Assembly: GCA_027923505.1 (NCBI GenBank)
Contig: BROI01000006.1
Location: 1,116,001-1,180,000, forward strand
Length of the DNA: 64,000 bases
Direction of reading: 5' to 3'
Source: Mayamaea pseudoterrestris
Lineage: Eukaryota
Shown here: positions 1 through 64,000 of the stretch, in pieces
How the letters are laid out: each line of letters opens with the position of its first letter
Position numbering within the stretch: position 1 is the stretch's first letter
Notes under the pieces: model-generated
Seen by the model: the letters and a program-made list of their open reading frames with translations, nothing else
Told to the model about the DNA's origin: nothing
Databases searched by the model: none
Program-made: the position numbers and the translations under genes

Positions 1-1159
1 TCTCTTGGTCGACGAATGATTCAAGATGTAGCTCAAGTGGAGACGCTGGAGTAATGCTGGACTTTTGGGATGCGCTGGTAGCAAGTTCGTCGGCATTGGC
101 ATTGCCCTTTGCCGACTTGCGCTTGCTGGTTGCCGCATGCCCTGTCATTTCGAATCCAAAGGCTGGCAATCCCGATTCGACTTGCAGTGTTTGATACTCC
201 AAAGCTCCTACTTCAATCGGACCTAGTGCATTGTCTTCCGACACGAGATTTTGCCATATTTGCTGTCCCATGGATGCCGCCTGGTCCAAGAAGCAAAAGG
301 TGAAACCGCGTCCGACGCAGTCTGACAGCAGCGTGGTCGGAGCAATGAGCAGAGAGGAACGAGCCGTCGGGTCAGTATCGCTATCAGACCTAGTCACTTG
401 TGCATATGTACATTGATTGTTGTTTGGAAGTGCCAGCTCCTGGCGAATGTACGGCTGAATAAACTTGTCAAAAGCTGCAGCGACATTGTCGCGACGGGTC
501 GATGCCAGTGTAAATATGCAGGCATGTTTTATGGTCGAAAGCTCCACCTGGTCCAAGGAAAATACAAATGGATCCAATCGATTCCACAAGGCCTTTGCGG
601 AATGACCTGGACTCGTCATCAAGTATGCATTTTCAGGCGACGATACGCAAACATTGAAGCGATCAACTACATGCCCTCGATTTGTGAGCAAACAAGCTTG
701 TCGAAATGAGCCGAGTTGCTTGCTCGATTTATTCTCGACTGCTATCGTATTCTTGGTGAATGACTTTGTCAATTTTGAATGTAGAAAGTCTAGCGTTCCG
801 GAACCTGCCACTCGCACCAAGCCAAACTCGATTGGCGTTTTCTGCAGCATGTAGCCAATGCATCGGGAGGATTTCAAGGCGCTCCGAACGGCTTCTCCCT
901 TGAGTCCGGCTGGTGTATTTGGAGGATAGGAACTTGGTAATGATGGTTTTGATGAGATAGCAGGCGCTTGTCCGCGTCGAGGCGGAACGTAGTCGTACTC
1001 ATTGACGGAGGATGAATGGAGGCATGTTCTTGATGAATGCCAATCGCTTCGCCGTTGAGAAAGTTGTCTTTCATTTCGCCATTGGTGCGTCCAGCAAACA
1101 CTTAATTCTACTAAGGACAGCAGAGAAAGTAAAGCAATCGTCTCCCGTAGGCTCTTCAT
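1..1159 (-). CDS. YgfZ/GcvT-family folate-binding (aminomethyltransferase-like) protein, probably plastid-targeted; 3' end lies outside the window
   Basis: Not in the ORF track because it runs off the edge. Manual translation from ATG 1159: MKSLRETIALLSLLSLVELSVC-W (signal peptide plus aromatic residue), GLVRVAGSGTLDFLHSKLT, FRQACLLTNRGHVVD, LWNRLDPFVFSLDQVE, EYQTLQVESGLPAFGFEMTG, TPASPLELHL. These match YgfZ/GcvT-family segments. Confidence 0.8.
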   Translation of the reverse strand, partial: MKSLRETIALLSLLSLVELSVCWTHQWRNERQLSQRRSDWHSSRTCLHSSSVNEYDYVPPRRGQAPAISSKPSLPSSYPPNTPAGLKGEAVRSALKSSRCIGYMLQKTPIEFGLVRVAGSGTLDFLHSKLTKSFTKNTIAVENKSSKQLGSFRQACLLTNRGHVVDRFNVCVSSPENAYLMTSPGHSAKALWNRLDPFVFSLDQVELSTIKHACIFTLASTRRDNVAAAFDKFIQPYIRQELALPNNNQCTYAQVTRSDSDTDPTARSSLLIAPTTLLSDCVGRGFTFCFLDQAASMGQQIWQNLVSEDNALGPIEVGALEYQTLQVESGLPAFGFEMTGHAATSKRKSAKGNANADELATSASQKSSITPASPLELHLESFVDQE

Positions 1160-1274
1160 TGCTTCTGCTTGGTCGATTGAGTATGTAGGAGGCGACGGGA
1201 GCAAGAAATTGACGGATGGATCTTTGTGTAGTCTGGATTCATCCAATCACATCAATGAATCTTCTTGGGCCTAT

Positions 1275-1408
1275 TTTCAAAGTTTTTGGCCTACTCTTTC
1301 ACACTCAGTGACCAATAATTTTGATTTTCAACGCTCGTGGTAGTACTGTTCGAAGCACAGTGCCAATAACTTTGAAATATTTCAAAGTTTTTGGCACTAC
1401 TCTTTATT
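1275..1408. repeat. Family-B motif cluster (AGTGCCAAAAACTTTGA) including a 40-bp near-perfect palindrome at 1359-1398, in a divergent intergenic region
   Basis: agtgccaataactttgaaat|atttcaaagtttttggcact has 1 mismatch; further motif copies at ~1275-1299 and ~1307-1331; same motif as the array at 33.9-34.1 kb. Confidence 0.8.
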
Positions 1409-1579
1409 CCAGAGTCAACACGAACGCCACGTCACTTCACCGACCCGTTCGACTCGACCACGTAGAATCCTACGTGAGACCTCCGGTACTGCGGCAGCAC
1501 GAGAAGGCGCGGTCCACCATGACACAACCACCCGCTCGTCGTGCGTTGATTGAACACTGCACATATTGATATTAAAAAA

Positions 1580-2123
1580 ATGGTTAAGGTTTGGTATGAA
1601 CCTCCTCCTTTTGGTGGAGTCGGCACTGACTTGAATCGCTCTCCCTATGGAATTGGTGAGTGATTGATTTGTTTAGGAGTACACCAAGATTTTTGCATCC
1701 GCGCCTCGAGTCGAATCTCATCCCCTTTCCTTCCTCCTCTTTTGTGCGCAGGCGGAGGAGGCACTTTCAAGACGTTTCTCGAAAAGATGTCCAAGACGCG
1801 TCCAATGGTCGCCATGACTCCCTTTATCATCGGGGTAAGTCGGCATAATTGCATTGAGTCGAACCATTGATCAAGGAGAAATTGGCTGTACCTCCTAAAA
1901 TTGTTTTCCTGCTATTGCCGCTAACAAGCTTGCTATTTAACTCTATACATTTGTTTCATCGCAGGCCATGGTCATTAGCTACGTTCCTGTCATGAACCAC
2001 AAGCTGCCCTTTTCCTTCTCGCCCGAGTACCAGGCGGCCAACCGTGCCTACATGCGGTACCACAATATGAATCCAATCTTTGGTATCAGCAGCAAGCAGG
2101 CGAGAGCGACTAATGCGGAGTGA
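1580..2123 (+). CDS. Small 3-exon membrane protein (105 aa), cytochrome c oxidase subunit 4-like; exons 1580-1655, 1752-1834, 1965-2123
   Basis: GT-AG introns join to a 318-nt frame: MVKVWYEPPPFGG...MVAMTPFIIGAMVISYVPV...LPFSFSPEYQAANRAYMRYHNMNPIFGISSK. One hydrophobic segment plus a COX4-like C-terminal P-x-S-x-x-x-E...M...NPIxG-xSSK pattern. Confidence 0.65.
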
Positions 2124-2204
2124 AATATTGGTTGTAGATTGAGAATCTAGAATTAACGGTTGAGCGTTACTTATTAATGTTGACGCGGCGCATGCGACTT
2201 AAGT

Positions 2205-3338
2205 TCAGATAATGATATTGCTGCTGCACTTTGGCAACACTTTGGGAAGCGAATCATCCTTGCTCCACTCGTCCCAGCTTCCGTCATACACTAGCGTATT
2301 GGCACTCCTTCCGCATAATCGCAAGGCCAAGTAGAGACTGCAGGCTGACACGCCGCTGCCGCAGGAGCAAATAATGGGAACCGTTTCGTCCACTGGATCG
2401 ACACCAACGTTTCGAAACAAGTCAAGCAAGTCATTGGTGGACTTCCAGACACCAGGCGATGACTGTAGACTTGAATAGGGAATATGAATCGAACCAGGCA
2501 CGTGTCCCTGGCGTTTAAAGCTCGAACCTCTGGCGTCCAACAACAAGGTCGACGTTAACGATTCCTTCGCAGTCACGCTGCGCGTCAGAGTCTCCAAAAC
2601 TTGCTCCTTGGTAGCGAACGTGTTTAATTGCAACGTGGATGGATATTGGTCGTGGTTGTTGCCGCTCAAGTTGCTCTTGTGTAGCTCATCCCATTCAATC
2701 ATCATTTTGACTGCTTTCGGAACATTCAACGTATCCGTATCCACCGGCCCACTTGCAGCCATCCAGTCATCCAAACATCCTTCCATGATACTGACTTGAC
2801 CTTGCTGCATGACGTGAAAATGGAACCATATGCGAGGAAGAAAGGTATGACCCTTCCGCCCATAGACAATGACATGATCTTGTCGTGAAATGTTGAACGT
2901 CGCCATTGCCGCGGCGAACAACGATAGAGGAGGAAGCATGTGCTGCAGTTGTAGTTTTGTTGCATTCCCTCTTTCCAAGTCTTGTATGATTGTTGGATTG
3001 GTAGCTGAAAGATCGTCAATGTCAAAGTAAACGCTGCCTGGAATGCGAGGGCCTTGCTCATGCTCGTTCCTGCCGACCCGGTCGCCCTTGTGAAACCATG
3101 TTCCGTCCACAAACTTTATACGCCGTCCATTAGCGTCAACTTTGTTTTGAAACAGCGTCAAGCATTCATTGACGGAGAGAAATATGTTACTGCTTGATAA
3201 AGAAGGCGAAGAATGAGCATCGAGTCGAGTCGCCAGGGCGGGCGAAGGCGTTCCATAGCGTTGAATCCAAGCTGAACTTATGCGAGCGTTGAAAGCTATC
3301 GTAAGGATTATCAAGAGATGCTGCAATGAATGCACCAT
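2205..3338 (-). CDS. Tandem-rhodanese 3-mercaptopyruvate/thiosulfate sulfurtransferase with signal peptide (SA-W), probably plastid-targeted
   Basis: RIPGSVYFDID, HMLP, GHVPGS, active-site CSCGSGVSAC and YDGSWDEW motifs; likely ATG at 3338 (MVHSLQHLLIILTIAFNARISSAW). Confidence 0.88.
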   Translation of the reverse strand: MVHSLQHLLIILTIAFNARISSAWIQRYGTPSPALATRLDAHSSPSLSSSNIFLSVNECLTLFQNKVDANGRRIKFVDGTWFHKGDRVGRNEHEQGPRIPGSVYFDIDDLSATNPTIIQDLERGNATKLQLQHMLPPLSLFAAAMATFNISRQDHVIVYGRKGHTFLPRIWFHFHVMQQGQVSIMEGCLDDWMAASGPVDTDTLNVPKAVKMMIEWDELHKSNLSGNNHDQYPSTLQLNTFATKEQVLETLTRSVTAKESLTSTLLLDARGSSFKRQGHVPGSIHIPYSSLQSSPGVWKSTNDLLDLFRNVGVDPVDETVPIICSCGSGVSACSLYLALRLCGRSANTLVYDGSWDEWSKDDSLPKVLPKCSSNIII

Positions 3339-3552
3339 GGAGCTGAACAAGCCAAGGAGCAGCCCATTTAACAACCGGCATGATGTGAGGTTCGTTGTTC
3401 GATGCGTTTATTCCTCGAAAATGTCGCACCGGCGCTATTAGCTATTGGCGGCATATCTGAACGCACATTAGCGTCAACAAATTGAACGGAACAACACGTA
3501 TTGTGGATGTCTATATTGATTGTTGTAGCACATATTATTTAATGTATGGAGT

Positions 3553-6369
3553 CTATGCCGAACAACTGAGACAGACATCATCGTTGGCTTCTGGAAGCAT
3601 TCCGGGCTCGATAATATTGCTTTCAGATTCCACGGTGTACTGGATCGCATTTACTGCTGGCTTGGTTCGTAAATAGTACATGCCCGTCTTGAGACCCTTC
3701 TTCCATGCGTAGAAATGCATCGATGTGAGCTTGTCGACTGTCGGATCAGCGATGAACAAATTGAGCGACTGACTCTGATCAACGAATTTTCCGCGATCCG
3801 CTGCCATGTCTATTATATCCTTCATCTTGATTTCCCAAACCGTCTTGTACAGTTCCTTCAGCCGATCTGGTATCTCGGGTATGTTCCGTATTGATCCGCC
3901 ATGACGCATCAACTGATTGCGTACTGACGCAGTCCAGAGCCCACGATCTGTCAAGTCCTGCAGTAGGTGCGGGTTGGCCATGATAAATTCTCCCGCCTTG
4001 ACTCGACGAACATAGAGATTTGAACTAAAAGGCTCAAAGCATTCATTGACACCAAGTATTTGTGACGTTGATGCTGTCGGCATGGGAGCCACGAGCAAAG
4101 AGTTGCGTAGCCCCGTCGACTTGATTTGCTGCGCTAAACCTTGCCAATCATAGCCTCCAGAAGCAGCGCTTTCTGGATATCGCTGATTCTTGTGTAGTTT
4201 GTCTCCGGCGGCTGAATATTGGTGGCTGGGTGTCTCGTCATCGCTCGCTCCCCACAGATGATGTTGTAAAAGACCGCGACTCGCCGGGCTATCAGCGAAT
4301 GAGGCATAGGGGCCGTCCCTAACGGCGATCTCAGCACTGGCTTCCAGAGCAGCATGATAAATAGTTTCAAAAATGGCTTCATTCAGTTGTCTCGCTTCTG
4401 GAGAAGTAAATGGTAGGCCGAGTCGGAGGAATGCGTCCGCCAAGCCTGACACGCCTATTCCTATGGGACGATGCCGCATGTTTGATAGTTTCGCGCCTTC
4501 CACAGGATAGCTGTTGATGTCAATGATTTTATTAAGATTTCGTGTCACAACCTTCGCCACATCATGCAGGGCCGCATGGTCAAAGTACGCACGTCCTGAT
4601 GCAGGATTGATCGAGCCGACAGGACCACGATCCGAGACAACAAATTTTGGTAGGCAAATGCTTGCAAGATTACACACCGACACTTCGTCCTTGTCCGTGT
4701 ACTGAATAATTTCGGTGCAAAGGTTGCTGCACTGGATCGTACCAATGTTCTGTTGATTGCTTTTTGCGTTGCATGCATCCTTGTACAACATGTACGGTGT
4801 CCCCGTTTCAATTTGTGACTCGAGGATAGCGCCCCACAAGTCTCGGGCACGTACTTGTCGAACAAAGCGACCCTCTTGTTCGTACTTTTCGTAGAGCTCT
4901 CGAAAGTTGTGACCGTAACGATCCTGCAACCCCGGGCATTCGTGCGGACACATTAAGCTCCACATGCCGCCTTCTTGCACTCGGCGCATAAACAAGTCAG
5001 GGATCCACAGGCCATAGAATAAATCTCTAGCTCGCTGCTCCTCTTTTCCATGGTTCTTTTTTAGATTCAACACGTCAAAAATATCCGCATGCCAAGGCTC
5101 AATGTAAACAGCAAACGCCCCAGGTCGCTTACCACCTCCTTGATCAACATATCGACTTGTCACGTCATAGACGCGAAGCATGGGAACCAAGCCATTGGAG
5201 ACTCCCCGTGTTCCTTTAATGAGTGTTCCGCGCGCTCGAATGTTATGCACGCTGAGACCAATGCCTCCAGCCGCCTTGCTAATCACGGCGCATGTGTGAA
5301 GCGTGTCGTAAATGCCGTGTATTGAATCGTCGCTCATTTGAACCAGAAAGCACGAGGACAATTGCGGGTGCGTCGTCCCAGCATGAAAGAGCGTGGGAGA
5401 TGCGTGCGTAAAGTAGCCTTGACTCATCAAGTTGTATGTCTCCATTGCAGACTTCAAACAGTCATCGTTTCGTCCCTCCTGTAGATTGCTGCCGCAGCAG
5501 TGAATCCCCAGCGCCACGCGCATCCACATGTACTGGGGTCGCTCCAAAATGCGACCTTTATCGTCTCGCAACAAATAGGCTCGCTCCAGCGTCTTGAAAC
5601 CAAAATATGTCATTTCATAGTCTCGATCGTCCACAATCTGTGCGTCAATCCAATCGGCATGGTTGAGGACCACGCCTGCAAGTTTTTCGCTAATGAATCC
5701 CCTGCCATTTTGGTAAAGCTGCTCAATGGCTTGCGAGAATCGTTGCGGCGTTTGCTTGTGACTCTGCGAAACAAGCACGCGCGCCGCGAGTCGTCCATAG
5801 TCGGGGTGTTGCGTCGAAAGTGAGGATGCTGATTCGGCAATCAAACCGTCAAGCTCCGTCGTGGTTAAGTCTGGGTACACGCCGCGCGCAATGGACTCAG
5901 TCAGCAAAGTCAGATTGAGGTACTTGATATTCAGTGGCGGATAGATCGAAGTTGCTAGTGTCTCTAGTCGCTTATATACTCTGTCTGGATTGAAGATTTC
6001 AGTTCGACCGTCGCGTTTTCGAATGGTAACAATGTCGTTGGATGGTTGCGTTTGACTGGTCGACAGGAAGCTGCCATTTTGAGAATCATCAATTTGTCCC
6101 TTTTGCTGAAATAGATTAGATTCTCCATTGGTGTTATGTGATCTTAACGTAGGAGAATTTGGAGTAGCTTCCGCCGCGGTTCTCGCGATCAAAAAGTGGC
6201 ATGCGATGATGAACAAAGCGATCGGCCGGAGCATCGGAAAAGATGGATTTCTACGTCGTCCAATCATCGTCGTATACTCTTTCGTTTTCCAATGTTTGAG
6301 TGGAGGAAGAGCGGTGCGTCGCGCCACCTGAAATCGGCTAAAATTGCGGAACGGAAAGAGAAATCCCAT
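3553..6369 (-). CDS. RNR1: Ribonucleoside-diphosphate reductase large subunit (class Ia R1) with N-terminal extension; start uncertain (ATGs at 6369, 6267, 6234)
   Basis: ATP cone (IRKRDGR), PQLSSCFL, DQGGGKRPGAFA, SNLCTEI, VCNLAS, APMPTASTS, GLKTGMYYLRT and C-terminal CLSCSA. Confidence 0.96.
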   Translation of the reverse strand: MGFLFPFRNFSRFQVARRTALPPLKHWKTKEYTTMIGRRRNPSFPMLRPIALFIIACHFLIARTAAEATPNSPTLRSHNTNGESNLFQQKGQIDDSQNGSFLSTSQTQPSNDIVTIRKRDGRTEIFNPDRVYKRLETLATSIYPPLNIKYLNLTLLTESIARGVYPDLTTTELDGLIAESASSLSTQHPDYGRLAARVLVSQSHKQTPQRFSQAIEQLYQNGRGFISEKLAGVVLNHADWIDAQIVDDRDYEMTYFGFKTLERAYLLRDDKGRILERPQYMWMRVALGIHCCGSNLQEGRNDDCLKSAMETYNLMSQGYFTHASPTLFHAGTTHPQLSSCFLVQMSDDSIHGIYDTLHTCAVISKAAGGIGLSVHNIRARGTLIKGTRGVSNGLVPMLRVYDVTSRYVDQGGGKRPGAFAVYIEPWHADIFDVLNLKKNHGKEEQRARDLFYGLWIPDLFMRRVQEGGMWSLMCPHECPGLQDRYGHNFRELYEKYEQEGRFVRQVRARDLWGAILESQIETGTPYMLYKDACNAKSNQQNIGTIQCSNLCTEIIQYTDKDEVSVCNLASICLPKFVVSDRGPVGSINPASGRAYFDHAALHDVAKVVTRNLNKIIDINSYPVEGAKLSNMRHRPIGIGVSGLADAFLRLGLPFTSPEARQLNEAIFETIYHAALEASAEIAVRDGPYASFADSPASRGLLQHHLWGASDDETPSHQYSAAGDKLHKNQRYPESAASGGYDWQGLAQQIKSTGLRNSLLVAPMPTASTSQILGVNECFEPFSSNLYVRRVKAGEFIMANPHLLQDLTDRGLWTASVRNQLMRHGGSIRNIPEIPDRLKELYKTVWEIKMKDIIDMAADRGKFVDQSQSLNLFIADPTVDKLTSMHFYAWKKGLKTGMYYLRTKPAVNAIQYTVESESNIIEPGMLPEANDDVCLSCSA

Positions 6370-6623
6370 GGTCGTCAAAGTTGCAGGTCGACTCACGTCG
6401 GACCGGTTATTGGGCAGTCTCGCTGCGACCTACACGATATTGAACAATTAGTTCTCGCTTCGACTACCGATACTCTGGTCCCGCCGCACCTTAAGTGCAG
6501 CATACCGACAAGCTTACGAAGAGCCGACTTTTTGTCAATTGTTCGTCTAATGACGTATTATTAATGCTGAATGAGCGGAATGATCAATCAGCGACCTAAG
6601 ATAAACGTTAACGAATTCGGCTG

Positions 6624-7892
6624 CTACATATGTTGCTGCTGACACTTATTCAGAAGATTGCATAAGAATGCCCCAGATTGCAATTGAAGAGAAGACTTGT
6701 CGTCCAGTTGCAGATGACCAAAATCCAGAGCCAATGCTTCAATGCAACGCTTCTGCAGGTTCGAAACGGTTGCGGGACACAAATCTCCACAAAGCTCGCG
6801 TTCCTTTTCCAGTAGTGTCAATACTGCGCTCTTGTCAATAGATGGAAGCTTCGCTTTATCAATCAATGACTTGAAAAGTTTGGTGTCAATCGCATGATTT
6901 CTGCAGCATGCCGCAATTGCTTTACTAAGTATTAAAGAGTGTCCCGGACCATTGCCAGTTTCTTGCAATAGTTTCAGCGCAAAGGCGAGGTCACAAGCAT
7001 CAATCAGTGTGTCCATGCTGCTGGTATCAAAACTACTAAGACGGCAGCGAAAGAGCTCAAAGACGGCGTCGAGAGCAGGCTGTATATGGCGAGACAACGC
7101 GGCGTTGACAAGTCTCGCGCAATCCCTTGCGCGCAACGCGGTGCTCCAAAACTTTTGGATATTTTTAACAAGTCGAGATATCTGAAAGTAATCAGCTAGC
7201 CAGTACATGTAGGCTGAATCGGCAATTCTGTTGGGGCGAGCAGGTCGCACCATGCTACCGATAGGCGCTCCACCCTGCGAATAACTGGAGTACATGTAAT
7301 CGAGTATCATCGGCATATACTTGGCAGTGGTCGCGTCAAGCTCGATTCGACTTATGTTCACTTGGCCTTCCGCAAATGTTGGCCCATCCTTATCCATCAA
7401 GCACAATAATCCATGAAAATACTTGCTCGTACTCGCCAAAACGACTTTGTGGCAATGATATTTCTTTACCGCCTTTACGCGTTTCTCGATTGTAACGATT
7501 TCAATTGTGTAGTCCGACAGGCTTTCCTCGGCAGGATGTCGCCAATCAAGTATCGCCTCGTAGTCACTGAAGAGGATTGGTGGGGGGACATTAGCCATAA
7601 TCATCGGCCACCAGCCTCGAGAAGGGGGTAGACTAGAAGAGGACGAGACATCATCACTCGTGTAGATGGCATCGGCTGACTTGATTTCCCAACGTTTGAC
7701 GTCTCCTTGAGTGATGCAAAGCTCATACTGGATCGTCCCATCGAATAACCGTGACAATTTCTTGTACTTCACAGGTCCATATCCAACATTCTTCTTATAG
7801 GTTCCATTGACAGCATCGATACCCGCCCCAAAAACTTGAATCGATTCTGGCACGTCGTTTGTGCGCCACATTTGTTTCTCTAGACTCGTCAT
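6624..7892 (-). CDS. BTB/POZ-domain protein
   Basis: 422-aa ORF with SDYTIEI...YHCHKVVLASTSKYF...ILDYMYS...LADYFQI, a BTB signature. Confidence 0.8.
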   Translation of the reverse strand: MTSLEKQMWRTNDVPESIQVFGAGIDAVNGTYKKNVGYGPVKYKKLSRLFDGTIQYELCITQGDVKRWEIKSADAIYTSDDVSSSSSLPPSRGWWPMIMANVPPPILFSDYEAILDWRHPAEESLSDYTIEIVTIEKRVKAVKKYHCHKVVLASTSKYFHGLLCLMDKDGPTFAEGQVNISRIELDATTAKYMPMILDYMYSSYSQGGAPIGSMVRPARPNRIADSAYMYWLADYFQISRLVKNIQKFWSTALRARDCARLVNAALSRHIQPALDAVFELFRCRLSSFDTSSMDTLIDACDLAFALKLLQETGNGPGHSLILSKAIAACCRNHAIDTKLFKSLIDKAKLPSIDKSAVLTLLEKERELCGDLCPATVSNLQKRCIEALALDFGHLQLDDKSSLQLQSGAFLCNLLNKCQQQHM

Positions 7893-8496
7893 TGATTCAG
7901 GAGCGTTCCAAAAATTATTGTAAAAACATTTGTCATTGCTATGACAGAACTGATTGCAGTTTTTACGGAAATAAGGTAAGCGTACCGTTCGGAAGACAAT
8001 CTTCGGGCTTCGAGTCGATGCTGCCGCTTCCGATATTATTAATCTTTTCTCGCATATCGATCCCTCGATTTGCTGCTTCCATATAATTCAATACCCGACT
8101 TTGTCCAGCTCCTTGCCGCGAGATTAATTGAAAGCGTCAAAATCATGATTGGCGTGCATGGTAAACAGCAATCTGAATTCCCATGGCGCGGTCGACGAGA
8201 CGTCCGTCGATTTAAAAAACTCGGAACGGTACTGAACACGTTTTCGAAGAGACAACCTCTCCTTTCCGGCAGCACGGAAATTGCACCTCGCTCGCCTCGG
8301 ATGAATGGACCAGTCCTCCCACAACCATAAGCTTGCAATTTTGCAGTAAAGAGGCTCTTGCTCTCTTGTGTAGAATCGATCACCTAAGACTGCTTATTGG
8401 AGAAGACAAGTGGATTGGTACTCTAATCAACCTGATCAACGGTGAGGCCATCACGCACCACAAGTTCTTGTTTATCGGACGTTCATAAGGCCCAAC

Positions 8497-11400
8497 ATGA
8501 GGTCATCGCATTGCCTACCCGCAGTCTTGGCCTTGGCACTTTGTCTTCATGGACCATTTTCTTCGGCTTTCACATCGCTGGTTTCCGCAAGGACTTCTAG
8601 TAGGCCGCAGCTGGCAACGACATTGTTCACTGCTACCCTTCCCACCGACGATCACGTTGCAACAAGTACAGCAGCTCCACTACCCATAGCAATCTCCAAC
8701 ACAATTCCAGCAACATCACCCGCATCAGCCACAAAGTATCATTGCGATGTTCCTCCTTTCAACAACATTCTCGCCGCCAATCGAGCAGAAATCGCCGTAC
8801 GAATCATGCGCGCCGCCACGGAACTCAACATTGGCACCACGGCCATTTACGTGGACGAGGACAAATTTTCGCAGCATCGATGGGGAGCCGACAAGAGCTT
8901 TCGACTAAACAAGCAGAGTGTTGAGGGAGCAACTCCAATTTCAGCCTATTTGGATATCCCGCAAATCATTCAGGTGGCAAAGGATGCATCTGTTGATGCG
9001 ATTCATCCGGTACGTTCATTCAAGTGAGAAGTCATCAAATTAATTGCATTTGCGCTGACAACGCGTTTATCCATTTCATTCGATGCAGGGCTACGGTTTC
9101 CTCTCAGAGAGCCCCGAGTTTGCCACTGCGTGCGCCGAAGCTGGCATTACATTTGTTGGCCCGACGGTAGAAAACCTGTTGACATTTTCCGACAAGACAT
9201 CGGCGCGAACGGCTGCCATTGCCGCTGGTGTACCCGTCGTACCCGGTAGTCCTGGTGCACTTTCCAATGCCGAGGAAGTTGTCGATTTTGTGACAAATGA
9301 GTCTGGTCTGCCAGTCATTTTGAAGGCTGCCATGGGCGGAGGAGGCAAAGGCATGCGCGTCGTTCGCAAAATGGAAGACTTGGTTTCGAGCTTTGAAGCC
9401 GCCTCCAGCGAAGCCAAGGCGAGCTTTGGCGACGGAAGTGTATTTGTCGAGCGCTTTGTTGACCGTCCCCGACATATTGAAGTGCAAATTATTGGTGACG
9501 GCACTGGCAACGTTGTGCATCTTTGGGAGCGCGACTGCTCCGTCCAGCGACGACACCAAAAGGTCATTGAAATGGCACCAGCTTGGACTTTGCCCGACGA
9601 ATTGCGACAGCAGCTTCACGAATATGCAATCAAGCTTACCTCGGAGCAAAAATACAAGAACGCAGGAACGGTCGAGTTTTTGATTGACAGCGAGTTGCGC
9701 CCCTACTTTATTGAAGTCAACCCTCGCATTCAAGTTGAACACACTGTGACGGAGGAAGTCACTGGTATCGACCTTGTGCAGGCTCAGATCAAGATTGCGG
9801 CTGGAGCCACGCTCAAAGAAGTAGGCTTGATCCAGGAGAATATCAAGCCGCGAGGTGTTGCCATTCAGTGTCGGGTCACGACTGAGGATCCGGAGCGTGA
9901 CTTTGCGCCTGATTCGGGTACAATTTCTTTGTATCGACATTCGGCCGGGAAAGGTGTGCGCATGGACGGTATTGGGTACAGCGGCATGACTGTGACACCT
10001 TTTTTCGACTCCATGATTGTCAAATATACATGTTCTGGTGCAACCTTTACGGAAACTGTTGCGAGAATGAAGCGGACCTTGCAGGAGTGCCGCATCCGCG
10101 GCGTCAAAACTAACATCGGGTTTCTTTTGAATGTATTGTCACACCCCGTCTTTGAGTCAGGCATCGTGACCACTAGCTTTATTGACGAGAACCCAAAGCT
10201 GAAGCAAACAAGTCAGGCTCTCTGGGACTTTGCCGATGAAGAACAAGCAGATCCACGCAAGCTGTTTGCTACCGAACGCTTGATTCGTTACCTCGCCAAC
10301 ATTGCTGTGAATGGTCAGCCGCAAGAACTAGGCGCAGACGCTACCAAACTAAACAATCCGCTTCGGCTGCAAACCATTGCCTCGCCAAAAATGCCGGCAC
10401 AGGAAGCGGCTACACATATTGAACAGTACCCTGGCTGGCGCCATGTCCTTCAAACGGAAGGTCCAGCCGCGCTTGCTGCAAAGGTCCGACAGCACAGAGG
10501 ACTCTTGTTGACAGACACAACGTGGCGTGATGCTCATCAGTCACTTCTGGCGACTCGCATGCGCAGTAGTGATTTGTATGCCTGCGCCGACTACACAAAT
10601 GTTGCGCTCTCCAATGCATTTTCGCTTGAAATGTGGGGTGGAGCTACCTTTGACGTGGCAATGCGATTTCTTCGCGAGTGTCCTTGGGAGCGACTAGAGA
10701 CCCTTCGCGAGAAGACGGACATTCCGTTTCAAATGCTGCTTCGAGGAGCCAACGCGGTCGGGTACACCAACTATCCTGATGACGTTGTACATCGTTTCTG
10801 CAAGCAAGCACACAAGTCAGGCATTGACATATTCCGGGTGTTTGACTCACTCAACTACCTAGAAAACCTTCAGCTTGGCGTGGATGCGGCCGGAAACGCC
10901 GGTGGTTTTGTTGAAGGAACAATGTCGTACACCGGAAATGTCGCGGACCCCGCCAAGGGAAAGTATACGTTGGATTACTACCTTGAACTTGCCAACAAGC
11001 TTGTCGACATGGGCGTACATTCTCTTGCCATCAAGGACATGGCTGGCTTGTTGACTCCACAAGCGTCTTCGTTGCTGGTTGGTGCTTTGCGCAAGGAGCA
11101 CCCTGACATTCCCATTCACGTTCACACGCATGACACTGCCGGTAGCGGAGTTGCTTCCATGCTGGCAGCCGCTGAAGCTGGGGCTGACATTGTGGATGCT
11201 GCAATTGATGCCATGTCGGGCATGACGTCGCAGCCGTCCCTCGGTGCACTTGTGGCCAATTTGCGAGGAACGGAGCGAGATACCGGTATCAAGCTCGAGC
11301 ACTTGCCAGCCTTGAACTCGTACTGGGAGAACATACGCGCATTATACAGTCCTTTTGAATCAGGCCAACTGAGTGGTTCGTCTGATGTATACTTTCACGA

Positions 11401-12346
11401 AATACCCGGCGGTCAGTACACCAATCTTTTGTTCCAGTCCAAGCAGCTTGGCTTGTCCGATAAGTGGACCGAAATTAAGCAAAAATACGCCGAAGCCAAC
11501 AAGGTGTTGGGTGATATTCCCAAGGTGACGCCATCAAGCAAAGTTGTCGGTGACTTGGCTCAGTTCATGGTGTCGCAAAACCTGGACGAGGCGAGCGTCG
11601 TTGAGCAGGCAGAGACGTTAGCTTTTCCAGATTCGGTCGTCAGTTACTTGCGAGGCGATATTGGTGCTCCTCCAGGTGGATTTCCCGAGCCCCTCCGTAC
11701 CAAGGTCTTGGCAAGTCGCAAGATTGATCCTATTGACGGACGACCAGGAAGTTTCTTGCCTCCGTATGACTTTGAGAAAGAAAAGGCATACCTCATCAAG
11801 CGCTACGGCGAAAATAATGTCAATGAAAAGGACCTCTTGTCGTACGCATTGTATTCAAATGTGTACAATGAGTACAAGGACTTTCAACTATCATACGGCG
11901 AAGTTTCAAAGCTAACTACCAATTTATTCTTGTATCCCATGGAGGTTGGCCAAGAATCCGAACTCGAGCTCTCGCCCGGCCGCACCTTGATCATTCGCCT
12001 CGTTTCGATTGAAAACGTGCAAGACGACGGCACTCGCATGGTACTCTTTCAAGTTAACGGCGAGAACTATTACATGAAGGTGAACGATTTGACCGGGCAA
12101 GGTGAACGCGTCGTTCGCGAAAAAGCCACGGAGCCAAACCATGTTGGATCACCCATGGCGGGCGTCGTGGTTGGATTAAAGGTAAAGGAGGGCAATCAGG
12201 TTGTGGAAGGCGAACCAGTGGCGACGCTGTCTGCCATGAAGATGGAAACGTCCATTCTAGCAACCATGAGTGGCACTGTCAAGCGTATCTTGGTGACGGT
12301 CGGTGCCAAAGTCAGTGGCGACGATTTGCTCATGGAGATTGAGTGA
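8497..12346 (+). CDS. PYC: Pyruvate carboxylase, plastid-targeted; exons 8497-9009 and 9089-12346
   Basis: Signal peptide plus SAF motif; ILAANRAEIA, IHP|GYGFLSE joined across a GT-AG intron (9010-9088); RDCSVQRRHQK, TWRDAHQSLLATR, HVHTHDT and biotinylation site AMKM. Confidence 0.97.
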
Positions 12347-12426
12347 GGCGCAAAGGATATAACCTCTACTACTTTTTTAACGTAAACAAATATGAGCAGC
12401 GTAGCCTCTGTAAATTTTTTCTCATA

Positions 12427-13296
12427 TTAACAGCACTGAAAGTTTCCATTTTCATTCGAGTTGGTTGAATCCAGTCGTCTCAAATCTACATTTGACGTTG
12501 GCGGCACAAATAGTTGTGGCTGCGAGCGTCGCTTATAGTCTTCATACTGCAGTGCCAACCGCGCCAGCTCCATGAACGCATCATCTACATTGAGAGCCGT
12601 CTTGGCCGATGATTCAAAATGTGGCAGGCTGCTACCGCTGCCACCAGCAAATGAAGGTTGCAGCTGATGTTCGTCGTTCGCCGCGTGAATCTGACACCAT
12701 TCCTCTCCTCGCTGCAATGGGATCCTTCGTTCCTTAATTTTATCAGTCTTGTTGGCGACAACGACAAATGGAAAGGGCGTTGCACTACCAAAGGCTTGTA
12801 ACGAAGATTGTGGTTGCTGCTGCAAAAACTCGGTCTTCCATCTCGTCAAATTGTCCAGCGACGCCACGTCCGTCACGTCGTAGACCAACATGGCCGCATC
12901 AGCTCCTCGGTAAAAGGCAACTCCAAGACTCTGAAACCGTTCCTGTCCAGCAGTGTCCCAAATTTGCAATATAACCAAATGTCGCTGTCCGTAAACGTCC
13001 GTGCACACCAACTCCTTGCTCAAGCAGTCGGCTCCAATCGTAGCTTTATACTGACCTGTAAATGCTCCAGTCGAGTAGCGATTCATGAGCGACGTCTTTC
13101 CGACGCTGTATAAAGAGTTTGTATGAAAGTAGAGATGGAGTCAGTTTAGTTGGAAACAAAGACTCTGAATGAATAAGCCTTCTGCTTGCTTCTTCCACGT
13201 GCGAACCCTTCAGAAACGCGCATGGGCATGAATGGATGGAACGTACCCACTGTCACCCAGAATGACAATCTTGAGCGTTTTCTTTTGGACGGACAT
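12427..13296 (-). CDS. RAB7: Rab7-like small GTPase; exons 13296-13247 and 13105-12427
   Basis: Spliced LKIVILGDSG|VGKTSLMN, YKATIGAD, WDTAGQERFQSLGVAFYRGAD, ANKTD, ESSAK, C-terminal CC prenylation site. Confidence 0.88.
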
Positions 13297-13844
13297 TATA
13301 ATAGATGGAAAATATAAGTTTAACTGTCGTGGAATAGGTCAAGTTTGTAATCTGCTTCAGCAAAGCATGGAACCGTTTGTATGCAAAATCCGCAACCCCG
13401 CGCCGTCGCGCCACCATAACAATTACTGGTGCGACTCAAACGAGTACCGAATCGACATTGATGAAGTTGTGGTTTCGCCCACTCGATTCTTGACGCGATT
13501 CTTGGTGCTAACTTGCTGCTCCAATCGAGCCATTGTACTACCATAGCCATTGAAGTTTTTGATTGACGTATTCAATTGTCATTTAGACTGTTTGGAATTA
13601 TTCTGGTGGGAATTGTCGACGATTCATTCAGCAGAAAAGCGAGAGATACGACGACGCGAATCTTCCACGTCTTTCAAGTTGCTGGTTTTGAATCACATAA
13701 TCTCTCTTGCTGAATCGATCTGCTGCTATATCAGACGAGTTGTTGAACGCAGCAGTTGTTTTTTGTGCCTATATTTGTAAAGGTCATTGGTGAGCGGGTT
13801 GAATAACTTTGTCATCGTCTTTCTGTAGTAAAGCCACAAGACAA

Positions 13845-15750
13845 ATGAGCATTTACAATTACTTGTTTGGAGGTTCCAGCAGCGACAGCAACAATAATGA
13901 AGAACAGCATGCAAGTTTAAGCAATAGCAATGGAAAGGGAGCCGGCCGCCGTGCTATCAATGGTAGTACCAAGGGAGATTCGCAGGAACAACCCGTGACA
14001 ACGCCATTGATATCCACAGAACAGACAGCCTTGCTCGTCAATAACGCAGGCTACAATAGTAATGGAAACAGCAATCAGGACAGTACGGAAGGGAAAGTGG
14101 ATAATGCGATCACGGAAGACGTTGCTGCATTGCCACCAATACAGACGCAGCAGCATACACTAAGATCGGCATACGATTTTTACTTTACACCAACCAATCC
14201 AACCATTCAAAACTACTATCGATTCACCGTCACACCATTACAACCAATGGCGGCACTACACAAGCGACCAGTGACTGCTGCGAATCAGCAGGATGTCAAC
14301 CAAAATGTGACTGGGATATTGAGACGGTCGGCCGTTGTTCCAAGTCACGGAACGGATGCATCTGGAACGTGGATATTAGGTGCGTTTGGCGAAAGAAGTG
14401 AAATTATATAGGCACAGCATTGTCTCACCATGATATACACTTCATTTCTTCATCGCTTGTCGTGTAGTTTCCGTCGGTGGCCGATCGGGATGGGCACGCA
14501 AACAAAGCGAATTATCAGAGTATCAACAACTTCAGCAGCCGATACAGCCGCAGCCAGCAGGCTTTGTCTTGGCCAGGACGTTTCGCGCCAAGGACGCTTG
14601 GATGGGCAATCATGCATTCTTGTTGAAAGGCAAAATTATGCTTGGATCGGACGCGCCGTCATTGTTCTTTACGAATGCATTGTTGTTGGTTGGTTTTGGA
14701 ATTTACTTTGGACTGCTGCTGCCGCGACTGCAAAAGGAACTGGCGCATCGGGTCGCTATTGGTGACCTGTCGTTTGTATTTTTATCTCACAATCCATCTT
14801 GGATATGGTGGACGAGCTTCGCACTTGCCGTCTTGACCATGCTGACACTCTGGGCTGCCGCCATGACGGATCCCGGAATACTTCCAGCGCATTCATCGCC
14901 ACACAAGCCGCCTCCGCCATCAGGAGCAGCTTCACTCATTGGCGGTCCACTAGGCTACAGGTATTGCTCAACATGCAACATTTACCGACCACCCCGATCC
15001 AAACACTGCAATTCCTGCAACGTTTGCGTCGACCGCATGGATCATCACTGTCCATGGATTGGCACTTGCGTCGCGGCTCGCAACTACCGATTCTTTTTCG
15101 TGTTTCTGGTTTGCGTTGCGGGCGTGACGATTCTGACAACCCTCGTGGCGGTGCAACTAGTGCTAATGACATATGCAAGTGTTCTTGCCAGTGAGGCATT
15201 GCCAGGCGTGGGCCCGCAAATTATCACCATGCCACCAGCTGGCGACTTGCCGCCGCCGCCGCCATTGCTTCGAGGCATTAGTCGACATCATCATGGCGAT
15301 GCGCCAGTGCTAAAAGATTTTGCCAAGTACGGCGAGCACACGACGCATATTGTTTGGAGAACGCTGCTGCATCAACCAGTGACGGTTATCTTTGGCATTT
15401 TCAACTTTTTGTGTGCATGGTCGCTCCTTTCGCTACTCGCCTACCATGCCATGATTATATCCGTCGCGCAAACAACGAATGAGCGCGTTCGAGGCGTGTA
15501 TCGGTACGCGTCGGCGGTGAATGTTGACGATCAAGGGTGCATGCGCAACTGGTGGAATGCCCTTTGTCGCCCACGTAAGCCAAGCCTTTTGCCGCCCGAC
15601 TTTTCCGAGCTGGTGGTTTGCGGTGATTGCACTCGAGAAAGTGAATGGTCTGGTGACTTGCAGATTGGCATGGCGCCTGATGGAAGAACATCGAGCGCAG
15701 ATTTGGATGCTGGCATTGACGTGCCAAATGAATATAATGTAACAAGTTAA
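13845..15750 (+). CDS. DHHC palmitoyltransferase (ZDHHC9/14/ERF2-like); exons 13845-14379 and 14468-15750
   Basis: TDPGILP, YCSTCNIYRPPRSKHCNSCNVCVDRMDHHCPWIGTCVAARNY and TTNE motifs; a GT-AG intron joins two ORFs in frame. Confidence 0.92.
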
Positions 15751-15801
15751 AGTTATACATTGTAAGTATGCATGTAAATATTGTGAATCATAATACTCCA
15801 A

Positions 15802-16375
15802 TCAACCATTATTCTTGGCTCTTCCTTCGGCAAAGTCCTTCATCTTTTGCTCGTGCTTATCCAAAGTACTCGACGGCATGGATAAAAACTCGCCCGGCAT
15901 GCGTTTGCTGCTCCCTCCTCTTCCTTCCTCTTGATACATGGCGTAATAACCGGCATCCTTTTTGTATTGTCCATTTTCAAAGTCCCAATTCGAGTCCTTG
16001 CCAACGTCTCTAGAGCCGCTATTGTTGAAGGCGCCTCGTCTTGCTTGAGCGGCTGTCAATGGAGTCTCCTTCTCGTTGAGTTTGATCCACCACGTAGCGA
16101 GTAATGGAAATGAAGCTGCAGTTCTGTGAATAGATTATAGAATCGGTATTTGTGAGAATGAGATCATCTCAACTTTAAAAAGAATGAACGCAAGACGAAG
16201 GAACAATATAATACTGTACGCACCCCACTAGAGCAACGCATCCTCCAGCGATCCATTTCATGCTTGCTGGAACTCCTTGCTGCTGCTGTGAAACCCTTTC
16301 ATTCAAGGGTCTGGGACTCACATGGCGTCGCAGCTCGCGGGCAACGTGTGGAGGAAGCTTCTTGAGCGATGCCAT
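15802..16375 (-). CDS. Small single-pass protein (157 aa), possibly mitochondrial; exons 16375-16224 and 16123-15802
   Basis: GT-AG splicing gives a basic N-terminus, a TM segment (WIAGGCVALVGTAASFPLLATWW) and PLTAAQARRGAFNNSGSRDVGKD. Confidence 0.7.
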
Positions 16376-16589
16376 GGTCAAAGGCGAATGTGTGATTAAT
16401 CGAGGTGCTTGATGGACTAGATGAGAACCGGTCCGACAATTTATATGGAATTTTGTCGAATCACAAAACTACCGCACTTCGAATAGCCTGTGATACCGTA
16501 ATTTAGTCTATACTTGTGTATCTGATATGTTTGTGTAACGACTCAGGAGCCAGTGGTACATTGCGTCTGCTTTCGACGGATTCCACTCA

Positions 16590-19500
16590 TCACGCCCACA
16601 AGTTGCGAATGCTGGACATTAACCCCGTGCTCTCGGCTGCAGCATTGCCACTGGACTTTAATCCAGCCGGAGATGAAAACAGCTTGCGGGAAGGACTCAT
16701 GCCAGTCGGTCCGCTCATGTATTCAGCCTCGCAAGAATCGGCAATTCCAAGTATGCTTTCCACCAAACGCGTGTCGCGACAACTCTCCTGTACCAAGTCG
16801 ACAATCGACGCCAAGGCCTTTTGGTATTGTAGGCGACTGTGAACTTCGGCAACGTAGGTAGCTTGCTTCATTTTCAATTCCTCCTTGAGCTCGACTTGCG
16901 TGACACTAACCTTTTGCAACGTGCCCTTGCAGGAACCAAGTTCGGTTTGTAGCTTCTCGTTTGTCTTGGCCAGTTGCTTGGCGTGTTGATTGAGGGCTGC
17001 GAAAGAAGCTCCAGCGGAAGCATTTGCGTCCATGAGTCGCTGATTGTTTTCTTTGAGTAGGTCAAAGTCTGTTCGCATTTGGGCGTTTTGGCTGCGGAGC
17101 TTGAAGACTTCCTTGCGCAAATATTCCAGCATTTTGCCGCTTTCGTCCATGAGTCGCTGCTGCTGTTCAGTAATTTGCTGTTGTTCCTGCTCCCGCAGAT
17201 GGTGTTGCTGCTGCGATTCAACTGCAGATTGAAAGGATTCGCCGTCACGTTCGTCCTCAACCATTTCAAACGTCGCGGGGACACTGCCAAGCTCCGATAA
17301 CGATGTTTCCTTCTCTTCCTTGTACTGTTCAACAGCCTTCCGAGCTCGTTCCTCCGCCAAACGCTCGGATTCAATGTGGCGCTGCTCAGCTTCCTCGAGC
17401 TTTCGCTGAAGCGCGGCGAGTTGATTCTCAAGCTTAGCTTCGTCTTTCTTGTCTTGTAGCGCCTGTCGATACTTAGGTCGCTGCAAGCTCCCTCTTGACA
17501 TGGTTTGAATGACGATAGCAGCTCCTTTCTTGGCACCAAAAACACTCCTATCTCTGGAAATGCGCCAACGAGTTTGGATAAGGGTAGCTTTAAAGTTTCG
17601 GTCCAAGTCCAAGCGATACCTTTGCGCTAAGATGATGCGGACGCAGCACTGAACCACAATCGACGAGTTTCGCAGTCGCAGGAATGTGACACGCTTCACC
17701 CGCATTCGTTCAAAAGCAGCCACGCGGATGGAAAGCCACCGCAATTTGCGATAGCGACGACGACAAAGAAATTCGCGACTAATCTTCTGGATTTCAACGG
17801 CCCAGATACCTAGTGCTCTAACACGTTCCGCTTCAAGATATTCCAAAGCACCAGCGCGAAAATAGACTCTGGTGCGCCCAATTACAAAAGCCTTTAAAAC
17901 CTTACCATCCTCGCGAGCAATCTCAATCTCTTTAAGCGCCTTAGTGAGCAGGTGGCCGACCAGCTTGGCATTTCTCACGTCGGGATCCGACTCGTCATCA
18001 TCGGCATCCTTCGACGATGTCAAGTTAAGTGCATGAACATGCTCACCCTTGGGCCATAGTGCTCTAAACCGATCCAGCACAACGATCAGCTCCAATCGGT
18101 TGGGAAAAGCTGAGCGCGATATAGTAACTGCAGCAACCACACCCGCACATCGAAGCTGTTCGACAGTCGAATTGTGCTGCATGAGGAGAGGCTCCTTCAG
18201 CGTGTTTGGTTTAATGCATCGAATGTATCGCGTCCTCGTCTTTTTCAGTGTCTCCATGAGATCCTCCAATTGATTTCGAAATTTGGTCCAGACAGTTTCC
18301 TGAACCATGCTGCTCCCCTTTTTCTGTGGTACCGACTTGGAGTTTGCAGGCGACTTTTTGGGAGCGGGTGCCTTTCGAGGCGTTTTTGCGGCCTTGGTGG
18401 GAGACGTATCCATCATGGAGTCGTTAGTGAGCTCGTTCTTCAAAATGTCGTTTGTGCTCTTTGCTGCAAGTTCCATGTAATCGATCGGTAGTGTATCCAT
18501 GTTTTTCGTGACAAAGTTTTGCGAGTCGTAGACAACCTTGCCGGCGTAGTGAATAATTCCAAACTCAAACTCGGAGAATTGCGCCAACGTGTAAAAGCAA
18601 GGGCTTTCCTTATTCATTGCCTTTGCTTTCGATACATAGGATTTGTCGTTGCCTCCAGGACGAACGCACTCCTCGTTGAGGAATGCAAGCAGTCCCATTC
18701 GTCCCTCCACTAAATCCAACACATCTGTATTGTCATCGTATGTAATCTCACCAAGTTCAATACCTTCGTACTCATATTCAGCTTGGACGGAACGGAAAAT
18801 ATCTTGAGTAAATCTCGCCTGCAATTTCTCGTTAGCGTAATTGATGCAAAGCTGCTCGAAGCGGTTCGTCTCGAACACTTCAAAACCGAAAATATCCAAC
18901 ATGCCAATTATACCGTATTCCTTCTTCTTACCAACGCCTTCATAGTTATGTTCTGCGCAAGTGGCGGCGTTAATAGCCCGAACCAGCCACAGAAAGGTTT
19001 TTGCGTAAATCTCCTTTGCAAACGCATCACAAGAATCCTTGGCTTGGACAGCGTTGAGTGGTACTTTAAAAGCTTCATTTCGGGCTGTAATAGTTCGCAC
19101 TGTAAACGCTGGCAACATTTCGTCCTTGGGAACGCCCAACAGCTCAGATAGATCCGCAAACTCATCCTCCGACGTGATAACGGACCGGTCATGGTCGGCC
19201 TCGTCCGACTCGAATACCAAGTTGCCAAGCTGGAGAACAATGCAAATGGCTCGCATCAGTGAGGTCAACTTGTCATCCTTGATACCAACGAGTGCAAGAC
19301 TGTCGCAAGTTTGACGAAAGCGATCCGCATCGGACGTTCCTTCAATGGATTCCGTCTCGGTGAAACCAACGTAAGAAAAGGACTCATTGTCGGTATTTTC
19401 CAAACCCTTCCAAAAGCGCGTCTTGACGTCGTCGTCAGCGGCAAGCAATTGATAGAATATATGATAGGTTCGCTCCTCCTCCTCGTGACTGACAACTCGA

Positions 19501-20537
19501 CTCTTTTCCAGCAAATAAACTTCGCACTTGCTACCAGCCAGAACACACGATGGAACACACTTGCCAGCATAGGCGGCACTGACAGCATCCTCGGCGTCAA
19601 ACTGCAGTTGAATGTACTTGCCGAAACGACTAGAATTATCGTTACGCCGCGTCTTGGCATTGCCAAAGGCTTCCAATAGTGGATTGCTGTCCAAGACGCG
19701 TTGTACAATGGGTGATTCATCTTGCGACTGCTTTTGAGTCTTACTGCTGCTACGGCCAACATGGCGCTGGACACTAGCCAAGTCGCTCAACAATATTTTG
19801 ACAGTTTCCGTCTTGCCAGCTCCAGATTCTCCACTGACTAGAATGGATTGATTTTCGCCTTCGACTGCCAAGCCTCGATATGCCAAGGAGCTTGTTTCGT
19901 AAACATGTGGCGCCAAGTGCGTTCGTGCATCCATCTCCGGCGGATCATAGACTAGTGCCTTGGCATACTGATTGCGAGTATTTTCAGCGTAAAGGTCGTG
20001 GTACCACTTGTATGGGTTGCAAGCGATAATAATGTCTCCGGTTCGAGTGTATGGAAGTGCGCGTGAATGTCGCGACTTCAAGTTGTACAAAATGGCAGCC
20101 TATAAAATGTGAAAGAAGTGATTGAGAAATGCGTCCAATGACCTCTTTGTCTGTTATTGTTTCGTCTATCAAAACCATTGATCAACTCTATCTCAATGCA
20201 TATTTACCTCATGAAGAAACGGCAAATCTACCATGTCTGGAACCTCTCTCAAAACTCCATTTTCTTTGACATTCTGCAAGGGAAACGCTCCATTTATGTA
20301 TTCCTTCAATTCAATAACCTTCTTCTCGTGACGCTTGGCTTGCTTGCCGCCATCCGATTGAATGGTTAACTCATCCTTGTAGACTGGAACGCTAACAGTC
20401 GCTGTATTCGCCGTTGCATCCTTTTCTAATAGCCTGCAGGGAATCCAAGCATGTTCGGGACTGCGAATGTAAACGTGATTCGATGTATCAAGGGAAAGTA
20501 AGTTGTTTGTCGTAGTAGTAGAGGAAGCGTCCGTCAT
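16590..20537 (-). CDS. Myosin heavy chain (motor, IQ motifs, coiled-coil tail); exons 20537-20208 and 20099-16590
   Basis: DMVDLPFLHE|AAILYNL, GESGAGKT, LEAFGNAKTRRNDNSSRFGK, LDIFGFE, FEQLCINYANE, YIRCIKPN; IQ-like repeats and a coiled-coil C-terminus. Confidence 0.96.
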
Positions 20538-20624
20538 GGTCGTGTTTGTTGAATGGATGATTGCATTGGAGGACGCGACCTTGCACCTTGTCGTTTTCCG
20601 CGATGCAGTCGGAATACTAAATTC

Positions 20625-20968
20625 TTTCACTGGCAGTCGTTTCGTATTATTGCCTTTATGACGCAGTTTTCACTGGCACTCGTTTCCTATTAAAGCCTTG
20701 TGACGTAGTTTACAATGGCACTCGTTTCGTACTATTGCCTAATGACTCATTTTTCACTGGCACTTGTTTCGCTCGTTTGTCTCATGACGCAGTTTTCACT
20801 GGCACTTGTTTCGTACTATAGCCTAATGATGCAGTTTTCACTGGCATTCGTTTCGTGCAATTGCCTGATGACGTAGTTGACACTGGCACTCGTTTCATAC
20901 TATTGCCGTATGACGTAATTGACACTGGCACTTGTTTTCTAGTATTGCCTAATGACGTCGTTTTCATT
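20625..20968. repeat. Family-A 42-bp tandem array, 8 units, reverse orientation, between the divergent myosin and XRN genes
   Basis: Unit ~tttcactggcactcgtttcgtactattgcctaatgacgtagt; ggca core at 20632, 20675, 20717, 20759, 20801, 20843, 20885 and 20927. Confidence 0.95.
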
Positions 20969-21139
20969 ATTTTTTCATTGACTGGTTCACCACGCGAGCC
21001 TTCGCGAAAGCTGCATCATTCTACTCATCAAACATGACCAAGTTTTGCCCTCTTTATGAACTGCACCTTGCACAAAAACAATCAAACTTCCTGCTGCTAA
21101 TTATCGGAAAGTCAGACAGTAGTTTCCGAAAGCTTTGAA

Positions 21140-23917
21140 ATGCTTCGACAGCTGCTCCTGTCCCTTCCTTTGGTGAGTGCCTTTCTTGCGTCTCAGCTAC
21201 CGACACATTCATCATCATGGCAGCATTCGTCGCGAACAAGTCTCTTTGGAATTCGAGGTTTTCGAAGTTGGTTCGAGTCTCAATTTCCAGGAGCCATGAC
21301 GACTTTGGCGAATGACAGGCAGCATTCCGAATCCTTTGACCACGTCCTCGTGGACATGAATCAACTACTCCATGTTTGCGTGCGCAAGTCGCGGACCGAA
21401 GGACATGCACTCGTCTTGTTAATCAAGGAGCTTGATGCATTGGTGACATTGGCGACGCCACAAATTTCGCTCGTCTTGGCCATGGATGGACCGCCGCCGG
21501 CTGCCAAGCTTGCGACGCAACGAAGTCGACGGTATTCATTGCTGCGTAAGGCCGAATGGCGACGAAAGAATCTGCGAAAGATCAAGTATTTGGATGAAAA
21601 GGAGGTTGCTCGAAAGCAGAAAAGGACCGCGGCAGATGCTAAGACACTCTGCATCACTCCAGGGACGGAATTCATGGAGCGGGCGCACCAGGCAGTCATG
21701 TACTGGGCGTGGCAGCGACTTGATTCGAAAAATTCCATTTTGGCAAAGAATACGGTGCAAATTTATATTAGTCCATCGAATGTACATGGAGAAGGAGAAG
21801 TGAAACTTCTAGCATGGATCTACGATCATCAACGACGGCACAATCAAGAATCCATTGCAATCTACGGAGGTGACTCGGACTTGGTGTTGGAGGCACTGAC
21901 AATTCCGACAACCATTACCCACAATGTTTTCGTGTTATTACCGGAAGGGAACAGGAAACATTTTGCTATCAGCTTGTGGGAGACGACTCGTATTCTCATG
22001 GCAAAGCTGCCAAACAACAATATCGTTCATTTACGGACCGACCTTGTGTTGCTATTGATTCTCAATGGAAACGACTACCTTCCAAAGCTGCGAGGGTCCA
22101 GCGGCTTTCACAAGCTCTTTCAGTCGTATGTTGCGCTGCAAAAGTCATTCCCGGGGAATTTGGTGGATCCGGATACGCTCGAGTTCAATCTACAATTTTG
22201 CACTGCCTTTTTCAACAAGCTGGCCGAATCGGTTCCGCCATTTTTAAATGAAATATGGCTGCGGCAATCGACTGGCAATCAAATTGACGCTGACATGACC
22301 GTCTTATCGCAATTACATAACTATGTCGCGTCAGGGTATCTACCTGGACCTGTCGAATTTCACGTAAAGCCGACCGCGAATACAAACGTTGAGGCAGAGG
22401 ATGACACTACCTACTTTGATGCTGTCGACGACGATAGTGAAATGAGCGCTGCAACAAAGGACGACGATGGTGACGACGCCAACGTTCTTGTTCAGTTGCG
22501 TATTGGAGTAGCTGGATCGACTGACTTCTGCGTGTATGAGACGTGTAACTATGGTTCCGGTGATTTGAAGCTTGCCAAGCAAGAGCTAGCCAGTATGGCG
22601 TTGGATGACCTCTTCACTTTGGATGAAGAAATCACGATCAACGAGGAAGATGATGAGCTGGATATTTCGGATCCAGGATATGACTGGGAAGTGCAAGGCG
22701 CTGATGCGAACATTCAAGATTACTTGTATGGACTCCTTTGGAACTTACAGACATACCAGGACGGTATTTGTGCCGATTATGCCTTTAATTATGGCAAGAA
22801 GCATTCGCCAACTGCTGCCGATATCGTCAAATACTTTAAATTGGCTGTTGATGCTAACGAGACGATAGGCATATCGAGTTTGAAGCAGCAACCATTTTCG
22901 CCGGCAATGTCTGCAGGCGTTGCCTGTCTCGCGGCTTTGCCTTCTGCAGTGAAACACCTTGTCCCCCAGCCGTATCGGCTAATTTTGAATGAGACAGTCG
23001 AAGCTATATACGCGAGTTGCATCAGTCGGGTCGACAATGTGTTTGACTCGAATCGCTTCCAGAATCTATGCGATGCGGAGCTTGCAAAGCTCAGCATCGA
23101 CGCGAAAGACACCACCTCTTCCACCGCGTCGAATTCTTGCTGGACTGTCCTCTCCAAGTCTGACCGGCCATTGCTATCTCCGCATGTTCCACCGTTGCCA
23201 TTTTCGCAAAGATTGATAGCGCTGCGACCGAGTAATCGAATACGAATTAATCTCGTGCCTTATTTGGATCGACCTCGACAACGACTTTCTTGGAGCATAT
23301 ACAACAATTCGCACCGGAAGCGTGATGTTGTCCATTCTGAACTGGTTCCGTTCATGAGTAAGCTTGAGTCTTTAGAGTCTGTTCGATATAAGAAAGCGTA
23401 CATTCACACGAGTACAACCAGCTGTCACGCAAGAACAGTTGATGAGCGAAAACCAACGACTAGGGGTGCGAAGGACTGGAAAAATCGAATACGCAACGAA
23501 GACAATGAACGTCTAAAGCCCAGTATTGCAATTAAAGGCCGTCATGGGGTCCATAAAGGCAGTTTTGCAAAGACAACGCTCGACAACGCTCCAGCCATAG
23601 AGTCGCTCCAGCTTAGTGATGGCACCACGGCCGTGGCATGCCTTGGACAGCTCGTCGACGCAGGCCTTATACGCAACGTACACTGGGACGTTCCTGTCGA
23701 CAGTGAATCCGACGCAGGAGACATCTACGAAACACTCGACGTGAGAGTGTCTACCGCGGAAAGGCAATTGAGAGTGGAATGCGAGCGGAAGAAAAAAGCA
23801 GTAACAAGAAAAGTTGCAAAACAATACATGGCAGCTCAGTTACTCGAGCAGATGATAGGTGTCGGCCCGGATTGGCGCTTGATGACTTTTAAAAAGCTTA
23901 GAGACAAAGTCACTTGA
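21140..23917 (+). CDS. XRN-family 5'-3' exoribonuclease with bipartite (signal peptide + SAF) presequence
   Basis: GIRGFRSW, DHVLVDMNQLLH, AMDGPPPAAKLATQRSRR, ITPGTEFM, GEGEVK, GGDSDL, GNDYLP, YLYGLLWNLQTYQDG. Confidence 0.9.
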   Translation: MLRQLLLSLPLVSAFLASQLPTHSSSWQHSSRTSLFGIRGFRSWFESQFPGAMTTLANDRQHSESFDHVLVDMNQLLHVCVRKSRTEGHALVLLIKELDALVTLATPQISLVLAMDGPPPAAKLATQRSRRYSLLRKAEWRRKNLRKIKYLDEKEVARKQKRTAADAKTLCITPGTEFMERAHQAVMYWAWQRLDSKNSILAKNTVQIYISPSNVHGEGEVKLLAWIYDHQRRHNQESIAIYGGDSDLVLEALTIPTTITHNVFVLLPEGNRKHFAISLWETTRILMAKLPNNNIVHLRTDLVLLLILNGNDYLPKLRGSSGFHKLFQSYVALQKSFPGNLVDPDTLEFNLQFCTAFFNKLAESVPPFLNEIWLRQSTGNQIDADMTVLSQLHNYVASGYLPGPVEFHVKPTANTNVEAEDDTTYFDAVDDDSEMSAATKDDDGDDANVLVQLRIGVAGSTDFCVYETCNYGSGDLKLAKQELASMALDDLFTLDEEITINEEDDELDISDPGYDWEVQGADANIQDYLYGLLWNLQTYQDGICADYAFNYGKKHSPTAADIVKYFKLAVDANETIGISSLKQQPFSPAMSAGVACLAALPSAVKHLVPQPYRLILNETVEAIYASCISRVDNVFDSNRFQNLCDAELAKLSIDAKDTTSSTASNSCWTVLSKSDRPLLSPHVPPLPFSQRLIALRPSNRIRINLVPYLDRPRQRLSWSIYNNSHRKRDVVHSELVPFMSKLESLESVRYKKAYIHTSTTSCHARTVDERKPTTRGAKDWKNRIRNEDNERLKPSIAIKGRHGVHKGSFAKTTLDNAPAIESLQLSDGTTAVACLGQLVDAGLIRNVHWDVPVDSESDAGDIYETLDVRVSTAERQLRVECERKKKAVTRKVAKQYMAAQLLEQMIGVGPDWRLMTFKKLRDKVT

Positions 23918-24028
23918 TCCTTCTGCGTGTATATGAATATTTACATTGCAGTTGTTGACCCTTGCGTAAGGTTTGAATCGCTGCTGCTGCCATGATTCTT
24001 TACGCTATACGCTTGGTTGTCATATACA

Positions 24029-25285
24029 TTACCACTGAAATGATGGCATTATATAGTCCGGCGCAAGGACCCGCCCTTTGGCGTATGTGTTTGTTCGCTG
24101 ATTAAAGACGTCGAGAACGTTGGCCGCTCCCGCTTCCAGCAGTGCATCATCGTCGGGCAAGTCGGATCCGTGAATGCCCGTCTTCAGAATCCACAACGTC
24201 GCCAGGCCAGCCGCCGATCCTCCCGTCACGTCAGTCTCCAAAGCGTCGCCAATCATGATGGTACGCGATCGCTCAACGTTTGCTCCGATGGCTGCATGGT
24301 AAACATCTAGAAATGGCTTGCCGATGCGCTTGACCAATTGTTCTACACTTGCGTCGCCGTCCGCTGCATTACCTGCACTATCGCCAGCATCGCAAGTCAC
24401 CATCCGTAGTGCCGCCTCGTACATGTCACCAAGCTTGCCTGGCATGGGAGGAAGACCAACGTCAGGTCGCACCTTGTCGGGGTTACTCACGAGCATGGGC
24501 AACTTGCGTTGGGCGGCTCGTTGTAAAACGTTCTGCATAACTTCATCGTACTGCGCTTCGTCAATGCGTTTGTCCACAAGATTACCCGAACCGTCGCTAA
24601 TGGTAAAGGTTCCTCGCGCAAGAAGCAAGGACGCTTGCTCGACGTTTGCCAGGCTCCAGCCAGCACTCTGGCAATATTCAACGTCGGCGTCGCCACTTCC
24701 TAGAATGAGGGCTGATGGAGGTGATGAATTGAGTTTTGGCGATGGTGGTAATTGTTCTTGCTTACTTTTCAATGATGTAGTTTCTGATGCAGTATTCGTT
24801 TGCATCCATGACAAGTCAGCATTTGCGTGCTGCTCCAGCAGCATTTGATGGGTCAACTCGCCCGAGGTAATGATTTGCTCAAAGTGACTTGGATCAAACC
24901 CCAACTTTTCCAATGCAAGTATCGAATCTTGCTTTCGCTTGCTGCTGTTGCTGATAATGATCAATCGCTTGTTTGGGTGCTTGTGCTTGAGTGTTTGAAG
25001 TGTATCCAAAACGCCGACGTATGGTCTGTTTCCGTCGTGTAATACACCCCACATGTCTAGTAAAAAGACGTCGTAATCATTAATAATGTCGGATATGCCC
25101 TGAATAAGCTTCATACCGGATGCTTGAGCTGTTGCTGCGTCAGATTTGGTGGATATGAGCAATGATACTCGTTGCGAGAATGCCGATTGTCGCGTAGAAA
25201 CAAAGGCTGTGGCGTGATTAGTGCGAAGAAGAAATGACAGTAAAAGCAGAAAGATGACTTGTTTGTTCAGTCTCTGTACTCCCAT
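24029..25285 (-). CDS. HAD-superfamily subfamily IIA hydrolase, probably plastid-targeted
   Basis: FLLDMWGVLHDG, ISNSS, NPD, IGKP, MIGDALETDV motifs; signal peptide plus TAF motif. Confidence 0.9.
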   Translation of the reverse strand: MGVQRLNKQVIFLLLLSFLLRTNHATAFVSTRQSAFSQRVSLLISTKSDAATAQASGMKLIQGISDIINDYDVFLLDMWGVLHDGNRPYVGVLDTLQTLKHKHPNKRLIIISNSSKRKQDSILALEKLGFDPSHFEQIITSGELTHQMLLEQHANADLSWMQTNTASETTSLKSKQEQLPPSPKLNSSPPSALILGSGDADVEYCQSAGWSLANVEQASLLLARGTFTISDGSGNLVDKRIDEAQYDEVMQNVLQRAAQRKLPMLVSNPDKVRPDVGLPPMPGKLGDMYEAALRMVTCDAGDSAGNAADGDASVEQLVKRIGKPFLDVYHAAIGANVERSRTIMIGDALETDVTGGSAAGLATLWILKTGIHGSDLPDDDALLEAGAANVLDVFNQRTNTYAKGRVLAPDYIMPSFQW

Positions 25286-25621
25286 GCTAGCAGAATTGCA
25301 AGAGTTGCCTGGCAGTCGCAGAAAATCACGTCGACGGGACCAAAGGTAACGCTAAAGTGGCTGTGACGGATGAGGGAGGGTGTGACAGTTGCGCTGCGAC
25401 AACCCTGGCTCGGCTACGCGATCCTCTTGCTCCGACTCTTCCCTACTATATACAAGTAAATGATTTGGGGCAAGAGCATCCAATAACTTGACCACTTCAC
25501 AGGTAAACAAATCATCTTCACTGGCAGTATGGATCAGGCTATTTGACACAGGCGTTGACTGATAAGTACTCGTCTTGCATGTATAAATCTGGCAAATGTA
25601 AACCCCCGAATTGAATCTAAT

Positions 25622-26722
25622 TTATCCCCCAATAAAGTCCCAGCGAATATATCGTTCCGGCTTTTCATTGGTCGTTACCGGCCCAGATGCTGATTGAAGT
25701 GGCTGCTTCTCCTGCACTGCCGGAAACCTTGCATATCGTCGCAGACCTGATGGCGAGTCGATCTCTGATGCTGGTGGTGCGTCTCCTGCGTTGGCATCGG
25801 TTCGTCCATCAGTCTCGCGAATGGGCAATCTTTGAAGTACTATCGCGTTGCTCAAGCCAATTGTTGGCGCACTGGAAGCTTGCAGCATCGACGGCCGCCC
25901 TGTTGGCGCTGGTATTTCCTGCAAGCTCGGCATGCCAGTGTCCAAATCATTGCTGCCCTCGTCGCCCATGTCAGATCGTATTTCGTTCATTGTGCTTGAA
26001 GCAGCTGTCGGCTCACTGGAAGCTTGCAAAGTTGACGGCCTCCTTGTTGGTGCAGCTATCCCCTGCAAACTCGGCACGCTCGTGTCCAAACCACTGCCCT
26101 CACCCTGCTCACCAATGTCAGTTGCAGTAGTCTCTAGCAAGACTACGTCGGTGCAACACTTGGCCGTCACTGTCGCTGATCCGCACGCTACAGCAAGACA
26201 AACTTGCCATGTTCCAAAGGTCGTCACTGTAGCTGTTGTCGTTGGGTTTGTCGCATCTTGAAACGAGACTACCTGTAGTGGCGCCGCACTGGTCCAAACG
26301 GAGGACGTCGCCAGTGGCGCATCATTGTCGTTAATGCTTCGACATTCCGCTGTTCCATTCAACGCAATTTGAATTGGTAGACTTGCTGCAGCTGCTTGCG
26401 TAACGCTGCTTCCGGCGTTGCAGTAGATTGCAGCTGGAGTCAGGGTAGCTGCCGACGCCACTGGAGGCACCGTCGCAAACACCAAGGTAGGAACCATGGA
26501 AGGAGCTGCAGTGGAGTCAAGTGCCGCTGCAGCTGCTGGAACAAGGGATGGAGCGTCCGATGGAACATCTGACCAAACAATGTCGTCCGTGGAGTCGCCA
26601 TTCCGTCGCGACTTTCTCGTTTCGTCGTCCTTGTCAACGTCGAAGACGAGCGCCAACGATAACGATTCGCTGCCGAGTAGTAAAAGCACTGCAACGACCA
26701 AACGTCGCATTATCATCGTCAT
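25622..26722 (-). CDS. Secreted Ser/Thr/Pro/Ala-rich protein with a small Cys-containing domain and an internal 48-aa duplication
   Basis: Signal peptide MTMIMRRLVVAVLLLLGSESLSLA; SDVPSDAPSLVP-type repeats; two similar segments 144 nt apart (25866-25974 and 26010-26121). Confidence 0.7.
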   Translation of the reverse strand: MTMIMRRLVVAVLLLLGSESLSLALVFDVDKDDETRKSRRNGDSTDDIVWSDVPSDAPSLVPAAAAALDSTAAPSMVPTLVFATVPPVASAATLTPAAIYCNAGSSVTQAAAASLPIQIALNGTAECRSINDNDAPLATSSVWTSAAPLQVVSFQDATNPTTTATVTTFGTWQVCLAVACGSATVTAKCCTDVVLLETTATDIGEQGEGSGLDTSVPSLQGIAAPTRRPSTLQASSEPTAASSTMNEIRSDMGDEGSNDLDTGMPSLQEIPAPTGRPSMLQASSAPTIGLSNAIVLQRLPIRETDGRTDANAGDAPPASEIDSPSGLRRYARFPAVQEKQPLQSASGPVTTNEKPERYIRWDFIGG

Positions 26723-27204
26723 GTTTTTTTGTTTGCAAATGAGATAGTGGATTACTTCGCAAACCAGCTGATTGTCAAAACCTCGCAATCCAATCATGTA
26801 TGGAGATTCAACGCGCACCTTGTCGCTCGGAAAATTGTTTCTCCAACGGCTGCCAAATCTCAAGCGTAGCATCGCATACTTGAACCACTGTGAAGCAGTA
26901 GCTCGTTGCGCATAGGCGCTTTTTAATCAGTGTCAACATTGTCAACATTCTGCATGTCATATCAAGCTCCGCTTTGCTCGAGCAGTGCTCATGTGTGCTC
27001 GTTGCATGTCGGCATCAGATTTCACGTTGGACAGGCGTCTTTAACCTAGCATCAAAAAGTGACATCGATTAATTGTAAGACGTATATCATGTTCCCAACA
27101 ACATTTGTTAATGGTTAAAGCATGAGTAAGTGAGCAAGCGAGGCGGGAACAAGCGGTCAATGGTACGTCGCCGACGATGCATGCTCGCCTTGTACTATAG
27201 TAAA

Positions 27205-27566
27205 GGAGTGCGCGTGAAAACCACGTCACAAGGCAATAGTATGAAACGAGTGCCAATGTCAATTACGTCATAAGGCTATAATACGAAACGGGTGCCAGTG
27301 AAAACTGCGTCATCAGGCATTAGTACGAAACGGGTGCCAGTGAAAACTCTGTCACAAGGCAATAGTATGAAACGAGTGCCAGTGAAAACTACGTCACGAT
27401 GTTAATCAGCGAAACGAGTGCCAGTGAAAACTGCGTCATCGGGCATTAGTACGAAACGAATGCCAGTGAAAACTACGTCACGAGGCATTATTACGAAACG
27501 AGTGCCAGTGTCAATGACGCCATTAGGCAATAGTACGAAACGAGTGCCAATGAAAACGACGTCATC
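27205..27566. repeat. Family-A 42-bp tandem array, 8 units plus 1 degenerate, forward orientation
   Basis: Unit ~ggcaatagtacgaaacgagtgccagtgaaaactacgtcacaa; tgcca every 42 bp from 27251 to 27545. Confidence 0.95.
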
Positions 27567-28607
27567 AAAGCTTAAGTAGAATATATCATTATTCAATTTT
27601 CATGCCGGTTAAGTCGCAAGGAGGACCGTGCGCGCTAGCGTCGGGGAAATGGATTTCGGCATCCAAGGCTTCACCTCACAGAGCCACAAAGCCACTATCA
27701 AAACAATATATATATGAGCTGGATTCTAGACTGAAGCTCTTATCATACCATTGTTTTTCGTCGATTCGCGCCACGGCCAGCATGAGTGATGAGTGGACGA
27801 GCGACGCAATGCAGTCGTCAGTCGTCCACCATTGTTCGATAGCCGATCATCGGCGATACAAGTACTGTACTAACGACCTTACAATGTCATTTTGTCGATG
27901 AAAGAAAAGGATTTCTATGAAATATTCCAGTTGTCGTGCAATAGTGACGCCGCGGTAGGAGTGTTTGATGCACGACGGACGGAGCAACAAGAGCATGCAC
28001 AGCATGCTCGCCTCAACAATCAACAATTCGCAACTCGAATTGGTGTTGCATATTTTACATGGATGTACGACTCACGACGAGGTACAGAGACCTATATCAC
28101 TGCTCCCTACGGGTGCCAGTTCGGTGAAGTACATGATGTCCAGGTTGACGAACCCCGTTATGTCGCTCGATTGGATGCAGTGTGGCGAGTGTCAGCGGCG
28201 CAGCGAAGCGACGAGTCAGCGATGCAGCAACTATAATTGTATTCGCGGTGCCATTTTGTTTTCATGTAACGAACGTGCCATGAACAATGCCTCGAACATT
28301 GTACAGTATTGAGGGTCATTCGTGCATCATATTCCTTGAGGACAAACACTTTCAGAGCCGTAAAGTGCGGCCATGGATCCTGCGAGTGTTACAGTAATGG
28401 ATACAGTTTATGCACAAAACATTGCAACGAAACGATTGCCGAGCGATGTCGAGGAGTGTTTGATTTAGATATTTTCTCTGTGTCTCGAGTCTCGACGGAC
28501 TCGCGGCACGTTTATGTTGGTCGCCCCAATCCGAAGAGTAAACGATACACCAAAATTGAAACGCACATAATATGTCTACATTATAGTAATGACGTCTTTT
28601 ATCTTTT

Positions 28608-31600
28608 CTATCCAACGGAAAGTTTACCGCTGTAATGCGTGCTGGCAGCAGTGGAGACTGATGTACGATTTTGGTTGTGCGGTCGAGGACCGAAGAATTC
28701 GTCATCCTGGTCTTCGGAGAGAATGGTTTGGACATTGTATGTTGCAGGCATGACGAAAGCGTTCGGTATGGTCGATTCTGGACTGTTACTAGCCTCTGCT
28801 TGATCCTGGCTCGCCGCTGCATCGTGCTCGCGTTGATGCTGAACTCTCCTAGATCGCATAAACGAACTTTTTTGCTTGTCCAACTCATATTGTTCGCGTT
28901 TTATGGCGTCTCGGACCTTCTTGGGAAGAGGCGACATGGATGTCTGCATCATGTACTTAATAAGAAGCATGATGTGCTCCCATGCAACAACGAATGCAAA
29001 GAGTGCTAGCGTTCCAATCTCTTCGCCAATTCGAGAAAGCGTGGCCGTCGTAAAACCCATGAGCCAGCAGTTTGTGAGTACGGAAATAACGGCGACAATA
29101 TGCATCAAGTGTTCCCAAATGCCAATGCCTCCCGTCTTCTCGGCCATTGGTCGGCGGCGTCCTTTGCAAAGCTTGTAAGCATCCAAACGCATTGAGATCA
29201 GGTAGTTAATCAGACATAGGAACGGTGTAATCGGCAGGACGACGCTGAAACATGAGCAAAAGGTGAATTGGACTACTGCTTGGATGTATTCAGGAAAGCT
29301 GTCGTGCATAGGCTTCATGACCTCCAACCAGACGTCATCTTGAGCGTGATCGAGCAACAGCCGCTTGTTAATTAATCGAATTTGTCGGATTTTGATGTCG
29401 TCGTCCTGTTGTCCAGAAGCAAGAAGATGATCAATCTCTTCTTCTTCAATCTCAATGGCACGCAACTCATTAATGAGGCGGTTGTTACGATGGCGCATTC
29501 TGAGATGCCTGATTAGCATTGGAAAGCAGACTTGCAGAAAGTTTTGCCACCATTGAGCGACTGTCGTATAAATTAGAATTCCCGATGCCACGCGAAGGAT
29601 GCCATTTTCGATAGCTTGCTCTGAACCAGTGGAGAGGAACGCGTAATAGTACAGTGTGGCGAAATAGCAGACAAAGCGGAAAGAGAAAACCTTGATTATG
29701 AGCCAGGTCCTGTATTCCGTCTCAGTGCGGTAATTTTCGAAATCATTTAGCATGACAGAAATCTTCATCAAGACGAGGTTGACCAGCGGTAGGAAAAGTC
29801 CAAGCAAGCTCGGCATGCCAATGATGATGAACCAAAAGGCAGGGTCTTGGAGTTGCTGCGTCGTCACCTTGGTATCGACAATTATTTTCTTCCTTCCGAT
29901 GGCTGCTCTAAAATCATTCTCAAACTGGAAGTGAGTATCGGTGGAGTTTTGAAGACTGTAGTACTTGTCGAGCTGGAGATCTCTGTTCGCGTGCACACCC
30001 AAAATGAGAAAGAGTGCACCAAACGTGAATATTAATGTCAGCGGCACAGAGATAAGATATTTGAGCCATCGCTTCCAGCGAGCATACGTGACAATCCATT
30101 CGCCAGTCACTTCGTCGCGCGCGTATTCGCCTTTAAACTGTGGCCGAGTAACTTCTTGCTGCTTGTAGTTCAGTGTGCCCCAGTGATACGCCAGTAAGTT
30201 TGCTCGCTTCTTCCAATTCACCAAGACGAGAAATGTCCAAAGCATGACAATCATTGCAAACAAGGGTCGCAATGGGTGATCCCAATTGCCGCTCGACAAC
30301 TGCAAGAAAAATTGAATTAAGCCGAAAAAGCTAAGGAACACCAAATGCGTTGCAGTGTGCTGCATCCATGCAAAGTAAAAGGCTACTTTTTCGCCAAAAT
30401 ATTGCTCGATCGAGTCAAGCGGCTGGTAGAAGCAGCCTAATATGAAACGCTTCCAAAAATGAGGCGGTTCCTTGTCGATAATGAGCTTTTCGACATCGCC
30501 GCTACTTCCTGTGTCGGAATTGGAAGACGCTGAGTTCATTGTAAAAGCCTTTTGAAGATCATGCACCTTGTCAGCCCAGTCAAACTTGGTAGAAGTATAC
30601 CAGCCACTTGGGCCTTTCCAATTTTCTTCACGCCAAAAGTACAACCAATTGTCATAGATAGCGTCCAATTTGGTTTGCATGTGAAGCGGAACACGCGCGA
30701 GAATCATCTTTCCAAGTTCCGTGTTTTGTGCAAGCTCACTGCCAGAGTCTCGAATTCGCGATCCCACAATAAAATCAATGATGGAATCTCGGATCGACGA
30801 ACGGAACGGGTATTCTCCAGTGCTGCACCCAGGAGGAATCTCCAAATTATCGTCGAGATTCTGATATAGATCCATCATGTCTTCGCGGAATGGGGCGAAC
30901 GTTCCTTCCTTTGTCCTGAGTTTGACACGCAACACTTCCGCCACGTCTAACATGCGTTCCGGTGGACAACGAATCTTAATCATGACGCGATTTGGATCAA
31001 GCGAATACACGCGACAAGTTTCCAAACCAGCAAACCGCAAGCGGCTCCAAATGGCGGTTCCAGGCGAGCGAAAACCGAGAAAGTAGTCGGAAGGAGGAGG
31101 GACGGCGCCGGGCTGCACATATCCTTCAAGGTATGTTGTATCTAGTCCTCGGCGCTTTACAATCGTCCGCTCTAACAATCCTGCTGTCTTTGGTTCGACA
31201 AAGGCGTCTGGATTCAGCACATTGTGGTCATCTTCTTGTGTCTGCACCCGCTGCTCCATCTCGAGTCGATTGTAGTGCGAACCAATGCCAGCCGCTCGCA
31301 TGGCGGCGAAGCGGCCGACAGCAGCGTCCCGATGGAGGAGAAGGAACCCACGAAAAATAAGCCAGTACTCGCCCAGGGTCGCCGTTTCAAAATCGTGGTA
31401 CCTGAACTGGGTTTCACCTCCTTCGCCAGACAACCATTTGCCTTCCGACTCGTCGATTGTGACCGATTGTCCGCGCTTGATAAGTCGCTCGTTTCTCAAC
31501 ACCAACGAAAAAGTAAATTTCGGATCATAATCGGACTTTGAGCGCCGCAGTGTCGACGTTCCCATCTCGCCATGGTCAGACCGCGGATCGTTAAACACAC

Positions 31601-33641
31601 CTGGGTGGACGACAGCGATATCCGCGGCACGAATAACTCCGGCACGCACGACATTAGCGGCTAGTTGGTGAACCCGAGTACCTACACCCTGGCGCTCTCG
31701 TGCAAGTTTTTCTCGATACTTTTGTGCGGCAACGTAATCCGGAATAGAAAACCTGTCATTATCTTCTCCGTCGATGGTGCCGCGGCTCCAAGATTGAATT
31801 TCAACATCGTACTCTCCTGCTCCTTCACCACCATACTTGACCTTGTTGTAACGAACGCGCTGCTCCTTAAAGGCATTCAATGCCTCATCATGATTGCTGA
31901 GAATCGTGAAACGGACCGTATCACCGCCATCGTCCGAGTAAAGTCGGCAAAACACTGCCTCTTGGTTAGGTCGATGCTTTCGAACGACAATGCCTCGCCT
32001 CAAGGCACCCAAAAATGGCAACATTCCATTCGTTCGAGCGGCAATGCCACGAGCGAAGCGCTGCGGAGGAATGTCTTCCATTCGAAGCTCATTAATGTCG
32101 CGCGGACTAAACGTTGGGACAGCTTCATTATCTGCCAAAGGCGTCGCCGCCGGATTGACTGTCAGTTTTGGTTTGGTGGTACCCGTGCTAGTGATGTGTG
32201 CCGCTGATGTTCCGCGCGTCAAGCTTCGAATTGGCGGAGAAATGGCACTTGGCGTGCTACTCACCAATCCTGCTCCCCAGCGACGGCGAAACGGAGTGTC
32301 TTTTTGCTGCCGATGTGCCTGGCCTGTCACTGCAAATTGGTGCAAACGTAAACTTGATCGGGCAATCTCGGCAGCCATTGGACTACCAATAGCGCGTTCA
32401 AAAACGCTCTTGCGAGCTGTGGTGATGGTAGAGACGCGTGTACTGGAGGTACTTTCCAGTCCAGGCGTCGTAAAAATGTTTTGTCGCCGAATGAAGCTGC
32501 CAGTCGCCGGGTCCGGGGTCATGGGCTGTTGCTCCGCGAAATTGCCTCGTCGGCGTCGCAACAGCGCACTAGTTGGTGTCATGGATAAATCATTCATGTC
32601 TCGTACCAATTCATTCTCATTGTTCTCAATCTTTCCATCCATTCCAATGTCCATCTCGTCGACTGCATCCAATCCCAACAATTCTTGGCGAAAATCCAGT
32701 ATTTCGGCCCAATATCCGTACACATTTTGAGGTTTCAATATCAAGCAATAGTCATAATGCTCTTGCGGAATCACTTGCAGTTGCTCCACCTTTTCCTCAT
32801 GCTTTTGCACTAGGTAGTCCAAGTCTTGCAGATTTTTGCTGCGAGGCGACAGTGATGGTCGAGCCGCTGGATGATGCGCTCCACCCAAGCGCAAGGAGGA
32901 AGTCAATGGCAGAACTTTTCTATGCGACAAAAATCGCGTCAGTATTGACGGTGACTGGTAGTTCATGGAGCTGCTAGTGCTTGCCGAGTATCTTGGGCTG
33001 CTGCGAAAATAATGTTGTCGATGCGTACTTGCATGCGTTTCATTCACCTGCCGCGAGGTTACTGAAATTGTTTCGCAAGAAGACCCAGAGACTCTTCCTT
33101 GCTCCACATCTTCATTCTCGTCGTAGAACACAATTTCCTCCTCTTCATACTGGGTCTCATTCAGCAGTAATGGCTCACCGAAAAGGTGCGACTGCGAGCT
33201 GATTTGACTGAGATGCTCATCGATTCGTTCCGAGTATGCCGCCGAGACGGACGAAAAGACGGATGACGTTGATGATCGAGTACTCGATGGTCGCGGAACG
33301 GTTGCAGCAAGGTAGCCTGGAGCCGTTGTTTGACTGTCTTTGCTGTCATCCGAGTCGTCATCCTCATTGTTCACTTCGTTGTTCCAACCAATCGTTGCTC
33401 GACAGAGAGGGCCAGAAGCTTGCCTTTGATTTTCGTACGTTGGAGTCTCGCGTACGGGATGTAATGTTGATTGATTTTGCGATCGATGCTGCTGCTGACT
33501 ATGAGATGCATTCGGAGGCGATCGAAAGAATGAAAGGTAGGTGGACCTTTGCGCGCGAAGTGATGCGGCAGTGCTAAGCTCTCCGTCGGAACTTTCGCGC
33601 GGAGTCAATGGAACAGTCTCCATTCGATCATGAGGCATCAT
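28608..33641 (-). CDS. Anoctamin/TMEM16 family protein with long N-terminal extension
   Basis: QPLDSIEQYFGEKVAFYFAW, LNDFENYRTETEY, EYIQAVVQFTF, RLDAYKL, GIGIW and EHI motifs with multiple TM segments. Confidence 0.93.
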   Translation of the reverse strand: MMPHDRMETVPLTPRESSDGELSTAASLRAQRSTYLSFFRSPPNASHSQQQHRSQNQSTLHPVRETPTYENQRQASGPLCRATIGWNNEVNNEDDDSDDSKDSQTTAPGYLAATVPRPSSTRSSTSSVFSSVSAAYSERIDEHLSQISSQSHLFGEPLLLNETQYEEEEIVFYDENEDVEQGRVSGSSCETISVTSRQVNETHASTHRQHYFRSSPRYSASTSSSMNYQSPSILTRFLSHRKVLPLTSSLRLGGAHHPAARPSLSPRSKNLQDLDYLVQKHEEKVEQLQVIPQEHYDYCLILKPQNVYGYWAEILDFRQELLGLDAVDEMDIGMDGKIENNENELVRDMNDLSMTPTSALLRRRRGNFAEQQPMTPDPATGSFIRRQNIFTTPGLESTSSTRVSTITTARKSVFERAIGSPMAAEIARSSLRLHQFAVTGQAHRQQKDTPFRRRWGAGLVSSTPSAISPPIRSLTRGTSAAHITSTGTTKPKLTVNPAATPLADNEAVPTFSPRDINELRMEDIPPQRFARGIAARTNGMLPFLGALRRGIVVRKHRPNQEAVFCRLYSDDGGDTVRFTILSNHDEALNAFKEQRVRYNKVKYGGEGAGEYDVEIQSWSRGTIDGEDNDRFSIPDYVAAQKYREKLARERQGVGTRVHQLAANVVRAGVIRAADIAVVHPGVFNDPRSDHGEMGTSTLRRSKSDYDPKFTFSLVLRNERLIKRGQSVTIDESEGKWLSGEGGETQFRYHDFETATLGEYWLIFRGFLLLHRDAAVGRFAAMRAAGIGSHYNRLEMEQRVQTQEDDHNVLNPDAFVEPKTAGLLERTIVKRRGLDTTYLEGYVQPGAVPPPSDYFLGFRSPGTAIWSRLRFAGLETCRVYSLDPNRVMIKIRCPPERMLDVAEVLRVKLRTKEGTFAPFREDMMDLYQNLDDNLEIPPGCSTGEYPFRSSIRDSIIDFIVGSRIRDSGSELAQNTELGKMILARVPLHMQTKLDAIYDNWLYFWREENWKGPSGWYTSTKFDWADKVHDLQKAFTMNSASSNSDTGSSGDVEKLIIDKEPPHFWKRFILGCFYQPLDSIEQYFGEKVAFYFAWMQHTATHLVFLSFFGLIQFFLQLSSGNWDHPLRPLFAMIVMLWTFLVLVNWKKRANLLAYHWGTLNYKQQEVTRPQFKGEYARDEVTGEWIVTYARWKRWLKYLISVPLTLIFTFGALFLILGVHANRDLQLDKYYSLQNSTDTHFQFENDFRAAIGRKKIIVDTKVTTQQLQDPAFWFIIIGMPSLLGLFLPLVNLVLMKISVMLNDFENYRTETEYRTWLIIKVFSFRFVCYFATLYYYAFLSTGSEQAIENGILRVASGILIYTTVAQWWQNFLQVCFPMLIRHLRMRHRNNRLINELRAIEIEEEEIDHLLASGQQDDDIKIRQIRLINKRLLLDHAQDDVWLEVMKPMHDSFPEYIQAVVQFTFCSCFSVVLPITPFLCLINYLISMRLDAYKLCKGRRRPMAEKTGGIGIWEHLMHIVAVISVLTNCWLMGFTTATLSRIGEEIGTLALFAFVVAWEHIMLLIKYMMQTSMSPLPKKVRDAIKREQYELDKQKSSFMRSRRVQHQREHDAAASQDQAEASNSPESTIPNAFVMPATYNVQTILSEDQDDEFFGPRPHNQNRTSVSTAASTHYSGKLSVG

Positions 33642-33861
33642 AGTAACAGCTTCGCTTACGAATTACTGCTTGGTGGACAGAGTGTAGAATATAAGGTGCA
33701 GGGCAACGAGACGCGGAGGTGCCGTCATGGTCTTGTTGCCGATGTTGGATCGGCGGCCGTTGTGCAACGTATCCTGCATGTCGCATCGTGTCAGTTCAGG
33801 TTTGAAACACTTTTGTCAGTCGCAATGGGCAATTGTATTTCGTACGTCCTTATGAGTCATC

Positions 33862-34110
33862 ACCACTATGGGTTAAGCAGTAGTGCCAAAAACTTTGACT
33901 TTCAAGCACTATGGGTTGAACAGTAGTGCCAATAACTTTGATTTTCAACTACTATGGGTTAAACAGTAGTCCTAAGAACTATGACCCGTCGGTCTTTATG
34001 ATTCATCACTATCAATAAAAGAGTAGTGCCAAAAACTTTGATTTTCAAGCACTATGGGTTAAACAGAAGTGCCAAAAACTGTGATTTTCAAAGTTTTTGG
34101 CACTATGGGT
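33862..34110. repeat. Family-B ~43-bp tandem array (~5 units) ending in an inverted pair, upstream of anoctamin
   Basis: Unit ~cagtagtgccaaaaactttgattttcaagcactatgggttaaa at 33878, 33921 and 33964, with further copies at ~34021 and ~34064; inverted pair agtgccaaaaact...agtttttggcact at 34068-34104. Confidence 0.9.
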
Positions 34111-35020
34111 CAAAGAGTACTTTAGTCGACCAACGCGTGTCGGTCGTCGAGCGTTGGATGATCGTCGACTGCATTGACCATGAAGGGACTTAAAGAGTTT
34201 GACATTGTTGTCGACAGATTACTGCAGAAGTATGTGTATGTAGCAGGGAGCAGGGAGCAGCATTAATCGACGCTGCGTCGATCGCAGCAAGCAGCAAGCA
34301 CAAGCTGCTTGGCTTCATCGTCTACCAATGAAAATTTGAATTGTCCAGATAGGAGTATACTGCTACCTGCCATTTTGCTTCTTATTTGTCGGCAGTAACT
34401 CTGTACTGCGCATAAAGTTTAAAGCACAGAAAGGGACGGTTTTGCAATTAACGACAAGAATTATGGAGACAAGAGATGGGTTTGAGATTCTTCGAAGACT
34501 CTGTCACGCGCCAAGACGTACGACGACGTTTGTTGACATCTGAAATTGTGAAATTGACTTTTGATTCTTCCTGTTGTCCTTTATGGAGTTTATGAGGATC
34601 TTGGGTAAAAGAAGAGTCGTTTATCGTTCCAGACTTTGTATGAGTCACCAAGCCAATGGGACATTCCACTTTCCATGCTCTACGCCAATTTTGGCTGTCA
34701 CGACGAGAGCTTGGCAATGGAGATGACGCAAACGTTAGCGTCAATCTCCGATGAAGAGACAGACACAGCGCTAGAAACGGATTTCAAAGGCGTCGACGAC
34801 AGAATTGGGCGTAGTTGACGGATTGGCGGCGGTTTTTATCACGCAATCACTTGCGGTTCGCCAAACCACTATCAATTATGTTAACGATACATGTAGCTAC
34901 GTAGTTTGCGACTGTAAGGTAATTAGCACTTGTATACCATACGTTCGGTGCATGCTGTACGTATGCTGACGCGTACGCACGACAAGCGACATCCATCGTC
35001 GTCGAGGTACACAGACTTCA

Positions 35021-38000
35021 TTACTCGTTCAAAACTGACCCAGAACAATCTTCCACAAACTCCGTCAGAGCGCTGTAGAATGATTCGGACGGAGCACAAA
35101 ATTTTATTGCCAGTGCAGCATCACGGTCACTCTCGAGCTGTTCGATAGCAGATGCCATTTGATCGTCCAGAAATGGCATGCAGTACTTTAAAATATCAAC
35201 AGCTGCTCCAGCCGTGTCGCTGCTGGCAAAGTCGTTGCGATAGATATCACACACTTTTGGTAAAAAGATGGTTCGTTTAACTGGATCCACTCGAATGTTT
35301 TGTCGCAAATACTCAGCTGCTTGGTTATTCAATTGAATGTCCAAAAGACTAGGTACCAAGACGGGCACAGCGCGGGTGCATGCTCCATCGCCAGTGTTCA
35401 AAAGGAAGTTGATTCGAGGCGTGGTCTGCCCAAGTGCGTAGAACCTATAAGATTCAGATTTCCTGGGTGGGTCGACGGCCGGGAATTTAGTCGTTGTCGG
35501 ACGACTCATACTACCACGAATCACACACGTGTGGAGCTCTGCTAAGGAAAAGACATCTTTACCGATCTTCAACAGCAAGAGGGGTGAGAAGGGGCAGGAG
35601 CTCTTTTATTTACAGTACATTCCTCGACCAACTTACTTCGTAGCATGATGTTCGCAAAAAGTGGCCATAAGAACGTTTCGTCAAAGGACCGTTCAGTGAT
35701 AAAAGCAAGGCGTGCTGCAAGAGACAATGATAGATATTGACGAGGATGCAAAGTGCAGAAGTCGTCGATAGGTCCATGTCAGCTAAATTGAGATTGCGGA
35801 GCTGAGATGTCAGGTCCAAGAATGTTACAAGATCTTCTGGGTGCTGCTTTAAATGGTCCAGTGAAAATGACAAAGAGGAGGTAAGTAGATCCTCGACAAA
35901 GTGCTCTGGTTCTCCATCAATAACAGGAAGATCAAAGGCCATTTTGCGATTGTTGAGAATTGTGCGAGGCTTCATTCTACTTCCCGAAGCAATCTCGGCC
36001 CATTTTCCGCGTCCCAGCGATAAGCTCGCTTCAACGGAATCCTGGAAACCTTGCCAAAAGCGTGCTTGAGCAAGCTCTTTCGTTGACTTCGAGGAGGGAT
36101 GAAGAGAAAAGTTGGCTAACGCTTCGGATAGTTTGAGTTGAAACATGTGTCTGGATTCATTGTTTGCAAATGCCATATAGTGGCATGTCCACGCTGTATC
36201 GATTGCTAATATAGGGTATCCAGGCAAAGGAGTTAAAAAACTTGGTTCCAACAATCGTACAGCGTCAATGTCTTCAATAGGCAGCTCGAGGCAGGAGGTG
36301 TCGGTAAGCGGAGCGTAGAATGCCAAGCCGTTATCAGAAAGTCTACAGAGTTCCTCACGCCAGTGACTCTCCCATAGGCAGCGAGCAATAAGCGAATCAT
36401 ACACATTACCTCCATTTCTAGCAGGTTTCGGTTTAGCGCCAATCTGCACCGCTCCTCCAGTGAGAAAAAGGTCGCTCTGGATGGATTGCTGGCGCACTTG
36501 AAGTGTCAACAGCGCGTTAAAGTTGCTTGCGTATGACGAATCAGCAGGGACGCTTGACATCTTTGTCAACATGTTAGAGACTGTCCGACAAGACTGCTCT
36601 GGGCCAGAGAGCTCGCCGGCTATCATGTTAGGAAAATCATTCACGCTAAAAAGGCTATCACTTTTCTTAGTGGCCAAATGCAAGTCACTCAGTCCATTGT
36701 CAGCCTTCGAAGAGCTGAATTTTGGTTCTTTCGATGGGGGTTTCTTGGAGCGCGGCGCTATAATCGCTTTGCCTGCCTTCTTGCTGACACTAACAGTGCC
36801 TCTTGTCATCTTCACACCGGCCCGTACGGCAGATTTTCCAACCTTGGCGCCAGCATGGACTGTGCCCTTGGTCACTTTGACGCTGGCATCAATTGTGCCC
36901 TTACCTACCCGAACGCTTTGACGAACGGCCGATTTCCCTGTGGCCACAACCGTTTTACCCGTTTGCTTGGAGAGTTTGCCTACCAATTGAGCGGTTCGTT
37001 TCACTCGGTTTGATCCGGCTTGAAGATCAGACTGCTCGTTGCCATCGCCGATCGCCTCGTCCTCGTCGTCAGAATCGGGAATCCATTCAGCGCTGGATTC
37101 GCCCTCACCGACGGACACAGAAAACTGAGCCGACTCTGCCTCGTCGGCTTCGTTAAAACTTCCGTCAAAACTTATTCGAGCATCATCAAAGGATATGATA
37201 GAACGATCTAGCCTTGGCGACGAGGTCTCATCTTTTTGAGCCTGCGTTTCGGTAATCATGTTGACCTTCCGCGCCGATGAGACGCGGTTCCTCCATGTCA
37301 GACCAGCTCTCATGACTTGAGAAAGCTCGCGACCTGTACGAAGGCGCATGAACGGTTCTCGAAAGGTTCCTTCTTTGTCGTTCTGATTCAGCGATCCATC
37401 CTGAGGCGAAACGCGAATAACATACGATAGCTGACGGACTCGATCTGAACGATTCATCATCTCAACCCAAGCCGGCACATCCATGCGGTAGCCTTCACTA
37501 GAAAAATTCAACCAGGAGTAGTCGCCGTGTGTCGATCCTTCGGCTAATAGCTCCGCACTCGCTTGAGCGACTGCTGGAAGGGTCGGAATAGGTTCAGACG
37601 CTCGAAATAACAGTGGCCGCAGCCATCCACTCTTTCCTAGTGGCAGATCATCGCCTAAATATTCCTCCTCTAAATCATCACAACCGTCTGGCTTCATATG
37701 TTGTCCGCTATGAGGCGAATACAGACCGAGCAGTCGTCCTGCAATAACACGACGGTCAGCGACAAAACACAGCCCTTTGGTAAATTATGCTTGAGCTACA
37801 CTTACCTCCGTATCGAGCTGATCCCGTTGGTGCAACACCCACTTGATATTTTGGCCACTTCTTGGAAACTATGCGGAACGTTCCGCCGAACGTAAGTAGG
37901 GAAGACTGCGTGTCATTCGATCTCATTTCATCACCATCCTGGTCGCCAAAGTCGTCGCAAGTTTGAACGACAAAGTAGGCGCTTTTGGAAAGATGCGACC

Positions 38001-39885
38001 ATTTCAACCACCAACCCTTGTGAACAGTCAAGTATCGCGTTTCATTACCATTTGACTTTGATTTTCCGTCATGCCGTCCATGGAAGTGCAGTTTGAATAT
38101 GACAGTATCTCCATTTTTTATGAGTGGCGAACCCACAGCCTTTGATCGAGCCTTGGCAATTTTTACTATTGTGATCGTAGCCGGTGACGAGGAAGAGCTC
38201 GCATCTTGTAGCACAACACACTCAGCTGCATACGTGATGAAGTCGCTCGGGTCATCCATCTCTTGGTTCAAAACAACCTCGCGTAGATTGACAGCGTCGC
38301 CACTGCGAACGTATATCCCTTCGCCAAGTTCCGCCACGTCTTCCTCCTCAGCAATCTTTTCCTCGACTAGTTTTTCGTTCGCTTGATCTTCAGAAAACTG
38401 GCTAGTGATAAAGACTGGTAGATCAAGCTCGCTCTCTCGTCGCGCAAGTAGACTGCAACCCTGTTGTTGCTGCATCCACTGGTTAGCGGCAGGCCCTAAA
38501 CCACTCTCAGCTGAGTTGCACATTTCAATCTCAACAATCTGTTTCATGTCCTGCTTGTAATGCTTCTCTGTTCCGCGCTCTTCGGGAATCTCGTACAGCG
38601 TCAATGTTATCGGCTGCAGTCCAATCACGTTGCTGAGCTGAAAGGGTCGAATACCTGGAAGATTAATGCACCGCCAATCCAGAAAGTCCACATAAGCGCT
38701 CCACAGTGACAACGTATAAATGTGATCAAGCTTCCAGTCAATTTGCAGACCCTTGCGTCGCTGCTTGTAGAGCTCCAAATCCTCCACAATTTCTTCCCCA
38801 AGTTTCGGAACAGGCTCTCCCAGTGGCGTCATGACGACGCGGTTCATACCCTCCTCGACGGGAAAGGCCATGTGCGGCTTTTCCTCCTTTTCATTGTCAG
38901 AAGATGACGCACCCTGCAAGCTGTAATGAAAATTGTTGTTTGTTGTTTTGATAAAGGCCATGGCCGCCCCAACAAAGGCGCGCTGAATGATTCCCATTTT
39001 GACTGGTTCACTCAGCTCGCAGGCAAAGTAGACGCGGCCCGTCGGAACCTTTTTCAGACGAATTTGAAACTGAAACTCAAAGCGACGCTGCTTGTCGCGC
39101 AAGTAATTGGATGTTGCCAGTGTTTCTGGAGTGGAAGCGGCGGACGGATCATCGCAGTCGGGTGTTCGAACAAGAAGCATCATCTCACCCGTAAAATAGT
39201 CAGTTTCAAGCTTGTAGGAAGTGTGTGTATTAGGAATGATACGCTGCATGGGCCCGCAGTCAATGACGAAGAAATTTTCCAACGCCGGATGCGGCATGAA
39301 CGGAATGGGTTCACTTTCAGGCGCCTCCAGGTCCAGGGTAGTGTCTGGCGTTTCTCCGTTATCTACTGGACTTTTGATTGCTGCTGGTAGTTTGTCAGGC
39401 TCTTGATCCTGTTCTTCGAAAGACTTCCGGTGATAGTAGTCGCCAATCACAAGGATGAAGATACTAGTCACCCACGCCACTGCTGTATACTCGAGCAATT
39501 TTCGCACAAGCCATGCATATTGGTTACTATATGTTCCAAATAGATAAGCTGCGCCGATGAGTAACAGATATCGCAGACGTCCTTCCAATATGAAAACAAT
39601 CCATGCGTAGCTGTTGGGTGGTGGATTGCTGGCCGTGAATCTTCTCGTCAAGATTCCAGTACACGAAGACGTACTTTTCCGTATTACTAATCCACTCGTA
39701 TCTGTTGAATCTGATTCTGCATCCGAGTTTGCGTTGGGTAGGTGAGCATTGGTCCCAATCACTCCAAAGTGATTGGAATGGTTGCGCTTGAATCCCAATC
39801 GACGGCCGACGCCACGGACTGGACGTCCAACGGCTGATAGAACCTTGCGTGTCTTGCTCTTGGTTCGTTCAGGCATTTCGGGCAT
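35021..39885 (-). CDS. Large membrane-anchored protein (~1575 aa) with DUF1769-like, PH-like and C-terminal DUF547-like regions; exons 39885-37806, 37738-35637, 35566-35021
   Basis: Three ORFs join in frame through GT-AG introns (4728 nt). ETDYFTGEMMLLVR...KQRRFEFQFQ resembles DUF1769; LVNIYHCLLQHA...YE|IGKDVFSLAEL...PRINFLLN...LPKVCDIYRNDF resembles DUF547. Confidence 0.75.
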
Positions 39886-40348
39886 GTTTTATTTAGAGTT
39901 ACAGATGAGCAAGGGAGAGTCGTTGCGCCGATGCCTGCGACAAATCGGAGACGCTTTCGTCATGGTGGAGAGAAGATTGCGATGGGCGAAGGTCATCGTG
40001 ACGGTCATTGCTCGACTTGAAGTTCTACGGCACTATAGGATTGAAAGTAGATGATATCTTCAACATTCGTAGAAGTGAAAAGCTTCTTGTTATGCCTTCT
40101 CCGAAGCAAGCTGCGGGCAACGAACAGAAATTTGTTTGGAAAGGGCTGGTGGAAACGCCGTTCCGTCCTCGTCAAAATCGGTCTCATCTCCAAACAATCG
40201 AGGTGCGCTACCCGAGTGCGATACGGACAACACTCTGCATTGGATCCGCTTCTTGTCCAAAGTTCCTTCATCGCCTGCTCGCCTCGCGGCAGAACTCGCT
40301 CGAAACTCGTGCCGACGAGTTGCATCAGCAGGTTCTGCGTACGTAACC

Positions 40349-40558
40349 AGGCAATAGTACGAAACAAGTGCCAGTGATAACAACGTCATGAGGCAATACT
40401 GTGAAACGAGTGCCAGTGATAACTACGTCACGAGGCAATAATGTAAAACAAGTGCCAGTGATAACTACGTCACAAGGCAATACTGTAAAACGAGTGCCAG
40501 TGAAAACTACGTCATAAGGCAATACTATAAAACGAGTGCCAGTGAAAAGTACATCACG
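40349..40558. repeat. Family-A 42-bp tandem array, 5 units, between the divergent DUF1769-like and FTHFS genes
   Basis: ggcaata...aaac(g/a)agtgccagtga(t/a)aactacgtca repeated with a 42-bp period. Confidence 0.95.
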
Positions 40559-40944
40559 ATCCTCTAGTGTCTGCTTTACTGTACTCGTCCTTTGACAATG
40601 CTTACAAGATCACCAGGCCGTTTGACAAGGAAGTAATCATCCCGTCTCCTTTCCCTATTATTTCTTGTGACAGTGACAATAGTGTGAACATGATGAAGGC
40701 ACCTGAAGTGTAATTTCTAAGGAGATTCCCCGCGACTGTAATTAGAAACGGTGCGACTTTGACAGTCACGTTCCTCGTCGAAACGTCAGTCGGCGTGGAA
40801 CGATCTTTGGTTCGACCATGGCCGACGAACATGTTGGATTTGGAGCGCATTCTATGGACATTCCAAGCAAATTAAATATTGTACGAATCAATAATCCTGT
40901 CGCTTTCCAACTTTGCGAGAAAATTTCTCGGCATTAGGGGAAGA

Positions 40945-43207
40945 ATGACGTCGGAGAAGATGAATGCCCTTGGATATGCACTGCTGCAACCCCAGACGCC
41001 AGTACCTTCCGACATTGACGTGAGTCAATCCATTGTTAAGGAAGTTGGACTATTGTCAATGGAAGATTTAGCAAAGCAGTAAGTGTGACGGTTTGATGTG
41101 ATGTCATGGCGTCGTCTGATGATCTCATTGCCCTTTCGTTTCGTAATTCGAAAGAATCGGTTTGGCAGCGAACGAAATCATTCCATGGGGAACCGCCAAG
41201 GCCAAGATTCCTTTATCTGTCTTGTCCAAGCGTCAAGACAATCCAAGTGGTAATTATGTCGTCGTGACTGGTATTTCTCCGACTCCGTTGGGCGAAGGCA
41301 AGTCGACGACGACGATTGGATTGGCGCAGGCGCTTGGGGCTGTCTTAGGAAGAACCACGGTCGCATGCATTCGACAGCCATCCCAGGGACCAACCTTTGG
41401 CATCAAGGGAGGCGCGGCTGGGGGAGGATATAGTCAAGTGGTGCCCATGGAGGAGTTTAATCTACACTTGACTGGCGACATTCATGCCGTCACGGCTGCC
41501 AATAACTTGCTGGCCGCGGCGATTGAATCGCGCATGTTTCATGAGTGCGGACAGTCGGACGAGTTGCTGTTCAAGCGACTCTGCCCCAAGAATGAATTTT
41601 CACCAGTCATGAAGCGGCGACTACTCAAGCTTGGCATTATTCATAGCTTGGACGACGACAAGACACCATCCGAGTTGACTTTGGAGGAGCGCGGTCGATT
41701 CGCTCGCCTTGACGTTGATCCATCCAGTGTCACGTGGCAACGCGTCTTGGATACTTGCGATCGACACTTAAGGGTCGTGGATGTTGGAGTTGGCCCGCAG
41801 GAGACGGTCAAGAGTAAGGACGATCCCACCCAGCGCGTGCAACACTCGCGACGAACTGGCTTTGACATTACAGTGGCATCCGAAGTCATGGCGGCACTGG
41901 CGCTCGCCAAGGATTTGCCGGATTTGCGAGAAAAGCTAGGAAGCGTTGTGATTGGATACTCGCGGGCGACGAAGGAGCCCATTACTGCCGACGATCTAGG
42001 AGTGGGTGGTGCCATGACGGTGCTCATGAAGGATGCAATCATGCCAACATTGATGCAGACGGTGGAGCGGACTCCGGTTCTTGTGCATGCTGGACCTTTT
42101 GTAAGTATTACCAGGATGCATGTGTTGCCTGGATGTTTGTATCGCATTGACAGTGTCTAGACACCTCAAGATCCCTCGCTCATCGCCTCATTGTGTATTA
42201 TTGAACTAACTTTTTGCAGGCGAACATTGCCATTGGCAACTCCTCCATAATCGCTGACGTGATTGCGCTCAAGACTGTCGGGCCGGACGGCTTTTGCGTC
42301 ACGGAAGCAGGCTTTGGAGCTGACATTGGAATGGAGTGAGTATTGTGGCAAAGCATGACTCATTAATTGATTCAAAATATGTCCGTAATCTTTGCTCACT
42401 AACCATCTCTATTTTTGTTTCAGAAAATTCTTCAACATCAAGTGCCGCGCCTCTGCTTTGAAACCAAAGTGCGCCGTGATTGTGGCGACTGTGCGAGCTT
42501 TGAAGATGCATGGTGGCGGACCACTGGTGGCAGCCGGCAAGCCACTAGCCCGCGAATATCGCGAAGAAAATGTCGACTTGGCTACTGCTGGCACCTGCAA
42601 TTTGGTGCGCCACATTGAGAATGCAAAGAGGTTTGGAGTGAATGTTGTCGTAGCTGTGAACCAGTTCCAGTCGGACACAATGGCAGAGATTGACGCTGTC
42701 AAGGCGGCGGCACTGGGAGCTGGTGCGTTTGACGCGGTTGTGTCAAATCACTGGGCGGAGGGTGGGGCGGGCGCCAAGAAACTCGCCGAGGCGGTGGTCA
42801 AGGCCTGCGAAGCGAATGATGCCGACAATTTCCGATTTCTTTATGACACTGCAAGTCTGACGATTCAAGAGAAGATTGAATGCATCTGCAAGGAAATCTA
42901 TCGAGCAGACGGAGTCGACTACTCGGAGGTGTCCTTGCAGCAGATCAAGCAGTACGATGACGCTGGCTTTAGCCATTTGCCAATTTGCATTGCCAAGACG
43001 CAGTATTCCTTTAGCTGTGATGCATCCGCCAAGGGCGCACCGACGGGATTTCGCGTGCCGGTCCGGGAGGTTCGACTCTGTGCAGGCGCCGGTTTCTTGT
43101 ATCCACTTTGCGGCGAAATAATGACGGTTCCAGGTCTTTCAACGCGACCAGGCTTTTACGATGTGGATATCAATTTGGATACGGGTGACGTGATTGGACT
43201 GTTTTAA
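40945..43207 (+). CDS. FTHFS: Formate--tetrahydrofolate ligase; exons 40945-41078, 41155-42100, 42220-42335, 42424-43207
   Basis: [75 protein letters not shown]; three GT-AG introns. Confidence 0.96.
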
Positions 43208-43418
43208 ATCTTGCGCGGTGTAAAGTTACATCAAGCTATAGTTGTTGTAGGCTAACACATTCGCTGGGCGGGGAGGTCAATGATTTTGCGCGCTCCGCGC
43301 GCACAAACACTGCCAAACGTAACGAAATAGATTCAATAGCTAACACGGTCATTGTGTGGGGTCATTGCATGGGGTCATTGCATTCGCCCAAAGCTTGACG
43401 TCATCCGTGTCGCAGTCC

Positions 43419-44963
43419 CACCAATCTCAGCCCGCAGATGCCATGACATTCAAACGCCCCTACAGCAGGCCCTGTAGGTGCCCAAATTACACCAGAATGG
43501 TGCCAACATCATTTTTCAGGCTGCGCTACAAGATACTATGCCTGGCTGGTGTCTCAGGGGATGGCAATGTATTTGGTGACAACTTGTCACCAGTCTCAGC
43601 CTGCAGATGCCATGACATTCAAACGCCCCTACAGCAGGCCCTGTAGGTGTCCAAATTACACCAGAATGGTGCCAACATCATTTTTGAGGCTGCGCTACAT
43701 GATGGTAAGACTGGCTGATGTCTCAGGGGATGGCAATGTATTTGGTGACAACTTGTCACCAGTCTCAGCCTGCAGATGCCGTGACATTCAAATGTCCCTA
43801 ACACAAGCCCTGTAGGTGCCCAAATGACACCTGAATGGTGCCAATATCATTATTTAGGCTGCGCTACAAGATGATATGCCTGGCTGGTGTCTCAGGGGAT
43901 GGCAATGTATTTGGTGACAACTTGTCACCAATCTCAGCCCGCAGATGCCATGACATTCAAACGCCCCTACAGCAGGCCCTGTAGGTGCCCAAATTACACC
44001 AGAATGGTGCCAACATTAATTTTGAGGCTGCACTACAAGATGGTAAGATTGGCTAGCGTCTTAGGTGATGGCAATGTTTTTGGTGACAACTTGTCACCAG
44101 TCTCAGCCCGCAGCAGCCGTGACATTCAAACGCTCCTAACGCAAGCCCTGTAGGTGCCCAATTTACACCAGAATGGTGCCAACATCATTATTCAGTATGC
44201 GCTAAAAGACGATATGCCTGGCTGGTGTCTCAGGGGATGGCAATGTATTTGGTGACAACTTGTCACCAATCTCAGCCCGCAGATGCCATGACATTCAAAC
44301 GCCCCTACAGCAGGCCCTGTAGGTTTCCAATTTACACCAGAATGGTGCCAACATCATTTTTCAGTCTGCGCTACAAGACGATATGCCTGGCTGGTGTCTC
44401 AGGGGATGGCAATGTATTTGATGACAACTTGTCACCAATCTCAGCCTGCAGATGCCATGACATTCAAATGCCCCTACAGCAGGCCCTGTGGGTGCCCAAA
44501 TTACACCAGAATGGTGCCAACATCTTTTTTCAGGCTGCGCTACAAGATGATATGCCTGGCTGGTGTCTCAGGAGATGTCAATGTATTTGGTGACAACTTG
44601 TCACCAGTCTCAGCCCCGCAGATGCCATGACATTCAAATGCCCCTACAGCAGGCCCTGCAGGTGCCCAAATTACACCAGAATGGTGCCAATATCATTATA
44701 TAGGCTGCGCAACAAGATGGTAGGCGTGGATGGCGTCTTGAGGGATGGCAATGTATTTGGTGACAACTTGTCACCAATTACAGCCCGCAGATGCCATGAC
44801 ATTCAAACACCCCTAACGCAAGCCCTGTAGGTGCCCAAATTACACTAGAATGGTGCCAACATCATTTTGCAGTCTGCGCTACAATCTGGTAAGATTGGCT
44901 GGTGTCTCAGGGGATGGCAATGTGTTTGGTGACAACTTGTCACCAGTCTCAGCCTGCAGATGC
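43419..44963. repeat. 169-bp tandem satellite, ~9 units, each with the palindrome tggtgacaa-c-ttgtcacca
   Basis: Recurring ORF starts 169 or 338 bp apart (43549, 43887, 44225, 44394); the array stops at the copia LTR at 44965. Confidence 0.95.
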
Positions 44964-45293
44964 TTGTAACTTGTAAATCAAATCGTTGCACCTTTCGCTT
45001 GTAGCTGTCCTTGGATGGCCAATCCAAGCTTGCAGTTGCTACAATACGAGAGACGAATAAATCGCTTTCTTAACTCTTCAAGCTTAGTAAGTCTGCTTGT
45101 TTCTACTCTATATCGCACTAGTTTCAGCAATATACTCGTTGAATCGCTTCGAAGCCGTCGCTGCCACGCATCACGCGATCGTGAGGCTGTGGTGAGCCGC
45201 GAGTGCCGCTGTGTCACCCTATCGGACATTCGGTGTGACTTGCCCGATTTTCGCTGTTTTCGTTCGCATCCTGCAACTCCCCTCAAGTCATAC

Positions 45294-48200
45294 CTAATAG
45301 TTAGATTCCTTGAAGAGCAGGTTCTTTAAGTGCTTGCTTGCCGTAGCCCGTGGAAGAAACTTGGTAAGTACATCCGCCGGGTTTGTCGTTCCCATGATGT
45401 GGTTGAAATTAATAATTCCCGCCGCAATCGCTTCGCGTACACGGTGAAATGCCAGTGCATTGTGTCGCTTCGTCAGACTAGAGTGCGGTAGGTTGCTGCT
45501 TTGCGTTACCGACTTGTTGTCTCCAAACATCCATGAAGGTCCGTCGAGCGGAACTCCCAACATGCGTAGCGTGAAGCGAAGATCCATGATCTGCTCCGTG
45601 CTCACTCTCGCTGCTACAAACTCCGAGCCGTACGTCGCCGTCTCGACCGTCGCTTGGCGTTTCGAAAACCAATCAACGACTGTTCCATTCAACATGTGTA
45701 GCATGCCCATCGCTGCCCGTCCCGTCGTGTAATCGTGGTACAGGTTCGCATCTTCGAACGTTGACATTCGCACCGCCTTGCCGCGCGGCGTGGGCATGTT
45801 CCACGGAAGCTCTTCGCAGATCTTGCCGTACACACTGTAATCCCAATCCATCTTGTCAACTGTCGCGTATCGCTCGTCCGTTGGAATCGAAACGTTGAAT
45901 CGAATCGCTCCATCCGGGTATCTTCGTAAGTATCCGCAAATATGCTTCAACCGTTCCAAGTGCCCCGCTCGTGGCGCAGCTCGGAATCTCCCCATAGTCA
46001 TGACAGCACAGTGAATGTCGAATCGACATAAACTTACTGCCCATTGCAACGCACCAATTATCGATTGATACTTCGCAATTCCGTCGTCGTCAAGTTCTTT
46101 CGTTTCGTCGAGTTCCGGATGATCGCCGTCGCGTAGTGGACTTGTCTGCGGTCGCGGTTCCTCGCCGAACATTTCTTTGTAGTTCGCTAGTAGTCTTGTG
46201 ACGTACTTCTTCGCTCCGAAGCAGAGTACGCCGTCGTCGTCTCGCCAAACGTCTGCGCCCAAATGATATGCCAATGGACCGACGCCCTTCAACTTGTAGT
46301 TGTAGTTCTCAATTAAAAGATCCGTTAGTTCCTTCGGATTCTTCATCGCTATCGCTAAATCGTCGACATACACACAAACGTATTCGTAGTGCGTGCCTTT
46401 ATCGCGCATCCACACGTCCGGTTCTGCGATACACGGCATGAAGCCAATGTCGCGGAGCGTGTCTGCAAAGTGCTCGTGCCAGCGTGCGCCTGACGTGCGA
46501 AGACCGTATAATGCCTTCACGATCGTGAGCGTGTGACCCTCGAGCTCCCCGAACTCCGGACCTGCCACGATATAAACCTTCTCTTTCGTTTTCGCTTCCA
46601 AGTATGCGTTGCCGACGTCAGCTGCCCACAGTTCCAGACCGTTGAGTTCCGCTAACATCGCTACCATTCGTAGACTTCGCAATGACACAACGCCCGAGTA
46701 AACTGAATCCTTCGGCGGCTCTGTCATATGTCCTCCTGCAACGAGTCGTGCTTTCCGTCGCAAATCGTGCTTGACATCGAATATCATGTGCACGTTTATT
46801 CGTTTCCACGGCGCCGGCATAACCTTACCGACTCCTTGATCTGCGAACGTGTCGTAATCATTTATCTGATTTAATTCCGTTCGAATCGCATCCGTCCACA
46901 GCGTGTTGCCGTTGATCTCGTCGAGAGCTTTCGCATCTTTATAATTGCGCGGCAACCTTACGCCGAATTTGTAGCGTACGCCGTTTGCTTTCGATTTTCG
47001 TTTCGCCGCTGTTACCATCTGTCGAAACTTCTTTCGCTTCCGAGTGTAATGCTCCAGCTGCTTCCATCCTGGCTTGTCGAGTAAGCCGTGCTTGAGTCCA
47101 TACTCTGCGATCGTTATCGGATCGTCCTTCTTCATGATCGCGAGAGGCTCCCACGTCGTCGTTCCGTCAGTCCATTCGACGAGAACGTTACTTGAACTTC
47201 CTTTGTATGTCGGATCGTTCGGTTTCAAATTAAGCTCGTGTCCGATTACCTTCGTGAATACCCACTGAGTCGCCGGATCGTTTCGTATATCTTCGTCCAT
47301 CTGTCGTTCGATTAAATCCGACAGTTCGTTGTAACTTATTAAGTCTTTCGCTGGCTCCTCTCCCATTTGGATTAGGAAACCTTTCGTCGTTTCGAGTAGC
47401 TCGTTATCGCGTACTTCGATATATTCGCATACAGTCGCTCGCATTTTCTGACCGTTTTCGTGTTCCCTTACGAACGTGCGTCCGATGAGTTCGCTTGGAG
47501 AGAACAGAGGGCATTTATTCCCTGATTCTTGCTCAGCCCTTCTGAAGAACTTCGCTGGTACGTTGGCGTGGTTCGCCATCGGAATTGTTTCGTCGTCGTT
47601 TCCTTCGTAGTTGTCGTGACTACTTTCTGTCACATGCGTGCTATGGTAGCGTCCTGTCGCGAGATCTGGAGTTTCAAAATTTCGCTCGCTTGCGCGTGTA
47701 GCTTCTTCAGAAATCTCCCCTCCAGACTCAGGGAAGGAAGGCAACTCTCGTGGTAACAAGTAGCTGCGCGAGACCACGTTGGAGCGCGGAATCGCCTGAA
47801 GCGTGTCGTCCGTCAGAACGAGAAAAGTCATGTGCGGACCGCTATTCTCTGCGATGCCCACGAATCGGCCGTTGCCAGATCGTACCGCCGAGGGAAAGCT
47901 CCCCTGCGCCTCAAACGTGACCGGTTCCCACCACTTGAAATGTAACAAAGGCGAAATATCCGGCAGATTTCCGAACGCAACTTCCGTTGGCGTGCGCCAT
48001 CCCAGCGATTTCGTCGCGAGGACGTTCAGTATCATGATTACGAATTTAATCAGCAAAACCCAGCAATGGCCTGGCGAACCCGAATCTCGTTGGAGGTTCT
48101 CCATCATTGGCTTAATGTGCGACGTGTGACGTTCGCATGGATTTTGTTCTGGATGACCCGGTTCTGTGGTCACTTGAGGAATATTGTACATCCGACAGAG

Positions 48201-50122
48201 ATCCCTCACAGCCTTGCCAGTCTCCGACTTGGCATTGTCGCTGAGCAGTCCGTTAGGAGCGCCCACTTCGCGGATAAAATCCTCTAACGCGTTTGACATT
48301 TCGCTCTCCGACTTCATCGGGTAGCCGCGCGTGTAAAAACTTTCTCGTCCAACAAAGAGCTGCATCTTAGTAGCTCCCCCATGCCCTAGAATTCCATCAT
48401 CCAAAGCTGGCGTGTCAGAGTGTATCGTGTCCGTGGCGAATAGTTCGCGCAACCGCTGAACGTTCGCGGCCGGAAATCGTGATTTCGTGAGGTGTCGAAA
48501 TGGTAATCGCGGGTGTGCGCTGAGATGATACCATGCTTCCGTGTGACGTAAAGTCTGTTGAACGCGCTCAGTCGGGACCCATCCGAGGTACGGCCGAAGA
48601 GCATTATAGTCCGGTTCCTTGCTTCTTAGCTTCCGCAAATTAACGCGTGAAAACTGAGCGTGTCGCACGCACCGATTGATCAGTACGTCAAGTTCGTCGC
48701 CAGTGCGTGTCGGCGTGTGACGATTGCGGTGCGTGATACCGTCATCATCGAATCGTTCGTCGAAAGATCCATAATCATGATCTCGTTCGTCGAAATCGTC
48801 GTGCGCGTGCTCGACATCGTAAACAGTCGAGTCCCACGGCACGTCCGACGTCATGATGACAGTCGGATACTTATCCAAATCATCGAACGTGGGTTTCGTC
48901 ACGTCCAAGTACACCAGGCCATCGCGAATTGCCAATGGCAAAACGTAGCCTCCAATGTTCGTCGTAATTCGTTGCGTTCCGCCAAACATGGTCGGAATAT
49001 CGTCGACGCGATGTCCCATTGCGCGCAATTGATTCGGGCAATGAATCGTCGGTCCGTCTCGCTTTAAAGCATACTGGTGACACAGAAGCAGAATGGTTTC
49101 GCCACTAAGGGTCTTTGCCAGTCCAGCTGCAGTGCCAATCTTGAGAGCTGGGACAATATGATCGTCAATACCAGTCACATCCACCTCGGCGTTCGTTTCC
49201 GAAACGACGAGCATGTCTCCTCCGCATAAGCCTCCGTTCGCGCCGCTGTCGATGAGCGCGCCTTCGTTGATCCGCTCGTAGTGTGCGCGATTGACGCGCA
49301 TACGACGATGCATGTTGAAGCTGAATGTACCTCGTCCGGTGTTATCAGTCGTCAACGATCCTGTCACTTGCTGAGTTGTAGTACTCGCATTGTTCGCTTG
49401 CAGAACCGATCGTGCAGCCGTTTGGACTGACATTCCACTATTGCCGGGCTGAATATTAATCGTGCCAGGAACGCTTGCGTGATCGTTCGCTACAGATTCC
49501 GTCGCGTGACGCTCTTGATGCGCCGCGTTGACTTGCGTCTGCGTCGTAGCCGTGCCTCGTTGGTTGCGCGGTCGCCATCCGTTTTCGGGTGTCTTGGGCG
49601 CCGTCGCACGCTTGTCCTTCAACTGCTTTCGCTGATCAAACTTCATCTCCAACCAGACTTCATCCTTCACGCTCGCGTGAGGTTTCTTCATGATCGCTGC
49701 AAATCGTTCCGCCGATAAGCCGCTTGGAGTCGCGCCGCCATTGCCGCCGCCGCCTCCTTTCGTTCCACTAGACTGCGCTTGATTGATTGTGCGCTTAGTC
49801 TTCGTCGTCGATGGGTGTTTCTTGTCATACTTGATGCAGCACTCTTCTAAGTGCGCGTACAACTGCGCGAAATTGTCTTCCGAGTCGTGTTGCCCCATGT
49901 GTTTCTTGATGGCAATCATTCCGTCAAAACCTGCTAGTGATGCGCTGAATCCTGTGTGCTCGGAGAAAGCGTCGCGTAGCATGTCGTATCGTTGTAAACC
50001 TGTCAGAGCTTCTGCGTCCATTTCGAGCAGCCAGATGACTTTCTTGTAGAACAGTGCGAGAAATTCGATCGTCGGCCGTGACCACTTCTCGGTCAGCCGC
50101 ATTCCCTGCAGTTCCGTTCGCG
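45294..50122 (-). CDS. pol: Copia polyprotein copy 1 (C-terminal gag, protease, integrase, chromo-like segment, RT, RNase H), out of frame with the gag N-terminus
   Basis: ALIDSGANG, SDNAKSE...NPCE, ADVGNAYL, KALYGL, YVDDL, TYGSEF and NPADVLTK motifs. Confidence 0.92.
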
Positions 50123-51084
50123 CGTTCCTTCTCGATGTGAGCAGTAGCGCCTTCTTCGTATCGCGTTCGCAATCGTTGGTAGACTTCGCGTCCGTCCATC
50201 GTCTTCTTGAACTGCTGTACTGCGAGTGATGCAGACGGAGTTCGACAGTGCGTGAGAAAGATCCTGTATACAAACACATTCTTCTTTGCATACGCCTTCT
50301 GTTCTTTCGGTCCCTTTTCCTTCGGGTCATAATCGTCGTCAAAGACTTCGTGGAAGTCATGCAATGTAGCGATGACTTTCAACTCGGAAATCCACTGTTT
50401 CCACGAGGAATCCAGCTTCATTTCTTTACAATCCCTCGCCGAGAACTTGATAGACTTCGTAAATTGGTCTGAATACTTCTCGTCGTCTTCGTCGTCGCCG
50501 AGGTCCAGTACGGATGTCGGTGACTGCTTCGTGTCCACGTCCACACTCGTCGGTGGCACCTTGTCGGCCGAGTCAGGCTTCGACTCGTTGCCTTCGTTCG
50601 TTAGCGTGGAGTCCTTGGATTCGTCCTTCTTGGATTCCGTTTCGCTTTCCTTCGCTGGAGGTTTCGCTCCGCTTCCGCTGCCCACGCTCGCAATGTTGCG
50701 CGCTTGGACTCGTTCCTTCGCTCGTGCTGTGACGAACGTCGCCAGCGTTTCGGTGGTCAGTTGCGACCATGTCTTGATGTCCGGCGACTCTTGCGCCAAA
50801 TACCATTCGATCGCGTTCGTGATCGTGCGTTGTTTCATCTTCGTTAGCGAGTGTTCGCTCGTTTCCTGCGTGACATTGTCGCCATCGTCAGTCGTCGTCG
50901 TTGTCGTCGTCGTGACGTTCCACTTCGTCGCGAAATCGTCGTACTCCATCTCGATCAGTTGCGTAAGCGATTCTACTCCGAGTTCGTCGAATAACTCCTT
51001 GAACTGAGGATCTTGGAAAACGCCTACGTTCTCTTCGTAAACATGCGCAAACGCCGCGTCTTTCTGCGCGCGAGTTTCCGCCAT
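49924..51084 (-). CDS. gag: Copia gag N-terminal part, copy 1 (frame breaks near 50120)
   Basis: ATG at 51084 (MAETRAQK); WKQWISELKVIATLHDFHEVFDDDY...DGREVYQRLRTRY is gag-like. Confidence 0.8.
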   Translation of the reverse strand: MAETRAQKDAAFAHVYEENVGVFQDPQFKELFDELGVESLTQLIEMEYDDFATKWNVTTTTTTTTDDGDNVTQETSEHSLTKMKQRTITNAIEWYLAQESPDIKTWSQLTTETLATFVTARAKERVQARNIASVGSGSGAKPPAKESETESKKDESKDSTLTNEGNESKPDSADKVPPTSVDVDTKQSPTSVLDLGDDEDDEKYSDQFTKSIKFSARDCKEMKLDSSWKQWISELKVIATLHDFHEVFDDDYDPKEKGPKEQKAYAKKNVFVYRIFLTHCRTPSASLAVQQFKKTMDGREVYQRLRTRYEEGATAHIEKERANGTAGNAADREVVTADDRISRTVLQESHLAARNGRRSSDRFTTIRHATRRFLRAHRIQRITSRF

Positions 51085-51876
51085 CGTTGTCGTCGTGACA
51101 ATGTTCTTGCTATCACCTGCGGAACTTTCCGGGCCAAGAACCAACGTGCGTCCACGTTACTTCGTAAATCAATAGTACTCTTCGTCGATAAAGTCTCTAT
51201 GCCGAGGCAATGAGTCTCAAGACAGTGTTAATCTTGTAACTTGTAAATCAAATCGTTGCACCTTTCGCTTGTAGCTGTCCTTGGATGGCCAATCCAAGCT
51301 TGCAGTTGCTACAATACGAGAGACGAATAAATCGCTTTCTTAACTCTTCAAGCTTAGTAAGTCTGCTTGTTTCTACTCTATATCGCACTAGTTTCAGCAA
51401 TATACTTGTTGAATCGCTTCGAAGCCGTCGCTGCCACGCATCACGCGATCGTGAGGCTGTGGTGAGCCGCGAGTGCCGCTGTGTCACCCTATCGGACATT
51501 CGGTGTGACTTGCCCGATTTTCGCTGTTTTCGTTCGCATCCTGCAATTGTAACTTGTAAATCAAATCGTTGCACCTTTCGCTTGTAGCTGTCCTTGGATG
51601 GCCAATCCAAGCTTGCAGTTGCTACAATACGAGAGACGAATAAATCGCTTTCTTAACTCTTCAAGCTTAGTAAGTCTGCTTGTTTCTACTCTATATCGCA
51701 CTAGTTTCAGCAATATACTCGTTGAATCGCTTCGAAGCCGTCGCTGCCACGCATCACGCGATCGTGAGGCTGTGGTGAGCCGCGAGTGCCGCTGTGTCAC
51801 CCTATCGGACATTCGGTGTGACTTGCCCGATTTTCGCTGTTTTCGTTCGCATCCTGCAACTCCCCTCAAGTCATAC

Positions 51877-54800
51877 CTAATAGTTAGATTCCTTGAAGAG
51901 CAGGTTCTTTAAGTGCTTGCTTGCCGTAGCCCGTGGAAGAAACTTGGTAAGTACATCCGCCGGGTTTGTCGTTCCCATGATGTGGTTGAAATTAATAATT
52001 CCCGCCGCAATCGCTTCGCGTACACGGTGAAATGCCAGTGCATTGTGTCGCTTCGTCAGACTAGAGTGCGGTAGGTTGCTGCTTTGCGTTACCGACTTGT
52101 TGTCTCCAAACATCCATGAAGGTCCGTCGAGCGGAACTCCCAACATGCGTAGCGTGAAGCGAAGATCCATGATCTGCTCCGTGCTCACTCTCGCTGCTAC
52201 AAACTCCGAGCCGTACGTCGCCGTCTCGACCGTCGCTTGGCGTTTCGAAAACCAATCAACGACTGTTCCATTCAACATGTGTAGCATGCCCATCGCTGCC
52301 CGTCCCGTCGTGTAATCGTGGTACAGGTTCGCATCTTCGAACGTTGACATTCGCACCGCCTTGCCGCGCGGCGTGGGCATGTTCCACGGAAGCTCTTCGC
52401 AGATCTTGCCGTACACACTGTAATCCCAATCCATCTTGTCAACTGTCGCGTATCGCTCGTCCGTTGGAATCGAAACGTTGAATCGAATCGCTCCATCCGG
52501 GTATCTTCGTAAGTATCCGCAAATATGCTTCAACCGTTCCAAGTGCCCCGCTCGTGGCGCAGCTCGGAATCTCCCCATAGTCATGACAGCACAGTGAATG
52601 TCGAATCGACATAAACTTACTGCCCATTGCAACGCACCAATTATCGATTGATACTTCGCAATTCCGTCGTCGTCAAGTTCTTTCGTTTCGTCGAGTTCCG
52701 GATGATCGCCGTCGCGTAGTGGACTTGTCTGCGGTCGCGGTTCCTCGCCGAACATTTCTTTGTAGTTCGCTAGTAGTCTTGTGACGTACTTCTTCGCTCC
52801 GAAGCAGAGTACGCCGTCGTCGTCTCGCCAAACGTCTGCGCCCAAATGATATGCCAATGGACCGACGCCCTTCAACTTGTAGTTGTAGTTCTCAATTAAA
52901 AGATCCGTTAGTTCCTTCGGATTCTTCATCGCTATCGCTAAATCGTCGACATACACACAAACGTATTCGTAGTGCGTGCCTTTATCGCGCATCCACACGT
53001 CCGGTTCTGCGATACACGGCATGAAGCCAATGTCGCGGAGCGTGTCTGCAAAGTGCTCGTGCCAGCGTGCGCCTGACGTGCGAAGACCGTATAATGCCTT
53101 CACGATCGTGAGCGTGTGACCCTCGAGCTCCCCGAACTCCGGACCTGCCACGATATAAACCTTCTCTTTCGTTTTCGCTTCCAAGTATGCGTTGCCGACG
53201 TCAGCTGCCCACAGTTCCAGACCGTTGAGTTCCGCTAACATCGCTACCATTCGTAGACTTCGCAATGACACAACGCCCGAGTAAACTGAATCCTTCGGCG
53301 GCTCTGTCATATGTCCTCCTGCAACGAGTCGTGCTTTCCGTCGCAAATCGTGCTTGACATCGAATATCATGTGCACGTTTATTCGTTTCCACGGCGCCGG
53401 CATAACCTTACCGACTCCTTGATCTGCGAACGTGTCGTAATCATTTATCTGATTTAATTCCGTTCGAATCGCATCCGTCCACAGCGTGTTGCCGTTGATC
53501 TCGTCGAGAGCTTTCGCATCTTTATAATTGCGCGGCAACCTTACGCCGAATTTGTAGCGTACGCCGTTTGCTTTCGATTTTCGTTTCGCCGCTGTTACCA
53601 TCTGTCGAAACTTCTTTCGCTTCCGAGTGTAATGCTCCAGCTGCTTCCATCCTGGCTTGTCGAGTAAGCCGTGCTTGAGTCCATACTCTGCGATCGTTAT
53701 CGGATCGTCCTTCTTCATGATCGCGAGAGGCTCCCACGTCGTCGTTCCGTCAGTCCATTCGACGAGAACGTTACTTGAACTTCCTTTGTATGTCGGATCG
53801 TTCGGTTTCAAATTAAGCTCGTGTCCGATTACCTTCGTGAATACCCACTGAGTCGCCGGATCGTTTCGTATATCTTCGTCCATCTGTCGTTCGATTAAAT
53901 CCGACAGTTCGTTGTAACTTATTAAGTCTTTCGCTGGCTCCTCTCCCATTTGGATTAGGAAACCTTTCGTCGTTTCGAGTAGCTCGTTATCGCGTACTTC
54001 GATATATTCGCATACAGTCGCTCGCATTTTCTGACCGTTTTCGTGTTCCCTTACGAACGTGCGTCCGATGAGTTCGCTTGGAGAGAACAGAGGGCATTTA
54101 TTCCCTGATTCTTGCTCAGCCCTTCTGAAGAACTTCGCTGGTACGTTGGCGTGGTTCGCCATCGGAATTGTTTCGTCGTCGTTTCCTTCGTAGTTGTCGT
54201 GACTACTTTCTGTCACATGCGTGCTATGGTAGCGTCCTGTCGCGAGATCTGGAGTTTCAAAATTTCGCTCGCTTGCGCGTGTAGCTTCTTCAGAAATCTC
54301 CCCTCCAGACTCAGGGAAGGAAGGCAACTCTCGTGGTAACAAGTAGCTGCGCGAGACCACGTTGGAGCGCGGAATCGCCTGAAGCGTGTCGTCCGTCAGA
54401 ACGAGAAAAGTCATGTGCGGACCGCTATTCTCTGCGATGCCCACGAATCGGCCGTTGCCAGATCGTACCGCCGAGGGAAAGCTCCCCTGCGCCTCAAACG
54501 TGACCGGTTCCCACCACTTGAAATGTAACAAAGGCGAAATATCCGGCAGATTTCCGAACGCAACTTCCGTTGGCGTGCGCCATCCCAGCGATTTCGTCGC
54601 GAGGACGTTCAGTATCATGATTACGAATTTAATCAGCAAAACCCAGCAATGGCCTGGCGAACCCGAATCTCGTTGGAGGTTCTCCATCATTGGCTTAATG
54701 TGCGACGTGTGACGTTCGCATGGATTTTGTTCTGGATGACCCGGTTCTGTGGTCACTTGAGGAATATTGTACATCCGACAGAGATCCCTCACAGCCTTGC

Positions 54801-56705
54801 CAGTCTCCGACTTGGCATTGTCGCTGAGCAGTCCGTTAGGAGCGCCCACTTCGCGGATAAAATCCTCTAACGCGTTTGACATTTCGCTCTCCGACTTCAT
54901 CGGGTAGCCGCGCGTGTAAAAACTTTCTCGTCCAACAAAGAGCTGCATCTTAGTAGCTCCCCCATGCCCTAGAATTCCATCATCCAAAGCTGGCGTGTCA
55001 GAGTGTATCGTGTCCGTGGCGAATAGTTCGCGCAACCGCTGAACGTTCGCGGCCGGAAATCGTGATTTCGTGAGGTGTCGAAATGGTAATCGCGGGTGTG
55101 CGCTGAGATGATACCATGCTTCCGTGTGACGTAAAGTCTGTTGAACGCGCTCAGTCGGGACCCATCCGAGGTACGGCCGAAGAGCATTATAGTCCGGTTC
55201 CTTGCTTCTTAGCTTCCGCAAATTAACGCGTGAAAACTGAGCGTGTCGCACGCACCGATTGATCAGTACGTCAAGTTCGTCGCCAGTGCGTGTCGGCGTG
55301 TGACGATTGCGGTGCGTGATACCGTCATCATCGAATCGTTCGTCGAAAGATCCATAATCATGATCTCGTTCGTCGAAATCGTCGTGCGCGTGCTCGACAT
55401 CGTAAACAGTCGAGTCCCACGGCACGTCCGACGTCATGATGACAGTCGGATACTTATCCAAATCATCGAACGTGGGTTTCGTCACGTCCAAGTACACCAG
55501 GCCATCGCGAATTGCCAATGGCAAAACGTAGCCTCCAATGTTCGTCGTAATTCGTTGCGTTCCGCCAAACATGGTCGGAATATCGTCGACGCGATGTCCC
55601 ATTGCGCGCAATTGATTCGGGCAATGAATCGTCGGTCCGTCTCGCTTTAAAGCATACTGGTGACACAGAAGCAGAATGGTTTCGCCACTAAGGGTCTTTG
55701 CCAGTCCAGCTGCAGTGCCAATCTTGAGAGCTGGGACAATATGATCGTCAATACCAGTCACATCCACCTCGGCGTTCGTTTCCGAAACGACGAGCATGTC
55801 TCCTCCGCATAAGCCTCCGTTCGCGCCGCTGTCGATGAGCGCGCCTTCGTTGATCCGCTCGTAGTGTGCGCGATTGACGCGCATACGACGATGCATGTTG
55901 AAGCTGAATGTACCTCGTCCGGTGTTATCAGTCGTCAACGATCCTGTCACTTGCTGAGTTGTAGTACTCGCATTGTTCGCTTGCAGAACCGATCGTGCAG
56001 CCGTTTGGACTGACATTCCACTATTGCCGGGCTGAATATTAATCGTGCCAGGAACGCTTGCGTGATCGTTCGCTACAGATTCCGTCGCGTGACGCTCTTG
56101 ATGCGCCGCGTTGACTTGCGTCTGCGTCGTAGCCGTGCCTCGTTGGTTGCGCGGTCGCCATCCGTTTTCGGGTGTCTTGGGCGCCGTCGCACGCTTGTCC
56201 TTCAACTGCTTTCGCTGATCAAACTTCATCTCCAACCAGACTTCATCCTTCACGCTCGCGTGAGGTTTCTTCATGATCGCTGCAAATCGTTCCGCCGATA
56301 AGCCGCTTGGAGTCGCGCCGCCATTGCCGCCGCCGCCTCCTTTCGTTCCACTAGACTGCGCTTGATTGATTGTGCGCTTAGTCTTCGTCGTCGATGGGTG
56401 TTTCTTGTCATACTTGATGCAGCACTCTTCTAAGTGCGCGTACAACTGCGCGAAATTGTCTTCCGAGTCGTGTTGCCCCATGTGTTTCTTGATGGCAATC
56501 ATTCCGTCAAAACCTGCTAGTGATGCGCTGAATCCTGTGTGCTCGGAGAAAGCGTCGCGTAGCATGTCGTATCGTTGTAAACCTGTCAGAGCTTCTGCGT
56601 CCATTTCGAGCAGCCAGATGACTTTCTTGTAGAACAGTGCGAGAAATTCGATCGTCGGCCGTGACCACTTCTCGGTCAGCCGCATTCCCTGCAGTTCCGT
56701 TCGCG
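51877..56705 (-). CDS. pol: Copia polyprotein copy 2
   Basis: Translation identical to copy 1. Confidence 0.9.
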
Positions 56706-57667
56706 CGTTCCTTCTCGATGTGAGCAGTAGCGCCTTCTTCGTATCGCGTTCGCAATCGTTGGTAGACTTCGCGTCCGTCCATCGTCTTCTTGAACTGCTG
56801 TACTGCGAGTGATGCAGACGGAGTTCGACAGTGCGTGAGAAAGATCCTGTATACAAACACATTCTTCTTTGCATACGCCTTCTGTTCTTTCGGTCCCTTT
56901 TCCTTCGGGTCATAATCGTCGTCAAAGACTTCGTGGAAGTCATGCAATGTAGCGATGACTTTCAACTCGGAAATCCACTGTTTCCACGAGGAATCCAGCT
57001 TCATTTCTTTACAATCCCTCGCCGAGAACTTGATAGACTTCGTAAATTGGTCTGAATACTTCTCGTCGTCTTCGTCGTCGCCGAGGTCCAGTACGGATGT
57101 CGGTGACTGCTTCGTGTCCACGTCCACACTCGTCGGTGGCACCTTGTCGGCCGAGTCAGGCTTCGACTCGTTGCCTTCGTTCGTTAGCGTGGAGTCCTTG
57201 GATTCGTCCTTCTTGGATTCCGTTTCGCTTTCCTTCGCTGGAGGTTTCGCTCCGCTTCCGCTGCCCACGCTCGCAATGTTGCGCGCTTGGACTCGTTCCT
57301 TCGCTCGTGCTGTGACGAACGTCGCCAGCGTTTCGGTGGTCAGTTGCGACCATGTCTTGATGTCCGGCGACTCTTGCGCCAAATACCATTCGATCGCGTT
57401 CGTGATCGTGCGTTGTTTCATCTTCGTTAGCGAGTGTTCGCTCGTTTCCTGCGTGACATTGTCGCCATCGTCAGTCGTCGTCGTTGTCGTCGTCGTGACG
57501 TTCCACTTCGTCGCGAAATCGTCGTACTCCATCTCGATCAGTTGCGTAAGCGATTCTACTCCGAGTTCGTCGAATAACTCCTTGAACTGAGGATCTTGGA
57601 AAACGCCTACGTTCTCTTCGTAAACATGCGCAAACGCCGCGTCTTTCTGCGCGCGAGTTTCCGCCAT
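56507..57667 (-). CDS. gag: Copia gag N-terminal part, copy 2
   Basis: Translation identical to copy 1, with the same frame break. Confidence 0.8.
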   Translation of the reverse strand: MAETRAQKDAAFAHVYEENVGVFQDPQFKELFDELGVESLTQLIEMEYDDFATKWNVTTTTTTTTDDGDNVTQETSEHSLTKMKQRTITNAIEWYLAQESPDIKTWSQLTTETLATFVTARAKERVQARNIASVGSGSGAKPPAKESETESKKDESKDSTLTNEGNESKPDSADKVPPTSVDVDTKQSPTSVLDLGDDEDDEKYSDQFTKSIKFSARDCKEMKLDSSWKQWISELKVIATLHDFHEVFDDDYDPKEKGPKEQKAYAKKNVFVYRIFLTHCRTPSASLAVQQFKKTMDGREVYQRLRTRYEEGATAHIEKERANGTAGNAADREVVTADDRISRTVLQESHLAARNGRRSSDRFTTIRHATRRFLRAHRIQRITSRF

Positions 57668-58397
57668 CGTTGTCGTCGTGACAATGTTCTTGCTATCACC
57701 TGCGGAACTTTCCGGGCCAAGAACCAACGTGCGTCCACGTTACTTCGTAAATCAATAGTACTCTTCGTCGATAAAGTCTCTATGCCGAGGCAATGAGTCT
57801 CAAGACAGTGTTAATCTTGTAACTTGTAAATCAAATCGTTGCACCTTTCGCTTGTAGCTGTCCTTGGATGGCCAATCCAAGCTTGCAGTTGCTACAATAC
57901 GAGAGACGAATAAATCGCTTTCTTAACTCTTCAAGCTTAGTAAGTCTGCTTGTTTCTACTCTATATCGCACTAGTTTCAGCAATATACTTGTTGAATCGC
58001 TTCGAAGCCGTCGCTGCCACGCATCACGCGATCGTGAGGCTGTGGTGAGCCGCGAGTGCCGCTGTGTCACCCTATCGGACATTCGGTGTGACTTGCCCGA
58101 TTTTCGCTGTTTTCGTTCGCATCCTGCAAAACTTATGGCCCATCATTGACGGCAATCATGATTTGAATGAAATTGGAGTGCTCAGCGGGCAATGCTGATG
58201 ATCCCTGCAGCCAAAACGGGAGCAGGGATGGCACATTCAACCATTGGTTGAATGTGCGCAGTCTCAGGGCATGGTGATGGCTTCCACGTCCAAATGGACA
58301 AGTCTATGAGTCCCAATCAATGTTCAAGTCCATATTGATGGTACTATGGGGTCTGCAGGCCATTTTGGAAGTCTCACTTGCCACCTGAGGTGCACCA

Positions 58398-58546
58398 CTA
58401 GCAGATCCAACAAGTTGTTGGATCTACCAGTCACATTGTCTACTGAGACACCCGACAGGCATACCATCTTGTAGCGCAGCCTGAATAATGATGTTGGCAC
58501 CATTCTGGTGTGATTTGGGTGTATACACGGCATGCTATATGGGCGT
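58398..58546 (-). repeat. Single diverged, inverted copy of the 169-bp satellite unit
   Basis: Minus strand reads cacaccagaatggtgccaacatcattattcaggctgcgctacaagatggtatgcctg...gtgtctcag, matching the satellite. Confidence 0.9.
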
Positions 58547-58813
58547 TCAACAACTTCTTGTTGAATCTGCAGAGTCGCACCAGTACTGACGAAATTGTTT
58601 GTTGTCTGAGAAACTGTATTAGTATCAATGCATAGCTTCGTTTGCGTTGTTTACAGCTTTGAAATAATTGGACCCATGCAGAAATTAAAATTACGGTAGC
58701 CGCATAACTACAACAGCTGTAACGATAATAATGATTTCATAATCTATATAAACTACCGTCGTAAACGCTTTTTTTGAAAGCATACTCACAAACACTTTCA
58801 TTTCGTTGCGCCA

Positions 58814-59596
58814 TTAATGCAAACTATTCTCCTCAATCAACCCCAGTTTGGGACCGTGGTAGGTTGGTCGCACGCGCACACTGGCGCTGCGGTGCATCAA
58901 GCTGCGTCGGTTGCCGGCAGAGAAGTTGTTGTTGGCGGCATCACCTGCATGATGGCAATTGCTGGAATTGCTAGTATTGCTACTGCTCGCCATGATCATG
59001 TCCTTATCTTGGCGCGGACCATCAAAGAGTTTTTGAAAGGCTTGTTTTTGCAGCATCAAGTCGGCATCGTTGTCGTCGTTGTCATCATCATGATCATGGT
59101 GATGCAAGTAGTCGTTACTATTATTATTGCCATGCTCATCCTCGGATCCACCAAAGGTGCTGGTGGAGTTGTCCAGCAAGCACGAGGAGGATGACGAGTC
59201 ATTGTGATCACCGGCATGACTGTAGTAGTTGCTGTTGCTGTGCACCGACGACAGGTCGTTCCAGGTGCGAGTCGCCTCGTGCGCCGATAGACTTGATATC
59301 ATATGACTTGCCACTGCCCTTTGCGTGTAGTGGCTACTGCTGCCGCCGGCAAGGTTGCTGGTGCGGCTGTGGTTGGAGTTGAGGAGCTCGGCCAAGTAAG
59401 GGTCATTGGCAAGATATGCCTCGTCCTCTGCCTCGGAGTGAGTCTCGACGCTTGTATAAGAGCCGTCGTTGCTCTTTGTGGCTGCTCGAGGATTCATGAA
59501 TAAACTGCTGGATGGTTGCTGGCTGGCGCTTTCCGCCATGATGCGGCGATGGTGCGAGGAGGAGGAAAGGTTTTCCATGTCGTCCGTCACTGCCAT
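58814..59596 (-). CDS. Hypothetical low-complexity (Ser/Asn/His/Asp-rich) protein
   Basis: 260-aa ATG-initiated ORF; no recognisable domain. Confidence 0.45.
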   Translation of the reverse strand: MAVTDDMENLSSSSHHRRIMAESASQQPSSSLFMNPRAATKSNDGSYTSVETHSEAEDEAYLANDPYLAELLNSNHSRTSNLAGGSSSHYTQRAVASHMISSLSAHEATRTWNDLSSVHSNSNYYSHAGDHNDSSSSSCLLDNSTSTFGGSEDEHGNNNSNDYLHHHDHDDDNDDNDADLMLQKQAFQKLFDGPRQDKDMIMASSSNTSNSSNCHHAGDAANNNFSAGNRRSLMHRSASVRVRPTYHGPKLGLIEENSLH

Positions 59597-60645
59597 TGCC
59601 GTGTATGAAAGTGCTCCTTACAGTTATTCCCCTTGACTAGACGCAAAGGAAGACGACTGCTGCTATTAGACGTATAAAGGCGTCGATGAGGGATCAAACC
59701 AACGAGAGTCTCTTATCGTCGTCAGTCGCGGAGGGAGGAAGGCTTCTCAGTCTCGGCGACGACGCGTCGACCCTTGCTGTGGCGTGCATTTCCGTGACGC
59801 ACCCAAGGCATTTGTTTGAAAACTTCAAGAATGACCGCATTGACAGTTCTTTTGGCAAGACTCGAAGTCGAGCGACCAATTTGACGGGACTCGTGACCAT
59901 TGCGCATGTTCGCTATAGCTGGCCAGCTATCAGACCATAAATAGATCATACCAGCAGTACATGCAGCACAATACAACTATATTATGTGCAGCCTCACTAG
60001 CTTAGCTATGTAGAGTTGGCAGTAATGGCTCTACTAGATTGATAAAGGTATGTGGAGCGACAAGCATTGTGAAACATCTTAAAGCTTCAATTCGGCAAGA
60101 TCCCGTCGGCAACCAGAGGCTCCAAACCTTGAATCTGCAGCTCGTACGATAGCTTGGAGAAGCAGTCGTCATCTTTTCCTCTCTCGCCTTTTGGTTGCTT
60201 GTTGGAAATCTGTACCGTCATCGTCGCGGCAGATTTCTTGCGGCCTCGAGGCTTTGCGCTGTTTTTTACTATAACTCTGGGCGGAGTAGATGGTTCTCTT
60301 TTTGTTTGAGTCTGCTCACTATAATGTACTCTTTGGGAAGATGGTCCTTCTTCTCGTTTGCTTGTAGCTGGTGCTTTCATGTTCCCTTATTGTACATCTT
60401 AGCGGGATCATACTCGTTACTATACTCGCTTCCTTACACCATATATGCAACCTCTACCGGAACAATCACAACAACCTCTCTGCAAACTACAACCATGCAT
60501 CGCATAGAAACTCACTTAAAAGAATAAAGTACGAGCGCTCTAACGATGTATTTCATGGTGGTGACGACTACCTTTTACACTCAATCACTCACATTCATGC
60601 ATTCATGAATTCAATTCAAACTTGACCATAAAAAATCTATCTTGT

Positions 60646-61754
60646 CTAATTGGACGCAAATGAAACCTTGGCTGTGATTTCCTGCGCCAAGGCCTCGTTG
60701 TAGCTCGATCTAAACTCTGTGGCAGCACTAGGATCCGTGGTGTTGGGTCTGGCAAACTCAATCTTGAGAATCAAGTGGTCAAAGCCTGAAGAGCGCGCAA
60801 GTGGTGAAATAAGTTGAAAGAGCAGTATAGAGAATACAAGTTAGAACAAGTGAAAAGGTATGCATGAGTACAGCATACATACATATATAAATACATACCA
60901 TGTCCTTGCAAACCCTCCATAGCTCGCTCCGCATCCTCCTTGTTGACAAATGACACGAAGGCAAACCCTCTACTTTCCATAGTTTTCTTATCCTTGAGTA
61001 AGTAGACGCGCAAAATGGGTCCGTATCGCGCAAACAGGTCCTTAATGTCCGACTCGGTGGTGCTCGTCGACAAATTGGTGACCCGCAACGTGTTCAAGTC
61101 ATCCGTCCGGCGAAAGCCGCCAGTGTCGGGATTGACAACTCCAGCCTGCTGCGCGGGCGTCATGTACTCGCCGGGGCCAGCAGAGCCTGCTGCACCTGGC
61201 GTGGAACCTCCGCCGCTGGCCAATGAATTTTCAACCTGCGTCCAACCCTCGTTGCTGCCTCCTCCTTCCGCTCCAGGAGTACCGCCAACGTCATACTTGC
61301 GCTCCAACTGCCGGCGCTTCTGCTTGGCCCAAAAGGCATTCAAGTTTCTGGCTATGGCGGCGTCCGCATCCTGCTCCTGCAAATCCGTGTTGGCGCGCGG
61401 ATCCTCCAGTAGAGTTTCCTCCTTGCTTTGCACTGTGGTTTGGTTCTTTTCCTTTGTGTCAGTCGCCGCTTGACCGAACTCCCTCCACTGCCCACGCTCC
61501 TGCATACGCTCGGCGTCCTTGGCGGTGACGGTATCCATGTTGCTCTTGGTGATGGTTTTGATCAATTGGCGCGAGTGCTTGTGGTGACGCTTGTAGGTGG
61601 TGGTGGTTTGAATCCCCTGGCTGTCGAACCAAGACTCGTTTGTGGGTGGCACAACAACTGGTTTATTGTCGTTACTGGAGGAGCCGCGCGTTTCATCATC
61701 GTCGTCAGAATCGTCCATGTTGTCGGCCCAGCGGGGATTATTAGTTGATACCAT
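60646..61754 (-). CDS. eIF3g: Eukaryotic translation initiation factor 3 subunit G; exons 61754-60899 and 60785-60646
   Basis: RWAD, ERGQWREFG, RRM (NTLRVTNLS...SRGFAFVSF...GLQGHG|FDHLILKIEFA) across a GT-AG intron. Confidence 0.88.
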
Positions 61755-62170
61755 GTTTCTTGCTGGCTTGCTTGTTTCGTTAAGAGAGAAACGCGAGCTT
61801 GAGAGAGAAACGAAAACGCCATGGCAGAGGCTCGCAACGAGAACGGCTCGCAAGAAAAACGAGGCTCGTGATGAATGCGTGATCGAAGCAGTCATTCCCA
61901 TATGACGTTTCAATGATCGTTGTGAGAACGACCAATGCATGCGAACATGCAAGCACGCTCACTTAACAAAATGACTGGATTGACATTATGCGATCTTGCT
62001 TGACTTATCTAAAAGTATCAGGCTTAACTAATTGACTGGATAGATTGAGTCAAGATTGAAATAGTGACTCCGCGCAAAATGGCAACAGCCTTCGAATGAG
62101 CGATTACAAAACCAAACTCGAGCAAGTCAGCACAAAGCATACAGATTGTTGCTCAAACAGAGCCATTACC

Positions 62171-62695
62171 ATGATTCAGCGGTTACCCAACCTTCTCCTC
62201 ATTGCACTTGTTGCATTCAGCAGCAGCAGTTTCGTTCCATCGGTTGCAGCTGCAGCGTCTACGGAACCAGACGTTTGGATGCTCACGCTGCTGGGCAAGA
62301 ATGATGAGGACGGCAACTGCAAAGCCCAAGCCGACGAGATTGGAACGTATGTGCAAGAAACATTCAACGCTGCCATTCCCGGAATCACTCCCTACGATCC
62401 AGTCGTTGATGATACAACAACCAATAGTAATCGCTTCCTGCGCAGCAGCAGTCGCCGCCAGCTGGCCATTAAGCTATGCGCCCGCACCTACTGCTCCAAG
62501 CCACGCAACTGGGACGAGTGCTACTTTTCCGGATGCTCCTGCAGCTGCGGACGAAGCAGGCAGCTGGCGGTCACTGCCAGCAGCGACATGGCCCAGGTAC
62601 TCAAGGCCAAGCGCGACTTGGACAAGTGGGTCACGGCCAAGGGAGTGGAACTTGGATGTGAGCTTGGACTGGTCATGGAGAAAATGAGGGGATAG
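62171..62695 (+). CDS. Secreted precursor with an RxL-flanked 6-Cys peptide, paralog 1
   Basis: Signal peptide MIQRLPNLLLIALVAFSSS; RFLR...RRQL-AIKLCARTYCSKPRNWDECYFSGCSCSCG-RSRQL; homologous to 63231-63710. Confidence 0.85.
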   Translation: MIQRLPNLLLIALVAFSSSSFVPSVAAAASTEPDVWMLTLLGKNDEDGNCKAQADEIGTYVQETFNAAIPGITPYDPVVDDTTTNSNRFLRSSSRRQLAIKLCARTYCSKPRNWDECYFSGCSCSCGRSRQLAVTASSDMAQVLKAKRDLDKWVTAKGVELGCELGLVMEKMRG

Positions 62696-63230
62696 CTACT
62701 GGAGATGAGGATATTGAGACTCGCGTTTAGTCGGTCTCGGGCGCTGTGTACTTTCATAGCTCGCGCGAAGCGTTCCTGCGATGCGACCGTTGCTGGACTT
62801 GCATCTTTGGAAAGACGTTCGTGGCCTCTTTCAAGCTCGAGTGACTGAAGCTTTAATAACGGCGTTTTGCCATTGATGATAGATTTACATTATATATAAA
62901 TGTCGTCTTTCATCTAGGTAGCGTCAACCAATCATCCTGACTGTCCATAGTTCCAGACAACTTGCTTCGCGTTGTGTAGCAATTTTGCATACTATTCCGT
63001 AGTGATCATCCATGCACTCATTCACTACTCGAGTACGTCTTTTGTGATGTACTTTACCTATGTACTTTCATAAAATAAAGAGTTAATATGACTGCGATAA
63101 TTCTATCAGCAAGCGGCTTTGTAGCCTTGTTAAGTCTACGTATGAATTGGAAATGCAAGCGGCAACGAGCGAAGGGATCGTCATGGCCGAGGAAAGAAGG
63201 AATAAAAGGTGTTGCATGCATTCTCGTCTC

Positions 63231-63710
63231 CTAGGTCACCTTTTTCAACACCAATCCAAGCTCACAGCCGAGCTCCACACCCTTGGTGACAAGCATGGCA
63301 TCGAGAATTCGCTTGGCTTCCAGAATTTGCGCCTGGTCGCTGGCATTTTCTGACACTAGCTCACGTCCTCGGCCGCACGTGCATGAGCAACCACTAAAGA
63401 TGCAAACATCCCAGTTGCGTGGCTTTGAGCAGTAGGTGCGGTCGCAAACGTTAATGGTGGTAAGCTCGCGGTGGACGCTGCGTAGAAAGCGGCCAGCATT
63501 GTCATCTGGATAGTAGGTGGTAAAGCCAGGGACGGCGGCGTTGAATACATCCTGGACTTGCTGACCTATCGCATCGGCTTGGGCGAGGCAAGCACCGTTT
63601 ACATCGTTTCGCCCGAGAACGTTGAGCGCCCAAAGGTTGGCCGGTTTGGCGGCAGAAACCGAATGAACGCAGGCAAATGCAGCAAGGAGGAGTGACAGGA
63701 TTTGGATCAT
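63231..63710 (-). CDS. Secreted precursor with an RxL-flanked 6-Cys peptide, paralog 2
   Basis: Signal peptide MIQILSLLLAAFACVHSVSA; RFLR...REL-TTINVCDRTYCSKPRNWDVCIFSGCSCTCG-RGREL. Confidence 0.85.
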   Translation of the reverse strand: MIQILSLLLAAFACVHSVSAAKPANLWALNVLGRNDVNGACLAQADAIGQQVQDVFNAAVPGFTTYYPDDNAGRFLRSVHRELTTINVCDRTYCSKPRNWDVCIFSGCSCTCGRGRELVSENASDQAQILEAKRILDAMLVTKGVELGCELGLVLKKVT

Positions 63711-64000
63711 GTTTGAAGTCTTGAGGTGAATAGCTTGGACAATTTTGTCGAATTATGAGAGCTTGGAGGTTGGCGATTGTCGGGAGGCGTTTGATGAGTT
63801 TGTGAGTGCATTGCGCAGCATGGCGCCCGGCGAAAGTTTTTAATCGTCGAATCATCGTCGGAAATGGCCAGTGACTTGAAGGGCCTATTCGTCAATGACC
63901 ACCGAAACCGTTCGACTGGTTAATTTAAGTAGGCAATGAATCAGTCAAAGTTCCGGTGAAATATCAGTCTTGAACTGTCGTCATTAAGGCTTAAGCGAGG

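Follow-up and report, generated by a model that had tools for sequence, protein, structure and literature searches.

In plastids, RNase J is regarded as the enzyme that trims RNA in the 5'-3' direction, and plants cannot do without it. An organelle-targeted exoribonuclease of the XRN type was reportedly predicted by computation in Chlamydomonas by Zimmer, Fei and Stern in 2008. The host of that protein has a green primary plastid and possesses RNase J, and we know of no double-stranded RNA-binding domain (dsRBD) in it. In plants, the chloroplast enzyme takes part in 5' end maturation and clears away antisense RNA (PMC7154860). For diatom plastids, no named 5'-3' trimming enzyme was found in the literature searched, nor was a paper on an XRN of diatoms or their relatives that is targeted to the plastid or contains a dsRBD, with subscription journals mostly outside the search and the supplements of PMC5462543 possibly listing such genes. 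Here we describe a divergent diatom XRN that carries two predicted dsRBD folds and a predicted plastid presequence.

The window, which is the whole stretch of 64,000 nucleotides analysed, comes from the nuclear contig BROI01000006.1 of Mayamaea pseudoterrestris. It contains an intronless open reading frame of 925 amino acids at 21140-23917 on the plus strand, as are all features below, and positions are given in window coordinates. A stop codon lies in frame at 21098-21100, therefore the ATG at 21140 is the earliest possible start. RNA-like contigs from three runs (X2-X4) covered 21039-23949 without a splice joint inside the XRN gene. They started at 21039, 21052 and 21059, covering 80-100 nt 5' of the ATG. 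These runs belong to one study and their kind (RNA or DNA) is not on record; they behave as RNA because their contigs splice out the intron of the adjacent myosin gene at 20098-20207. An unspliced upstream exon or another start was ruled out by these contigs together with a survey of in-frame methionines. The next in-frame methionine is Met54, and from there onward all of them lie inside helix 1 or beyond, leaving no intact cytosolic form possible from any downstream position. A true start downstream of the signal peptide, which an earlier sequence-only reading of this locus had named as a finding that would speak against plastid targeting, was thus not supported.

The XRN nuclease core was well preserved. 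Conserved region 1 (CR1), the catalytic part, was located at 21248-22231 by Pfam XRN_N and by conservation over 113 aligned sequences, with XRN_N covering residues 37-255 (E 2.6e-41, 142 bits against a cut-off of 22.9). Seven acidic residues, D72, D116, E218, E220, D245, D247 and D312, showed no substitution in the 113 rows, gaps aside, which agrees with the intact catalytic motifs described earlier. In the pocket for the 5'-phosphate, K123, R130 and R131 were kept in 111 of the 113 rows and Q127 in 103, and H78 aligned with the stacking His61 of C. thermophilum Xrn2; catalytic roles were assigned through the alignment to Xrn2 and the numbering of XRNs. The helical conserved region 2 (CR2, residues 522-650, 22703-23089) was recognized by Pfam XRN_M and by HHalign to the XRN1-type CR2 (97%), the XRN_M match at residues 525-621 falling just below its cut-off (E 6e-5, 22.6 bits against 23.8). 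Trp668, which follows CR2, was invariant (113/113); the HHalign alignment ended before this residue and does not extend to a match with Trp706. No Pfam match to the C-terminal domains of XRN1 was found in the protein. The whole model matched human XRN1 with a VIA Z of 26.7 and a Foldseek E of 1.7e-21. Judged by these conserved residues, the protein is very likely an active nuclease.

Since XRN shares the fold of FEN1 and Exo1, and a plastid-localised exonuclease was among the structural neighbours (Z 11.8), the enzyme might instead serve plastid DNA metabolism as a FEN1-like 5' nuclease that removes RNA primers or RNA:DNA hybrids. We regard such a role as very improbable, because the match to XRN1 is far better (Z 26.7 vs 14.0 or less), the 5'-phosphate pocket and stacking histidine of XRNs are kept, and dsRBDs favour A-form RNA duplexes.

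Two segments resembling dsRBDs had been proposed at ~22295-22615 and ~23620-23860, and structure prediction placed the fold where it had been expected. In the AlphaFold model both segments showed the alpha-beta-beta-beta-alpha order with confident cores and matched solved dsRBDs. Domain 1, delimited by AlphaFold, VIA-align and profiles, lies in the CR1-CR2 linker (residues 386-494, 22295-22621), and domain 2, delimited by VIA-align, HHalign and profiles, lies at the C-terminus (residues 826-910, 23615-23869). The former aligned with Staufen dsRBD5 over 70/70 residues (VIA-align Z 8.0, rmsd 3.0) and the latter with a Staufen1 SSM-RBD5 chain over 74 residues (Z 7.2, rmsd 3.0), where Z-scores of 7-8 fall in the ambiguous range of VIA-align and gaps below 1 Z are ties. 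Among the structural-match rows ranked 17-50, 33 of 34 were dsRBD-bearing proteins by title or known identity. The profiles of the two domains aligned with each other at an HHalign probability of 97.8% (E 9e-13), so the segments go beyond chance; by this profile comparison, dsRBD2 is a C-terminal duplicate of dsRBD1 and the two are homologous. Within the family, profiles matched dsRBD1 in 121/121 and dsRBD2 in 99/121 sequences, and some diatoms carry three or four copies. In a predicted model of a brown-algal orthologue, this fold again occupied the CR1-CR2 linker (Z 7.4, also in the ambiguous range, rmsd 2.9, 82 aligned).

Pfam dsrm gave no match in the query or in 45 diatom-type homologues, and sub-threshold matches at the linker in 4/28 distant relatives. 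In the non-diatom members, the linker domain escaped the profiles built from diatom dsRBDs, and its assignment there rests on position, fold and the weak dsrm matches. Searching PDB sequences with a profile brought up no dsRBD. In the ESM Atlas, both segments had dsrm-clan neighbours at 0.76-0.87, which is below the 0.9 threshold and gives leads only. Two family members are named 'DRBM domain-containing' in UniRef. Taken as a model-based assignment, both segments very probably adopt the dsRBD fold.

What these domains bind is a separate matter. GPxH, which we take to be the loop motif between strands 1 and 2 of RNA-binding (type A) dsRBDs, was present in none of the beta1-beta2 loops (0/112 and 0/85). 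In dsRBD1 this loop is strongly acidic, with a median net charge of -23, and the query carries there an acidic insertion of ~35 residues (residues 412-447, 22373-22480). The helix-1 glutamate of dsRBDs is replaced by asparagine or aspartate in the family. The best structural matches included Staufen dsRBD5, Loquacious dsRBD3 and the DRB7.2:DRB4 interaction domains, all presumably protein-binding. The loop features and these matches would also fit a stromal, active XRN whose dsRBDs are type B modules that bind protein (a dimer, a partner or the plastid ribosome), and whose substrate is narrow, such as rRNA 5' ends, rather than antisense duplexes. A divergent XRN of T. brucei does act in rRNA 5' processing (PMC3854532). 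We consider this explanation unlikely, since RNA-bound dsRBDs score equally within the ties of less than 1 Z, and three or four copies in some diatoms are expected for avidity on RNA. The basic residues of helix 2 also speak against it. In KKxAK, which we assume to be the basic patch of helix 2 in type A dsRBDs, the second and last basic positions are conserved in both domains, while the first lysine is mostly hydrophobic in dsRBD1; lysine or arginine stands at 477 in 99/113 and at 480 in 109/113 sequences, and dsRBD2 has R/K-K/Q-x-x-K. On balance, the dsRBDs are somewhat more likely than not to bind RNA.

The N-terminus showed a bipartite pattern, in agreement with the FLAS motif and serine-rich presequence noticed before. 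A short ER signal peptide of 14 residues (21140-21181) was predicted, cut after Val-Ser-Ala, by the bipartite rule with a hydrophobic window of 2.6. It is followed by Phe15 at +1 and a predicted transit peptide (residues 15-36, 21182-21247) of 22 amino acids with 41% Ser/Thr, no acidic residue and a net charge of +1, ending in Thr-Ser-Leu-Phe before Gly37. The rule was written for this analysis and is distinct from ASAFind, HECTAR and SignalP; it asks for a signal peptide, Phe at +1 and a transit peptide. The criteria for stromal proteins were taken from PMC3774753 and comprise, besides the signal peptide and Phe at +1, a Ser/Thr-rich, acid-poor transit peptide of 12-42 amino acids and Leu at -2 of the cleavage site. 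The pattern of signal peptide, Phe and transit peptide was found in the query and in 57 of 75 diatom-type orthologues, compared with 4.6 expected from shuffles, so the presequence goes beyond chance. The 75 scored sequences were those with an N-terminal extension of at least 30 amino acids, 45 of 120 being left out (19 without an XRN start motif and 26 with a short extension). In the alignment, the position -2 before the XRN glycine was leucine or isoleucine in 83/88 orthologues, and -4 was threonine in 66/88. This end fits the measured cleavage motif of the diatom stromal peptidase, which has Leu at -2 and hydroxylated residues at -3 to -6, as given in PMC3774753; no XRN term was found in seven supplementary files of that paper. 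These sequence features make import of the protein into the plastid stroma quite likely.

A methionine directly precedes the glycine in 18/88 orthologues, and the species concerned may make a cytosolic isoform from it; the red algal orthologues start at that very glycine. One could thus suppose that the extension is unused and that the protein resides in the cytosol or nucleus, as other XRNs do. For the query this has very little probability, as it has phenylalanine before Gly37, the RNA-type contigs extend upstream of its ATG, and its genome holds three other XRNs without a presequence.

Phylogeny placed the query apart from both XRN1 and XRN2. The canonical XRN1/XRN2 clade of 19 rows had support of 100/100 (99 in another tree) with the query outside; the query groups with the red algal XRNs, in a divergent clade of its own that is made up of red algae and lineages with red plastids. 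The proposal of a retargeted eukaryotic XRN stands with one correction: it is a divergent XRN with a predicted plastid signal, but in the tree it is not a recently retargeted XRN1 or XRN2. Viral contigs held four distant XRNs, and there was no sign of a viral origin because the two placed in the tree fell outside the 35-row clade.

The relatives differed in their N-termini. Red algal members had no presequence and no dsRBD detectable by sequence; 9/10 begin with Met-Gly, and five red algal loci (L026-L030) have an in-frame stop five codons upstream of the start. At least nine non-diatom members, including brown algal, xanthophyte, apicomplexan and several others, had a signal peptide directly before the glycine, without transit peptide or Phe at +1, a form which by its sequence does not fit canonical stromal import. 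Another five loci lacked Phe at +1; their signal peptide is accompanied by a long peptide that ends in LRGG, a motif for which no matching paper was found. All three forms would suit a family acting in the periplastid compartment, the remnant red-algal cytosol, or in the chloroplast-ER lumen, or a diatom form split between compartments. Nevertheless, we find this improbable, as Phe at +1 and a stromal cleavage motif with Leu at -2 are present in the diatom members. Because diatoms have no nucleomorph, we know of no RNA substrate in their periplastid compartment.

Full-length models found in the host nuclear genome (the assembly lacks the plastid genome) only a CPSF73-like gene for RNase J, and neither full-length nor short models found RNase E. 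The short models PF22505 (RNase J) and PF10150 (RNase E) gave no match, which carries little weight because the short model PF03726 missed real PNPases; full-length models weigh more, and the same kind of full-length search recovered two PNPases, one with a bipartite presequence. As RNase J was not found, in one genome and by a loose search, the contrast drawn earlier with plant plastids gained weight, and trimming of plastid RNA by the query XRN becomes likely. The genome also encodes a second XRN with a presequence, L004, which is of the XRN1 type and may be the actual stand-in for RNase J.

We propose the following mechanism. The signal peptide would be cut after Ala14, and Phe15 would route the XRN to the stroma. 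There the stromal peptidase would cut after Leu35-Phe36, therefore leaving Gly37 as N-terminus, just as it would be the first XRN residue after removal of methionine. The enzyme would degrade RNAs with 5'-monophosphate ends, while the linker and C-terminal dsRBDs would hold stem-loops or sense-antisense duplexes as the nuclease passes them, a help on structured RNA that may be analogous to that of the zinc finger of C. thermophilum Xrn2. Part of this task would fall to L004. Overall, a divergent stromal XRN with two dsRBD folds that takes the place of RNase J, both trimming and clearing plastid RNA that is structured or duplex, is the reading we favour, with moderate confidence, and an RNase J-like role as such seems rather probable. 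A part in antisense or dsRNA removal, as first suggested, may also be played, although the dsRBDs are non-canonical.

More tentatively, with slightly less than even chances, the cyanobacterial RNase J and RNase E would have been lost in diatoms, and perhaps also in other algae whose plastids are secondary and red, and plastid 5'-3' maturation and antisense clearance would be the work of two eukaryotic XRNs that were recruited independently. One would be an originally non-plastid XRN related to that of red algae, which gained dsRBDs and an import signal in three presequence forms (signal only, signal plus LRGG, and signal plus Phe transit peptide) all exposing the same glycine; the other would be a retargeted copy of cytosolic XRN1. 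If this holds, an apicoplast XRN would be indicated in the apicomplexan Cardiosporidium, whose member has the signal-only form. The divergent XRN and L004 offer two concrete candidates, open to knockout, for the diatom plastid 5'-3' enzyme, and would be an instance in which RNA decay in a bacterial-type gene expression system passed to a eukaryotic enzyme.

Compared with known systems, the query shares the CR1/CR2 core of XRN1 and XRN2 (Rat1; PDB 9e70, 2y35, 3pie, 7opk, 5fir; Z 23.7-26.7 over ~500 aligned residues), together with the seven acidic residues, the 5'-phosphate pocket, the stacking histidine and the N-terminal Gly-Ile/Val helix. It differs in its ~20% identity, its place outside the canonical clade, its predicted bipartite plastid presequence and a new architecture with a dsRBD inside the nuclease, plus one to three at the C-terminus across the family. 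In C. thermophilum Xrn2, the CR1-CR2 linker, which here contains a predicted dsRBD fold, is a flexible segment (PMC9512700). Like T. brucei XRNE and XRNF, the query is a divergent XRN with intact catalytic residues; XRNE, which is specialised in rRNA 5' processing, differs in being nucleolar, with no domains outside XRN_N reported in PMC3854532. With the dsRBDs of Staufen, Loquacious, DRB4 and RNase III, the diatom domains share the whole-domain fold, in predicted models, and basic positions where helix 2 begins, whereas they depart from these in the absent Pfam dsrm match and GPxH, the Asn/Asp of helix 1 and the long acidic loop of dsRBD1. Finally, RNase J is a cyanobacterial metallo-beta-lactamase of unrelated fold that is also an endonuclease, whereas the query is a eukaryotic XRN; the two agree in predicted compartment and decay direction and, by analogy, may share their function.

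The XRN gene under study is a single ORF of 925 aa on the forward strand (21140-23917), with an in-frame stop upstream of its start at 21098-21100. The doubt raised by the sequence-only reading, that the real start might lie downstream of the signal peptide, was not borne out: the first in-frame Met after the start is residue 54, already beyond the XRN domain start and inside the domain. The query stretch was present in four public runs from one study, none of them recorded as RNA. Three of the four skip the 108-nt intron (20098-20207) of the adjoining myosin gene (16590-20669, reverse strand) and lack the intergenic repeat, so these three behave as RNA; their contigs start at 21039, 21052 and 21059, with no joint within the query gene. 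A 14-codon upstream ORF (21056-21100, forward strand), sharing its frame with the XRN start codon, stops 39 nt 5' of it and lies within the stretch covered by two of the three RNA-type runs. The other neighbour, at 24029-25351 on the reverse strand, is a HAD hydrolase whose presequence looks bipartite. A 42-bp repeat forms arrays at 20625-20966, 27202-27564 and 40340-40557 (5-9 copies, 78-87% matches), one of them in the XRN/myosin promoter region. Its very high depth in a single run suggests that this repeat is a genome-wide dispersed satellite. Tandem arrays of 169-bp period (43419-44963, 9.1 copies) and 313-bp period (51234-51859, 2 copies) were also present.

Pfam assigned XRN_N to residues 37-255 (E 2.6e-41) and XRN_M to residues 525-621 (E 6e-5). 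The AlphaFold model, built from 113 sequences (mean pLDDT 84, pTM 0.77), matched human XRN1 with a Foldseek E of 1.7e-21 and a VIA Z of 26.7 (rmsd 3.7, 494 aligned). In the 113 aligned rows no substitution was seen at D72, D116, E218, E220, D245, D247 or D312, with 10 gaps at D72 and 3 at D116, and H78, K123, Q127, R130 and R131 were near-invariant. H78 aligned to His61 of C. thermophilum Xrn2, a substrate-stacking residue according to PMC9512700. Trp668 is invariant across the family and, judged from the sequence, may be the stacking partner Trp; the alignment ended short of it. These results bore out the intact catalytic motifs first read from the sequence, and the query is a genuine gene and a true XRN.

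The first homologue search gave 201 relatives, 120 of them listed, and the closest named ones were diatom proteins. The source is a diatom on this evidence, and another gene of the genome shares 100% identity with an NCBI protein labelled Mayamaea pseudoterrestris. After exclusion of 19 listed proteins without the XRN start motif and 26 with fewer than 30 residues before it, 75 were left for a presequence rule of our own (signal peptide, Phe, non-acidic transit peptide). Of the 75 relatives 57 passed this rule, against 4.6 expected from shuffles, and the query passed it too, which agrees with the putative plastid targeting proposed earlier as a prediction from sequence. Leu or Ile occupies -2 from the first Gly of the XRN in 83/88 proteins and Thr occupies -4 in 66/88. 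This fits the motif from Thalassiosira N-terminal proteomics (PMC3774753), in which peptides of 12-42 aa had Leu at -2 and hydroxylated residues at positions -3 to -6, so that the predicted stromal cut would coincide with the cytosolic XRN start after Met removal. XRN activity drops when the first four residues are deleted, according to PMC9512700. That the enzyme works instead in a periplastid or ER location appears improbable.

Both dsRBD-like segments, proposed earlier from sequence, adopted a helix, three strands and a helix in the model and matched solved dsRBDs. In a comparison with 48,161 solved chains, XRNs and FEN-type nucleases took ranks 1-16; of the 34 rows at ranks 17-50, 33 were dsRBD-bearing proteins, judged by title or by what is known of them. 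Segment 1 (386-494) matched Staufen dsRBD5 over 70/70 residues (Z 8.0, rmsd 3.0), and segment 2 (826-909) matched the Staufen1 SSM-RBD5 chain (Z 7.2, rmsd 3.0, 74 aligned). Because a Z below 8 may reflect merely a common arrangement, as the comparison tool cautions, we weighted the assignment on whole-domain coverage and the uniform match list. With the acidic loop excluded, HHalign showed the two to be homologous (97.8%, E 9e-13). Counting the query, the segment 1 profile matched 121/121 family members and the segment 2 profile 99/121, with up to three C-terminal copies in some.

Pfam dsrm was found in neither the query nor 45 homologues, the GPxH motif was absent from the strand 1-2 loops of the family's dsRBD-fold domains, and the loop of domain 1 is long and acidic (median 48 residues, net charge -23). 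These three features count against a canonical RNA-binding reading; the helix-2 lysines are retained. It is possible, though we think it rather unlikely, that the domains bind protein and that the query has a narrow rRNA role; we favour domains that act on RNA. In the linker that holds segment 1, a dsRBD was predicted to fold in a brown-algal orthologue, and weak dsrm matches occurred there in 4/28 distant relatives. The UniRef name 'DRBM domain-containing' on Tribonema and Cardiosporidium members indicates that automatic annotation had already picked up the domain in two members.

When 1.84 billion representatives were searched with a profile, and a second homologue search and cluster look-ups were added, the family was seen to reach brown algae, xanthophytes, pelagophytes, Emiliania, the apicomplexan Cardiosporidium and red algae. 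In an unrooted tree (64 chosen rows, 342 columns, LG+G4, dsRBD columns excluded), the canonical XRN1/XRN2 clade of 19 rows (100/100) left the query outside. As to the retargeting of a eukaryotic XRN suggested earlier, the query is not a recent offshoot of XRN1 or XRN2: the tree placed it in a separate, red-alga-related clade of 35 rows (93/95), every named member being a red alga or of a red-plastid lineage. Another tree was similar. By sequence phylogeny the query is not an XRN1 or XRN2 orthologue, and a red-algal donor is suggested by this unrooted tree. Red-algal-type proteins start with Met-Gly in 9/10 cases, in five Cyanidiales-like loci a stop lies five codons before the start, and dsrm had no match in the red-algal-type linker, which is acidic. 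The bipartite presequence occurs in diatoms and pelagophyte-like members. In nine non-diatom members a hydrophobic signal immediately precedes the Gly; members with a signal peptide only, cut by prediction directly at Gly, are P0174, P0269, P0227, P0229, P0230, P0240, P0286, L037, L051, L063 and L091. Five loci (L035, L041-L044) carry a signal plus a long peptide whose ubiquitin-like LRGG end abuts the first Gly of the XRN and suggests a different processing protease. The XRNs of viral contigs L022 and L023, with L068, L070 and L072, are low-GC and short; these five group together (100/96) within the divergent XRNs and fall outside the red-lineage clade.

The genome holds five XRN_N genes: XRN2-like, XRN1-like, an in-frame fusion of XRN1 with a proteasome beta subunit (L003/L107, G000:C16:230870 onward, forward strand, at least 1448 aa), the query, and L004, a second presequence-bearing XRN of XRN1 type (G000:C6:827022-830846, reverse strand, one intron). 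L004 had no match to the dsRBD profiles, nor had 120 members of its family, and it falls on the XRN1 side of the tree (92/82). Its presequence is likewise bipartite and is conserved across diatoms: of 120 listed members of its family 46 were testable, and 39 of these passed the rule (2.7 expected), while Leu occupied -2 in 49/49. As the query and L004 both carry it, the predicted import signal sits on two separate XRN lineages.

RNase searches covered the nuclear assembly, of which the plastid genome is not part. There the full-length RNase J model matched only what we take to be a CPSF73-like gene (E 8e-5), PF22505 gave zero matches, and PF07521 matched the same gene and a second one, presumably a DNA-repair-type nuclease. 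RNase E was not found there either. The full-length PNPase model found two genes, one with a bipartite presequence, both missed by the short model; five RNase II/R-family and three RNase III-domain matches were also present. Diatom plastomes are not known to encode RNase J or RNase E.

Taken as a whole, the query would be a 5'-3' exoribonuclease of the stroma, aided by its dsRBDs in passing structured or duplex RNA, and it would fill the plant role of RNase J; we hold this reading to be probable. That role is 5' maturation and antisense removal, according to PMC7154860, and PMC9512700 offers a precedent for an accessory domain, the Xrn2 zinc finger promoting structured RNA decay. Our literature search found no paper describing the family. 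A predicted organellar XRN in Chlamydomonas was reportedly noted by Zimmer in 2008. On the modelled structure, the query has a domain architecture new among XRNs, and the compartment predicted for it is new for an XRN too.

What the first reader, a model, noticed from the sequence alone, without database searches (positions are those of the whole stretch)
62171..63710. Convergent pair of secreted prepropeptides carrying a conserved ~30-aa six-cysteine peptide between RxL motifs
Seen: both genes have a signal peptide, an N-terminal region with one Cys, an RFLR...R(Q/E)L site, a core C-x4-C-x8-C-x4-C-x-C-x-C-G (62465-62551; ~63372-63461), a second R(Q/E)L site, and a C-terminal region with one Cys (KGVELGCELGLV, identical in both). 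The core shares RTYCSKPRNWD and FSGCSC. Known: RxL is the processing motif of diatom silaffin-type precursors, and Gly followed by Arg can signal C-terminal amidation. Inference: a 3-disulfide peptide (signal, pheromone or defence) is excised from a disulfide-clamped carrier. I recognise no named family for it.
Basis: partly seen in the sequence, partly recalled or inferred. Interest (0 to 1): 0.8.

Follow-up and report, generated by a model that had tools for sequence, protein, structure and literature searches.

The report
Diatom peptide buried in clamped carrier
Two neighbouring diatom genes belong to an unnamed family of small secreted proteins in which a conserved six-cysteine mini-peptide sits between two likely cutting sites inside a folded carrier, so the cell probably cuts it out and releases it, though neither the cutting nor the peptide's job has been shown.

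Summary
The two genes are half of a four-gene cluster; the genome holds 12 family loci on four contigs, and named copies are Mayamaea pseudoterrestris hypothetical proteins. In 28 family sequences (22 from other, unnamed sources), an RxL lies just before the core in 27 and just after it in 27; 26 keep all six core cysteines. The core is better conserved than the flanks (36% against 23%, cysteines excluded). New here: AlphaFold predicts the two flanks more confidently than the core, in an alpha/beta arrangement. Their single cysteines co-vary: positions 50+163 in 20 of 20 close members, both moved to 68+146 in three, both lost in one. This supports a disulfide clamp with the peptide as a loop insert. 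No Pfam, PDB or Atlas family matched. Amidation is unlikely: only a DBH-like monooxygenase was found, and a review says stramenopiles lack PAM. Best reading: RxL cleavage releases a 3.2-3.3 kDa cationic three-disulfide peptide that acts outside the cell (0.45). Cleavage, secretion and function are inferred; a cell-wall or adhesive role, or a core that stays bound, remain open.

The parts
62171..62695 (+). Gene A, 174-aa prepropeptide, no intron
   Evidence: exact sequence in the protein collection; covered by contigs of RNA-like runs X3 and X4
62171..62257 (+). Gene A: predicted signal peptide (about residues 1-29)
   Evidence: hydrophobicity 3.37; cleavage site inferred
62273..62374 (+). Gene A: N-half of carrier (strand 35-43, helix 54-68), with Cys50 at 62318-62320
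   Evidence: AlphaFold pLDDT 62-84 in these blocks; Cys co-variation
62432..62464 (+). Gene A: upstream double site RFLR...RQL (residues 88-98)
   Evidence: RxL just before the core in 27 of 28 family sequences
62465..62551 (+). Gene A: six-Cys core, residues 99-127, predicted mature peptide, 3244.31 Da monoisotopic with three disulfides
   Evidence: core-only model pLDDT 70 with two helices
62552..62566 (+). Gene A: downstream site RSRQL (128-132)
   Evidence: RxL within 9 residues after the last Cys in 27 of 28
62567..62692 (+). Gene A: C-half of carrier (helix 137-161, strand 164-172), with Cys163 at 62657-62659
   Evidence: pLDDT 84-92 over residues 141-170
63231..63710 (-). Gene B, 159-aa prepropeptide, no intron; same layout, flank Cys41 (63588-63590) and Cys149 (63264-63266)
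   Evidence: its C2 copy is NCBI MPSEU_000124100
63462..63491 (-). Gene B: upstream double site RFLR...REL (74-83)
63372..63461 (-). Gene B: six-Cys core, residues 84-113, 3325.35 Da monoisotopic with three disulfides
63357..63371 (-). Gene B: downstream site RGREL (114-118)
60771..61757 (-). Neighbour, not part of the family: eIF3 subunit G with an intron near its 3' end (left coordinate is the end of the unspliced frame)
   Evidence: Pfam eIF3g and RRM_1; spliced contig in run X3

Best explanation
These are precursors of a secreted peptide. Shown: signal-like N-terminus, a six-Cys core bracketed by RxL sites, conservation of both, and co-varying flank cysteines. Inferred, step by step: (1) the chain enters the ER; the N- and C-flanks fold together as a strand-helix / helix-strand carrier locked by one disulfide, holding the core out as a loop; (2) the diatom RxL-processing protease cuts after the upstream RxL and removes the downstream basic RxL linker, as it does in the silaffin-1 precursor; (3) a 29-30-residue, usually cationic, helix-containing peptide with three disulfides and a free C-terminus is released, while the clamped two-chain carrier serves for folding, sorting or keeping the peptide latent; (4) the peptide acts outside the cell by binding a specific partner, most likely as a cell-to-cell signal, less likely as an antagonist of other microbes. 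About 0.65 for excision; 0.45 for excision plus a diffusible ligand role.
For: RxL 1-5 residues before the first Cys in 27 of 28 and within 9 residues after the last Cys in 27 of 28, against 11 RxL in 2511 flank residues. Peptide length between the sites is 27-31 in 25 of 28. Core identity without Cys is 36% against 23% for the folded flanks; core higher in 180 of 210 pairs among 21 rows found with full-length queries (pairs are not independent). Paralogues C and D share 83% of core residues but 34% of flank residues. Flank Cys: 50+163 in 20 of 20 close members, 68+146 in P0025, P0029 and P0036, none in P0021. Model confidence is higher on the flanks (62-92) than on linker and core, and the core alone models at pLDDT 70 with two helices. 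Core net charge is positive in 26 of 28 and the N-flank negative in 24 of 28. Precedent: mature silaffins lack the C-terminal RRIL/RRNL (PMC4557024, passages). A diatom peptide pheromone exists and pheromone biosynthesis is called open (PMC12352721, passages).
Against: No peptide, cleavage product or activity was observed. PMC5647440 (passages) says RXL sites had so far been found only in biosilica-associated proteins and that their role in processing was unproven. The profiles used to collect homologues contained the RxL sites and the core, so conservation counts are biased upward. Between the C6 and C2 copies the core shows 1 replacement and 6 silent changes against 17 and 42 elsewhere, not significant (p = 0.66). 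Strong conservation of the core across paralogues and sources is unlike species-specific pheromones such as those of Euplotes. The full-length model puts two short strands in the core and matches ferredoxin-like folds over residues 27-174, so the core could be part of one domain; that model's mean pLDDT is only 58.8. P0012 has an acidic spacer between its RxL and the core, and the long C13 paralogue lacks the second upstream RxL.
Confidence: 0.45

Rival explanations
1. The protein is processed at RxL, but the product is a structural or regulatory part of the silica wall, the organic coat or the adhesive trail, not a diffusible signal.
For: All diatom RXL proteins named in the passages read are biosilica-associated (silaffins, silacidins, cingulins, frustulins, Sin1, SiMat7-like, SAPs). 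The core is cationic. Genes A, C and D are covered by RNA-like contigs from one study. One paralogue carries the module at the end of a long secreted-type protein.
Against: No Lys/Ser-rich repeats, KxxK tracts or transmembrane helix in the four cluster genes (sequences; best 19-residue hydrophobicity 0.63-1.64). One peptide per precursor with conserved aromatic residues fits specific binding better than bulk material (inference).
Confidence: 0.2
2. The core is not released as a free peptide. Either the cuts only loosen a core that stays bound to the carrier (a SEA/Notch-like primed module), or the clamped two-chain carrier is itself the working product, as insulin is after loss of its C-peptide (analogies recalled, not tested).
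For: The flanks are conserved too (23-36% identity) and are modelled with confidence. Best structural matches are ferredoxin-like, among them ribosomal S6 and other ribosomal proteins (Z up to 7.5, rmsd 3.7, 103 aligned). A preprint reports an S6-like/SEA-like predicted fold for the secreted mating-type protein MRP1. Opposite charges of core and N-flank would favour continued binding.
Against: The core is the most conserved part. Two basic sites are kept on both sides at a nearly fixed distance. Z under 8 may be only a common arrangement, and no SEA domain was listed.
Confidence: 0.2
3. The six cysteines bind metal (Zn or Cu) instead of forming disulfides, making the core a secreted metal carrier or buffer.
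For: CxC and CxxC ends; several members begin CPxC or CPxxC. The top Foldseek rows for the core model are SET-domain methyltransferases whose Cys-rich segments bind zinc (recalled), but at E of 7 to 10. An earlier scan finding proposes metal binding for Cys loops in another secreted protein of this genome (e1-7503941, unchecked).
Against: Secretory-pathway cysteines are normally oxidised (established knowledge). Core cysteines come in even numbers: six in 26 of 28, four in 2 of 28 and in the long C13 paralogue. No conserved His or acidic ligands. The copper-response paper on this species does not contain the word cysteine in its main text and its two supplements did not list the four family gene numbers tried; the full list of 426 changed genes was not among what I saw.
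Confidence: 0.1

Closest known systems
Diatom RXL-processed precursors: silaffin-1 precursor Sil1p, silacidins, cingulins, frustulins, Silicanin-1, SiMat7-like proteins, SAPs
   Same: Signal peptide, acidic pro-region, RXL motifs bracketing the mature unit; in Sil1p the C-terminal RRIL/RRNL is absent from the mature peptides (PMC4557024).
   Different: One non-repetitive six-Cys peptide, no Lys/Ser or acidic repeats, no membrane anchor, and a folded C-terminal flank tied to the N-flank.
Plant RALF peptides
   Same: Preproprotein, acidic pro-region, RRXL cleavage by site-1 protease, small Cys-bonded peptide (PMC5258720, passages).
   Different: RALF is the C-terminus, has four Cys and a YISY motif; here the peptide is internal, has six Cys, needs two cuts, and no RALF family matched in Pfam.
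Euplotes pheromones (Er-1 type)
   Same: Small helical peptides with six Cys in intrachain disulfides, cut from pre-pro precursors by a protist (PMC9542385, passages).
   Different: There the mature sequence varies and the pre-pro part is conserved; here it is the reverse. Two predicted helices, not three; no structural match listed.
MRP1 of Pseudo-nitzschia multistriata
   Same: Diatom protein with signal peptide, proposed secreted sexual signal (PMC6261938); predicted S6-like/SEA-like alpha/beta fold (preprint 10.64898/2026.03.25.714164).
   Different: Reported element order has five helices and four strands; sequence kinship could not be tested; MRP1 is under positive selection and limited to a Bacillariaceae-type range in that paper.
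Peptides buried in a disulfide-linked two-chain host: PawS1/SFTI-1 in 2S albumin, proinsulin, yeast killer-toxin precursors (all recalled, no call)
   Same: Internal segment cut out on both sides while the flanks stay disulfide-linked.
   Different: No sequence or fold match was found; here the excised part is the conserved, disulfide-rich part.

Membership tests
Diatom RXL-processed precursors | N-terminal signal peptide | tested here: met
   hydrophobic N-terminal stretch in A and B and in 26 of 28 rows; P0031 and P0034 are N-truncated; hydrophobicity only, no SignalP
Diatom RXL-processed precursors | RXL motifs bounding the mature unit | tested here: met
   27 of 28 upstream, 27 of 28 downstream; background 11 in 2511 residues
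Diatom RXL-processed precursors | Cleavage at RXL in vivo | not testable with these tools
   needs peptidomics
Silaffins / silacidins / cingulins | Lys/Ser-rich (KxxK) or acidic repeat tracts | tested here: not met
   absent from the four cluster proteins
Silaffins / silacidins / cingulins | Association with biosilica | not testable with these tools
   no proteome available
RALF | Mature peptide is C-terminal, four Cys, YISY motif | tested here: not met
   core is internal, six Cys, no YISY; no RALF Pfam match
Euplotes pheromones | Three-helix fold | tested here: inconclusive
   core model shows two helices at pLDDT 70; no match with Z of 2 or more, which excludes nothing for 39 residues
Euplotes pheromones | Variable mature peptide, conserved pre-pro region | tested here: not met
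   core more conserved than flanks
SEA / ferredoxin-like alpha/beta domains | Four-stranded sheet with two helices | tested here: inconclusive
   best Z 7.5 (4r86_B, rmsd 3.7, 103 aligned) in a range the tool calls a common arrangement; only two strands and two helices are confidently modelled; no SEA entry listed
PAM-amidated peptides | Gly before basic cleavage site | tested here: inconclusive
   18 of 26 six-Cys members have Gly directly before Arg/Lys, 8 do not
PAM-amidated peptides | Host encodes PAM (PHM plus PAL) | tested here: not met
   1 PF01082 match in the genome, with DOMON and C-terminal monooxygenase domains, DBH-like; PAL was not searched separately and counts are lower bounds; PMC6529398 states stramenopiles lack PAM
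MRP1 family | Sequence homology to MRP1 | not testable with these tools

The most novel reading that the evidence does not exclude
A first family of ribosomally made, gene-encoded diatom peptide signals: paralogues with different carriers release near-identical three-disulfide peptides from a loop of a clamped SEA-like module, and the same scaffold-plus-RxL-insert design, possibly including MRP1 and other Cys-insert families noted in this scan, is the general route by which diatoms make peptide pheromones and hormones.
Probability: 0.2. Interest if true: 0.88.

Novelty: new variant of a known kind. Interest (0 to 1): 0.62.

Why it matters
Diatoms use peptides as sex signals, but a 2025 review calls pheromone biosynthesis and receptors open (PMC12352721), and the RXL protease is described as unknown (PMC5525289). 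This family gives exact peptide masses to look for, a small synthesisable product, and a compact two-site substrate for finding the protease. It would also extend RXL processing beyond silica proteins. The disulfide that moves from one end of the carrier to the other is natural evidence for the carrier's structure.

Tried and rejected
Pfam: no family over its cut-off for A, B, for 21 of 22 hits scanned (the other, P0024, is an unrelated repeat with PA28_C and other matches and was dropped) or the 17 cores. PDB by sequence: 0 hits for the full profile; 6 chance-level hits for the core, E 0.5 to 2.5. ESM Atlas: one low lead (VP7, 0.76) for the whole protein, none for the core. Foldseek: no match at E of 0.001 or better for either model; VIA: none for the core. 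Metagenome contig scans found no relative (534 and 132 pattern matches, none confirmed), so the hosts and neighbourhoods of the 22 outside sequences are unknown. No RNA holder was listed as such. Gene B had almost no cover in runs X3 and X4, which is no evidence either way. Complex prediction of the two flanks was not available, so their association without the core is untested. An 8-mer is shared by the upstream regions of B, C and D, with no control run, so nothing is made of it. L052 (C3, E 2.15) gave no hit with the family profile and was rejected. Literature: ten searches listed no paper describing this family; the library lacks most subscription papers, bioRxiv supplements are closed, and one supplementary file of PMC6261938 was a scan and not searched. 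Earlier scan findings: nothing by sequence or among relatives. Rejected readings: amidated peptide; silaffin; RALF member; chance pattern.

Full report
Observation. The cores (62465-62551; 63372-63461), the RFLR and R(Q/E)L sites, the shared motifs and the single flank cysteines are all present. The strict Cys pattern occurs twice in the window and never in 200 shuffles. Of 78 frames of at least 150 residues in the window and seven fetched loci, only these 2 carry an RxL-Cys...Cys-RxL cassette (intron-split paralogues cannot match).

Genomic setting. A search of the own genome gave 8 matches: A and B, two more genes just past the window (C at C6:1180545-1181042, 165 aa; D at C6:1181791-1182294, 167 aa), and a syntenic copy of all four on C2. 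C6 and C2 are 90.8% identical over 5.4 kb. The paper on this species gives 2.97% heterogeneity for its strain (PMC9724779, passages), so an old duplication or homeology is likelier than allelic haplotigs, if that figure applies. NCBI names the C2 copies of A and B and gene D as hypothetical proteins of Mayamaea pseudoterrestris, placed by NCBI in Bacillariophyceae. Divergent queries found four more loci: two near-identical copies on C15 and two genes on C13. These have an intron inside the core. One C13 gene is P0022; the other carries the module at the end of a long frame with no Pfam match and has a four-Cys core. That makes 12 loci; the count is a lower bound. The cluster lies between eIF3g and a gene with no Pfam match.

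Family. A single-sequence search gave 6 hits, a profile over 1.84 billion representatives 19, a wider profile 6 and a core profile 24. I analysed 28 sequences: 6 from this genome and 22 from unnamed sources. Left out were P0024 (unrelated repeat), three N-terminal fragments (P0016, P0017, P0019), the C2 copies, near-duplicates (P0020, P0027, P0028, P0037, P0038) and the long C13 gene. The only species name among the hits is M. pseudoterrestris; that the others are diatoms is an inference. P0004 (A-like) and P0030 (in the A/B clade) are both listed on a 5782-base contig, which hints at a gene pair elsewhere. In the tree, A and B fall in a group of 13 (87/95, weakly supported) and C and D in a supported group of 7 (98/96); the 6 own-genome rows need 5 changes, so the paralogues are older than this species.

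Conservation. Six core cysteines are kept in 26 of 28; the exact window spacing in 17 of 28; C3-x4-C4 in 28 of 28. An RxL ends 1-5 residues before the first Cys in 27 of 28 and lies within 9 residues after the last in 27 of 28, where two of the downstream matches are loose (P0018, P0021); the flank background is 11 in 2511 residues. Most members have a second upstream site of RxLR type; P0022 does not. Without cysteines the core is 36% identical between pairs and the folded flanks 23% (21 rows from full-length queries; 180 of 210 pairs). These figures are inflated by how hits were collected. The unbiased test, C6 against C2, points the same way but is not significant (1 replacement and 6 silent changes in cores; 17 and 42 elsewhere; p = 0.66).

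The carrier. AlphaFold on 11 sequences gives mean pLDDT 58.8, with confident strand 35-43, helix 54-68, helix 137-161 and strand 164-172, and low confidence over 73-107 and 121-135. Matches are ferredoxin-like folds at Z up to 7.5, not decisive. The best evidence for a clamp is in the sequences: Cys at 50 and 163 in 20 of 20 close members; both replaced by 68 and 146 in P0025, P0029 and P0036 (one clade, so one event); both absent in P0021; near-equivalent pairs in P0022 and P0026; other patterns in P0018 and P0023. Start of helix 1 with end of helix 2, or end of helix 1 with start of helix 2, is what antiparallel helices would give (inference; coordinates of the model were not available).

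The core. Alone, on 23 sequences, it models at pLDDT 70 with two short helices and has no structural match. It is net positive in 26 of 28, and the N-flank net negative in 24 of 28. P0026, P0034 and the long C13 gene lack the last two cysteines together, which suggests that those two pair; P0034 may be a sequence error.

Expression. Four coded runs from one study hold the stretch, none recorded as RNA. A contig of X3 joins the eIF3g exons across the intron of the C2 copy, so X3 behaves as RNA; X4 has the same gene-limited cover. Their contigs cover genes A, C and D. This shows presence only, not level or condition.

Amidation. The genome's one PF01082 match is a DOMON-bearing, DBH-like enzyme. 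PMC6529398 (abstract and one passage) says stramenopiles lack PAM. Eight of 26 six-Cys members lack Gly directly before a basic residue.

Mechanism. PMC4557024 (passages) reports that mature silaffins lack the C-terminal RRIL/RRNL and proposes RXL as a general endopeptidase motif; PMC5525289 (passages) calls the protease unknown; PMC5647440 (passages) calls the role unproven and confined so far to biosilica proteins; PMC5501833 (passages) notes RXL in SiMat7-like proteins; PMC12441027 (passages) reports cleavage of oomycete RXLR motifs. Applied here, two cuts release a 29-30-residue peptide and leave a two-chain carrier. I put excision at about 0.65 and a diffusible ligand role at 0.45. Rivals: wall or adhesive component 0.2, core retained or carrier active 0.2, metal binding 0.1.

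Comparison and novelty. It works like an RXL-processed precursor and resembles RALF and ciliate pheromone precursors in logic, but fails membership of silaffins, RALF and the Euplotes pattern. A lead not tested: MRP1, a secreted mating-type protein (PMC6261938, passages and searched supplements), is predicted to be S6-like/SEA-like (preprint 10.64898/2026.03.25.714164, passages). Preprint 10.1101/2024.04.15.589526 (passages) gave nothing that bears on this family. Earlier scan notes describe a four-Cys RRxL-bracketed family in another diatom and a SEA-like secreted protein with Cys loops in this genome; these are unchecked and suggest a wider design. Ten literature searches listed no description of this family. 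Verdict: real, undescribed in what could be searched, a new variant of a known kind; interest 0.62.

Noticed in passing
window 44963-58129: Two copia-type retrotransposons in tandem, 100% identical over 6583 bases, with about 314-base terminal repeats; gag and pol frames overlap out of frame. The same element's frames appear broken on C2 (L012). Could be a very recent tandem insertion or an assembly duplication.
   Followed up: partly
window about 43419-44963: Tandem array with a unit of about 169 bases, copies about 89% alike, directly beside the retrotransposons.
   Followed up: no
G000:C13:623338-625300 (L053 4338-6300, minus): Long intron-containing gene with a signal-like start and a Pfam-less N-terminal region containing a WDHWEDGYE motif, ending in this family's module with a four-Cys core; lies beside P0022.
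   Followed up: partly
G000:C15 about 650-657 kb and 671-678 kb: A segment of at least 7.4 kb duplicated at 96.7% identity about 21 kb apart, each copy with a divergent family gene (P0025 type).
   Followed up: partly
window 60771-61757 and L011 2936-3895: The eIF3g frame here is short of the usual N-terminal part of the Pfam model only slightly (7-90 of 130) and the two copies differ more than the neighbouring peptide genes B and C; runs X3 and X4 show little cover, so it may be a minor copy.
   Followed up: no
G000:C5:339436-342570 (L057): DOMON plus copper type II monooxygenase gene (DBH-like) with a hydrophobic C-terminus; the only PF01082 match in the genome.
   Followed up: partly
P0023 (unnamed source): A family member of 400 aa with a long charged helical insertion in the C-flank, named by its source as an FtsK/SpoIIIE-like ATPase, which its sequence does not support.
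   Followed up: no
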